Shown here: piece after piece, positions 1 through 64,000 of the stretch
Layout: each line of letters begins with the position of its first letter
Numbering within the stretch: the stretch's first letter is position 1
NCBI RefSeq assembly: GCF_004010195.1
Contig: NC_057754.1
Location: 3,846,925 to 3,910,924, forward strand
From: Chiloscyllium plagiosum
Taxonomy: Eukaryota
Reading direction: 5' to 3'
DNA: 64,000 nucleotides
Position numbers and translations under genes: made by a program
Notes under the pieces: generated by a model
Databases searched by the model: none
What the model saw: only the letters and a program-made list of their open reading frames with translations
What the model was told of the DNA's origin: nothing

Positions 1-2260
1 GGGGGGAGTCCAAAACTAGAGGGCATAGGTTTAGGGTGAGAGGGGAAAGATTTAAAAGGGACCCTAACAGGGCAACTTTTTCACGCAGAGGGTGGTGTGT
101 GTATGGAATGAGCTGCCAGAGGATGTGGTGGAGGCTGGTACAATTGCAACATTTAAGAGGCATCTGGATGGGGACATGAATAGGAAGGGTTTAAAGGGAT
201 ATGGGCCAAAAGCTGACAAATGCAACTAGATTAATTTAGGATCTCTGGTCAGCATGAATGAGATGAACCAAAGGGTCTGTACAATTCTATGGTTCTAAAT
301 AACACGTTTGAAGACATGCAAGCAATTGTTGAATTTAAAATTAAACTACATGTCCTCGTCTGTTTCTCCATTATCTTGTCCACTGTTACTTATTTCTCTT
401 CACTCTAGATCACTGGAGGCATACGAAATTTAATTTCTACGCCTATGACGTGCAAGATTTAAAAATGCCTTTTGCTTTTGTCCTTCACTCCCCACCTTTC
501 ATGTTCCATTGCTGCAACAACGTTAAAGCCACTTGTTAATGAGACACTTGTTACGGATGCACTGGTATCCTCCTTATATTTTACGCATGTCGTGATTGTC
601 ACTGATTCGCTTTATACGATTAGATTAATCGTCCCATACACTGCTTTCTTTAGGGAGACTGTTAACCTGTCAGATGATGGATAGGCAAAGTGCCAATTTA
701 GTTTGAAGTTGTTTTTCTGTTTTCCCTTGAACTCCTACCTCCTGATATAGTCATCCAGCACGAAAATAAACCCTTCGGCCCAACTAGTCTATGCTGACCA
801 TGTTCCCAAAGTAAACTAGTCCCACTTGCCTGTGTTTGCCCCATATCCCTCCAAACCCTTTCCTATTCATGTACTCATCCAAATGTCTTTTAAACGTTGT
901 AACTGTCCCCACATCCACTTTCTCTGGAAGCTCATTTCACATACAAGCCACTCCGTGCTGAAATGTTGCCCCTCATGTTCTTTTTAAATGTTTCTCCTCT
1001 CCACCTAAAAGTATGGCCCCCTGGTTTTGAACTCACCCACCCGAGGGCGAAGACCCCTTGCCTTTCACCCTATCCATGCCCCTTCGTGATTTTATAAACC
1101 TACCATAAGGTCACCCTCCAACGCTCCAGCGAAAGAAATCCCAGTCGAGGTTAGAGTGGTGCTGGAAAAGGAATTCCCGGCAAAGGGCTTTTGCCCGAAA
1201 CGTCGATTTTCCTGCTCCTCGGATGCTGCCTGACCTGCTGTGCTTTTCCAGCACCACTCTAATCTTGACTCTAACCTCCAGCATCTACGGTACCCACTTA
1301 CGCCTGAAAAATATCCCAACCCAATTTTTGTTACTCAAACCCTCCATTCCCGGCAACATCCTGATAAACCTTTTCTGAGCCCTCTCCAGCTTAATAATAT
1401 CCTTCCTAGAGCAGGGGCGAGCAGAACTGGACCCAGCAGTACTCCAGAAGAGGCCTCACTAACATCCTGTACTACCTTAATGTAATTCACCATGCCTTAA
1501 ACACCCTGTCTATACATAGTGCAAACGTCAAAGAATTATGCACATGAACCCTGAGATCTCTCTGTTCTACAACACTACCCAAGGCCCTACTTTTAGTTGT
1601 ATAAGTCCTGCCCTTGTTTGTTCTACAAAAATACAATATCTTACATTTATACAAACGAAACTCTATCTGCCACCCCTCAGCCGATTGAACCAATTGATCA
1701 AGATCTCTTTGTAATCTCAGGTTAACCTCCTTCACTCTCTACTATACCACCAACCTTGGCGTCACCCACAAACGTACCAACCATACCTTCTATATTCTCA
1801 TGTAAATCATTTATAGAAAAGTCCCTGTGGAGCACCGCTGGTCACAGGCCTCCAGTCCAAAAACCACCCCTCTGGAACTGGACACATTACACCAATGTCA
1901 CAGAGTCATAGAGATGTCCAGCATGGAAACAGACCCTTCGGTCCAACCCGTCCACTCCGACCAGACATCCCAACCCAATCTAGTCCCACCTGCCAGCACC
2001 CGGCCCATATCCCTCCAAACCCTTCCTGTTCATATACTCATCCAAATGCCTCTTAAATGTTGCAATTGTACCAGCCTCCACCACTTCCTCTGGCAGCTCA
2101 TTCCATACACGTACCACCTTCTGCGTGAAAATGTTGCCCCTTAGGTCTCGTTTATATTTTTCCCCTCTCACCCTAAACCTATGCCCTGTAGTTCTGGACT
2201 CCCCCACCCCAGGGAAAAGACTTTGTCTATTTATCCAATCCATGCCCCTCATAGTTTATA
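1..2260. mobile_element. Cluster of CR1/HER1-like LINE 3' fragments in both orientations, with a pLTR insert at about 1148-1300
   Basis: RDLRGNFFTQRVVRVWNELPEEVVEAG-type remnants. Confidence 0.8.
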
Positions 2261-2799
2261 ACATCCCAACTCCGAGACCCTGAGCAATGAAGGCAAGGGA
2301 TGTCACTCATTTAATATTTTAATTGAAATCTGCGTTGTCCCAAAACCAGTTGCCTGATCGTGTTCCGTGTCCAATGGGAATGAATGTGACCCCATTGTAT
2401 TCGGGCCTTCCTTCATTCCAGTTTCAAAAAGCCAGATTATTTCTGAAAGTCTGAAACCCAGTTAAAGAAGGAGCATATCCTTTTCAACAACGTAGCACTG
2501 TCTGACAGGCGAGCACTTAATTAGGAATCTCTTTGCAGAGTTATTTACAACTGTACTTACAGTTGGTTCGATTCAGTATATTTAAGACTGAGATAGGTTC
2601 TGAGTATCAATGGTAACGGGGAGAATGGTGTTGAGAAACGTATCAGCCATGATTGAAGGGCAGAGCACACTGAATACGCTGAATGGCCTGATTTCTGCTC
2701 CTATCCCTTATGGTCTTATTCCAGTCTTTATCCTTCTGCAGAACATCCATCCTAGTTCTGAATTTGTCAAAGTCTGGCCTTGCTTCATAAGCAATGTCA

Positions 2800-3735
2800 A
2801 AGAGTGCTGGAAAAGCACAGCCAGTCAGGCAGCATCCAAGGAACAGGAGAGTTGACGTTATGGACACAAGCCCTTCATCAGGAATGTAGTAGGGTGGTTG
2901 GGGTGGTGCCAAGGGGGCTGAGCGATAAATAGGAGGATTGGGGTGGGGGTGGGAGGAGGGGAAGGTAGCTTGGAAGGCGATAGGTTGACGCAGGTGGGAG
3001 TTAATGGTGATAGGTTGGAGGGGAGGATGGAGCAGATAAATGGGAAGGGAGTTGGACAGGTAGGACAATTCACGAGGGCGGTGCTGAGTTGGAGGGTTGG
3101 ATCTGAGATAAGGTGGGGGGGGAGGGGAGGAGAGATGAGGAAACTGGTGAAATCCACATTGATCCTGCGTGGTTGGAGGGTCCCAAGACAGAAGATGAGG
3201 CGTTTTTCCTCCAGGCGTCGGGTGGCTAGGATTTGGCGATGGAGGAGGCCCAGGACTTGCATGTCCTTGGCAGAGTAGGAGGGGGAGCTGAAGTGTTCAG
3301 CCACAGGGTAGTGGGCTTAGTTGGTGCATGTGTGTCCTGGAGATGTTCTCTGAAACGTTCCACAAGTTGACATCCAGTCTCCCCAATGTAGAGGAGACCA
3401 CATCGAGAGCAACGGACACAGTAGATGAAGTGCTTGGATGTGCAGGAAAATCTCTGCTGGATGTGGAAGCGTCCTTTGGGGTATTGGATGGAGGTGAGGG
3501 GCGGGGGGGGGGGGGGAGGAGAGGTGTGGGCGCAGGTTTTACACCTCTTGCGGTGGCTATGGAAGGTGCTGGGAGTGAAGGATGAGTTTGTGGGCCTAAC
3601 GGGGGGAGTTGCAGAGGGAATGTTCTCTCTGGACCGCTGATAGGGGCGGGGAGGGAAATATATCTCTGGGATTAGGGTCTGACTGTAGCTGGCAGAGGAT
3701 GACGCACTGTATCCGGAGGTTGGTGGGGTGACGTT
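2800..3735 (-). mobile_element. Penelope-like element 3' part (GIY-YIG endonuclease remnant + pLTR)
   Basis: AEHFSSPSYSAKDMQVLGL...RRLEEKRLIFCLGTLQPRRINVDF; degenerate hammerhead/pLTR at about 2805-2885. Confidence 0.78.
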
Positions 3736-3919
3736 TGGTGGGTAGTCGTCAGTGGGTAGTCACAGCTTCCACTGTGTCCAATTCTTCAGCAGAAGAGGAC
3801 AATGCCAATGGTACATCTTGTTTAAGACTGAACCCGTGTCTAACATTGTGGGAACGATTGGAGCTTCAGTCTCTGAGCAAGACCTTAGACCCTCCCCATG
3901 TCTGTCTGACTGAAAGCAA

Positions 3920-4620
3920 AAAAAATGCTGGAGAGGGAAAGCTAACATTTCGAGTCCAGAAGACTTTTCCTCGGAGTTGATGTGAAGTGTGGAGGGAGCA
4001 GCGTTTGCGCTATAGTTTGAGGGGGTGGGGTGTTGGGGTGCTGGGCGAGAAAGGATGCTGATAGTTCGGATTGATCGATGGGAATGCGAGGATGGGAGAA
4101 CCTTGGTGTGTCTAACTGCCAGGCTGGAAAGAACGGACAGTCTCGCTGGGGAGGATGACTCCGAATGTAACGGGCCGAACGAAAAGAAAGGGAAGGAATG
4201 GGCTCACAGTCTGAAGGTGTTGAGCCCAGAAGGTTGTGAAGTGCCCCGTGTGAAGGTGGGATGTTGTTCCTCCAGCTCCCTGGAGCGTTGCCGAGGACAG
4301 ATGTGTGGGCACGTGAGCAGGACGCTGGGTTCAAATGACCGGCGACGGGAAGGTCAGGGTCACGTCGGTGCATGGACCACGGTTTGGTTTCTCCAAAGTG
4401 TAGAGGAGGCCGCAGTGGGTGCAGCGAATACAATTGGAGGAGGTCCAGGTGCAGTGCTGCTTCACCTGGACAGACTGCCTCGGCTCCTGGATGGTGAGCA
4501 GGGAGGTGGGGAAGGCACAGCTGTTGCGGTCACATGGGGAGGTGTCGTGGTGGGCGAGCGGTGGCGATGGCCTGGGAACGGACTAGGGGTTCCCGGAAGG
4601 AACCCTCCGACTGGGATGTG
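3920..4620 (-). mobile_element. Second, decayed Penelope-like element fragment
   Basis: LHFGETK...DPDLPVAGHLNPAS remnant of the GIY-YIG region and a decayed terminal motif near 3950. Confidence 0.6.
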
Positions 4621-4673
4621 AGAGGGTTTCGCTGAGGGGCAGTGATTAAAGCTGGAATGTGATTCGTCCACAG

Positions 4674-4734
4674 CTGTGGTGACCATTACAACCCAGGAGA
4701 GAACAGGCATGGAGGGCCGCAGGATGTAGACCGG
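4674..4734 (+). CDS. CCS: CCS internal exon (SOD-like domain II)
   Basis: cag|...|gtaagt, 61 nt; encodes (S)CGDHYNPGENRHGGPQDVDR, matching human CCS CGNHFNPDGASHGGPQDSDR. Upstream exons were not found in the window. Confidence 0.92.
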
Positions 4735-4987
4735 GTAAGTGAGGCTGGGCTGCCTTGTGCCCCCTCAGGGGGTAGGGTAGCGAGGGAAGACTCGTGCAGG
4801 GCGTTCCAGGGCTGTCTCAGACACATCCTTCCACCTGGAGCCCCAGCAAGCCGGACAGTGTTCCCCCTGAGCCCGTACACTACAAACGATCAAAACACTT
4901 TGCTGATAGAGGCGAAAGGGTACCTAGGGGGCTGATATGAGAGTCTCGTACTCTCCAGTTCAGCACATATTTTGTGAGTGTATTGAA

Positions 4988-5520
4988 CCCTGTCCTGGGA
5001 GTGTTTAATGGGGGACAGTGTAGAGGGAGCTTTACTCTGTATCTAACCCCGTGCTGTCCCTGTCCTGGGAGTGTTTGATGGGGGACAGTGTGGAGGGAGC
5101 TTTACTGTGTATCTAACCCCGTGCTGTCCCTGTCCTGGGAGTGTTTGATGGGGGACAAGTGTAGAGGGAGCTTTACTGTGTATCTAACCCTGTGCTGTCC
5201 CTGTCCTGAGAGTGTTTGATGGGGGGACAGTGTAGAGGGAGCTTTACTGTGTATCTAACTCCGTGCTGTCCCTGTCCTGGGAGAGTTTGATGTGGGACTG
5301 TGCAGAGGGAGCTTTACTCTGTATCTAACCCTTTCCTGGGAGTGTTTGATGGGAACAGTCCTGTATCTAACCCTGTGCTGTCTCTATCCTTGGAGCGTTT
5401 GATGGAGATGGTGTGGAGGGTGTTTTACTCTGTATCTATCCCTGTGCTGGGAGTGTTTGATGGAGACGGTGTGGAGGGAGTTTTACTCTGTATCTATCCC
5501 TGTGCTGGGAATGTTTGAAG
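4988..5520 (+). repeat. ~68-bp minisatellite (ccccgtgctgtccctgtcctgggagtgtttgatgggggacagtgtagagggagctttactctgtatctaa)n
   Basis: Tandem copies; the same unit forms arrays at about 15440-15920, 22340-23290, 33420-33580, 50400-50720 and 59910-60550. Confidence 0.9.
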
Positions 5521-5627
5521 TTCTCCCTCCACCATCCTGAGGCTTTGTGGGTTGCTGACCTTTTGGGATTCTGATTGGTGTCTCTGTCTGTCTCCCGCCC
5601 TCTCCCTCTCTCAACCCCCCTCTCCAG

Positions 5628-5705
5628 CATGTTGGTGACCTGGGAAACATCCGGGCGAGCGAGGATGGGAGGGCTACGTTCCGAATGGAGGATGACCGCA
5701 TCAAG
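5628..5705 (+). CDS. CCS: CCS internal exon
   Basis: Pyrimidine tract + cag|...|gtgag, 78 nt, in phase; HVGDLGNIRASEDGRATFRMEDDRIK. Confidence 0.95.
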
Positions 5706-5805
5706 GTGAGTCGGAGCCGCGGGTCAGCATTGTGAAGGGAGGGGCTGGCGATGTGGTGCCACCCTCCAGTGACGGACATGTGACAAATAACCCAGAGCAG
5801 CTTGC

Positions 5806-6190
5806 CACTGTCAGTGCTGAGGGAGCGCCGCACTGTGGGCGGGTCAGTGCTGAGGGAGTGCCGCACTGTGGGCGGGTCAGTGCTGAGGGAGTGTCACACT
5901 GTCGGAGGGTCAGTGCTGAGGGAGTACCGCACTGTGGGCGGGTCAATGCTGAGGGAGCGCCGCACTGTGGGAGGGTCAGTGCTGAGGGAGTACCGCACTG
6001 TGGGCGGGTCAATGCTGAGGGAGCGCCGCACTGTGGGAGGGTCAGTGCTGAGGGAGCGCCGCACTGTGGGAGGGTCAGTGCTGAGGGAATGCCGCACTGT
6101 CAGAGGGTCAGCGCTGAGGGTGCGCCGCACTGTCAGAGGGGCAGCGGGCACTGTCGGAGGGTCAGCACCGAGGGAGTGGGCACTGTCTGG
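5806..6190 (+). repeat. ~30-bp minisatellite (gggtcagtgctgagggagcgccgcactgtgg)n
   Basis: Tandem copies; explains the overlapping repetitive ORFs here. Confidence 0.9.
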
Positions 6191-8074
6191 TGAAGCATTA
6201 AACAGAGGTGTCGCTGTCTTACGCCATTGATCATTAACACTTGGCTGTGCGTGAGGGCCCACTCTGCACAAATTGGCCAATCTCTCAGCAGCTTTGTAAC
6301 CCCTCTCTCATCAGCCCTGACTCTAAAGCCAAGTTCTGCGGGGGCTGACATTCTGAAAGAAAAGCAGAAGACTGCCTGAGGAGAGAGGGAAGCGAGTTTT
6401 TGTGTTTTGGGAATGTGATGGCCGAGTGGGATTATTGCTAGACTGTTAATTCCAAACCGCTCCCCGAACCCACCCGCCTGACTATATTAGAGGTTCAACT
6501 CACTTTGTTGGAATTGTTCAGTTTAAGTGAAGTTTAAACTTTATTAGCCCGGATCCATCAATTCACTTGAGTGCTGCTGGATCACGATGTCCACAACTCA
6601 AGAACAGAACGTGCTTGCAACACACCCGGACACTCACCCAATCATTAATTCTTAAAAGAAACTTGTTCACCTCCCAAGCAACTTGGTCACAGATCAGTTG
6701 CTGGTGGTAACGGTGCTTTACCAGAAACCTGTCAGACAATCCTCCTCTTCAGCCCCTACATAAAACCTAGATTTGTTTGCTCCCAAACTCACTTTGGCTC
6801 TGCACGTTCGGCCCATCAGTTTCATGCTAGCACTATCTAGGCAGTCCCCTTCCACTCCACCGTCTGCCTGTGGCCAAGCCGGTGTACCTACCTCGAGTGT
6901 ACGTCCAAATTCCTTTTGTTCATTGTCATCTCTTCTTCCAACCTCGTAGGCTGCATGTTTCCAATGGGAGGGGGGGAGGGGGGGAAAAACAATCAGAGCT
7001 GTTATGGTGTGGAAGAAGGCTAATCAGCCCATGGTAACTGCACTGGCTGTGTTAGCTAGTCCAGCTCTATCGTGTAGACCCAGTGGCAAGCCTTATCCTT
7101 GCATATCATCACTATCCAACGGGGTGCCTCGTGGTTTAATGCCTGAATGGCTTATGTCAAATTTTGAGAATGTGCACAACTCTTTTCCCCTACTCCCACT
7201 GCGGCGGTAGTGTTTGTCCGATCTACCCTGTCTTGATCCATCCACAGTGTTTGAGCCCTCTGTCTGCGCAGGCTGTAGTCAAAGCTGCGGAACTCCAAAA
7301 GGGTGCAGGGTCTGAGGGAACATGGCTGTCAGTGATTTGCAGGTGACAGGACAGATGGAAAAGGTTAGTCAGTCAGACCCGAGTGGGTCACGGCTGCAGA
7401 GGGCCAGAACTGGGAGGACGGGCCAAGATTTTGCAAAACAATCCACTCCTGGTGATCGCTTTACTTCAGGCATCAAGTGCTCCCCCAGCCTCCTGTTACC
7501 TTTGTTTGCAAAGAGCTGTCCGCTCTCGCAAGCGAGTCTAGCTCAGGCCCTTCCCGGAAAAGACTGTTTGCCCTTTCCCTCAGCTGCCCTCTGAACTCAC
7601 CTCCGACCCCCCCAGGGGGCAGCCAGCAAGACAGTGCAAATCACCAGGGGCCTGGAAGGGGGGAACCTGTCCCTTAACACAAACCCAAGGAGGATGGTTG
7701 ACAAAGGTTGCGCCATGACTGTGGGCGAGCTGTTGCAAGAGGTAACAGTTTTTGCTGGGGACCGTTAGTGACAGTTAATGGACGGTTAGCGGCAGATGGT
7801 TCCGATATGGAATAGACTGTCTGGGAGTGGGGGGTGGGGGCGCTGAAACATAGTGTGAGCGGAACCCCACTTAAACAGGTGGCAAGATTGGAAATGATCC
7901 TTTCTCACCCCCCCACCCATCACCTCAGCCTAATTCCTTCACCAGCTTTTCCCACCCATCTCCAAGTGCCCTTTTTGAATTGAGTGGTTCTCTTGGCCGC
8001 TTCAGAGTCGCATGTAGGGCCAAGACGAGGTTTATGCATAATGGGAGAGACAGGGAGAAAAGAGAAAAGAAAAG

Positions 8075-8552
8075 AGAGACAGGGACAGGCGCACTGACAG
8101 GCAGGGACAGGCGCACAGACAGGCAGACGGACAGGCGCACTGACAGGCAGACGGACAGGTGCACTGACAGGCAGGGACAGGCACAGACGCACGTATGCAC
8201 GCGTGCACACAGACAATCGTGCACACACTTGCCCATACACACAGACACACGCACACACACTTGCCCGTGCACACTGACAACACGTGTACACACGTGCACA
8301 CACTTGCCCATACACGCAGACACACGCACACACACTTGCCCATGCACACTGACAACACGCGCACACACTTGCCCATACACGCAGACACACACGCACACAC
8401 TTGCCCGTGCACACTGACACATGTGCACACACTTGCCAATACACGCAGACACACGCACACCCACTTGCCCATACACGCACACACACTTGCCCATGCACGC
8501 TGGCACATGTGCACACACTTGCCCATGCACACAGACACACGCAGACACACAG
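8075..8552. repeat. CA-rich degenerate micro/minisatellite
   Basis: (cacacacttgcccatacacgcagacaca)n. Confidence 0.9.
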
Positions 8553-8962
8553 AGGGAAGGCAGTTTAATTGCAGGATGACTGCCTAGTTTGTGGGAAGCC
8601 TCCTGTTGGTCTCCAGGCCTGACGCAGGACATGTGTGGTTTTTATATCGGTGCTTCGTCCCTCGCACCGATCTCTCTCTGGCCTTGGCTTGTGGCATTGC
8701 TCACAGCAGACAGCCCCTCGCCCTTCACTTGGGCACTTTACAAACCTTCCAGCCCCCGCATCAGGCTCAGCGACCTCTCACACCCATAGGCTGTGTTGTG
8801 GTGAGCCTGGTTTCTTTCGGTTCAGCCCCGGGCATTTTGCCCCTTAGCTTAGCCCATCCTCTCTAACCCCCGGAGGAGTCATTCAATCCACACTCACCCC
8901 CATTCCCCCTCCCCAACGTCCACACCCTCCTGTTGTTCCTGTCTCACCCACAGCTTCCTCTA

Positions 8963-11900
8963 GATGTTGCCAGGGTTGGAGGGTTTGAGCTGTAGGGAGA
9001 GGCTGAAGAGGCTGGGGCTGTTTTCCCTGGAGCGTCGGAGGCTGAGGGGTGACCTTATAGAAGTTTATAAAATCATGAGGGGGCAAGGATAGGGTAAATA
9101 GACAAAGTCTTTTCCCTGGGGTGGGGGAGTCCAGAACTAAAATTTAGGGTGAGTGGGGAAAGATATAAAAGAGACCTAAGGGGCAACATTTTCACACAGA
9201 GGGTGGTACGAGTATGGAATGAGCTGCCAGAGGATATGGTGGAGGCTGGTACAATTGCAACATTTAAGAGGCATTTGGATGGGTATATGAATAGGAAGGG
9301 TTTGGAGGGATACGGGCCGGGTACTGGCAGGTGGGACTAGATTGGGTTGGGATATCTGGTCGGCATGGACGGGTTGGACCGAAGGGTCTGTTTCTGTGCT
9401 GTACATCTCTATGACTCTATGACTCTAGTTCATGTAGTAAATGTGGACTTTAGCAAAGCTCTTGACAAGGTCCCATGTGGGAGACTGAGAAGGTTAAGGC
9501 ACATGGAATTGAGGGAAACTTGGTGAGATGTATCAGAAACTGGCTTAGTAATAGGACACAAAAGGTAGTGGTACAAGGCCATTTGTGTGACTGGAGGCTG
9601 GTGTCCAGCAGTGAACGACATGGATCAGTACTGGGACCCTTATTGTTTGTTATATACATAAATGATACAGATGAAAATGTTGGGAATAGGGAAATTTGCA
9701 GACAACACCAGGATTGGTATAGTGGTTAATAGCAAAGAGGATGGTTGTAGGTTACAGGATGATATAGATGGGTTGGTCAGATGAGCAGATCAGTGGCGGA
9801 TGATTAGGGTGAGGTGATGCACTTTGGAAGAATAAACAAGATGGGGGAGTACTTGATGAACGGCAGGACATTGGGTAGCTCAGAAGAACAGAGGGATCTT
9901 GGGTTAATTATTCACCGATCCCTGAAGTCAGCAGATAGTTAATGTGTGACACTTGCTTTCATCGGTCATGGTATAGAGTGTTAGAGCAAAGAGATAATGT
10001 TGGAATTGTACAGAGCATCGGTCAGGCTACAGCTGGAGTACTGTGTGCAGTTCTGGTCACCTCACTACAGGAGGGATGTGATAGCATTGGAGGGGGTACA
10101 GAGGAGGTTCACCAGGATGTCACCTGGAATGGAGACATTGAGTTATAAGGAGGGACAAGACAGGCTTGGATTGTTTGCTTTAGAGTGGAGAAGACTCGGT
10201 GGGGGGGGGGGGGGGGTTGCAAGATTAAGATGTATGAGGTTATGAGGGGTATGCACAGGGAGGATAGAGAGCAACTTGTTCCCCTTGGTTGAGGGGTCAG
10301 TCATGAGAGGGGAAAAAAGTTTAGGGTAAGGGGCAAGAGGTTCAGAGAGGATTTAGGGGAAAAAGCTTATTCATTTAGAGGGTGGTAGGAATCTGGAATG
10401 TGCTACCTGGGAAGGTAGTGAAGGCCAGAAACCTTACAATCTGCAAAAAGATATTTGGATGAGCACTTGAGGTATCATAACATTCATAATATCATATGGG
10501 ACAGATGCAGAAAATTGGGATTAGTGCGTCTTTAGTGGTACAAAGATCAAAGAAAATTACAGCACAGGAACAGGCCCTTCGGCCCTCCAAACCTGCACCG
10601 ATCCAGATCCCCTATCTAAACCTGTCACCTATTTTCTAAGGGTCTGTATCCCTCTGCACTCTGCCCGTTCATGTATCTGTCTAGATCTATCTGAAATATC
10701 GCTATTGTGCCCACCTCTACCGGCAATGTGTTCCACGCACCCCCCACTCACTGTGTAAATAACTTTCTACACATATCTCCCCTAAACCTTTCCCCGCTCA
10801 CTTTGAACTTGTGAGCCCTAGTAATTGAGTCCCTCACTCTGGGGGGGAAAAAGCTACTTGCTATCCACTCTGTCTCTACTTCTCGTGATTTTGTAGACCT
10901 CGATCAGGTCCCCCCCCCTCAATCTCCATCTTTCTAATGAAAATAATCCTAATCTACTCAACCTCTCCTCATAGGTAGCTCCCTCCATACCAGGCAACAT
11001 CCTGGTGAACCACCTCTGCAAAGCATCCACATCCTTTTGGTAATGTGGTTTAGATTTTATAGATTCATACAGTGCAGAAAGAGGCCCTTCGGCCCATCAA
11101 GTCTACGCCAACAATTAACTCAACTGTGACTTTTCCCAGTTCCACTGAGAGGCTGCTGACATTAACTATACAGTAAATGGAAAAGCCCTGGGAAAACGAT
11201 GTACAGAGAAATCTGGGTGTTCAGGTCCATTGTTACCTGAGGGTGGCAACGCAGGTCAGTAAGGTGGTCAAGAAGGCATATGGCACGCTTTCCTTCATCA
11301 GACGGGGTATTGTGTACAAGAGTTGGCAGGTCATGTTACAGTGTATAAGACAGGTTCGGCCACATTTGGAATACTGTGTACAGTTCTGGTCGCCACATTA
11401 CCAAAAGGATGTGGATGCTTTGCAGAGGGGGTTCACCAGGATGTTGCCTGGTATGGAGGGAGCTACCTATGAGGAGAGGTTGAGTAGATTAGGATTATTT
11501 TCATTAGAAAGATGGAGGTTGAGGGGGGGGACCTGATCGAGATCTACAAAATCACGAGAAGTAGAGACAGGGTGGATAGCAAGCAGCTTTTACCCCCAGA
11601 GTGAGGGACTCAATTACTAGGGCTCACAAATTCAAAGTGAGCGGGGAAAGGTTTAGGGGAGATATGTGCAGAAAGTTATTTACACAGTGAGTGGGGGGTG
11701 CGTGGAACACATTGCCGGTAGAGGTGGGCACAATAGCGATATTTCAGATAGATCTAGACAGATACATGAACGGGCAGAGTGCAGAGGGATACAGACCCTT
11801 AGAAAATAGGTGACAGGTTTAGATAGGGGATCTGGATCGGTGCAGGTTTGGAGGGCCGAAGGGCCTGTTCCTGTGCTGTAATTTTCTTTGTTCTTTGTAC

Positions 11901-12430
11901 CACTAAAAGTGAACTAATCCCAATTTTTTGCACCTGTCCCATATCCTTGAATGTTTTCCCAGTTTCCAGTCAGAGGCTGCAGGCATTAATTCGGTTTCTC
12001 CTTGCACCCAGTAAACAAGTAAAGTTTCCCAACTCCACTGGCTATTACCCAATTAATGGTGCAATTTAGCTACGACTCCAACTAAGTACCCAAAGTTCCC
12101 CTTCGAAGTTCTGCTCACTGAGCATCCCGGAGTTGAATTATAGAGTCATAGAGGTGTACAGCACGGAAACAATGCGTCCATACTGACCAGATATCCCAAC
12201 CCAATCTAATCCCACCTGCCAGCACTTGGCCCGTATCCCTCTAAACCCTTCCTATTTATATACCCATCCAGATCCTTTTAAACGCTGCAATTGTACCAGC
12301 CTCCACCACTTCCTCTGGCAGCTCATTCCACGCATGCACCACTTTCTGTGAGAAAAAACTGCCCCTCAGGTCCCAACTAGATCTTTCCTCTCTCACCCTA
12401 AACCTATGCCCTCTAGTTCTGCACTCCCCC
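8963..12430. mobile_element. Cluster of CR1-like LINE fragments
   Basis: DFSKALDKVP, GSVLGPLLFVIYIND and RPHLEYCVQFWSPHY remnants with stops and frameshifts. Confidence 0.85.
10480..11955. repeat. Long inverted repeat (arms about 10480-11049 and 11392-11955)
   Basis: The arms are near-identical reverse complements separated by a ~340-bp spacer. Confidence 0.9.
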
Positions 12431-12481
12431 ACACGTTTTCTCTCTCTCATGTCTGCGGTGTGATCTAATCGATGATCGTGG

Positions 12482-12800
12482 GTGGCACGGTGGCACAGTG
12501 GTTAGCACTGCTGCCTCACAGCGCCAGAGACCCGGGTTCAATTCCCACCTCAGGCGACTGACTGACTGTGTGGGGTTTGCACATTCTCCCCGTGTCTGCG
12601 TGGGTTTCCTCCGGGTGCTCCGGTTTCCTCCCACAGTCCAAAAATGTGCAGGTCAGGTGAATTGTCCATGCTAAATTGCCTGTAGTGTTAGGTGAAAGGG
12701 TAAATGTAGGGGAATGGGTCTGGGCGAGGGGGGTCGGTGTGGACTTGTTGGGCCGAAGGGCCTGTTTCCACACTGTAAGTAATCTAATCTAATCTAATTA
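12482..12800 (+). mobile_element. tRNA-derived V-SINE (HE1-like)
   Basis: ggcacggtggcacagtggttagc (box A), ggttcaattccc (box B), V-domain, (aatct)n tail. Confidence 0.85.
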
Positions 12801-13059
12801 TTTCATCCCCGACATTGATTACACACCTGGCAAACTCGAGTCTGTAGCTTGCCTTCTTATCAGAAGCAGCTCCCCTGTACCTTGCCACATTCATGACTAA
12901 CTGTCTATTTGAAACACAGCCTGTCCTGCATTTAACCCCTTTACCTCAGGACGTTCCTTCTGCAGGCAATCCTAATTGCTTGTTGGTCACAAGGTCTCAG
13001 GTTGTCAAGCAATATTTACCCTCTCTCTCCCAGAAAACGTCTTGTTTAACTTCTTTGTC

Positions 13060-13790
13060 ATTTATTCATTTGTGGGATGTGTGGGTTATGGCTGGACCCA
13101 GTATGCCCGTCCCTTGTTGCCCCCTCGAGAAGGTGGGGGGTGAGCTGCCTTCTTGAACCGCTGCCGTCCGCTTGCTGTGGGCTGACCCACAATACCCTTA
13201 CGGAGGGAATTCCAGGACTTTGACCCAACGACAGTGAAGGACCGGGAAGATCTTCCCAAGTCAGGATGGTGAGTGGCTTGGAGGGGAACCTGGAAGATGG
13301 TAGGGTTCCTACGTACCTGCCACCCCTTGTCCTTCTCGATGGAAGTGGTCATGGGTTTGGAAGATGCTGTCTGAGGATCTTTGAATTTCTGCAGGGAATT
13401 TTGTAGATGATGTACACACTGCTGCTATTGAGCGTCGGTGGTGGAGGGTGTGGATGCTTATGGATGTGGTGCCAATCGTTCGGGGGGTGCTGTGTCCCTG
13501 GATGTTGAGTGTTGTTGGAGCTGGCCCCCCCCCCATCCAGGGGCAAGTGGGGAATATTCCCTCACCCTCCTGACTTGTGCCTGGTAGGTGGTGGACAGGC
13601 TTTGGGGGGAGTCAGGAGATGAGTTACTTGCTGCGGGATTCCTAGCCGCTACATTTATGTTGTGAGCCCAGTTGAGTTTCTGGTCAATGGGGGATCCCCC
13701 AGGATGTTGATAGCTGGAGGGTTGGGGGAGTGGATTCAGTGCTGGGAGCGCCACTGAATGTCAATGGGCTATGATTCCTTCTTCTCGAAG
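13060..13790 (+). mobile_element. Decayed LINE fragment (same family at about 30440-30740, 43840-44570 and 58100-58510)
   Basis: Shared sequence blocks between the copies; YQAQVRRVREYSPLA remnant, read on the minus strand in this copy. Confidence 0.55.
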
Positions 13791-15182
13791 ACGGGCTAAT
13801 TAGCCCTGTTGCTTTGAATTCCGTGGCTTCTTGCCCCTTTCCTCTGGGGAAACGTTTTATTTCGGAAAGAGCCGTTACTGGTTCTTTCAATCCATGAACT
13901 TGTTAACATTCTGAAGTTTACATTGTCAAAGCCCCCAGTGGTCGGTCTCACTGCAACCCAAGCCCTGTGCCATTCCTGGCATTGTGACAAAAATGGAAGC
14001 TTGTGGAAAAAGTTATCAAAATCCCCCAATATACCTGATTGTTTCAGGCCTACAGGGAGTGCAGACCAGGGTCCTGTACTGAACAGTGAATATTATGGAT
14101 TACACATAATTATTCAAGCTACAGACCATTATGAGCCATCAATGTATCAGCAGGTAAAACTGCCCCTCCACTGACAGACACAAAGGTGTTATGGATAAAG
14201 GAAACCCTACTAAGGTAGTCCCTGTCTGCAAGGTTCACTGAGATGACCTACTGCTCCATACTTCATTTGCTTGTAGGAGGCGCAGAGTGACTGGTTCACA
14301 ACCTATGAAGTCTCTGACCTGTTGGGTAAGAGCTACAGCTCACAACAGTAAGAAACTGGCTTTCTTAAGGTCTCCCGGTTTTCCAGAGAGAAGAGCAGCT
14401 CTGGAGGTGTGATGGCTTCTGATCCTAACGTTCACCCCTCACAAGCTCCTTGGCTCGCAAGGAGCCAATCACTCAGCTGGGCACCATGCCCCAGACCAAT
14501 CAGCTGGTTCTTTCAGCCAATCATACACCCCTCTGTGACTCCATCTCATCTGTGACTGAACCTCACCCCACTGCTCGAAGAGGCAGCTGTGTAAACACCA
14601 CCGACAAAGAGTGTTGGATTGCTTGCGCCTTTTATAAAGTGGCAACACTCCTTTCCACACGAGCCTTGGTTCCTCAGCCATGTTTCAGTCTGCAACCAGA
14701 AAAATATTTTTAAGGGGAGAGATTTGAAAACGGCCTGAAGGCATTTTCTTTCTAACACAGAGGGTGGTTGGCACGTGCTGTGAACTTCCTGAGGATGTGG
14801 TGGTTTCGGATCTCATCCTGCAGTGAAATGACATTGGGATAAGTGCGTGAAACGGAAACATTTGGAGGGATATGGGCCATAAGCGAGCAGAGAGGACTAG
14901 ATTAGTTTGGGATTCTGGTTGGTATGCGCTGGTTGGTCTGTTTCCGTGCCTCGGTACGGTTTTCTTTCTGAGGAATGATCTTTCCTTCCTTTTTAACGGA
15001 GTCTCGGTGTTTGAGTGAATCAGACTGCGTGAGGGATTTGAAAAAAGGCAGCTTGATGACTGGGCCCAGGGGTATGGGATGGGTGTTGATGTGGGGGCAG
15101 GTAAGGAAGGGTGGGATAACTTTACCCCACCATCTGCTACTGACTGTGTTCCCTCCACCCCCCCTCCCCCCCCCCCCCCCAG

Positions 15183-15286
15183 GTCTCCGACATCATCGGC
15201 CGGTCCCTGGTGATCGACAGCGGTGAGGATGACTTGGGCAAAGGTTCCCACCCTCTGTCCAAGGTCACGGGCAACTCTGGAGAACG
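15183..15286 (+). CDS. CCS: CCS penultimate exon
   Basis: Poly-C tract + ag|...|gtaggt, 104 nt; VSDIIGRSLVIDSGEDDLGKGSHPLSKVTGNSGE(R). Asp (SLVID) stands where SOD1 has a Cu-ligand His, which is diagnostic of CCS. Confidence 0.95.
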
Positions 15287-15439
15287 GTAGGTGGGCAGCG
15301 TCTGGAAGGGCAACTCCTCTTCTCTCTGCCCGCGGTATCTGGCATTGGGGAGGGCCAAACGTTAAGCTAACACTCAAGGGGTTCAGGGGGTGCAGAGAGA
15401 GCTTTACTCACAATTTGGTTTCAGATTAAAAGGGAAAAG

Positions 15440-15920
15440 GGAGCTTTACTCTGTATCTAACCCTGAGCTGTCCCTGTCCTGGGGAGTGTTTAATGGGGGA
15501 CAGTGTAGAGGGAGCTTTACTCTGTATCTAACCCCGTGCTGTCCCTGTCCTGGGGAGTATTTGGGGGGACAGTGTAGAGGGAGCTTTACTCTGTATCTAA
15601 CCCCGTGCTGTCCCTGTCCTGGGGAGTGTTTGCTGGGGACAGTGTAGAGGGAGCTTTACTCTGTATCTGACCCCGTGCTGTCCCTGTCCCTGGGGAGTGT
15701 TTAATGGGGGACAGTGTAGAGGGAGCTTTACTCTGTATCTAACCCTGTGCTATCTCTGCCCCTGGGGGTGTTTGATGGGGGAAGTAACGAGGGAGATTTA
15801 CTCTGTATCTAATCCATACCGTTCCTGTCCTGAGATGGTTTGATGGGGAATGTGTAGAGTTCAGTTTAAAAGAGTAAAGTGGGCTTTACTCTGTGTGTGA
15901 GGCCCTCGTGCTGTCCCTGC
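15440..15920 (+). repeat. ~68-bp minisatellite
   Basis: Same unit as the array at 4988. Confidence 0.9.
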
Positions 15921-15962
15921 CCTGTTTTTTCCTGTTCCTCACGGACTGTTCTCCCGTTTTAG

Positions 15963-16116
15963 TTTGGCCTGTGGGATTATTGCTCGTTCGGCTGGACTCT
16001 TCCAGAATCCCAAAAGGATCTGCTCATGCGACGGAGTGACCCTGTGGGAGGAGCGGGATCGGCCAATCGCAGGGACGGGTCGCAAGTCCCAGGATCCGCC
16101 CACGGCAAACCTCTGA
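15963..16116 (+). CDS. CCS: CCS last coding exon (domain III, CXC motif)
   Basis: ag|t completes the Arg codon; [50 protein letters not shown]. Confidence 0.96.
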
Positions 16117-16698
16117 ACCAGGTCCACCCTGGTCTCTCCAAACCCCCACACCTCCCTCCCTCACACCCACCACCCCCAAAAACAACATGGTGACCAGCTT
16201 CCAATCAGATGGCAAGCCAGAATCTTCTAGAAAATGTGTTGTCCTCCTCTTGGGGAGGGGGGGTGGGGTCGGGTTCTGAAGCGAATTGTAGCTCTCAGAC
16301 CCTACCGACCCCTGACCCCCAGCCTGGATGTGACCTCCATGCGGGGTCGATGGCACACCTCGCAAGAGGCGGTTGCCGTGGTTACTGAAACGCAACCGTG
16401 GCAACTGCGCCTGAGAAAGCCTGCCTTTGGCAGCGGACACTCGTCAGGGGTGCAAAGTCACGAGGCGCTACAGAAATGTAATTCTCACTTTCTAATTTGA
16501 AACGGCCAATGAGGTTGAGAGTGTCAGGCTTTGTTGGGAGATTTTGATTTCCGACTGACCATTCCAGCCCCACCATTTCAAGTGGAGTCAGATTTAATAA
16601 TTAATCTTCGGTGCTGTTTGAAGTGATTAAATTTGGAATCGAGCTGATGCTTCCTGTAAAATACCTTTTCTCAGAATGACTCTCAACAGCCACAGTAC

Positions 16699-16704
16699 AA
16701 TAAA
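16699..16704 (+). terminator. Probable CCS polyadenylation signal
   Basis: AATAAA about 580 nt after the stop codon, just before a tandem repeat array. Confidence 0.55.
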
Positions 16705-16789
16705 GTTCAGCAGTGATTTGAAATTAAATCTGTCTCTCCTTCAGTCTGGCTGGATTTACTGGGCCCCTGTATCACCTAGCGCCTGGCTC

Positions 16790-17800
16790 AGGGTCAGTGC
16801 TGAGGGAGCGCCGCACTGTCGGAGGGTCAGCGCTAAGGGAGCACTGCACTGTCGGAGGGTCAGCGCTGAGGGAGCGCCGCACTGTCGGAGGGTCAGTGCT
16901 GAGGGAGCGGGCACTGTCGGAGGGTCAGTGCTGAGGGAGCGCCCGCACTGTCGGAGGGTCAGTGCTGAGGGAGTGCCACCCTGTCAGAGGGTCAGTGCTG
17001 AGGGAGTGCCACCCTGTCAGAGGGTCAGTATTGAGGGAGTGGGCACTGTTGGAGGGTCAGTGCTGAGGGAGTGCCACACCGTTGGAGGGTCAGTATTGAG
17101 GGAGTGGGCACTGTTGGCGGGTCAGTGCTGAGGGAGTGCCACCCCATTGGAGGGTCAGTGCTGAGGGAGTGGGCACTGTCGGAGGGTCAGTGCTGAGGGA
17201 GTGCCACACCGTTGGAGGGTCAGTATTGAGGGAGTGGGCACTGTTGGAGGGTCAGTGCTGAGGGAGTGCCACCCCATTGGAGGGTCAGTGCTGAGGGAGC
17301 GTCGCACTGTCGGAGGGTCAGCGCTGAGGGAGCGCTGCACGGTCGAGGGTCAGTACTGAGGGAGTGCCACACTGTCGGAGGGTCAGTGCTGAGGGAGTGC
17401 CACCCTGTCAGAGGGTCAGTGCTGAGGGAGTGCCACACTGTTGGAGGGTCAGTATTGAGGGAGTGGGCACTGTATGAGGGTCAGTGCTGAGGGAGTGCCA
17501 CCCCATTGGAGGGTCAGTGCTGAGGGAGTGGGCACTGTCGGAGGGTCAGTGCTGAGGGAGTGCCACACCGTTGGAGGGTCAGTATTGAGGGAGCGGACAC
17601 TGTCGGAGGGTCAGTGCTGAGGGAGTGCCACCCCATTGGAGGGTCAGTGCTGAGGGAGTGGGCACTGTCGGAGGGTCAGTGCTGAGGGAGTGCCACACCG
17701 TTGGAGGGTCAGGGCTGAGGGAGCGGGCACTGTCGGAGGGTCAGTGCTGAGGGAGTGCCACACCGTTGGAGGGTCAGTGCTGAGGGAGCGGGCACTGTCC
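16790..17800 (+). repeat. ~30-bp minisatellite
   Basis: More than 30 tandem copies of gggtcagtgctgagggagt...actgtcgga; a minus-strand array lies at about 38875-39130. Confidence 0.92.
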
Positions 17801-18398
17801 AAAGTGCTATCTTTCAGGATGTGACATCCAACCAACACTCCGTCTGCCTTGTATCGTGTGGGTGGAAGCTCCGTCAGCTCCGAACTGCAAGTCTTGTTGC
17901 TCATGGTGAGGAATCCTCCCAGGATGTGAGTACCTGAGACTACTTCCTGAGTAAATCCTGTTCCTGTTTGTGGCGTCACGTTCCCTGCATTCAGAAACGT
18001 GACCCGATTCCAAAAGTTGTTGGCGATCTGTCATTGGCCGTGGTGCCAGGTAAATGCAAGCGAAAATCTTCTGGGAGAGATGTTGATGGATAACACTGCG
18101 GTCGTTTTCTCTCATCGCCTAAATTCGTGCCCCCCCCCCTCCCATATCAGGGGCTGCCCGAGCCAGCAGATGTCAGGCTTGAACTGCAAGGGGTAAGCTT
18201 AATAAAGCCTTCGGAATAATTGGCACCAAGCATTCCCACTTCTCCGTAATGATATGTCAGCCCCGCTCCCCATCAATCCCAGCTCAGTTTGTGAATTGAC
18301 TCTGCGCTGATGTTAACCCCTGCCAACAGTAGGCTGGTGTTTGCCAGTTCCTCCATCTCTTCTCAAGGGCAGATTTAACCCCTCCCCTTCTCCTCGAC

Positions 18399-18453
18399 TT
18401 GCTCAATCGTTGCACAACCTGACCTCGGGCTGGAGGGAAGGGAACGCTATAAA
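18399..18453 (+). promoter_or_regulatory. Proximal promoter of the avidin-like gene: two C/EBP-like sites, a TGACCT half-site and a TATA box
   Basis: TTGCTCAAT (18399), GTTGCACAAC (18409), TGACCT (18420), TATAAA (18448-18453); Kozak ATG (gcaccATGg) at 18503. Confidence 0.6.
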
Positions 18454-18502
18454 TGCAGATGGGCTGCAGTTCCGGGTCTGAGTGAGTGTCTCAGGCAGCA
18501 CC

Positions 18503-18574
18503 ATGGACATTAAGCTGCTCCAACTGGCTCTCGCAATCTCCTTGTTTGTCTCCAGCTCTTCCTGTGTGGAATTG
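18503..18574 (+). CDS. Avidin-like gene exon 1 (signal peptide)
   Basis: MDIKLLQLALAISLFVSSSSCVEL, a hydrophobic signal peptide; phase-0 donor gtaaat. Confidence 0.85.
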
Positions 18575-18739
18575 GTAAATCGACAGGGTTCAGCCGAAAG
18601 GGCTCCTGCAGGAGACACAGACCCGGGTTGGCCAGGGGGTTTTTGTGGTGGTCAGGCTGGTGTATGTCGCTTAGATTTCGACCCTGGCTTTCAAACAGGG
18701 TGGCCAGGCAAGGTGTAGGGAGAGGAGAGATGTCAGATA

Positions 18740-19088
18740 GTGTCCCTGTTCCTGATCACTGTCCAGTGATCTCCAGGGTTAGAGAGAGAGGGGGAATCAG
18801 ACAGGGTCCCTGCTCCTGATCATTGTCCAGTGATCCCCAGGGTTAGAGGGAGAGGGGGATTCAGACAGGGTTCCTGCTCCTGATCACTGTCCAGTGATCT
18901 CCAGGGTTAGAGAGAGAAGGGGAATCGGACAGGGTCCCTGTTCCTGATCACTGTCCAGTGATCCCCAGGGTTAGAGGGAGAGGGGGATTCAGACAGAGTC
19001 ATTGTTCCTGATCACTATCCAGTGATCCCCAGGGTTAGAGGGAGAGGGGGATTCAGACAGGGTTCCTGCTCCTGATCACTGTCCAGTG
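18740..19088 (+). repeat. ~62-bp tandem repeat in intron 1 of the avidin-like gene
   Basis: (cctgatcactgtccagtgatccccagggttagaggggagagggggattcagacagggttcctgct), about 5.5 copies. Confidence 0.9.
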
Positions 19089-19130
19089 GAAATCAGTCGA
19101 TGATGTTTAAATCTCTCACTTTCCTATCAG

Positions 19131-19326
19131 GTAACTTCCCTGTCTGGCTGCTGGGTGAACGAACTCCACTCTACAATGCAGATCGGGGTGTCCGACTCTG
19201 GGTTAATAACTGGTTCGTACGTCTCCAATGTGTCAGGATCTACACAGCCTGCAAAAGGGAATGTCACTGGGTATCAGCAAAGTCTCAGCAATCCCACCTT
19301 CGGGTTTGTGGTGAAATGGATCACAG
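19131..19326 (+). CDS. Avidin-like gene exon 2
   Basis: ttcctatcag|...|gtaacc, 196 nt; VTSLSGCWVNELHSTMQIGVSDSGLITGSYVSNVSGSTQPAKGNVTGYQQSLSNPTFGFVVKWIT aligns to avidin SLTGKWTNDLGSNMTI...TGTYITAV...PTFGFTVNW. Confidence 0.92.
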
Positions 19327-20651
19327 GTAACCCTGAATATTTATTTAACCAATCGATTGTCCTGAAGCAACAGTCGGTCTTTCGTTTATACAAATTTTAC
19401 TCTTCACCTCTCAACAGGTCCAAAGGCGCAGGAGCAGGCCCGTTAGCTGTTCAATCCTATTACCCCATTCAATAGGATGATGGCTGATCATTCCTCACTC
19501 AGTCTCCTGTTGCTGCTTTCTCTCTTTGTACCTTTTGATCCATTTAGCCCCAAGAACTCAATCGAACTCCATCACGAGAACATTCGCTGTTTCAGCCCCA
19601 ACCCCTTTCTGTGACAGAGAATCCCACAGGCTCTCTTCCCCCACCCTCCCCCCCCCCCCCCCACCACTCTCTGGGGGAAGACATTTCTCCCCATCTCAGT
19701 CCGAAATGGCCCCACCCCATAATCCGTAGACAGTGACCCAGCAAGTGACTATCCCCCCTGGTCCAGGAACTCCCCACATATGTTCGAGACACCACCCACG
19801 CCCTCCACCTCCTGCAAGACTTCCGTTTCCCCGGCCCCCAAACGCCTCATCTTCACCATGGATATCCAATCCCTCTACACCTCCATCCGCCAAGACCAGG
19901 GCTTCCAAGCCCTCCGTTTCTTCCTCTCCCAACGTCCCCAACACTCTCATTCGTTTGGCCGAACTGGTCCTCACCCTTAACAATTTCTCCTTCGAATCGT
20001 CCCACTTCCCCCAGACCAAAGGGGTAGCCATGGGCACACGTATGGGCCCCAGCTATGCCTGTCTCTTTGTTGGCTACGTAGAACAGTTGATCTTCCGTAA
20101 TTACACCGGCACCACTCCCCACCTCTTCCTCCGCTACATTGATGACTGCATTGGCGCCACCTCGTGCTCCCGCGAGGAGGTTGAGCAATGCATCAACTTC
20201 ACCAACACATTCCACCCCGACCTTAAATTTACCTGGACCATCTCCGACACCTGGCTCCCCTTCCTGGACCTCTCCATCTCCATCAGTGACGACCGACTTG
20301 ACACTGACATCTTCTACAAACCCACCGACTCCCACAGCTACCTGGATTACACCTCTTCCCACCCTACCTCTTGCAAAAATGCCATCCCATATTCCCAATT
20401 CCTCCGCCTCCGCCGTATCTGCACCCAGGAGGAGCGGTTCCACCATAGAACACACCAGATGGCCTCCTTCTTCAGAGACCGCAATTTCCCTTCCCACGTG
20501 GTTAAAGATGCCCTCCAACGCATCACGTCCACATCCCGCACCTCCGCCCTCAGACCCAACCCCTCCAACCGCAACAAGGACAGAACACCCCTGGTGCTCA
20601 CCTTCCACCCTACCAACCTTCGCATAAACCAAATCATCCGCCAACATTTCC

Positions 20652-21089
20652 NNNNNNNNNNNNNNNNNNNNNNNNNNNNNNNNNNNNNNNNNNNNNNNNN
20701 NNNNNNNNNNNNNNNNNNNNNNNNNNNNNNNNNNNNNNNNNNNNNNNNNNNNNNNNNNNNNNNNNNNNNNNNNNNNNNNNNNNNNNNNNNNNNNNNNNNN
20801 NNNNNNNNNNNNNNNNNNNNNNNNNNNNNNNNNNNNNNNNNNNNNNNNNNNNNNNNNNNNNNNNNNNNNNNNNNNNNNNNNNNNNNNNNNNNNNNNNNNN
20901 NNNNNNNNNNNNNNNNNNNNNNNNNNNNNNNNNNNNNNNNNNNNNNNNNNNNNNNNNNNNNNNNNNNNNNNNNNNNNNNNNNNNNNNNNNNNNNNNNNNN
21001 NNNNNNNNNNNNNNNNNNNNNNNNNNNNNNNNNNNNNNNNNNNNNNNNNNNNNNNNNNNNNNNNNNNNNNNNNNNNNNNNNNNNNNNNN
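20652..21089. other. Assembly gap
   Basis: N run. Confidence 1.
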
Positions 21090-21113
21090 TCCACGCTTCA
21101 GGCTCACTGCCTT

Positions 21114-21150
21114 TATTCCTGATGAAGGGCTTTTGCCCGAAACGTCGATT
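21114..21150 (+). ncRNA. Minimal hammerhead ribozyme motif (Penelope type)
   Basis: CTGATGA-A-GGGC-TTTT-GCCC-GAAAC-GTC; helix I is weak in this copy. Confidence 0.6.
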
Positions 21151-21397
21151 TTACTGCTCCTCGGATGCTGCCTGACCTGCTGTGCTTTTCCAGCACCACT
21201 CTAATCCAGACTCTGGTTTCCAGCATCTGCAGTCATTGTTTTTACCTAGAAATGCTGTCCAGCCAAGCTAAGGTTATGTGTCTGTTACGACTTTTCAATT
21301 CTGTCGCTGTGGGATTAAACCCCAGGGCTTGGTCGGCATCATCAGAAGCTGTGCTCTTGAAATTTGTATTTCTGCTTTGATTCCTTGTCACTCACAG

Positions 21398-21521
21398 CCC
21401 CAGGCAGTGTCAGCGTCTGGACTGGACAGTACTTCGTGATTAACGAAAAGGAGACCTTGATGACCATGTGGTTACTCAGGCGAAGTGTTTCGACTTCAGA
21501 AGACAACTGGGGGGCAACCTG
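21398..21521 (+). CDS. Avidin-like gene exon 3
   Basis: cacag|...|gtaat; (A)PGSVSVWTGQYFVINEKETLMTMWLLRRSVSTSEDNWGAT(W) versus avidin STTVFTGQCF...EVLKTMWLLRSSVNDIGDDWKATR. An alternative in-frame acceptor starts the exon at 21404. Confidence 0.92.
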
Positions 21522-21611
21522 GTAATGATTTTCACAAATAAACTGTCTCTCTCAGGCCCGGGTCCTGTCAGAACCTAACTGAGTCACAGTCAAGCTGGTT
21601 ACTCTGTCTTC

Positions 21612-21930
21612 AGGGTGGCTCAGTGGTTAGCACTGCTGCCTCACAGCACCAGGGTCCCAGGTTCGATCCTAGCCTCGGGCGACTGTCTGGGTGGAGTTTG
21701 GACATTCTCCCCGTGTCTACGTGGGGTTTCCTCCGGGAGCTCCCACAATCTAAAGATGTGCAGGTTAGGGTGGATAAGCCATGCTAAATTGTCCCATAGT
21801 GCCCAGGGATGTGCAGGTTAGGGTGGATTGGCCGTGCTAAATTGCATTAGTCAGAGGGAAATGGGCCTAGGTGGGTTACTCTTTGGAGGGCCGAAGGGCC
21901 TGTTTCCACACTGTAGATAATCTAATCTGT
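21612..21930 (+). mobile_element. HE1-like V-SINE in intron 3 of the avidin-like gene
   Basis: tRNA-like head, V-domain, aatct tail. Confidence 0.8.
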
Positions 21931-22339
21931 AGCCTAGGGGAGAGATGGTGGGAGAGATCACAAAAGCCTAGAGTCTGGGACAGTATTGCATTTCTAGACA
22001 TCCCAACTCCTCCCCACCCTCTTTCATCAAAAAGAAGCACAATCATTTTCAAGCTCGCAAAACAATCTATATTGTCCCCAAACCAGCACTCACACAGCAC
22101 TCATGCCAGAGTGCCTGCATCTAACACCTCGTTGGTATAAAGCTCTTGTGATATCAAGGTTTGGGCTGGAAATGCAGATAGCTCCAGGAAGACATGATCA
22201 CATTAACACATACTCAGCCTCGAGCGATCACTTCAGGGTTTGATCCAAACACCTCCGCTCTGGGACTAACACAAACTTTTCATTTTAAGGTAATCTAGTT
22301 CACTACTTAGCTTTCCTTATGCAGGAATTAGTCAGCTGT

Positions 22340-23290
22340 CTAACCCCATGCTGTCCCTGTCCTGGGAGTGTTTGATTGGGGGCCAGTGTACAGAGAGCTT
22401 TACTCCATATCTAACCACGTGATGTACCTGTCCTGTGAATGTTTCATTGGGGGTCAGTGTAGAGAGAGCTTCAGTCTGTATCTAACCCCGTGCTGTCCCT
22501 ATCCTGGGAGTGTTTGATAGAGGGGAAAAGGATGGAGGCAGCTTTACTCTGTATCTAACCTCGTGCTGTCCCTGTCCTGGGGAGTTTTTGATGAGGGGGG
22601 ACAGTGTAGAGGGAGCTTTACTCTGTATCTAACCCCGTGCTGTCCCTGTCCTGGGGAGTGTTTGATGGGGGACAGTGTAGAGGAAGTTTTGCTCTGTATC
22701 TAACCCCATGCTGTCCTTATCCTGATGAGCGGGGGACAGTGTAGAGAGAGTTTTACTCTATATCAAACCCCGTGTCCTGGGGAGTGATTGATACAGAGGG
22801 GACAGTGTAGAGAGAGCTTTACTCTGTATCTAACCCCGTGCTGTCCCTGTCCTGGGGAGTGTTTGACGGGGGACAGTGTCGAGGGGGATTTAATCTGTAT
22901 CTAACCCCGTGCTGTCCCTGTCCTGGGAGTGTTTGATGGGGATACAGTGTAGAGAGAGCTTTACTCTGTATCTAACCCCGTGCTGTCCCTGTCCCTGGGG
23001 AGTGTTTGATGGGGGTACGGTGTAGAGAGAGCTTTACTCTGTATCTAACCCCGTGCTGTCTCTATCCTGGGAGCGTTTGATGTGGGGATAGTGTAGAGGG
23101 AGCTTTACTCTGTATCTAACCCTGTGCTGTCTCTATCCTGGGAGCGTTTGATGTGGGGATAGTGTAGAGGGAGCTTTACTCTGTATCTAACCCCGTGCTG
23201 TCTCTATCCTGGGAGTGTTTGATGTGGGGACAGTGTAGAGGGAGCTTTACTCTGTATCTAACCCTGTGCTGGGGAGTGTTTGATGGGAAC
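22340..23290 (+). repeat. ~68-bp minisatellite in intron 3 of the avidin-like gene
   Basis: Same unit as the array at 4988. Confidence 0.9.
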
Positions 23291-23312
23291 AGTGTCTCTC
23301 TGGTTATTCCAG

Positions 23313-23439
23313 GACTGGGATGGATGTGTTCCATCGTAACGACAAGGCTTGTAAACATGACGACGGTGGGACTGTCTCTCCGGATGCTGGATCTGGCACA
23401 GGCCCCAAAGAATTCGAATCCTTAGTGCGGATTCCCTGA
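23313..23439 (+). CDS. Avidin-like gene exon 4 with extended C-terminus
   Basis: ttccag|g completes the Trp codon in phase 2; TGMDVFHR (avidin VGINIFTR), then NDKACKHDDGGTVSPDAGSGTGPKEFESLVRIP*; ATTAAA at 23487-23492. Confidence 0.82.
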
Positions 23440-24138
23440 ACCCGGGAAGGTCTCTCAGCCTGTGTCATCCTCCAAAACAGAATTTCATTAAAGAACCGAG
23501 TGGTTAAATACTTGTGGGCTGCATGTTCCTGCGTTCTCTCGAGTATTTCACTAACGTGGGTGATCAGTGACATGAAAACGTACAGGGTAACAGGGTCCCC
23601 TTTGGGAACGGGAGAGTACAATAGGAATGGGAGAGATGAGGTGGATGGATTACTTCAATACACAGTGAGAGAGAAATAAGGCTGGGCTTTACACCAAACG
23701 CCACAGACAATCCCAAACCGGGCACAGGAACAGAAGACAGGCATAACAACAACAACCACCTGCATTTGTATAGCACCGTTCCTGCACCACCACCACCACC
23801 ATCATGAGATGGTTAGAAAACAAGAAACCAAGCAGTCAGGTCCAAAGGGGTAGGTTTCCAGGGCACATCATCTCCCACAGAGGTGAGCGGGGGGGGTGTG
23901 GGAAGGGAGGGCACAGAGAGGTTCCGGGGGGAGACCACGCTAGGGCCTGTTCACCCCGAACCGATCACGTTTTGCAAATGTGCAGGAGGCCAGAAATAGG
24001 CATACTGCAAATGGTTGTAGGGACCAAAGGACAGCGCTGGAGGGGGTGACAGAGACAGGGAGGGGGTGTAGGGGCCGGAGGGGAATCTGATGGTGGTGAG
24101 GGGTGAGTGAGGGGTAACGGTAGGCAGTGAGGGCGATA

Positions 24139-24340
24139 NNNNNNNNNNNNNNNNNNNNNNNNNNNNNNNNNNNNNNNNNNNNNNNNNNNNNNNNNNNNNN
24201 NNNNNNNNNNNNNNNNNNNNNNNNNNNNNNNNNNNNNNNNNNNNNNNNNNNNNNNNNNNNNNNNNNNNNNNNNNNNNNNNNNNNNNNNNNNNNNNNNNNN
24301 NNNNNNNNNNNNNNNNNNNNNNNNNNNNNNNNNNNNNNNN
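24139..24340. other. Assembly gap
   Basis: N run. Confidence 1.
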
Positions 24341-25349
24341 GGGGGGCCGGAGGAGGTGACCGAGACAGGGAGGGGGTCTTGGGGGGCCGGAGGGGGTGAC
24401 CGAGACATGGATTTGACTCTGTTGTAAACACATGAAGATATGAACGAGCATCTGGCAATGGGCACTCGTTTGCTCTGGCCTGCTCCCCCCAGTGCGTAAG
24501 ATCCTGCCTCCTCTTCCACCCTGCTCTGTGAATTACGAATATATCTCCCTCTGCCTTAGAAGTATTCCTGGCTGTTACTTCCACCTACTTTTGGGATGAG
24601 AGTCCCAATGATCAATGACAGAGTTGTTCTCCACATTGTTTCCACATTTTAAACTATAGTTCCAGGTTTCATTTCAAAGTGGAATTGAACCCAGTCTGTT
24701 GGCATCCCTCTACACTTCAGAGCAGCTGTCTCATAACTGAACCCTTAACACAAGATACCAATGCAACACACTGGTTCAATTCACCCGCCATTTCCTCATT
24801 TTCCAAAGCTATGTTTGGAATTAAAGGATGTACCGTTTAATTTGTTTATTGATCGTTAATCATTTGTTTGCCACTTGGAGTCATTGAGCTGCACAGCACA
24901 AACCGATCCTTCGGTCCAACTCATCATCCGTGCTGACCAGATATCCTAAATCAATCTAGTGCCAATTCCCAGGATTTGGCCCACATCCCTCTAAACCCTC
25001 CCTATTCACCGAGTCATCGAGCAGACCTTTTGGCCCAACCAGTCCATGTCAAACTTAGCAATAATCCTGAACTAAACTAGTTTCACCTGCCTGCTCCCGG
25101 CCCACATCCCTCCAAACCCATTCCGACTCCTGTCATACGAAATAAGCTTTTTCCTGGCTCGCTGATGAAATCTAGTGCGGCTTTTGCTTTTGCCTTAGAG
25201 AGTGGTCACGGGTAGGCATTAAGTATCCAAGAGATTAAATTAATATTTCGCACTTTTGACCTAATTTCCGGAAATTTCAAGGCGCGGACAAAGGAATCGA
25301 ACCGAGGAAGGGAAGTGGGAGTGATTAAAGCAGTATTTGACCGAGCACA

Positions 25350-26900
25350 GTGTTTAGCCTTTCATCAGGAGAGGATTTGAGTTCAGGAGCAATTGTGCTT
25401 TCCTGCAATTGTTCACTGGCCTTTGTGAGACCACTCCTGGAGTATTGTATGCAGTTTTTATCTCCGTATCTGAGGAAGGATGTTCTAGCAATGCAGGGAG
25501 TTCAGGGAGGGTTTCCCAGACTGATTCCCGGGATGGGTAGGACTGACTTATGAAGAGAGACTCTCAATCAGTTAGCACCAAATTCACTGGAGTTTAGAAG
25601 AATTTATTTGCGGGAGGGGTGGGGGGAGGCATTTGCAATTTTAACAGCAAAATTGGAGGTGTCGTGGACAGCGAAGAAGGTTACCTCAGAGTACTGCGAG
25701 ATCTTGATCAGATGGGCCGAAATGTGGAAGATGGAGTTTAATCTAGATACACGTGAGGTGCTGCATTTTGGAAAGGCAAATCAGGGCAGGACTTATACAC
25801 TTAATGGTAAGGTCCTAGGGAACAAAGAGACCTTGGAGTGCAGGTTCATGGCTCCTTGAAAGTGGAGTTGCAGGTGGATAGGATAGTGAAGAAGGCATTT
25901 GGTATGCTTTCCTTTATTGGTCAGTGCATTGAGTACAGGAGTTGGGAGGTCATGTTGCAGCTGTACAGGATATTGGTTAGACCACTGTTGGAATACTGCA
26001 TTCGATTCTAGTCTCCTTGCTCCAGGAAAGGTTGTGAAACTTGAAAGGGTTCAGAAAAGATTTACAAGCACGTTGCCAGGGTTAGAGGATTTAAGTTACA
26101 GGGAGAAGCTGAACAGGCTGGGGCTGTTTTCCCTGGAGCGTCAGAGGCTGAGGGGTGACCTTATAGAGGTTTATAAAATCATGAGGGGCATGGATAGGAT
26201 AAATAGGCAAAGTCTTTTCCTGGGGTCGGGGAGTCCAGAACTAGAGGGGCATAGGCTTGGGTGAGAGGGGAAAGATATAAAAGAGACCTAAGGGGCAACT
26301 TTTTCACGCAGAGGGTGGTACATGTATGGAATGAGCTGCCAGAGGAAATGGTGGATGCTGGTACAATTGCAACATTTAAGAGGCATTTGGGTGGGTATAT
26401 GAATAGGAAGGGTTTGGAGGGATATGGGCCGGGTGCTGGCAGGTGGGACTAGATTGGGTTGGGATATCTGGCCAGTATGGACGGGTTGGACTGAAGGGTC
26501 TATTTTCGTGCTGTATATCTCTATGACCGTATGACTCATAGAAACCTAGAAAATTCAACCTGAACTTGACAGAGTAAAGGCAGGGAGGATTTTCTCAATG
26601 ACTGTGGAGTCTAGAACAGAGGGTTACGGTTTAAGGGTACACTGTTGGCCATTTAGGACTGAGATGAGGAGAAATGTCTTCACCCAGAGAGTGGAATTCT
26701 CTTCCACAGAAAACTGTTGAGGTCAAAACATTGACTGTTTATGAGCTGGAGTTTGATATAGTTCTGAGAGCTAAAGGGATTAAAATGGTACGGGGGTGGG
26801 GGGGGAAACGGGACGTGAACGGAGAACTGAGTTGGATGGTGATCCATGGTCATGTGGAACAGCGGAGCAGACTTGAAGGAACTTCAGCTCTTATTTACCA
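25350..26900 (+). mobile_element. CR1-like LINE fragments
   Basis: LERVQKRFT...[13 protein letters not shown]...VWNELP remnants. Confidence 0.85.
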
Positions 26901-27039
26901 TGTGGGAACAAGGAGACCGAGCGGATTGAGTCAGTGGGCGTCAGGAGGGAAGGTCTCCGCTGGTTAGAAAGAACAATGCTGAGGGGGGGTCACTCATCTC
27001 CTCCCCAGGACACCTCAGGGAACGAACAAGCTTGAGTGA

Positions 27040-27695
27040 ATGAATTTATTGTCACGTGTACCGAGACACAGTGAAAAGCTTTGTCTTGCGAGCAATACAG
27101 GCAGGTCACAGAGTTAAGTAGCGTAGATAGTAAATAATAGGTAAACAGCAGCAAAAACAAAAACACAGGGACAGGCGAATGTTTGTGAGTCCATTCAGTA
27201 TTCTAACAGCAGTAGAGTAGAAACTGTTTGGAAACCGGCTGCTGTGTGTGTTCTGGCTTCTGTACCTTCTCCCTGAGGGTAGAAAAACATTGCCAGGGTG
27301 GGCTGGATCTTTGAGAATGCTGGCGGCCTTTCTTTGACAGCGAGCCTGGGAGATGGATTCTACAGATGGGAGGTTGGCCTTTGTGATTGTCCGGGCCGAG
27401 TTCACCACTCTCTGTACCCGTCTCCGATCCTGAATGGGACAGTTGCCGTACCGGGTAGTGATACATCCAGACAGAATGCTCTGGATGGCGCACCTATAAA
27501 AGTTGGTAAGGGTATTCGCCGTCATGCCAAATTTCCTCAGCTGCCTGAGGAAGGAGAGACGTTGTTGGGCCTTTGTAACCAATGCGTCCACATGAAGAGT
27601 CCAAGAAAGCTTGTGGATGACCCACTCCCAGGAGCCTGACACTCTCCACTCGTTCCACCTCTGTGCTGTTAATGTGTAGGGGGGGGCATGAGTAA
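27040..27695 (-). mobile_element. Rex1/Babar-like LINE 3' fragment
   Basis: KAQQRLSFLRQLRKFG...NFYRCAIQSILSGCIT...LPSGRRYRS...NSFYSTAVRILN. Confidence 0.75.
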
Positions 27696-28249
27696 CCACC
27701 TTCAGCTACTTCACCAGTGGCCTTCCCTCCATCATAAGGTCAGATGTGAGGGATTGATCGTTGCATAATGTTCAGCATCATTTAAACTTCTCAGTCACTG
27801 AAGCAGCTCAGATCCACATGCAGTGAAGTCTGGGCCCCCTACTGACTTGAGTTGATAATTGACAAGAAACATGCACACTATAGAAATGTGGTTATAAAGA
27901 TGTGCAACATACATTCGGAAATTTGGATTTATACTTTAGAGGGCTTTGGTTTCAATTCTGTGAAGATTACCTTTTTTTTAAATGTGGTCAAAAACTCATT
28001 TGGATCAGTGAGCTAAATACATAATTTCCAATACCGTCTTCACTTTATTTAAGTGTCTGGCAGGATAATTGATTAAATGTTTATACTTGGCAAAAGTGAT
28101 GAAGGGCTTTTGCCCGAAACATCGATTTTCCTGCTCCTCGGAGGCTGCCTGACCTGCTGTGCTTTTCCAACACCACTCTAACCTCAATGTTTATACTGCT
28201 GAGTTTATGACAAAGAAACTAGGCCGAGGGCTCCTTAGATTTGACTTCA

Positions 28250-28930
28250 GTTCAGAAGAATTGGGTTCAAGTACATAATTCTTTGAAGTTTGCATCGTAG
28301 AGAGGTTAAGAAGGCATTAACACACTAGCCTTCATTGCTCAGTCCTTTGAGTGTAGGAATTGGGACATCATGTTGGGGTTGTACAGGACATTGGTGAGGC
28401 CTCTTCTGGATCACTGTGCCCGGTTCTGGTTGCCCTGTTACAGGAAGGATATTATTAAACTGGAGAGGGGTCAGAAGGGATTTACCAGGATGTTGCCAGG
28501 AATGGAGGGTTTAAGATATGAAAATAGACTGGATAGGCTGGGACTTTTTTTGTAGGAGGTTAAAGGGTGACCTTATAGACGTTTAAAAACTCATGAGGGG
28601 CATGGATAAGGTGAATTGCAGGGGTCTTTTCCCCAGGGTGGGAGATTTCAATACAAGGGGGCATATTTACAAGGAGAGAGGCAAAAGATTTAAAAAGGAC
28701 ATGAGGGGCAACATTTTTGACACAGAGAGAATGAACTTCCCGAGGAAGTGGTGGATTGTGGGTACAGTTACAACATTTAAAAGACATTTGAATAAGGACA
28801 TGAACAGGAAAGGGTTTGGAGGGATATGGGCCAGGAGCAGGCAGGTGGGACTGGATTAGTTTGGGATTATGGTCGTCATCGACAGGTTGGGCCGAAGGGT
28901 CTGTTTCTGTGCTGTGTGACTCTATAATTG
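28250..28930 (+). mobile_element. CR1-like LINE fragment
   Basis: LYRTLVRPLLDHC...KDMRGNIF remnants. Confidence 0.8.
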
Positions 28931-29630
28931 GGAGTTCAGGTCAGAACAGCAAAAGAATCATGTTTAATTTCAAGAGAACAGTTCCCATCTTGGCTGAAGA
29001 GTTTTAATTTGTCAGATCTGTGTAGGAATTTTCAAATTGCCAGAATTGATGCCATTAAACTCTTTCAGCAGGTCAAGAACGAAACAGGAACTAATCAGAA
29101 CTAATCAGAACTCAGAAATTAGAGTTGAGACAGGAGTAATATTTTTCTGGCATTATCTGTAAAGCTACATTGGTGGGAAAAACACACAACTTTGTTTAAT
29201 TATTTATATTGAGATCTTTCTAAACGTTCATATATAGCTTTGTAAAAAAAAGCTCTTCTATGTAATAAACTTGTGTTCTTGCGTGAAAGAACATTGGCAG
29301 CCTCATCTGAATACTGACCAACTGTAGCAGTCTCCTAGCTGCTGAAACACAGATAGGTTGCTAACTTGGCCAAACAGCAAGGAATGCTGGGTACATTGGC
29401 CAAGTAAAACCGAAATCACAAAACCCACACAACCAGAGCAAACACAGCAGGCAGATGCTAATGATATTAGCATAATGGAAAATGCAACAGTTATTCAGCA
29501 CAGAATTACCCCCCCCCAAAAAAAACTTAACTACGAAACAAAGGAGAGCCCAGACCGAAAGGCACTGGGTCCTGCTACACAAAGAAAGAGACAGTAGCAA
29601 GCCATCCAAATCACTGAACACTGATTCAAA

Positions 29631-29667
29631 CTACCTGATGAAGGAGCGACGCTCCGAAAGCTAGTGC
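29631..29667 (+). ncRNA. Minimal hammerhead ribozyme motif, second family
   Basis: tac-CTGATGA-A-GGAGC-gac-GCTCC-GAAAG-CTA-gtg. Confidence 0.6.
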
Positions 29668-31250
29668 TTCCAATTAAACCTGTTGGACTATAACCTGGTG
29701 TTGTGTGATTTTTAACTTCAAACTATTAAGGATATCTCCCTGTTTGACCAGAACCACAGAAAATTCCAAACAAAAACATCTAAAAAGTCCAGAAACAGAG
29801 TTCAGCTGCAGACCTCTCTCTCAGAACTGCTCTTGGAATCATCTGAGACCTTCTGAGGAGGCCACCTTGGCAAGAGGCACGGACCAGCTGACTATCCAGA
29901 GAGAGAGAAGGAGGGGAAAGAAAGCAGCTTTGCAGAGCCACAGATAGACATAGAGAGAGAGAGAGACAGAAAGAGACAGAGAGAGAGAAGAAAGCAGCTT
30001 TGCAGAGACACAAAGAGAGAGAGAGAGACTGTGTAAATTTACTCAGGAAGTATTGTAGCCTTAAGGGGCCGAATAAAGTTGGGGATAGTATTGTTTAGTA
30101 TTAAAGATTACTGTAACTTTGTTCCTAATAAAGTTGGGATTGTTTCACATTGGTACTGACTTGTGTATGTATTGATTTGACCGCTTTGGTATTGTAGGAC
30201 ACCTGTGCAAATTCATTCATAACACCCTGGTCGGAGTTGTCTTGTAACTTGTTTGAAGAGGAATTGAACAACACGACCACACAGCACAGAAACAGTCCCT
30301 TCGGTCCACACCACCACAAAAGTCAACCTCCAAAATTAAACTTACGGTCTATGAAGACAGGTTTCACTTTGGGATCTGACCTATCTGGGAATTATCATTA
30401 ACCGGGAGCAAACCAATTGCAAAGCCATGGTCATGACCATCTCCAACTAGACAGAGATTAACTGTCACCCCCTTGACATTCAATAGCGTTACCATCATCG
30501 AATCCCCCATAATCCACGTCCTCGGAGTTACCATTGACCAGGAACTGCAGCCTTAGAAATATTGAGTACGAAAACAATGAAGAGACTGTGAATCCTCTAG
30601 TGAATAACTCATCTCCTGACTCCCCCAAAGCCTGTTCGACATCGACAAGGCACAAGTCAGGAGGGTGAGGGAATACTCCCCACTTGACCCTGGATGGGGG
30701 GGCAGCTCCAACAGCACTCAAGAAGCTTGATACAATTAGGACATTAGAAAGGCATCTGGATGGGCCCATGAATAGGAAGGGTTTAGAGGGACATGGGCCA
30801 ACTGCTGGTGAATGGGACTGGATTAATCTGGGAAAGCTGGTTGGCATGGATGAGTTGGACCGAAGTGAACAGTTGAACAAAGGAATAGATAATGGTCAGC
30901 CTGACAGAACGGACGACTGCTAATGGGAGATTGTTTGTGGCTAACCATGGGTAGTGTGTAATAGCAGACCGTCTGATAACAATTACATCATTTAAAAGGC
31001 ACCTGGATGGGGACATGAATAGGAAGGGTTTAGAGGGAGATGGGCCAAGGGCTGGCAAATGGGACTAGATTGGGTTGGGACATCTGGTCAGCACAGACGA
31101 GTTGGACTGAAGGGGGTCTGTTTCTGTGCTGTATGTCTCTATAACTCTAAGGCCTGCTGGAGACCAAAACAGCCTGTGGATGCTGCAAGTCAGAAACGAA
31201 AACAGAAATAATTGGAAAAGCTCAGCAGCACCAGGGTCCCAGGTTCAATG

Positions 31251-31530
31251 GGGCGGCACGGTGGCTCAGTGGTTAGCATTGCTGTCTCACAGCACCAGGG
31301 TCCCAGGTTCGATTCCAGTCACACTGTCTGTGTGGAGTTTGCACATTGTCTGAGTGGGTTTCCTCCGGTTTCCTCCCACAGTCGAAAGGCTGGATGGATT
31401 GGTCATGGTAAGTTGCCCATAGGTTAGGTGTGTCATTCAGATGGAAATGGGCCTGGGTGGGTTACTCTTCGGAGGGTCAGTGTGGACTGGTCGGGCTGAA
31501 GGGCCTGTTTCCACACTGTAGGGAATCTAA
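31251..31530 (+). mobile_element. HE1-like V-SINE
   Basis: tRNA-like head, partial V-domain and tail. Confidence 0.75.
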
Positions 31531-32041
31531 TGTTTCGGCGCGGGTGACCCCTTCCCAAGAGACTCTCTCGATTCCAGCTCTGACCGGACCCCGAAAACTC
31601 CTGATTCCTCTCGGCGGGTGCTGGCAGACCTGCTGAGCTCTTCCAGCAATTTCTGATACCCTTTCGGGGTGGGGGCAGTGAGGAAGGTACAGGGGATGTA
31701 GGTGCCTGGAGCCCAGGCTGACCAGATATCCTCGGTTCAATCAGTCCCATTTGGCCCATATCCCTCCAAACCCTGTCCCCATCCATTCTTAAGATCCTAA
31801 TTGAGTGCAGGAGGCTGGAGAGTTCCCAATGGAGTATTGGAAAATGTTTTGTGTTGGAAAACAAATAGATCTCCCACCCCAGCCTCAATACCCCTTTTTT
31901 TTTAAGAGGACTTAAGACATATTTCTGCTCCTCGGATGCTGCCTGAACTGCTGTGCTCTTCCAGCACCACTAATCCAAAACATTTCCCTCCCTGTCGATA
32001 TATATATTTTTTGTGAATGAACATGGGCCAGTGGAACGTAG

Positions 32042-32541
32042 NNNNNNNNNNNNNNNNNNNNNNNNNNNNNNNNNNNNNNNNNNNNNNNNNNNNNNNNNNN
32101 NNNNNNNNNNNNNNNNNNNNNNNNNNNNNNNNNNNNNNNNNNNNNNNNNNNNNNNNNNNNNNNNNNNNNNNNNNNNNNNNNNNNNNNNNNNNNNNNNNNN
32201 NNNNNNNNNNNNNNNNNNNNNNNNNNNNNNNNNNNNNNNNNNNNNNNNNNNNNNNNNNNNNNNNNNNNNNNNNNNNNNNNNNNNNNNNNNNNNNNNNNNN
32301 NNNNNNNNNNNNNNNNNNNNNNNNNNNNNNNNNNNNNNNNNNNNNNNNNNNNNNNNNNNNNNNNNNNNNNNNNNNNNNNNNNNNNNNNNNNNNNNNNNNN
32401 NNNNNNNNNNNNNNNNNNNNNNNNNNNNNNNNNNNNNNNNNNNNNNNNNNNNNNNNNNNNNNNNNNNNNNNNNNNNNNNNNNNNNNNNNNNNNNNNNNNN
32501 NNNNNNNNNNNNNNNNNNNNNNNNNNNNNNNNNNNNNNNNN
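32042..32541. other. Assembly gap (500 N, probably a placeholder size)
   Basis: N run. Confidence 1.
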
Positions 32542-33025
32542 AGGGTTCAGAAATGATTTGCAAGGATGTTGCTGGGATTGGAGGGTTTGAGCTACAGGGA
32601 GAGGCTGAACAGGCTGGGGCTGCTTTCCCTGGAGCGTCGGAGACTGAGGGCTGGCTTTATAGAAGTTTATAAAATTATGAGGGGCAAGGATAGGGTGAAT
32701 AGACACGGTTTTTTTCCCCAGGATCGGGGAGTCCAGAACCAGAGGGCATATGTTTAGGGTGAGAGGGGAAAGATATAAAAGAGACCTAAGGGGCAATTGT
32801 TTCACGCAGAGGGTGGTGTGTGTATGGAATGGGCTGCCAGAGGAAGTGGTGGAGGCTGGTAAAATTTAAAAGGCATCTGGATGGGTATATGAATAGGAAG
32901 GATTTAGAGAGATATGGGCCAAGTGCTGGCAGGTGGGACTAGATTGAGTTGGGATATCTGGTCGGCAGGGGCGGGTTGGACCGAAGGGTCTGTTTCCGTG
33001 CTATACATCTCTATGACACTATGAG
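32542..33025 (+). mobile_element. CR1-like LINE 3' end
   Basis: EGLSYRERLNRLGL...EVYKIM followed by a typical 3'UTR. Confidence 0.85.
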
Positions 33026-33159
33026 AAGTCAGTGGTGTGTTGATATTAAACGTGAGAGGGGTTAATGTTTTGTTGTTTGGGTCAACCTTCAGTCATAGTG
33101 ACTGACAGCAGAGAAACAGGCTGCAGCATTGGGTCCCAGATGGAGTCATTGTACCTGAG

Positions 33160-33195
<36 letters not shown>

Positions 33196-33689
33196 ACACG
33201 GTTAGGTCTGCACTCGGTAGTGTGCAGTGCACACAGGAACAGTCCAAACCTTTAGAAACACAGGGGGCTGGTATCCAACATCAGCATGGCCAATACTGCT
33301 TTAATTTAGCAAGTTTTCGTTTCTTTGCACAAGTTTCTGTTCGACAGCTGATTTATGTTATATCATACAGTGTCCCAATAGGGACTGTTTCGTTTTTTTT
33401 AAACTTTCTCTTCACAAGAGTAGAGGGAGCTTTACTCTGTATCTAACCCAGTGCTGTCCCTGTCCTGGAACTGTGTTTGATGCAGACAGTGTCAAGGGAG
33501 CTTTACTCTGTATCTAACCCTACACTGCCCCTGTCCTCGGAGTGTTTGATGGAGATAATGTTGATGGAGTTTTACTCTCAGTTTGAAAAAGCAGAAACAG
33601 TCCCTGCGGCCTGCTACGTCTGTGCTGATAAATAAACACCAAATGACACGAATGCGGTTTCCCTGAACTTGGCCTAAATGAGGGGAGAT

Positions 33690-34290
33690 AAGGTAGCTCA
33701 GTGGTTAGCACTGCTGCCTAACAGCGTCAGGGACCCGGGTTCGATCCCACCCTCGGGCGACTGTCTGTGTGGAGTTTGCACGTTCTCCCCGTGTCTGCGT
33801 GGGTTTCCTCCAGGTGCTCCGGTTTCCTCTCACAGTCCAAAGGTGTGCAGGTCAGGGTGAATTGGCCATGGTAAATTGCCCCATAGTGCCCAGGGATGTG
33901 CAGGTTAGGGTGGATTGGCCGTGCTAAATTGTCCCATAGTGCCCAGGGATATGCAGGTTAGGGTGGATTGGCCGTGCTAAATTGTCCCACAGTGCCCAGG
34001 GATGTGCAGGTTAGGGTGGATTGGCCGTGCTAAATTGTCCCATAGTGCCCAGGGATGTGCAGGTTAGGGTGGGTTGGCCATAGGAAATTGCCCTACAGTG
34101 CCCAGGGATGTGCAGGTTAGGGTGGGTTGGCCATAGGAAATTGCCCTGTTGTGTTCAGGGATGTGCAGGTTTAGGCGGTTAACCATGGGAAAGGCAGGGG
34201 CCCAGGGATGGGGTGGGTCTGGGTGAGATGCTCTCTGGAGGATTGGTGTAGCCTTGATGGGCCGAATAGCCCGCTTCCGCACTGCAGGGA
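33690..34290 (+). mobile_element. HE1-like V-SINE with an internally amplified ~46-bp unit
   Basis: SINE head plus about 6 tandem copies of cccagggatgtgcaggttagggtggattggccgtgctaaattgtcccatagtg. Confidence 0.8.
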
Positions 34291-34317
34291 GCCTCAGCCT
34301 TTGAAACCCTCCTCCAG

Positions 34318-34944
34318 GTGATTCTCACGTGAGGGCAGGAGTACCTACCCCCTACTTTGAGCCCATCCCCTTCCGTTCTTTGGTAAAGCTGGCATTGATG
34401 TCCTCTCCCCTTGGTAAAACCGCAGGGGACCACGCCAGGAATGGGGACCTGCTGGCCACCGACGCCAGCTCTGCCGAAAACCTACCTCAGGCTGGAGACG
34501 ACGGGAGCAGGGAGGCCGGTACTGACGATGTGGTGGAGCCCGGGCAATGGCGGCGGGGGCTGAAGAGCACGTGCCGGGCGCTGGTGGGCAGCGCTGCCAT
34601 GCTGGCCTCGGTGGCACTGGGCCGGGACCTGGAGAGGTTGCGTCTGCCGGAAGCTGAGAGGCCGGCCGGTGGCCGCAGCGCCCAGAGCTCGCCGCAGGTC
34701 ACGCACCGCAAGAAGGCGCGCAAGGACAATGATGACGACCGCAGCGGAGACCAGGCCGGGGACCTCATCTGCTTCCCCGTCCCCCTGCCGACCCCCACTA
34801 CCGGGAACCCTGCTGAGACACTCCCCCGTGTCACCCCAGGGGGTGCTGGAGAGCTGCTGCCGGGACCCCCTGTCACCCCCCGACGAGAGAGGAAACACGG
34901 GGACGTGGGACAGGCTACCGAGGGCTGCTGCGCCAAGACCAAAG
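34318..34944 (+). CDS. MAP3K11: MAP3K11 (MLK3) penultimate exon
   Basis: cctccag|...|gtgagg, 627 nt, phase 1/1; contains RALVGSAAMLASVALGRDL and LICF, matching human MLK3 RGTALLASLGLGRDL...PLICFS. Confidence 0.8.
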
Positions 34945-35520
34945 GTGAGGGAGTAGCTAAAGGCACCCAGTCCATTACCCACGCTTTTCAATGGGAGGGT
35001 CTGCTCCCTAATGAGGGTGCGGGTTTACAGGAAGGAGAGCCAATCCGGTCGAAGCCCTATGAGGGCGGACACTGCGAGGCCACCCCCTAAACCCTGGGCT
35101 GGAGTTCCCGGAGCCAGCAGTGTGGGCTGGAGAGGGAGGGAAGTGAGTGGGAAACAGTCTCAGAATGAGGAGTCAGCCACGTTGGGAGTGGGTTGAGGAG
35201 GAAGTTGAGGCCTGGGAGGAATTGGTTCACCTGAGGAGTCTGGGAGTGGGATGAGGAGGAATGAGGCCTTGGAGTGGGGTGGGGAGGAATTGAGGCCTGG
35301 GAATGTTTGGAATTCCCTGTCCCAGAGAGAGGAGTGGGTGGCTCGGGGTCGCTGAGTGCCTTCAAAACTGAGGGCCTTGAGTGGGTCGGGCGTCAGGCTG
35401 GGAGGCTGAAGCCGAGGAGCAGGCCTCGCGGTGTCAGGGGCGGGGAGGAGAGGTACTGGACAGGCCTCCGGTTCCCTGATTCCTAACATCTCTCGCTCTC
35501 TCTCTCGGTTCCTTTTTCAG

Positions 35521-36098
35521 GAAATGCATTCACCTGCGCCCCTGTGGTGAACCAGGAAAGTGTCGGCTTTCCCTCAGATCATCCCCATCGGAAGCCTTGG
35601 CCGCGGGCCGAACACACCAAGACCAGTGCCTTGCCCCGGCCGAGGCCATCCCGGGCCCGGGCCAGGATCGACCCCTGGAGCTTTGTGTCGGCCGGTTCAT
35701 GCGAGCCAGACCGGACGGCGAGCGGCCTCCCTCCTGAGCCTGAGGCGGCGGCAACGACGGCAATCCCTGACCCGTTCCAGCCACCCCTGGCAACCCCCCG
35801 CCTGACCAACCCGTTCGCCCACCCGGCCCCGGCCCCGTCTCCACGGCTTTGCCCCCCGGGGCCTTACAACCCCTTCGCCGTCGCTGTGGCGACCCCCAGT
35901 CACTGCCCGTTCCCGTCGCCTGCCTCTGACCCCTTCAGCGCCGCAGCGGAGAGAGCTGGTTTCTCGAGCTGCCCGCTCTCCGCACTGAGCCCCTGGGCCT
36001 CCTCGGGCAGGCCCCAGGCCTCCGCTCCAGCCCAGGCCGAGAGCCTGATCGACTTGGACACAGAGATATGGAGCAAAGTGGCCACCCCGCTGAGCTAG
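35521..36098 (+). CDS. MAP3K11: MAP3K11 (MLK3) last coding exon
   Basis: cctttttcag| acceptor in phase; PRPRPSRARARIDPWSFVSAG matches human MLK3 RPRPSPLRSRIDPWSFVSAG; DPF/NPF motifs; AATAAA at 37191-37196. Confidence 0.85.
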
Positions 36099-36621
36099 GT
36101 CTGGCGACGGGGGTGTGTGTGGTGGGGGAGAGGGGTGGCAAAGCAGGAACCAGGGTGGAGAGGGATTGGTGGTGGGGTAACTTGGTTACTGAATCTGTTC
36201 TCTTGAAGGACTGACCCACAGGGGGTCTTCCAGTACAGCCTCTGCCTCCCTCCACTGGGCCGAGCAGCCATTTTGTGTGAGGGAACAAGACAAAACAAAA
36301 TAAATCTCATGATTACTTTACAATCATGTGCTAGGCCCCACTCCCTCCACACCTACCATTTAATGTCCCGGAGTATTGGGTTTCTGTCCCCCGGAATCCT
36401 GGGCCGACCTCCGCCCATCCCTCTCTCATCGGCCGGTCAGAGGTTCTGTGTTTTCTTTTGGAGATGGGGGAGAGGGGAGGGGTGACAGCGGTGGAGGGTT
36501 GATCTGACGGGACAGGGTGGGATCCTGCTGAAGATACCGCTCGGTGAGGGGTCCTTCCTCAGGGTGTCTCCGTGATGTTTTCTGAAGTGTGATAACTGTT
36601 GGGCGGGCATGTTGGTCAGAC

Positions 36622-37066
36622 TCCTCGGTTACCGCCAGGCCCCAGTGCCACTTTCGGTTAATGCCAGGTCCCAGTGCCACTCTCGGTAACCACCAGGCCC
36701 CAGTGCCATACTTGGTAACCACCAGGCCCCAGTGCCACTCTCAGTTACCACCACGTCCCAGTGCCACTCGGTTACCACCAGGCCCCGGTGCCACTCTCAG
36801 TTACCACCACATCCCAGTGCCACTCGGTAACCACCAGGCCCCGGTGCCACTCTCAGTTACCACCAGGCCCCGGTGCAACTCTTGGTAACCACCGGGCCCT
36901 GGTCCCACTCTCGGTTACCGCAGGGCCCCAGTGGTCACACTTGGTAACCATCGTACCCTGGTGACATTCTCGGTCACCGCTGGGCCCCGGTGCCACTCTC
37001 GGTAAACCACCAGGCTGTGGTGCCACACTTGGTAACCACCGTGTCTCAGTGCCACTCTCGGTTACC
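36622..37066 (+). repeat. ~28-bp tandem repeat in the MAP3K11 3'UTR
   Basis: (ggtaaccaccaggccccagtgccactctc)n. Confidence 0.85.
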
Positions 37067-37304
37067 TACACGGTCATGGTTGAACCCGATTGGTGCATGT
37101 GAGCTCTCGGAGCCGGTCCTGCCTGAGCATTTTCATTATTTTTTTTAGAGAAAAGTAAGTTTATTAAAGAGGATTTAAAATTTATTATTAAATAAAATCT
37201 TTCAATATCTCATCACATGTCTGTCATCTTGGATTGCAAGCTCGTCTCACTGGGGGAGGGGTTACGAGTAAGGTATTGACAGCTCATCTTAGACCCCACT
37301 CTCT

Positions 37305-38550
37305 CTCTGTACACTGACTGGTGTCTCTCAGTCCCCGCTCTCCCTCAGGGAGATATCTGTACACTGACTGGTGTCTCCCAGTCTCCCCTCTCCCTCAGAG
37401 AGATATCTGTACACTGCCTGGTGTCTCCCAGTCTCCTCTCTCTCTCAGGGAGATATCTGTACACTGCCTGGTGTCTCCCAGTCTCCTCTCTCCCTCAGAG
37501 AGATATCTGTACACTGCCTGGTGTCTCCCAGTCCCCCCTCTCTCTCTCAGGGAGATACCTGTACACTGCCTGGTGTCTCTCAGTCCCCTCTCTCCCTCAG
37601 GGAGATATCTGTACACTGCCTGGTGTCTCTCAGTCCCCTATCTCCCTCAGGGAGATATCTGTACACTGCCTGGTGTCTCTCAGTCCCCTCTCTCCCTCAG
37701 GGAGATATCTGTACACTGCCTGGTGTCTCTCAGTCCCCTCTCTCTCAGGGAGATACCTGTACACTGACTGGTGTCTCTCAGTCCCCTCTCTCTCTCAGGG
37801 AGATATCTGTACACTGGCTGGTGTCTCGCAGACCCCCTCTCTCTCTCAGGGTGATATCTGTACACTGACTGTGATCTCTCAGGCTCCCCTCTCTCTCTCA
37901 GGGAGACATCTGTACACTGACTAGTGTCTCTCAGTCCTCTCTCTCCCTCAGGGAGATATCTGTACACTGACTAGTGTCTCTCAGTCCCCTCTCTCCCTCA
38001 GGGAGATATCTGTCCACTGACTGGTGTCTCTCAGTCCCCTCTCTCCCTCAGGGAGATATCTGTACACTGACTGGTGTCTCTGTCCCCTCTCTCCCTCAGG
38101 GAGATATCTGTACACTGACTGGTGGCTCTCAATCCCCTCTCTCCCTCAGGGAGATATCTGTACACTGACTGGTGTCTCTCAGTCCCCTCTCTCCCTCAGG
38201 GAGATATCTGTACACTGACTGGTGGCTCTCAGTCCCCTCTCTCTCTCAGGGTGATATCTGTATACTGACTGGTGTCTCTCAGTCCTCTCTCTCCTTCAGG
38301 GAGATATCTGTACACTGCCTGGTGTCTCTCAGTCCCCTCTCTCTCTCAGGGAGATTTCTGTACACTGACTGGTGTCTCTCAGTCCCCTCTCTCCCTCAGG
38401 GAGATATCTGTACACTGACTGGTGTCTCTCAGTCCCCTTTCTCCCTCAGGGAGATATCTGTACACTGACCGGTGGCTCTCAGTCTCCTCTCTCCCTCAGG
38501 GAGATATCTGTACACTGACTGGTGTCTCTCAGTCCCCTCTCTCCCTCAGG
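37305..38550 (+). repeat. ~50-bp minisatellite
   Basis: (ctgtacactgactggtgtctctcagtcccctctctccctcagggagatat)n, about 25 copies. Confidence 0.92.
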
Positions 38551-38795
38551 GCACTATGGGACAATTTAGCACGGCCAATCCACCCTAACCTGCACATCCC
38601 TGGGCACTATGGGACAATTTAGCACGGCTAAACCATCCCAACCTGCACATCTTTAGACTGCGGGAGGAAACTGGAGCACCCAGAGGAAATCCACATAGAC
38701 ATGGGGAGAATGTGCAAACTCCACACACAAGGTTGCCTGAGGCTGGAATCGAACCCTGGTCTCTGGCACTGTGTGGCAGCAGTGCTAATCACTGT
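38550..38795 (-). mobile_element. HE1-like V-SINE
   Basis: Reverse complement of the SINE head and V-domain. Confidence 0.75.
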
Positions 38796-39639
38796 ATGAG
38801 TTAAAAGCTAATAGTGTGTTCTTTCAGGATTGGTGCTCTTGAAGCACTGATCTTCCAACAACTCGGTGCTCCCCCAGTACTGACCCTCCGACTGTGCAGC
38901 ACTCCCTCAGCACTGACCCTCCAATAGTGCCCACTCCCTCAGCTCTGACCCTCCAATAGTGCCCACTCCCTCAGCATTGACCCTCCGACCGTGCAGCACT
39001 CCCTCAGCACTGACCCTCCAATAGTGCCCCCTCCCTCAGCACTGACCCTCCGACAGTGCGGCACTCTCTCAGCGCTGACCCTCCGACAGTGCCCGCTCCC
39101 TCAGCGCTGATCCTCTGACAGCACGGTGCTCCTTCACCATTCCCAATTCAAATTCCTGATTGGACTCCCTCTCGGTTGTGCTTCTCGCATCTTAGGCCTG
39201 GTGTGGGTTTTATGAGAGCTGTGGAGTCGCCTGGAGAAAAGAAATCCATCGTCAAAGGGGGAACTGGAGGTAAGCAGCTGCCAGTATCTCGCGGATTGCT
39301 TTGGGAGGCACACGCTCTGGTCTGGGTTACCGACCCCACCCTGGAGGCCCTGACGACAACATGGACCCGGTGGAATGCTGGGCCTGTTCAAGAGGTGACA
39401 GCCTGCATCTCCTGCTCCCCAGGAGCCATTGGTGTTTGGACTGCCCCATCCCACACCGTCCAGGGAGATGGGGTCTGTCTGACCAAGAGGGAGACCTCCG
39501 GCTTGGTTGTTTGTCCTGCCCTGGTCAAGTGCATTCCAGTGCACGAACCCACCCCTTAACATCTCCGATATGCTGGGCGGGAGTCGGACATGGCAAGTCA
39601 TTAGGAGTGCAAATGCTCAATTGTATTATGTGGGTGCAG

Positions 39640-40580
39640 AATTAGGCCTTCAGGCCTGTTCTCCACCATCCCGGCTAACCTGCGAATCTTCAACTCCACT
39701 CTCCTGTCTTTTCCCTTGACTCCCTTCCGGAATAAAAAAAATTCTATACCTCAGCCTAAGATCTATTTAATGACCCAACCACTACAAACCTCTACGGTAA
39801 AGAATTCCACAGATTCACACCCCTTCTGAGAGAAAAAAAAGCCCCTCATCTCTGCCCTAACCATGTGAGGCCCTCTGCTCCTGCACATGTCCCACAACAG
39901 GAAACAGCCCCTCTCCACACCTACCCTGTCAAAGTCCCGCAAAAAAATCTTCTCCATTTCAATAAGGTCATTCTTCTGAACTGTGGCAGATGGAGTTTAA
40001 TTTAGATAAATGTGAGGCGCTGCAGTTTGGAAAGACAAATTAAGGCATTTAACAGTATATATACTTCATGGAATACTGCATTCAACTCTGGTCTCCCAGC
40101 TATAGGAAGGATGTTGTGAAACTCTAAAGGGTTCAGAAAAGATTTAGGTTGCCAGGGTTAGAGGGTTTGAGCTATAGGGAGAGGCTGAACAGGCTGGGGC
40201 TGTTTTCCCTGGAGCGTCAGAGGCTGAGGGGTGACCTCATAAAGGTTTATAAAATCATGAGGGGCATAGATAGGGTAAATAGACAAGGTCTTTTCTCCAG
40301 GCTAGGGGGCACGGGTTTAAGGTGAGAGGGAACAAATTTAAAGGCACCTAACGGGCAACATTTTCAAACAGAGGGTGGTGTGTGTGTGGAACGAGCTGCC
40401 AGAGGAAGTGGTGGAGGCTGGTACATTGGCAACATTTAAAAGGCATTTAAAAGGGTACTCAAATAGGAAGGGTTTGGAGGGATGTGGGCCAAATGGGACT
40501 GGATTAATTTCGGATATCTGGTCAGCATGGACGAGTTGGACCAAAGGATCTGTCTCTGTGGTGTACGTCTCTCTGACTCC
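39640..40580. mobile_element. CR1-like LINE fragments
   Basis: Typical ORF2 C-terminal remnants in both orientations. Confidence 0.75.
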
Positions 40581-40884
40581 AGTGAGTATGAACCAACATA
40601 TTCACCCAATCCTCATTTGTCACTTCGATGGACTCCCCAGTGAGCATTCCCTGGACTGCTACAATTCTTTGACGAGGTCAAAATCCAAATGACACCAGGT
40701 TTTAGGGTATAACCTTGGGGGTTGTTTCATTTTTGACCTTGTCCAGCTCTGGCATCCCCACATCCTATGCTTTGATAAGGGGTCATGCTATTCCAACTAT
40801 GGCCCAATGAGTGCTTTGAACAGTTCAAAAAGAGGGGTAGGTTTTTTTTTTCAGACTCATTCACAGGACTGGCTGGGCGAGATT

Positions 40885-41365
40885 TAGATTAGATTAGATT
40901 CCCTACAGTGCGGAAACAGGCCCTTCGGCCCAACAAGTCCACACCGACCCTTCGAAGAGCAACCCACCCAGCCCCATCCCCCCACTCATGCACCGAACAC
41001 TATGGGATAATTTCCCATTGCCAATCCATCCTAACCTTCACATCCCTGGGCTCTATGGGTAAATATAGCACGGCCAATCCACCCTAACCTTCACATCCCA
41101 GGGCTCTATGGGGCAATTTAGCACGGCCAATCCACCCTAACCTGCACATCCCTGGGCACTATGGGACAATTTAGCACGGCCAATCCACCCTAACCTGCAC
41201 ACCTTTGGACTGTGGGAGGAAACCGGAGCACCCGGAGGAAACCCCACGCAGACATGTGGGGGAGAATGTGCAAACCCCACCCAGACAGTCGCTCGAGGCT
41301 GGGCTCGAACCCGGGTCCCTGGCGCTGTGAGGCAGCAGTGCTAACCACTGAGCCACCGTGCCACC
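40885..41365 (-). mobile_element. HE1-like V-SINE with internal repeats
   Basis: (agatt)n tail through to the tRNA-like head on the minus strand. Confidence 0.8.
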
Positions 41366-41859
41366 CTTTTAAATGCCCTAATTGCCCAGAAGATCAGATT
41401 GATGTGGGTCAAAAGTCGCATCAGGCAGTTTCCCTGTCTAGATGGACCAGATAGTTATTTCCAACAATGAGGTGGGGAAAAGGTCTGTGATAACTCAGCC
41501 ATTGGGTATGTCCGGGGCTCAGATCAGTCGATTCACATGGTGTTGAGCTCACAGATTGGCCTCTAACTCATTGAATGGGGGTAATTTGGGGTGGGGGTGC
41601 TGAATGGCCTTCTCTTTCCTGCACAGGTATGATGTGGTACAGACATAAAGTAAACCAGAAGAAAAAGATAACAGGACTAACAGGCTGAATGGTCCCCTCC
41701 GAATCCAGAATTAAGATTAGGAGCAAGGGAGGAACCGAGAAACTCTATTAATTGATTTTGTATTTTAATCTCTCTGGGTGCTTGTCGGATGCATGATTTC
41801 ACTGACTCTGGGAAAATTAGCAACTTTTAGATGTTGCTTCCAGAGCCGGAGAACTGAAG

Positions 41860-42215
41860 CCTGGGGCTGGAGTTGGGGAGAGAGAGAGAGAGAGAGACCC
41901 CAGGGGGCTGGGGGAAGAGAGAGTGAGAGACCCGGTGGAGAGAGAGAGAGAGAGAGAGAGAAAGAGATAGAGACATCTAGGCCAGGGTTGGGTTCAGGAG
42001 GGGTGTCCAGGGCTGGGGAAAGAGAAAGAGAGAGATCCCAGGGCTGGGGGTAGAGAGAGAGAGAGGGAGAGAGCAAGGCCCCAGGGCTAGGGGGAGAGAG
42101 ACCCAAGGCCTGGGGATAGAGAGAGAGAGAGAGAGATAGAGAGAGAGAGCCTAGGGCTAGACAGAGAGAGACCTCAGAGTTGGGGGTAGAGAGAGAGACC
42201 CCAGGGCAGGGGACA
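41860..42215 (+). repeat. GA-rich low-complexity repeat upstream of the K2P gene
   Basis: (ga)n blocks interspersed with ccagggctgggg. Confidence 0.8.
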
Positions 42216-42492
42216 ATGGATGTTTTTGACCTCATCCCTTTGTGACATCCCTGAGGGACACTAAGAGTTAGATTGAGACAGAGGGAGAGAACCAAACGTA
42301 TTTTGGAAACAGCAAGAAATTTCCTTCCCCAAAGTTGTGACAGAAGTTTTTGTTTTGTTTGTTATTAACCTCTCCCAAGGGGAGATGGAGCTCATTCTGC
42401 AACCCAGCTCCTTGTGCCCAGCTCGCTCCAATGTCCTGAAGACCCAGGTGAAAAGCTGGTGGCCCACTGGGAGCTGGTGTGCCCACTGAGCC

Positions 42493-42823
42493 ATGGCAGA
42501 GCACCGTCCACACTGTGACCTCAAGGCCTGCTATTTCCTGAAGCTAACTCTCTGCTTCCTGGTCTACGTGCTCTTCGGCACGGTGGTCTTCTCTGCTGTT
42601 GAGCAGCCTTGGGAGGTGCAGATGAGGAAGGAGTTGGTCGAGATGAAGTCCACGTTCTTACAGCAGCATGGCTGCATCCCAGAGCCAGAGTTGGACGCTC
42701 TTCTGCACAGGGTGATCACCGCCAGCAACTATGGTGTCTCGGCCTTGAGAAATGCTTCGGATGACCACAACTGGGACTTGGCCTCATCACTCTTCTTCGT
42801 CAGTACTGTGCTCACCACCATTG
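42493..42823 (+). CDS. KCNK7: TWIK-subfamily two-pore K+ channel exon 1 (M1, cap, P1)
   Basis: gagccATGg; M1 helix, cap Cys (HGCI), NAS sequon, WDLASSLFFVSTVLTTI-G|gtaaag. The symbol comes from the position directly downstream of MAP3K11 on the same strand, as in human; the sequence alone supports only KCNK1/6/7. Confidence 0.85.
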
Positions 42824-42959
42824 GTAAAGAATAACCCTCTCTCTCTCTCTCTCTCTCTCTCAGTCCTCTCACTGTTCATCTCCTCCTCCTCTCCCATCCC
42901 TCACCTTCACACCCTCTATCCTGGCCTGCTGTACCTCTCATCTCTTCCCTCACCCCTCT

Positions 42960-43450
42960 TTCTCCCTCTCTCTCCACCACACTATCTCTCCTCTCTCTCA
43001 TCCATCTTTCCCTCTCTCTCCACCACACTATCTCTCCTCTCTCTCATCCATCTTTCCCTCTCTCTCCACCACACTATCTCTCCTCTCTCTCATCCATCTT
43101 TCCCTCTCTCTCCACCACACTATCTCTCCTCTCTCTCATCCATCTTTCCCTCTCTCTCCACCACACTATCTCTCCTCTCTCTCATCCATCTTTCCCTCTC
43201 TCTCCACCACACTATCTCTCCTCTCTCTCATCCATCTTTCCCTCTCTCTCCACCACACTATCTCTCCTCTCTCTCATCCATCTTTCCCTCTCTCTCCACC
43301 ACACTATCTCTCCTCTCTCTCATCCATCTTTCCCTCTCTCTCCACCACACTATCTCTCCTCTCTCTCATCCATCTTTCCCTCTCTCTCCACCACACTATC
43401 TCTCCTCTCTCTCATCCATCTTTCCCTCTCTCCCACACCACTATCTCTCC
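42960..43450 (+). repeat. 47-bp pyrimidine-rich tandem repeat
   Basis: (ccaccacactatctctcctctctctcatccatctttccctctctct)n, about 10 near-identical copies. Confidence 0.92.
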
Positions 43451-44683
43451 GCCCACCCTATTCTCTCTCACCCCTCTCTCACTACTCTCTGTCCTCTGTC
43501 TCCCTCCCCTCCTCTCTCCCGACTGTCCCTCACTCCTGGTATGTTTGCTGTTATTATTCATTGCATTGAGTGCAGGGAGTTGGGAAGTCATGTTGCGGCT
43601 GTACAGGACATTGGCTCGGTCACTTTTGGAATACTGCATTCAATTCTGATCTCTCTGCTATAGGAAAGATTGAAACTCGAAAGGGTGCAGAAAAGATTTG
43701 CAAGGATGTAGCCAGGGTTGGAGGGAATGAGCTACAGGGAGAGGCTGAACAGGCTGGGGCTGTTTTCCCTGGAGCGTCGGAGGCTGAGGGGTGACCTTAC
43801 AGAGGTTTATAAAATCACGAGGGGCAGGGCTGAATTGACTATTCTTTTTGAAATTCTCTTGAGGGATTTGGCTGACTGCACCAGCATTTATTACCAATCC
43901 CATGTTGCCTAGAGAAGGTGATATTGAGCTGCTTTCTTGAACAACTGCAGTCCATGTACTGTAGGGACACCCACAATACCATTAAGGAGGGAACTCCAGC
44001 ATTTTGACCCAGTGAAGGAACAACCGATATATTTCCAAATCTGTATGATGAGTGGCTCAGAGGGGGGATTGATGGGGGGGGGTGGCGTTCCTAAGTATCT
44101 GCTGCCCTTGTCCTTCCAGATGGAAGTGGTCGTGGATTTGAAACATCTCAAGACATATGGCAAATTTCTGCAGTCCATCTTGTGGATGGCACACACTGCT
44201 GCTACTGAGCGTCAGTGGCAGGGGGAATGGAGACTTGTGGATGCGAGGGTTGCTTTGCGCCTGGGTGGTGTTGAGCTTCTCGAGTGTTGATGGAGATGCC
44301 CCACCCCCCCATCCAGCGGCAAGTGCAGAAGATTCCATCACACTCTTGACTCCTACCTTGTTGATGGGAGGGACAGGCTTCGGGGAGTCAGGGGGTGAGT
44401 CATTCACTGCAGGATTCCTAGCTTCTGAGTCGCTCTTGTAGCCAGTATCTGGTCAATGTTGAGTTTCTGATGATCCCGAAGAGTGGAGAGGGGGGGGATT
44501 CAGTAATGGGTAACGCCATTGAATGTTAGGGGCCGGTGGCAAATTGGTCTCTTATTGGAGATGGGCAGAGGCTGGCATGACTGTTTCTGTGAGAAAGTGA
44601 GGACTGCAGGTGCTGGAGATCAGAGCTGAAAAATGTGTTGCTGGAAAAGCGCAGCAGGTCAGGCAGCATCCAAGGAGCAGGAG

Positions 44684-44721
44684 GGATCGACGTTTCGGGC
44701 ATGAGCCCTTCTTCAGGATTC
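44684..44721 (-). ncRNA. Minimal hammerhead ribozyme motif
   Basis: Minus strand: gaatc-CTGAAGA-A-GGGC-tcat-GCCC-GAAAC-GTC-gatcc. Confidence 0.6.
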
Positions 44722-45004
44722 TCCTGCTCCTTGGATGCTGCCTGACCTGCTGCGCTTTTCCAGCAACACATTTTCAGCTCATGACTGTTTCTGTGCTGTA
44801 CATCATTTCTGCTCTGGGGTTCTGCTGAGGGCTGATTCAGGGGCAGATTTGCAGCGTTAGACGAATTGGGAATATGTTCAGAGTGATGGAGATAGAACTG
44901 CAGAGTGGGGTTCATGGCCCAGCGTGTCTCTTGTCGGGGTCTCTGTGAAAGGGGTGGCGTTGGCAAATCCTTCCTAACCTATTATTTCTCTCACTTGTCT
45001 CCAG

Positions 45005-45400
45005 GTTACGGGCACAGTGTTCCCTTCACCAGTGGAGGCAAAGCCTTCTGTATACTGTACTCAGTGTTGGGGATTCCCATCACCCTTCTCCTGCTCACCA
45101 GCGTGGTGCAGCACCTCATGTTCTACGTGCACTGGGTGCCCATCACGTACATCCACACCCACTGGCGCCTGGCCATGCCAGTGGTGGCCCGGATCCATGC
45201 CCTGGTAATTGGCAGCGTGGTGGCTGGTTGCTTCTTCCTGATCCCGGCGGCAGCGTTCACGGCTTTGGAGGAGGACTGGGATTACGTCTCGTCTCTCTAC
45301 TTCTGCTTCATCTCCCTCAGCACCATCGGCCTGGGGGATTATGTTCCTGGCAATTCCCGTTACCCCAGCCTTCGGAACCTCTACAAGGTCGGCATCGCAT
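45005..45400 (+). CDS. KCNK7: TWIK-subfamily K2P channel exon 2 (P1 end, M2, M3, P2)
   Basis: ccag|...|gtgagt, 396 nt; GYGHSVPFTSGGKAFCILYSVLGIP...SLYFCFISLSTIGLGDYVPG. Confidence 0.9.
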
Positions 45401-45404
45401 GTGA

Positions 45405-45975
45405 GTCATGGAGACGTACAGCACAGAGACAGCCCCTTCGGTCCATCCCGTCCATGCCAACCCAAAATCCTAACCTAATCTAGTCCCATTTGCCAGCCTT
45501 TGGTCCATATCCCTCCAAACCCTTCCTATTCATATACCCATCCAGATGCCTTTTTAATGTTGTCATTGTACCAGCCTCCTCTGGCAGCTCATTCCATACA
45601 CGTACCACCCTCTGCGTGAAAAAGTTGCCCCTTAGGTCTCTTTTACACCTTTCCCCTCTCACCCTAAACCTATGCCCCTCTAGTTCTGGACTCCCCGACC
45701 CAGGGAAAAGACCTTGTCTATTTATCCTATCCATGCCCCCTCATTACTTTGTAAACCTCTGTAATGTCACCCCTCAGCCTCCGACGCTCCAGGGAAAACA
45801 GCCCCAGCCTGTTCAGCCTCTCCCTGTCGCTCAGACCCTCCAACCCTGGCAACATCCTTGTAAATCCTTTCAAGTGTCACAATGTCCTTCCGTTAGGAAG
45901 GAGACCAGAATTGCACGCAATGTTCCAATAATGGTCCAACCAATGTCCTGTATAGTGGCAACATGGCCTCCCAAT
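45405..45975 (-). mobile_element. CR1-like LINE 3' end inserted just after the K2P exon 2 donor
   Basis: RDLRGNFFTQRVVRVWNELP on the minus strand. Confidence 0.85.
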
Positions 45976-46010
45976 TCCTGATGAAGGGCTTTTGCCCGAA
46001 ACGTCAATTC
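45973..46010 (+). ncRNA. Minimal hammerhead ribozyme motif
   Basis: CTGATGA-A-GGGC-TTTT-GCCC-GAAAC-GTC; helix I is poor. Confidence 0.5.
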
Positions 46011-47169
46011 TCCTGCTCCTCGGATGCTGCCTGACCTGCTGTGCTTTTCCAGCACCACTTTGATCTAGACTCAGGTTTCCAGCACCCGCAGTCCTTGTTT
46101 TAACCTCCCAACTCCTGCCCTCAGTGTAGTTGCTTGGCTTGGGTAGGGGGCTCTCGGAGGGGGTGGTGGGTGCTCCCTGTCAGAAGATTCACTGTGGCTC
46201 AGTCCTCAGAGCTTCACACCTCACCTTTGGAAAGGTGGGGGAGGTGGGGGGGGGGGGGTCCAAGCCTGTCCGATGTCTCCCCTTTCAGGTGAGACGTCAA
46301 ACTGAGGGTCCCGTCTTCCTGCCGTGGGGTGGGTGTGCATGGAAGGATCCTGTGGGCGGCTCTTTGCCATAAGCACTCACCCCGGTGTCACTGATGGTCC
46401 CTCCACTAACCTCACTAACTACAGAACAAATTTGTTGTGGGAATCCTCTTGTGTGTAAGCTGGCTTCCCGCACACCCACCAGCACGCCCAAGCGGACTCC
46501 TCAGCAGGCCGGGGAACATCTCCAACTGGCCGACAATGAGGTGCTGAGGACGCAGGTTCGAATCCTGAAGGGGGAGGCTGTGAGCTCGCTAGAACGGGGG
46601 GTGTGGGAGTTTAATGTCGAGGGGCTCAGCTTAGGTGGAATTGACACGAGGTGAGTGGCAGATTGTGGATAAATGGGAAAGTCAGTAGGTAAAACCGGTT
46701 GGCTGAGCGTCGTTTTAGTCGGTGATAGATTGGCAAAGTGGATGTGCAAAGGGTCCCCAAGCAGTCTGTGAAAACAAGCAGCGAGGAAGGCCAAGAGGGG
46801 GGGAATGGCCTCGTGGTATTATCACTGGACTGTTGACCCAGGTGATGTTTCCGGGTTTGAATCCCAACTGTGCTGGAAATGTGAATTCAACAAGAATCTG
46901 GAGTCAGGAATTCACTGTTGGGAAAACCCATCTGCTTCACTAATGTCCTTCAGGGAAGGAAACTACCATCCTTAGCTGGTCTGACGCCAGTGTGAGTCCA
47001 GACCCACAGCAACATGGTTGACTCTTAACTACCTCCTGGGCGATTAGGAACGGGCAATAAATGCTGGGCCTGGCCAGTGATGCCCTCATCCCGCATGAAT
47101 TTTTTAAAAAAGTACGTCGGTCTTCCTTGCTGGAAAATTTGAGTAGAGGAGCAAGGAAGTATTTCTGTG

Positions 47170-47655
47170 GCTGTATCACACCTCTGGAGTATTGTGCATA
47201 GCTTTGACTGCCTTACCTCAGGAAGTCGTTACTTGCCATGGAGAGAGAAGCAGACTGGTTTGTCTCACGAGGGTCAATCGGTTCAACCGGGCCCGGACTC
47301 ACTGAGGCTGAAGAAGGACGAGAAACGTTTAAAGTTCCACCAGTGCTGGACAGACGGAATGCAAGGATTGCACGTCCTCCGTGGGGAATTCTCGAACAAG
47401 CGGTGACAAACTCAGTTTGGGACTGAGATGAAGGAAAATTCCTTCCCTCAGGGTGGCCACCCGTGTGGAACTCTCTACCACAGAAGACTGTGGAGGCCAA
47501 GTCGCTGAATATATTTTCGGGAAGAATTAGATTGGTTCCCAGAAGGTAAGGGGGTCATGGGATTTAGGGAGAGGGCAGAGGTTTGGTGTTCTGCTGGAGG
47601 ATCAGCCATGATTACGTTGCATGAGGAAGCGGGCTTGACGGGCTGAATGGTCATT
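47170..47655 (+). mobile_element. Decayed CR1-like fragment
   Basis: HLEYC...FRTEMKENSF...VWNSLPQKTVEAKSLNIF remnant. Confidence 0.65.
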
Positions 47656-49154
47656 TCTCGTCAGGACTACGTTTCTCAGATTGGCTTTAAAGCATTTTGA
47701 GGTGTCCTGGCTTTGCGAAAGGTGCTACATCAATGCGTGCCTTTCTCTTTCAACCTTGTGGCTTTGTCACTACCCTCTCCTGTAAGCGGTCTTATCATCT
47801 TGTGTTCAGGAGTGACCCAAAGTTTAACTCCACTGAAGGTCTCGCTGACAGTGTCCCGTTGTGATGTGACCTGGGTATGGGTGCCACCTCCAAATGTTCT
47901 GAAGGTGGCCTGTGATGACACTTGGTGAGATGGGGACCAGTTGAAATCATTAACTTAAGAGAGAGTGAACAGACAAGGCAGATAACTGGGCTCCTCAGTC
48001 AGTAGTACAGCTCAGGGTCAGTTAGCTCAGTTGGCTGGATGGTCAGCCTGCAATGCACAATGACAACAACAACGCGGGTTCAGTTCCTGTACTGACCAAA
48101 GGTACCTTACCCCTCACCGGAGTCACAGAGATGGACAGCACAGAAACAGACCCTTCAATCCAACTCGTCCATGCCGACCAGATATCCTAACCGAATCTAG
48201 TCTGATTTGGCTCATATTCCTCTAAATTCTTCCTATTCATATACCCTTTTAAATGTTGTCATTGTACCAGCCTCCACCACTTCCTCTGGCAGCTCAATCC
48301 ATACACGCACCACCCTCTGGGTGAAAAAGTTGCCCCTTAGTTCCCTTTGGAATCTTTCCCCTTTCACCTTAAGAGGTGACCCTCAGATTAACCTCACCTC
48401 CAGCTTTGTCTCTGTCTCTCTCTCTCTAATGAGAGAGTGGGACTATGGTGACTTGACCTAACATAATCCACACTTTACTCCTCCCTTTCTCAGCTTACGC
48501 GATTGACAAAATCCCCACTGCGAAGCTCACCCACGCGCTAAATCTCTGAAATAAACCCAGAAAATACCAGAGGAACTCAGCAGGTCTGGCAGCATCAGTA
48601 GAGAGCGGGAAATAGTTAATGTTTTGAGTCCGGTGTGATTGAAGGTAATCTTGAGAGGCTAAACTTCTGATGCTGGAAGATTTCTGTTTATAAAACAGAC
48701 TTGCTGTCAAAGTGGATGAATTCACACAATCTGGCAGAATGTGCCTACTCACTCAACCTGTCCCCTTACAGACCATCTACCTCACCTCGATAACTTCCTC
48801 TCCTACCTAACTTGAAGGTGTTAGTAAATTTAACTGCCATATGTTCAGCCATTGCACCTGAGTCATTGATAGAGATTGCAAGTAGTTGAGGAGCTAAACA
48901 TTGATCACCACAGATTATCCACTCCAAAAATCTCATTGTCTGCTCCCTGTTCAGTAGCCAGTTCTTTTCCTATGCTAACAAGTTACCCCACAACTCAATG
49001 TGCTTCAAAGTTGTGTACCAACTATGGTTTTTGGCAGCTTGGACAAATGTTTTTATGGATTAGAGTGGTGCTGGAAAAGCACAGCAGTTCAGGCAGCATC
49101 TGAGGAGCAGGAAAATCGACCTTTCGGGCAAAAGCCCTTCATCGGGAATACCTC

Positions 49155-49191
49155 TATTCCTGATGAAGGGCTTTTGCCCGAAACGTCGATT
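49155..49191 (+). ncRNA. Minimal hammerhead ribozyme motif inside a hairpin element
   Basis: CTGATGA-A-GGGC-TTTT-GCCC-GAAAC-GTC; a mutated copy lies on the opposite arm. Confidence 0.55.
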
Positions 49192-49359
49192 TTCCTGCAC
49201 CTCAGATGCTGCCTGACCTGCTGTGCTTTTCCAGCACCACTCTAATCTAGATTCTGGTTTCCAGCATCTGCAGTCATTGTTTTTACCCAAATGTTTTTTA
49301 TAGAAATCTAAGTACACCACATCTACCTGTTCCACTCTATTGACTGTGAATGTTACTTA

Positions 49360-49690
49360 GAATCATAAAATCCCTGCAGTGTGGACACAGGCTGTTTGGC
49401 CCATCGAGTCTGCACCAACCCTCCGAAGAGCATCCTACCCTAACTCCATAACACCACATATACCATGACTAACCCACCCTAACCTGCACATCCCTGGGCA
49501 CTATGGGACAATTTAGCACGGCCAATCCACCCTAACCTGTACATCTTGGACTGTGGGAGGAAGCCGGGGCACACGGAGGAAACCCACGCAGACACGGGGA
49601 TACTGTGCAAACTCCACACAGACAGTCGCCCGAGGCTGGAATCAAATCCAGGTCCCCTGGTGCCGTGAGGCAGCAGTGCTGACCACTGAC
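49360..49690 (-). mobile_element. HE1-like V-SINE
   Basis: Reverse complement of the SINE. Confidence 0.75.
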
Positions 49691-50781
49691 TCCACTATGT
49701 ACTTTAACCCTGCGTCTAATGCTCCTGCTATAACCTCCTTCATAACAAACTTCCCTGCAAGATTCCTGCTTAGTCTCTCCCACCTCACTCAAATAAAGGT
49801 GTTACGTTTATTATTTTCCGACCCTCTGGGATATTCCTCAGGGATTTCACTCCTCTGTCCACAGCCCCAAAGGGGACAATGGCACGTGAAAATGTCTTCA
49901 CTGCTACCCAGGCCAAGAGCGCAGTGGGTTTGAGTGACCAATTATTTACAGAAACCAGTTGATAAATTGCTGGCCGTTTGCACTAAATGACGTCTCGGTT
50001 TAGTTTTACATTTTTTACAAATTGAAGGCTCGCCCTCAGACAGAAGTCCTTTTGTTTTTGAATCTTTTCACAGGGAAGCTTATTAACATCCTCCAAACAG
50101 GATTAGTCGGAAGGAGCTTAAAATGAGATCTTCTTTCCCCTTGGGTGAGGGGTTGGGTGGGGGGGTTGGGTTGGAGTGTTCGTAGGCCAGGGAGTTCAAT
50201 CCAAAGGGAAAGAGCAAGGAATGATGTGAAGTGAAGGGAGATCCGTTTCGGGGCAGGGTGTGTTTCTGTCTTGAGGTGGATGCAGCAACTTTATCAGGGC
50301 ACAGCAAGATGCCAGGACGCACATTCCCTTGGCATTGAATGAGGGAGGATTTTTGTCTCAGGCCTTGGAAGAACGCCCGATTTTAATTCCAACAGACTTT
50401 TACTCCGTATCTAACCCCGTGCTGTCCCTGTCCTGGGAGTGTTTGATGGGGGACAGTGTAGAGGGAGCTTTACTCTGTATCTAACCCTGTGCTGTCCCTG
50501 TCCTGGGGAGTGTTTGATGGGGGGACAGTGTAGAGGGAGTTTTCCTCTGTCTCTAACCCTGTGCAGTCCCTGTCCTGGGGAGTGTTTGATGGGGGGACAG
50601 TATAGAGGGAGCTTTCCTCTGTATCTAACCCTGTGCTGTCCCTGTCCTGGAGAGTGTTTGATGGGGGGACAGTGTAGAGAGAGCTTTCCTCTGTATCTAA
50701 CCCCGTGCTGGCCTTGTCCTGTTTAGACGGTAGTGGGCAGGGTTAACCAGAGTGACCTTGCCTCCCTTTGCCCACGTGCAG

Positions 50782-51032
50782 GCTACCTGGTGATCGGACT
50801 GGTCGCTCTGCTGGTGGTTCTCGAGAGCTTCTACGAACTCCAGGAACTGCAGCGTTTTATCAAAATCATCATGGGTCACCCGGACAAGGAGGGACAACTG
50901 CGCATCACCGAGCGTGAGGTAGCCATCACCAGCTCAAACCTAGACACCACGGGCTGTGAGGAAAACGCCAACGAGGATGGCAAAGTGGACAGGAGCACCA
51001 AGATGGCGTCTGAACCCTCCCCGGAGCAATGA
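50782..51032 (+). CDS. KCNK7: TWIK-subfamily K2P channel exon 3 (M4, C-terminal tail)
   Basis: gcag|gc; (C)YLVIGLVALLVVLESFYELQELQRF...EPSPEQ*; spliced CDS 978 nt (325 aa); AATAAA at 51311-51316. Confidence 0.88.
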
Positions 51033-51387
51033 GCCCACCGACCCAGAGCACTGCACACCATTCAATTGGCTGGACATCATCTCCCTCACAGGCATAGTGA
51101 CGTCAACAAGGGCTGCCTGAGAGGATGGATCCAGGCCTTCCCCATGGTGCTCCACCAGGACAGAGAGCATCTGTTCAACCCCCTAGAGTCCCCTCCCACT
51201 TCTGTGTGGGCACCTCGTCTGGCAAGTGTGAATGCCCCATTTTGCAAACACAATGCTAGTCTCGTTCTTATTTAAAATTCAACATTGTATGAAACTATAA
51301 ATATATAAATAATAAAGATTACCATGAGTTGCTTGGATGCTGCTTCCTGCTCTTGACTGACACGGATGGGACACTGCCTTTTGGATC

Positions 51388-51860
51388 CAGCCCTGTATTA
51401 CTGACTGTAATTCTACTAATGTTAATCCAGCTCCCTCTACACTTTCACTCAGTAACCCCTCTAATCTCAGAGCCCTGTATTACTGACTGTAACTCTACTA
51501 ATGTTAATCCAGCTCCCTCTACACTCTCACTCAGTAACCCCTCTACTCTCAGAGTCCTGTATTACTGACTGTAATTCTACTAATGTTAATCCAGCTCCCT
51601 CACCCTGTCACTCAGTAACCCCTCTACTCCCAGAGCCCTGTATTACTGACTGTAACTCTGCTGATGTTAATCCAGCTCCCTCACCCTGTTACTCAGTAAC
51701 CCCTCCCTCCCCAGCACCCTATATTACTGACTGTATCTCTGCTGATGTTAATCCAGCTCCCTCACACTGTCACTCAATAACCCCTCCCTCCCCAGCACCC
51801 TATATTACTGACTGTATCTCTGCTGATGTTAATCCAGCTCCCTCACACTGTCACTTAGTA
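51388..51860 (+). repeat. ~80-bp tandem repeat
   Basis: (ccctgtattactgactgtaattctactaatgttaatccagctccctc...cactcagtaacccct...), about 6 copies. Confidence 0.88.
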
Positions 51861-52130
51861 AAACCTCTCATCCACCAGTTTCAACCTCAGATAGGGGCAG
51901 CACAATTTAGATACAAAGTCAAACTTCCTCTGCACTATTTCCATTAAATCCTTGAGGACAGGGAAAGCATGGGGCTAGTTACAGAGTAAACCTTACCTGA
52001 CACTATCATCATCAAACACTCCCATGACAAGAATAAGACAGGATTTGGAGAGAACGGTGTTGGACTGGGGTGGACAAAGTTAAAAATCACACAACACCAG
52101 GTTATAGTCCAACAGGTTTAATTGGAAGCA

Positions 52131-52165
52131 CACTAGCTTTCGGAGCGACGCTCCTTCATCAGGTG
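52131..52165 (-). ncRNA. Minimal hammerhead ribozyme motif, second family
   Basis: Minus strand: cac-CTGATGA-A-GGAGC-gtc-GCTCC-GAAAG-CTA-gtg, with a perfect 3-bp helix I. Confidence 0.65.
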
Positions 52166-52483
52166 GTTGTCTGGTGTTGTGTGATTTTTAACAAGAATAA
52201 GACAGGTTTTTGATAGTATATCTACAATACCTATCCGTCTGACAGTGGGATTACTGCCCGACAGTTAGCCCAAACCTACCATCAGCTCCCTGCTGACCTA
52301 TCAGGTAACTGTACCTTCCCATGCCTGAAGTTACGCCCCAGTTACTGGAACCTCAGTCTGTCCCCCATTGGGGTGCAGCTCATACAAAGCCCCCTGGATG
52401 ATTACAGACACAGACCCTAGACCTGGAAGTGATTGCTACAAAACCAGCTAAGCTCACTGATAACTGAATCAGAGCTGCTTTGG

Positions 52484-52983
52484 NNNNNNNNNNNNNNNNN
52501 NNNNNNNNNNNNNNNNNNNNNNNNNNNNNNNNNNNNNNNNNNNNNNNNNNNNNNNNNNNNNNNNNNNNNNNNNNNNNNNNNNNNNNNNNNNNNNNNNNNN
52601 NNNNNNNNNNNNNNNNNNNNNNNNNNNNNNNNNNNNNNNNNNNNNNNNNNNNNNNNNNNNNNNNNNNNNNNNNNNNNNNNNNNNNNNNNNNNNNNNNNNN
52701 NNNNNNNNNNNNNNNNNNNNNNNNNNNNNNNNNNNNNNNNNNNNNNNNNNNNNNNNNNNNNNNNNNNNNNNNNNNNNNNNNNNNNNNNNNNNNNNNNNNN
52801 NNNNNNNNNNNNNNNNNNNNNNNNNNNNNNNNNNNNNNNNNNNNNNNNNNNNNNNNNNNNNNNNNNNNNNNNNNNNNNNNNNNNNNNNNNNNNNNNNNNN
52901 NNNNNNNNNNNNNNNNNNNNNNNNNNNNNNNNNNNNNNNNNNNNNNNNNNNNNNNNNNNNNNNNNNNNNNNNNNNNNNNNNNN
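52484..52983. other. Assembly gap (500 N, probably a placeholder size)
   Basis: N run. Confidence 1.
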
Positions 52984-55900
52984 TCTGTCACTGTATAATA
53001 CTGGGGTACAGTACCGACGGGGACAGGTCTGTCACTGTATAACACTGGGGTACAGTACCGGCGGGGACAGGTCTGTCACTGTATAACACTAGGTTACAGT
53101 ATGGGTGGGGACAGGTCTGTCATTGTATAACACCGGGGGACAGTACTGGTGGGGACACGTCTGTCACTGTATAACACTGGTGTACAGTACTGGTGGGGAC
53201 AGGTCTGTACCTGTATAACACTGGGTGACAGTACTGCTGGGGACAGGTCTGTCACTGTATAACACTGGGTGACAGTACTGGTGGGTACAGGTCTGTCACT
53301 GTATAATACCGGGGGACAGTACTGGTGGGGACAGGTCTGTCACTGTATAATACTGGGCAACAGTTCTGGTGGGGACAGGTCTGTCACTGTATTATACTGC
53401 AGTATAGTAGTGGTGGGGACAGGTTTTTCACTGTATAGCACTGGTGTACAGTACTGGTGGGGACAGGATTGTCACTGTATAACTCTGTAGTATAGTACTG
53501 GTTGGGGACAGGTCTTTCTCTGTATAACACTGGTGGGGACAGGTCTGTCGCTGTATAACACTGGGGTATAGTACCAATGGGGACAGGTCTGTCACTGTAT
53601 AACACTGCTACATTACTGGTGGTGACCGGTCTGTCAATGTATAACTCTGGGCTACATTACTGGTGGGGACAGGTCTGTCACTGTATAATACTGGGGTACA
53701 GTACTGGTGGCGACAGGTCTGTCCCTGTATAACACTGCAGCATAGTAGTGGTGGGGACAGGTCTGTCACTGTATAACACTGGGATACAGTACTAGTGGGG
53801 ACAGGTCTGTCCCTGTATACCAATGGGGTAAAGTACTGGTCGGGATGAGTCTGTCGCTGTATAACACTGGGGTACAGTACTGGTAGGGACAGGCCTGTCC
53901 CTGAACAACACTGGGGTACAGTACTGGTGTGGACAGGTCTGTCCCTGTACAACACTGGGGTACAATACTGGTGGGCACAGGTCTGTACCTGTATAACACT
54001 GGGGGACAGTACTGGTGGGGACAGGTCTGTACCTGTATAAAACTGCAGAACATCACTGGTGGGGACAGGTCTGTCACTGTTTCAGGTATACAGTGGGGGT
54101 CTGTAATTGTGGGGACAGGTCTGTCGCTGTATAACACTGGGGTACAGTACTGGTGGGGACAGGTCTGTCACTGTATAACACTGGGATACAGTACTGGTCG
54201 GGATGGGTCTGTCACTGTATAACACTGCGGTACAGTACTGGTTGGGATGCTCTGTCCCTGTACAACACTGGGGTACAGTACTGGTGGGGACAGGTCTGTC
54301 CCTTTACAACACTGGGGTACAGTACTGGTGGGGACAAGTCTGTCGCTGTATAACACTGGGGTACAATACCGATGGGGACAGGTCTTTCACTGTATAACAC
54401 TGGGGTACAGTACTGGTTAGGATGCTCTGTCCCTGTACAACACTGGGGTACAGTACTGGTGGGGACAAGTCTGTCTCTGTATAACACTGGGCTACAGTAC
54501 TGGTGGGGGCAGGTCTGTCCCTGTATAACACTGGGGTACAGTACTGGTGGAGACAAGTCTGTCTCTGTATAACACTGGGGTACAGGATTGGTGGGGACAG
54601 GCCTGTCCCAGTACAACACTGGGGTACAGTACTGGTGTGGACAGGTCTGTCCCTGTACAACACTGGGGTACAGTACTGGTGTGGACAGGTCTGTCACTGT
54701 ATAACACTGGGGTACAGTACTGGTCGGGATGGGTCTGTCCCTGTACAATACTGGGGTACAGTACTGGTGGGGACAGGTCTGTCCCTGTATACTATTGGGG
54801 TACAATACTGGTCAGGATGGGTCTATCCCTGTATAACACTGGGGTACAGTACTAGTGGGAACAGGTCTGTCCCTGTATAACATTGGGATACAGTACTGGT
54901 GGGGATGGGTCTGTCCCTGTATACCTTTGGGGTACAGTACTGGTGGGTACAGGTCTGTCACTGTATAACACTGGAGTACAATACCGGTGGGGACAGGTCT
55001 TTCACTGTATAACACTGGGTTATAGTACTGGTGGGGACAGGTCTGTCTTTGTATAATACTGGGCTACAGTACTGGTGGGGACAGATCTGTCACTGTATAA
55101 CACTAGGGTACAGTACTGGAGGGTACAGGTCTGTCACTGTGCAACACTGGGGTACAGTACTGGTGGGGACAGGTCTGCCCCTGTACAACACTGGAGTACA
55201 GTACTGCTGGGGACAGGTCTGTCACTGTATAACCCTGGGGTACAGTACTGGTGGCGACAGGTCTGTCACTGTATAACACTGCAGCATAGTAGTGGTGGGG
55301 GCAGGTCTGTCACTATATAACACTGGGGTACAGTACTGGTGGGGACAGGTCTGTCACTGTATAATACTGGGTGACAGTACTACTGGGGACAGGTCTGTCA
55401 CTGTATAATACTGGGTGACAGTACAACTGGGGACAGGTCTGTCCCTGTATAACACTGGGTGACAGTACTACTGGGGACAGGTCTGTCACTGTATAACACT
55501 GGGAGACAGTACTGGTGGGTACAGGTCTGTCACTGTATAATACCGGGGGACAGTACTGGTGGGGACAGGTCTGTCACTGTATAATACTGGGCAACAGTTC
55601 TGGTGGGGACAGGTCTGTCACTATTATACTGCAGTATAGTAGTGGTGGGGACGGGTTTTTCACTGTATAGCACTGGTGTACAGTACTGGTGGGGACAGGA
55701 TTGTCACTGTATAACCCTGTAGTATAGTACTGGTTGGGGACAGGTCTTTCTCTGTATAACACTGGTGGGGACAGGTCTGTCGCTGTATAACACTGGGGTA
55801 TAGTACCAGTGGGGACAGGTCTGTCACTGTATAACATTGCTACATTACTGGTGGGGACCAGTCTGTCAATGTATAACTCTGGGCTACATTACTGGTGGGG

Positions 55901-57255
55901 ACAGGTCTGTCACTGTATAATACTGGGGTACAGTACTGGTGGCGACAGGTCTGTCCCTGTATAACACTGCAGCATAGTAGTGGTGGGGACAGGTCTGTCA
56001 CTGTATAACACTGGGATACATTACTAGTGGGGACAGGTCTGTCGCTGTATACCAATGGGGTAAAGTACTGGTGGGGACAGTTCTGTCCCTGTATAACACT
56101 GGGGACAGTACTGGTGGGGACAGGTCTGTCCCTGTACAACACTGGGGTACAGTACTGGTGGGGACAGGTCTGTCACTGTATAACACTGGGGTACAGTACT
56201 GGTGGGGACAGGTCTCTCCCTGTACAACACTGGCGTACAGTACTGGTGGGGATAGATCTGTCCCTGTATAACACTGGGTACAGCACTGGTGGGAACAGGT
56301 CTGTCCCTGTATACCACTGGCGTACAGTACTGGTCGGGATGGGTCTATCCCTGTATAACACTGGGGTACAGTACTGGTAGGGGCTGGTCTGTCCCTGTAT
56401 AACACTGGGATACAGTACTGGTCAGGATGGGTCTGTCACTGTATAACACTGGGGTACAGTACTGGTTGGGATGCTCTGTCCCTGTACAACACTGGGGTAC
56501 AGTACTGGTGGGGACAGGTGTGTCCCTGTACAACACTGGGGTACAGTACTGGTGGGGACAAGTTTGTTGCTGTATAACACTGGGGTACAATACCGATGGG
56601 GACAGGTCTTTCACTGTATAACACTGGGGTACAGTACTGGTTGGGATGCTCTATCCCTGTACAACACTGGGGTACAGTACTGGTGGGGACAGGTCTGTCC
56701 CTGTACAACACTGGGGTACAGTACTGGTGAGGACAAGTCTGTCGCTGTATAACACTGGGGTACAGTACTGGTGGGGACAAGTCTGTCGCTGTATAACACT
56801 GGGGTACAATACCAATGGGGACAGGTCTGTCACTGTATAACACTGGGGTACAGTACTGGTGGGGACAGGTCTGTCGCTGTATAACACTGGGGTACAGTAC
56901 TGGTGGGAACAGGTCTGTCACTTTATAACACTGGGGTACAGTACTAGTGGGAACAGGTCTGTCCCTGTATAACACTGGTGTACAGTACTGGTGGGAACAG
57001 GTCTGTCCCTGTATAACACTGGGGTACAGTACTGGTGGAGACAAGTCTGTCTCTGTATAACACTGGGCTACAGTACTGGTGGGGACAGGTCTGTCCCTTT
57101 ATAACATTGGGTACAGTACTGGTGGAGACAAGTCTGTCTCTGTATAACACTGGGGTACAGTACTGGTGGAGACAGGTCTGTCTCTGTATAACACTGGGTA
57201 CAGTACTGGTGGAGACAGGTCTGTCTCTGTATAACACTGCAGTACAGTGGGGACA
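52984..57255 (+). repeat. 44-bp satellite/minisatellite array
   Basis: (ctgtataacactggggtacagtactggtggggacaggtctgtca)n, roughly 95 copies, abutting a gap. Confidence 0.95.
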
Positions 57256-58749
57256 GTTGTGTTGTGAGATTGTGCTTTTGAAGTTAATCCATTAAGCATC
57301 AGAAGGAAGTGTAATAAACATTAAGCTGTCTCCTGTCATAACGTGAGAGTGATGCCAAATAAATTCATCTCCACAGCGGCTGTGATACCCAATAATCTGA
57401 CATTGTGCAAACCAGACACAAGTACATGGTTTATACCCAGTCCGTGAGGGTATCTGTAACCCCCAAGCTGCAGTGTCTTGGACAGTGAATCCTGACTGAC
57501 GCGCCCAGGTTCCAGGACTGTGGTAAGTCTTTTATGTCACTCTCTGTCAAGTGGATGTTAATGGTCCCATTCCTGATAGGGCTGGGACCCAGAAAGGGTT
57601 TTGATCTCTCTGCCCACCTGGGGCTGCTATTCAACCCTGGGCCGACGCTTGAAAGCGAAGCAGACGATCTGACTCATTCCCGGTTGTGGGAACTTCCGCA
57701 CATTCGCAGCTCCCGTGGTTCTTGACAATGTCTCCACGCTGGTCGTGGCTTTCGGGATGTTCTCAGGCGGTGACATACTCTGAGCTACCGGAATAACAGC
57801 GCCCCTTTTGATTCATCTCTGCCCCTCGTGCCAGGGGGTACAGGGAGCCATTGGCTACCCTGACTTGTCGAGAGAGATAACCCCAGGCTGTGGTATCTGA
57901 TCTCAGCACATTGACTGCCTCAATCCCCCCTACCCCACCTCAGCCTGAGCAGGAAATGACACCAATATCAAAAATGAAGGGGAGTTCCTATCCCAACCTT
58001 TGGATGGATGGAGCCTTGGGATATGGAGGGTACGTGCAAATTGGGATCAGATTCACCTCCTTCAGCGTTAATGAAGGGCCTGCTCCCCCAGTCTACCAGA
58101 GAGGGGTTTTGGAGCGAATATTAAGCTGCATTCAACAGGATACTAGACAGGTAGATAGAGTTACAGTGTCAGACTTGGGGTTGGAAAGATGGCCTTGCAT
58201 AAACCCCTCCCTCCCCCACCGATGCTCAGTTGCAGCAGTGTGTACCGTCCACTGTGCCATCGCCCAGTCTCCTTAGACAGCACCTTCCAAACCTCCCAGA
58301 AGGTCAAGGGAACACCAACCCTCTGAAATATCGCCTCAGCATCACTGCTCCCCCAACACACACAGACACACACACACAGATACACACAGACACAGAGACA
58401 CACAGACGGACAGACACACACACACAGATACAGACACACACACACACTGACGTGGAGTGTCAGTGGTCATTCCCTCAGCTCACAATCCTGGGATTAGCTC
58501 CCTTGCAGCACTGCGGGTGTCTCCTACGCTGAAATCTGTGGATGTGGGTACAATTATAATGTTTTAAAGACATTCGGATAAGGTTTGGAGGGATATGGCC
58601 CAGGAGCAGGCAGGTGGACTCGTTTATTTTGGGATTATATTCGGCATGGACTGGGTCTGTTTCCGTTCTGTGTGAATCTATTAAGAAGGCAGCTCACCTC
58701 CCCCCGCCCCCCCCCTTCTCAGACAGTACAAATAGATGTAACCCACATC

Positions 58750-59776
58750 CACCAAATAATACATTTTATATACATTTTAAAAAAGCACTGGTATGGATTG
58801 GAGGGGGGCGAGGGGGGCGTGCAACAGGCTTGTTCCTGTGGTATGAATTCAGTCAGAGAACCAAATGGGTTGGGTTGGTTACCTCAACCAAGGTTGGTTC
58901 CCTAGAGATTACCTCAAACCACCAGCGCAACAGGAAGGAGAGCCAAGCTCTTGAGTCCTGCACACCCCTGGCCTGTACGCTGTGACATCTGCAAAGGGCA
59001 AAAGGGGGCGCAGTCTCCCCAGAGACGAGTCAATCACAGCCCCCTAACTAGGCCCATTTCCACAGGGATGCTCTGCTCTGAGACCCTTCTATCAGTTTGG
59101 GGAGAGGAAAGGGGGGGGGCAGGCTCTGATTTTTGAGGTGTTTGTTGGAGGCCGAGGGGTACGGAGGGCGGCGTTTGGATTTGGGGGGGGGGCGGGGAGC
59201 GGTTTGCGGGCAGTTGCTGACGCAGGCAACGTCAGGGACGACTCCCCAACCGCCCTGGGGGCCTCCTGGTGAGCCACACATCGGCCTTCCGTCTGACGGA
59301 TGGCCTGGGGGGGCCTCCCACACACACACAGCCGCAGTTCTGAGAGAGATGGATCCACAACAGGAAACAGCGAGGAAACCAAGAAACAAAGTCGGGGTTG
59401 GGGGAGGGGTGGGGGAGGGTTCAGGCTACTTCTTTTGTGTAGCTCAGCGAGTCAGGGTCGGAGGTCAAAGCCGAACAAAAGCCAGTCCTTCCTGTCATAG
59501 TGGTGTGCAACTCAAGACTGGTTGGGTTGTCAGCATTAGTTGTTTTGAGTGCGGTTGTGTGTCTCTCTCTATCTCTTTGACACAGACACATTTCTTAAAA
59601 GCAGCAATCAAAAAGTCATGTGTTTCGGACAGCCCTCACCCTTCCACCCCCTCCAAACAACCTCCTTCATCAAAGGTGCAATATTTACACAGCTTCCAGC
59701 TGTGCTCCTGTTGTGTTTCTTACAACTCTTTACTTCAAATACCTTCCTGGGCTGTGGCTCTGAAGTCACTCCAGCA
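58750..59776 (-). other. Possible terminal exon and 3'UTR of an unidentified minus-strand gene
   Basis: Minus-strand acceptor tgtttccctctctctccag| at 59777, then ~1 kb of non-repetitive UTR-like sequence, a TATAAA-type poly(A) hexamer (plus 58765-58770) and a GU-rich tract. Confidence 0.35.
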
Positions 59777-59909
59777 CTGGAGAGAGAGGGAAACATTACA
59801 GCCAGCGATCCTGCTCCTGCTTGTTATCAGGGAGTGTGTCTGTGTGTAAGCACTGAGAATATTCTGACAAATCACCAGATTCTACATTCCTCTGTATCTC
59901 ACTCGGAAC

Positions 59910-60550
59910 TTTCCCTGTCCTGGGAGTGTTTGATGGGGGACAGTGTAGAGGGAGCTTTACTCTGTATCTAACCACATACTGTCCCTGTCCTGGGGCTGTT
60001 TGATGGGGGACAGTGTAGAGGGAGCTTAACTCTGTATCTAACCCTGTGCTGTCCCTGTCCTGGGAGTGTTTGATGGGGACAATGTAGAGGTCACTTTACT
60101 CTGTATCTATCCCCGTGCTGTCCCTGTCCTGGGAGTGTTTGATAGAGGGACAGTGTAGAGAGAGCTTTACTCTGTATCTAACCCCATGCTGTCTCTGTCC
60201 TGGGAGTGTTTGATGGGGGAACAGTGTAGAAAGAGCTTTATGTTCAGTTTATTTTTAATTTAAAAGAGAGAGAGCTTTAACTTCAGGTTAAGTGAGTGGA
60301 GGAGGCTTTACTCTGTACCTACCCACATGCTGTTCCCATCTGGGAATGTTTGATGAGGGAACAGTGTCGAGGGAACTCTACTCTGTGTCTAACCCCGTGC
60401 TGTCCCTGTCCTGGAGTGTTTGATGGGGGACAGTGTAGAGGGAGCTTTACTCTGTGTCTAACCCCATGCTGTCCCTGTCCTGGGGAGTGTTTGTTGGGGA
60501 CAGTGTAGAGGGAGTTGTACCCTGTGTCTAAACCCTCTGTTGTCCCTGTT
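59910..60550 (+). repeat. ~68-bp minisatellite
   Basis: Same unit as the array at 4988. Confidence 0.88.
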
Positions 60551-61838
60551 CTGCATTTGACGGGACATCCCCTTCCTTCCTTTGTTGAGCGCAAATTACT
60601 TAGAGACTGGGAACTGCTAACAGCAAGTTGGGGGATGGTTCAGTCTTTGGTGTCTGGTTGAAAATCAAAATTATCTGCCCTCAATGTCAGAATTTGTTCA
60701 GCCAGGCCAATTTTGTCAATTCAATCCCTGGTCGTTGGAGTTGGGACTCTATTTATGAACTTGAATTAGACGGGGAATCTTCAAAACAAACAAACCAAAG
60801 GTGGTGAATACAAAGGGAACCTTTATTTCTAAGTGTTTTTTGGCTATACGCGACTTCCCTTTTGGAGTACACACGCACTTCCTATCATTGTTATCAATGT
60901 GTATCGCAGTTTGGGTTTGACTGCAAGGGTTTTTGTTATTGGCAGTTTCTGGCCAGATGCCTGCGTTATTGTTTAATTCCCTAGTTTGTCTTTTCTATCG
61001 CATTTCTATCATTTCTTGAAAGAAGCAGGGGACACCCTGTAACCCGAAAAGGACCAGGGTGTTCGCCAATGCGACAGGTTGACCTTCTGAGGCCTACAGG
61101 AAGGCTTCAGGCCTACCCTCACCTCAGGTCTTGTTTGGTTGCAGGTCCTCTCCCATCACATCTTTTTACTTGAAAAAAGACGCACGCCCTACAATTTTCC
61201 TTCAGGGATTATCTTCCAGTCGTGCCTTGCTTAACCAGGGTTTCTCAGAACTCAAAAGCGCGGTCTCGGTTTTGTCAAGACTTACCAAGCCTACTTTCTA
61301 GGCCCAGACTGAAGCCAGGAAACACCCAGTGTTGCGGTAGGGGGAGGAGAAGGAATTAAAAATGAAAAGACAACTCCTCTTGTGATGGTAAAAGGAAACA
61401 AACGTGTAGCACCACAAAGCCTTGGGCTGTGCTGACAACAAAATTTCATTTGTTGAGAAAGAAGCTACAGCGCGACTGGCCGATGCCAAAAATAGCATCA
61501 GTGCAACACCCTCCTGTAAGTGGTCAGAGATTCACAACCTTAACAGCAGCTAAACTGAGAGGAACGGTAACAGACACCCACACAATCTTGTCCGCCTGAA
61601 CTAGAAAACAGCCCACTGATTACTGCAACGCCTCATCGCCCAATCCCAGCAGCCATTGGGGAGCTACCCATTGCAATCCTTCGTTATGACACTTATGTTC
61701 TCTTTGACTGCCATCCACTTAGTTCCCCAGCACCCTACAGCACTAAGCCTCAGATTTTCCATGGCCCTACCTCAACAGTGTTCCTCGATGAAATGGCAGA
61801 AGGGACACACCGAAATACTGAACGGTTAGAGACTGAAT

Positions 61839-62915
61839 TGTCACTGTATAACACTGGGGTACAGTGCTGGTAGGGACAGGTCTGTCACTGTATAATACTG
61901 GGAGACAGTACTGGTGGGGACAGGTCTGTCGCTGTATAACACTGGGGTACAGTGCTGGTAGGGACAGGTCTGTCACTGTATAACACTGGGGGACAGTACT
62001 GGTGGGGACAGGTCCGTCACTGTATAACACTGGGGTACAGTACTGGTGGGGACAGGTCTGTCCCCGTATAACACTGGGGTACAGTATTGGTGGGGACAGT
62101 TCTGTCCCTGCATAACAATGGGGGACAGTACTGGTGGGGACAGGTCTGTCGCTGTATAACACTGGGGTACAGTACTGGCGGGGACAGGTCTGTCCCTGTA
62201 TAACACTGGGGTACAGTACTGGTGGGGACAGGTCTGTCCCTGCATAACACTGGGTGACAGTACTGGTGGGGACAGATCTGTCCCTGTATAACACTGGGGT
62301 ACAGTACTGGTGGGGACAGGTCTGTCCCTGCATAATACTGGGTGACAGTATTGGTGGGGACAGTTCTGTCCCTGCATAACAATGGGGGACAGTACTGGTG
62401 GGGACAGATCTGTCCCTGTATAACACTGGGGTACAGTACTGGCGGGGACAGGTCTGTCCCTGTATAACACTGGGGTACAGTACTGGTGGGGACAGGTCTG
62501 TCCCTGCATAACACTGGGTGACAGTACTGGTGTAGAGAGGTCTGTTGCTATATAACACTGGGGTACAATACTGGTGGGGACAGATCTGTCCCTGTATAAC
62601 ACTGGGGTACAGTACTGGTGGGGACAGGTCTGTCGCTGTATAACGCTGGGGTACAGTACTGGTGGGGACAGGTCTGTCACAGTATAACCCTGGGGTACAG
62701 TACTGGTGGGGACAGGTCTGTCCCCATATAACACTGGTGTACAGTACTGGTGGGGACAGGTCTGTCGCTGTATAACACTGGGGTACAGTACTGGTGGGGA
62801 CAGGTCTGTCACTGTATAACACTGGTGTACAGTACTGTGGTGGGGACAGGTCTGTCACTGTATAACACTGGTGTACAGTACAGGTGGGGACAGGTCTGTC
62901 ACTGTATAACGCTGA
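61839..62915 (+). repeat. 44-bp satellite/minisatellite array
   Basis: Same unit as the array at 52984. Confidence 0.95.
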
Positions 62916-63789
62916 CAATACTGATAGATGCTTAAATTTTTTATGCTCACAGCAGTTATACATATAACATATACATCGTTTACTGATGGCTACTGATCAC
63001 AACTCTCTGTGAACTTTGCCATGCTGTGCCCTACCTGACATTTTTAAGCAGTAAGGGCGATCAAGGGGTTTTGGGGAACTGGCAGGAAGGTGGAGTTGTG
63101 GATTATTTAATACACTCAAGGTTATGGGCCAGCCACTGGAACTAGTGGGAGGGAGTGTAGGTTTAAACATAGCTTTTCCCAGTGCAGACTTGATAGGCCA
63201 AAGGGCCTCTTCCGTACCGTTTGTTTCTATGACACTATTATCAGATTAGCCACAACCTCATTGAATGGTGGAGCAGACTTGATGGGCTGAATGGGCTACT
63301 TCTGTTCCTCCATTGTATGGTCTGAGGGGACAGTAACACTGTTCTCAGGCAGTCAAAACTGGTCACAAATGCCCTTTGGGTTTGCGCAGAAGTCATGGAG
63401 CAAGGGGGAAGAGTCAGGGGATTGTAGTGTCAAGGTGGGATGTGATGGCCTCTTGCCAATGCTCAGATGCTGCCCAAGATGGCAGCATGGTAAGAGTGGA
63501 ATGGATCCTGAGTTTGTATGCTCCAGGCCTGTTGCTTCCTTGTCTTTCGATCTCCTTTTCCCTATTTTTCTTGCTCTTCTCTTTCATCTTCCGGCGTCGT
63601 GGGGAGCCAGAGCTGTGTCAGAGGGTCATTGTTGGCAGCAGCAGTGGCGCTGCCCTGATCAAGGGCTCCTGGCTTCGGTAGGCCCAGAGCCTGGACTCGG
63701 GATCTCGATGGGCCGTCAGGTGTGGTGGAGCTTCGTGCCTGCAGTGGGTGTGCGGTTGGCCCACAGAGGGCACTCGAGGGGTGGGGGAG

Positions 63790-64000
63790 GTGAGGCCTGG
63801 TGTGTCTGGAGGCAAGGCCTGGCATGGTCTGAGGTGAGGTCTGGTGTGGACTGAGACGAGGCCTGGCGTGGTCTGAAGTGAAGCATGGCGTGGTCTGAGA
63901 CGAGGCCTGGTGTGGACTGAGGTTTGGCCTGGCGTGGTCTGAGGTGAGGCCTGACGTGGTCTGAGGCGAGACCTGGTGTGATCTGAGACGAGGCCTGGCG
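63790..64000 (+). repeat. ~21-bp tandem repeat
   Basis: (tgaggcctggcgtggtctgagg)n running off the end of the window. Confidence 0.8.

Follow-up and report, generated by a model that had tools for sequence, protein, structure and literature searches.

Avidin genes typically contain four exons (PMC3811995), and a 2026 survey of fish avidins describes two chondrichthyan clades with conserved biotin-binding residues, reporting that C. carcharias 2A is missing the disulfide cysteines and that zebavidin retains the canonical disulfide (PMC13425791). The gene analysed here is itself already known, being both annotated and catalogued. Within the window (the whole 64,000-nt stretch of DNA that was analysed, Table 1) four exons encode a protein identical at 172/172 residues to RefSeq XP_043538978.1, a predicted avidin-like model from Chiloscyllium plagiosum (whitespotted bamboo shark) from which it does not differ, and which appears as row C. 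plagiosum_2 in Table S2 of the survey (PMC13425791). These records do not support the description of the gene as hidden and novel in the first-pass annotation; its attribution to a cartilaginous fish is borne out. No biochemical or functional study of a shark avidin was found in the literature searched, which covered few subscription journals. Our reading, to which we give a probability of about 85%, is that the product is a secreted biotin-binding avidin tetramer, as suggested by sequence comparison and structural models.

Table 1. Features of the avidin gene and its upstream neighbour. All positions are in window numbering (64,000 nt, Chiloscyllium plagiosum NC_057754.1, 3,846,925-3,910,924).
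Feature	Position	Strand	Remarks
CCS last coding exon	15963..16116	+	C-terminal CXC motif, stop 16114-16116; outside the avidin gene
AATAAA, likely CCS poly(A) signal	16699..16704	+	~1.7 kb 5' of avidin TATA box
TATAAA box	18448..18453	+	~55 nt 5' of ATG
Start codon ATG	18503	+	context GCACCATGG
Coding exon 1, 72 nt	18503..18574	+	residues 1-24, hydrophobic leader, phase-0 donor
Minisatellite, 64-bp unit, within intron 1	18717..19088	.	
Exon 2, 196 nt	19131..19326	+	strands 1-5, Cys31; sequons N57, N68
Exon 2 pocket residues			N34, L36, S38, Y54, S56, W87 = avidin N12, L14, S16, Y33, T35, W70
Retroelement reverse-transcriptase fragment, intron 2	19742..20650	+	RVT_1 E 2e-4, below cut-off
N gap in assembly, intron 2	20652-21089		directly after retroelement fragment
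Exon 3, 124 nt	21398..21521	+	strands 6-7 and W110 loop
Exon 3 pocket residues			S93, S95, W97, W114, L116, W127 = avidin S75, T77, F79, W97, L99, W110
Minisatellite, 71-bp unit, within intron 3	22339..23271	.	
Coding exon 4	23313..23439	+	strand 8 (D135 = avidin N118), Cys144, 28-residue low-confidence tail, stop TGA
Poly(A) signal ATTAAA	23487..23492	+	

The four exons are separated by GT-AG introns in phases 0/1/2 and join into an open frame of 172 aa. Every coordinate proposed in the first-pass annotation for the TATA box, ATG, exons and ATTAAA holds, and splicing these exons reproduces the protein it had given. The layout, with the leader in exon 1, is that of vertebrate avidin genes, and introns 2 and 3 lie at the same positions in the second avidin gene of the genome (contig C24). 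Full-length orthologue models occur in two related sharks (87% and 84% identity), and exon 4 is the same in the C. punctatum and H. ocellatum gene models. The spliced protein scores 100.6 bits against Pfam Avidin (PF01382; cut-off 24, E 9e-29) over profile positions 1-116 of 116, which together with the modelled avidin barrel upholds the family assignment. Exons 2 and 3 each match the profile separately (E 2.7e-13 for positions 1-66 and 2.7e-10 for 70-108), and because these positions are consecutive the gene is not a chance assembly.

Contigs from public runs join exons 2 and 3 at GT..AG in 2/4 runs (X1 and X5), so that the junction 19326/21398, which had been singled out for checking, is found spliced. 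Support for the other two junctions, 18574/19131 and 21521/23313, is indirect. (The kinds of the runs are guesses; X6 covered only repeats, with 0 exon coverage, and X20 contributed no reads and does not count as a test.) The X1 contig (594 nt) has no mismatches over exon 2, a calculated start near 18490 and 187 nt past exon 3, placing its calculated end near 23498 if this portion corresponds to exon 4. An intronless copy able to account for the spliced contigs was not seen in the genome exon search, a lower bound that returned at least four exon matches at at least two loci, the avidin gene and contig C24 (10/10 candidates scored). Within the window, tblastn with eight clade proteins recovered just the four exons, the remaining matches having E > 0.08, and thus no further avidin copies near the gene. 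The best explanation is an avidin gene that is both expressed and intact. That the locus is instead a pseudogene or a chance run of splice sites is extremely improbable: only the retroelement fragment and the assembly gap in intron 2 point that way, whereas the frame is open, the splice sites are canonical, contigs are spliced, the orthologue models are intact and the positions of introns 2 and 3 are shared with the second avidin gene.

The upstream gene is CCS, as previously proposed, and ends 2.4 kb before the avidin gene. Its last exon matches human CCS residues 225-273 (E 7.2e-22), and two earlier exons match Sod_Cu below the cut-off. A functional tie between CCS and avidin was considered and rejected: the analysis showed adjacency alone, and CCS carries poly(A) signals of its own 1.7 kb upstream of the avidin TATA box. 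Elsewhere in the family, Heptranchias model P0015 fuses an avidin domain to TMEM223, probably through read-through or an annotation join; in the C. plagiosum assembly TMEM223 is found on a different contig (C89928).

In the AlphaFold2 model (mean pLDDT 84.7) residues 30-139 are predicted to form the eight-stranded antiparallel β-barrel of avidins. Foldseek returned xenavidin and avidin as top matches, the best being xenavidin 2uyw (rmsd of 1.4 Å over 119 columns), and the modelled fold is the same as in chicken avidin (1VYO, 1AVD) and xenavidin (2UYW), at an rmsd of 1.4-1.8 Å and 40-42% identity. The shark protein has an added low-confidence tail of ~28 residues relative to both, and its mature chain is acidic (calculated pI 5.5), unlike that of chicken avidin, which is basic. 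The homotetramer model scores 0.91 against 0.00 for the best of three controls, a pass that may reflect memory of the existing solved avidin tetramers. The mark used was reached by 21/30 solved pairs and 0/23 single chains from microbes and by 17/29 solved pairs and 0/30 single chains from eukaryotes (1/7 for pairs with no older solved relative). At least 95% of contacts are shared between model runs, and partner pLDDT is at least 89. In the modelled tetramer W127 (avidin W110) lies at the interface with residues 36, 58, 116 and 135, where it would cap the binding pocket of the neighbouring subunit. The exon 1 leader is a probable signal peptide (best 11-residue hydropathy of 2.36 versus 1.25 in the mature part), a hydrophobic leader being present in 9/9 proteins checked; it would direct the product into the secretory pathway, in keeping with the earlier suggestion of secretion.

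The eight chicken avidin contacts previously said to align (N12, L14, S16, Y33, W70, W97, L99 and W110) are all identical (8/8), and V37, S75 and M96 are likewise shared with chicken avidin and xenavidin. Relative to these proteins the remaining changes among the ring contacts are conservative (T35S, T77S, F79W and N118D), while the valerate side of the pocket is altered by F72T, S73A and R114W, together with A39>G. At avidin positions 77, 79 and 118, zebavidin (4BJ8) shares the Ser, Trp and Asp of the shark protein, a combination called common among avidins (PMC3811995); it also lacks the F72 equivalent and has four exons, but is only 29% identical in a structural alignment and differs in keeping the canonical disulfide. 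Without equivalents of F72 and S73, the protein probably binds more weakly than chicken avidin, perhaps with nanomolar affinity like zebavidin, each pocket being likely to hold biotin through the conserved ring contacts. The protein also carries His37 at avidin G15, described in the survey as a highly conserved glycine (PMC13425791). We do not regard His37 as a special change, the column reading G 6, N 4, H 2, S 1 across the 13 members of the clade described below; sequon N57, located between two pocket residues, is found at that column in 1/13.

That this is a diverged avidin-like protein now binding mainly something other than biotin, a possibility raised in the first-pass annotation, is unlikely because the ring-binding residues are those of avidin or zebavidin. 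Exon 2 is indeed fast-changing (27 differences in 188 nt in a relative's contig, versus 7 in 131 nt for exon 3), the 20 of 27 differences listed falling in 13 codons of which 9 are residue-changing, and N12 or L99 has been lost in part of the clade. However, none of the 9 listed residue changes falls on the eight named contacts, S16, W70, W97 and W110 are kept in 13/13 clade members, and N12, Y33 and D/N118 are kept in at least 12/13.

The one further point concerns the cysteines of the protein. The columns of the canonical Cys4-Cys83 bridge of chicken avidin, xenavidin and fish clade-1 avidins are occupied by T26 and Y101, and neither cysteine occurs in any of the 13 clade members (0/13), the described chondrichthyan clade 2 proteins (C. 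carcharias 2A/2B, S. canicula 2A/2B, S. tigrinum 2 and P. pectinata 2) being likewise without them. Instead, all 13 shark and ray relatives in the set have cysteines in strand 1 and just past strand 8 (Cys31 and Cys144 in C. plagiosum). One catshark paralogue, S. canicula 2A, is without the strand-1 cysteine. Judged from these alignments, Cys31 and Cys144 probably form a disulfide that replaces the lost bridge and would tie strand 1 to the point where strand 8 ends. In some copies from stingrays and devil rays a further two cysteines occur, which might pair as a second disulfide. No mention of the strand-1/C-tail pair was found in the available text and supplements of PMC13425791 or in the other literature searched.

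The C. plagiosum protein fits clade 2, as it is listed there, is without the canonical cysteines and groups with clade-2 sequences (45-56% identity to the members aligned or searched). In our tree the clade of 13 has support of 88/87, below the star threshold, and the gene lies on the xenavidin and bird avidin side with support of 95/92; zebavidin was outside the tree, and probably belongs with the second avidin gene of the genome (contig C24), in the other clade. Clade members are present in Mobula, Hemitrygon, Carcharodon, Mustelus, Pristiophorus and Heptranchias. These genera are live-bearing, and thus an egg-white role cannot be general. It is rather likely that clade-2 avidins swapped the canonical disulfide for Cys31-Cys144, stapling the barrel ends, in a branch that lies nearer to bird and frog avidins than does the other shark avidin, and with a job beyond laid eggs.

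What this job may be is the less certain part of the reading. By sequestering free biotin in extracellular fluid or a secretion, the protein may limit microbes, the weakest step of the proposed mechanism. In zebrafish, avidin knockout leaves development normal and causes no defect against S. agalactiae (PMC13425791). This absence of a phenotype weakens a defence role, such as the possible egg or antimicrobial one put forward in the first-pass annotation, though zebavidin is probably of the other clade. The main competitor is a biotin carrier resembling the biotin-binding proteins of chicken yolk (BBP-A type), which would bind with moderate affinity and supply yolk, embryo or uterine fluid with biotin instead of keeping it from microbes. 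This alternative bears on function alone and does not conflict with biotin binding. The weakened valerate-side contacts fit a releasable ligand, the family includes lower-affinity yolk proteins made in liver (PMC3811995), and the presence of the clade in live-bearing genera also speaks for a carrier. Against this, BBP-A matches the sequence less well than avidin or xenavidin, and the tree places the gene beside xenavidin and the bird avidins. We regard the carrier role as a serious if somewhat doubtful possibility; biotin withholding is the likeliest role, yet the odds between the two are about even.

Avidins bind vitamin B7 (biotin), and as a discovery the locus amounts to little, the gene having been annotated and its protein catalogued. 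The probable replacement disulfide is a structural point, mostly for avidin engineers; if true, it would make this a naturally occurring avidin scaffold whose disulfide arrangement was not found described in the literature searched. The protein is a reasonable choice as the first avidin from a cartilaginous fish to be characterised biochemically, and such work would bear on what vertebrate avidins do, given the phenotype-free zebrafish knockout.

When the four avidin coding exons of the window sequence are spliced, the frame stays open over 172 residues, the same as those of the first-pass annotation. All three introns (556, 2071 and 1791 nt; phases 0, 1 and 2) have GT-AG boundaries, and the TATA box and ATTAAA that it had claimed were both located. 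The gene lies downstream of CCS, as had also been proposed: the last CCS exon aligns with human CCS residues 225-273 (E 7e-22), and 2386 nt separate the CCS stop from the avidin ATG. Avidin intron 2 houses a putatively Penelope-like reverse-transcriptase fragment that has numerous related copies in the aligned public runs. Among the neighbouring features is an ALKBH8_N match; in fish genomes this domain is often the sign of a retroelement remnant.

Features of the avidin gene and its surroundings, with the second avidin gene of the same genome (window positions unless a contig is named)
Feature	Position	Strand	Remarks
Avidin coding exons	18503-18574, 19131-19326, 21398-21521, 23313-23439	+	spliced from window sequence
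TATAAA	start 18448	+	upstream of avidin ATG
ATTAAA	start 23487	+	3' of avidin exon 4
N-glycosylation sequon, N57	19227-19235		exon 2, residues 57-59
Retroelement reverse-transcriptase fragment	19742-20650	+	303 open codons; cut by assembly gap
Pfam ALKBH8_N match	27109-27705	-	E 6e-13
Two-pore potassium channel gene exons	42490-45480	+	downstream of avidin; human KCNK1 scores best (E 5e-50)
Second avidin gene, clade 1, canonical cysteines	G000:C24:22469317-22475950 (loci L007, L008)		exons 2-4 match XP_043570489.1 (PMC13425791 Table S2)

Exon 2 alone and exon 3 alone each match Pfam Avidin at adjoining parts of the profile, and the complete protein, at 100.6 bits, exceeds the cut-off of 24, bearing out the proposed family membership. 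A homologue search with exon 2 as query returned P0001, a 172-residue protein letter-for-letter equal to the spliced product, which is RefSeq XP_043538978.1, avidin-like, from Chiloscyllium plagiosum. Its accession and sequence appear in Tables S1 and S2 of PMC13425791 (label C. plagiosum_2 in S2), a paper whose catalogue of fish avidins has 130 members, 18 from chondrichthyans. The gene was correctly rebuilt from raw sequence, yet it is already annotated and catalogued, and the suggestion that it was hidden and novel does not hold. That paper describes two chondrichthyan clades with conserved biotin-binding residues, of which the second (clade 2, which includes this gene) has lost the disulfide cysteines, and it leaves biochemical properties for later work. 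Searches of a largely open-access literature brought up no functional work on any shark avidin.

Four public runs, the RNA status of three being a guess, were aligned to 18300-22330. In run X1 a 594-nt contig carries exons 2 and 3 with no differences and skips 2071 nt at GT..AG, while a 413-nt contig of run X5, from a relative, has the same joint, so that the 19326/21398 junction proposed for checking is present in both; run X6 covers repeats alone in this interval, and X20 contributed no reads. Outside exons 2 and 3 the X1 contig has 85 nt towards exon 1, which shows equal depth, and another 187 nt past exon 3; if the latter are exon 4, their end is computed near 23498, just past ATTAAA. Support for junctions 1 and 3 is therefore indirect only. 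An X5 contig over exon 1 (18300-18574, plus strand) runs upstream of the TATA box, beyond 18300, which could mean that the 5' UTR is longer, that there is a start farther upstream or that CCS reads through.

The AlphaFold2 model places eight strands within residues 30-139 at high confidence, with a low-confidence tail beyond about residue 150. Structurally it matches xenavidin and avidin best, with rmsd values of 1.4-1.8 Å. All eight biotin contacts claimed to align (N12, L14, S16, Y33, W70, W97, L99 and W110, chicken numbering) are identical to chicken avidin, as are V37, S75 and M96. T35S is conservative, and T77S, F79W and N118D give the residues of zebavidin, called common among avidins in PMC3811995. 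The valerate side is more divergent (A39G, F72T, S73A, R114W). By analogy with zebavidin, which lacks an F72 equivalent (PMC3811995) and is reported to bind biotin at 3.7 nM, an affinity lower than that of chicken avidin would be a fair guess. The N57 sequon, flanked by two pocket-lining residues, is missing in the two closest orthologues. Modelled as a tetramer, four copies of residues 23-147 scored 0.91 against 0.00 for the best control, with at least 95% of contacts agreeing between runs, partner pLDDT of at least 89 and W127 in an interface with pocket residues. In calibration, 21 of 30 solved microbial pairs and 17 of 29 eukaryotic ones attained the mark, against 0 of 23 microbial and 0 of 30 eukaryotic single chains, but just one of seven eukaryotic pairs without an older solved relative did so; since avidin tetramers are solved, the score may reflect the predictor's prior exposure to those structures.

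A survey of 158 proteins gave 163 avidin domains from 151 proteins, of which 53 unparsed by motifs were excluded and 110 kept. The strand-1 cysteine (G-C-W; Cys31 in the bamboo shark protein) occurs in 13 of these, all from sharks or rays; each also has a cysteine at most 7 residues past strand 8, found in 2 of the 97 remaining domains, and none has avidin Cys4 or Cys83. On alignment the tail cysteine occupies the Cys144 column in 12, the exception having a terminal cysteine four residues earlier. The 13 sequences form a single clade (support 88/87; tree of 28 named rows) and therefore represent one evolutionary event, not 13. Strands 1 and 8 adjoin in the avidin barrel, so Cys31 and Cys144 could meet. 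For the white shark relative (P0013), a single uncontrolled model gives the final six residues, tail cysteine included, a mean pLDDT of 90, which would fit a docked tail. Read by eye in Table S2 of PMC13425791, G-C-W is present in 6 of 7 clade-2 rows (S. canicula 2A being the sole exception) and the tail cysteine in 7 of 7, three of these rows overlapping our 13, while the 11 clade-1 rows all have the canonical pair and none has G-C-W. The searched text and supplements of that paper (terms Cys and disulfide) mention the loss alone, not the strand-1/tail pair. We infer that in clade 2 a Cys31-Cys144 bond has probably replaced the canonical disulfide. The mature chains of P0004 and P0005 (Mobula birostris, Hemitrygon akajei) have four cysteines (31, 109, 141, 145), which in number would suffice for a pair of new disulfides situated at the same barrel end.

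The second avidin gene has introns 2 and 3 placed as in the window's gene. In the tree the latter groups with a coelacanth avidin (97/96), within the part that holds xenavidin along with avidins of birds and snakes (95/92), and the former is distant, beside a tuatara protein and annelid proteins. These groupings no more than suggest orthology, given a short alignment of 134 columns, midpoint rooting and a sequence set that contained neither zebavidin nor chicken avidin. P0015 (XP_067831661.1, Heptranchias perlo), named TMEM223, carries an entire clade-2 avidin domain at its end and is probably two neighbouring genes fused in the model; in the bamboo shark genome TMEM223 lies on a separate contig, C89928. 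Seven homologues (P0014, P0016-P0018, P0020, P0022, P0023), two of them named annelid (Ridgeia, Owenia), have a leader, two tandem avidin domains and often a hydrophobic C-terminal end, and may be membrane-anchored avidins.

We predict, at a probability of about 85%, that the window's gene encodes a secreted biotin-binding tetramer. A ligand changed from biotin is unlikely, and a pseudogene, set beside the open frame and the spliced contigs, is close to excluded. Several genera carrying clade 2 are live-bearing. In Table S2 of PMC13425791 the egg-laying skates and chimaera have clade-1 rows alone, absence from a table being weak evidence. Zebrafish avidin knockout left development and infection without defect (PMC13425791), but zebavidin probably represents the other clade. 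The predicted tetramer may keep biotin from microbes or may instead carry it to the embryo.
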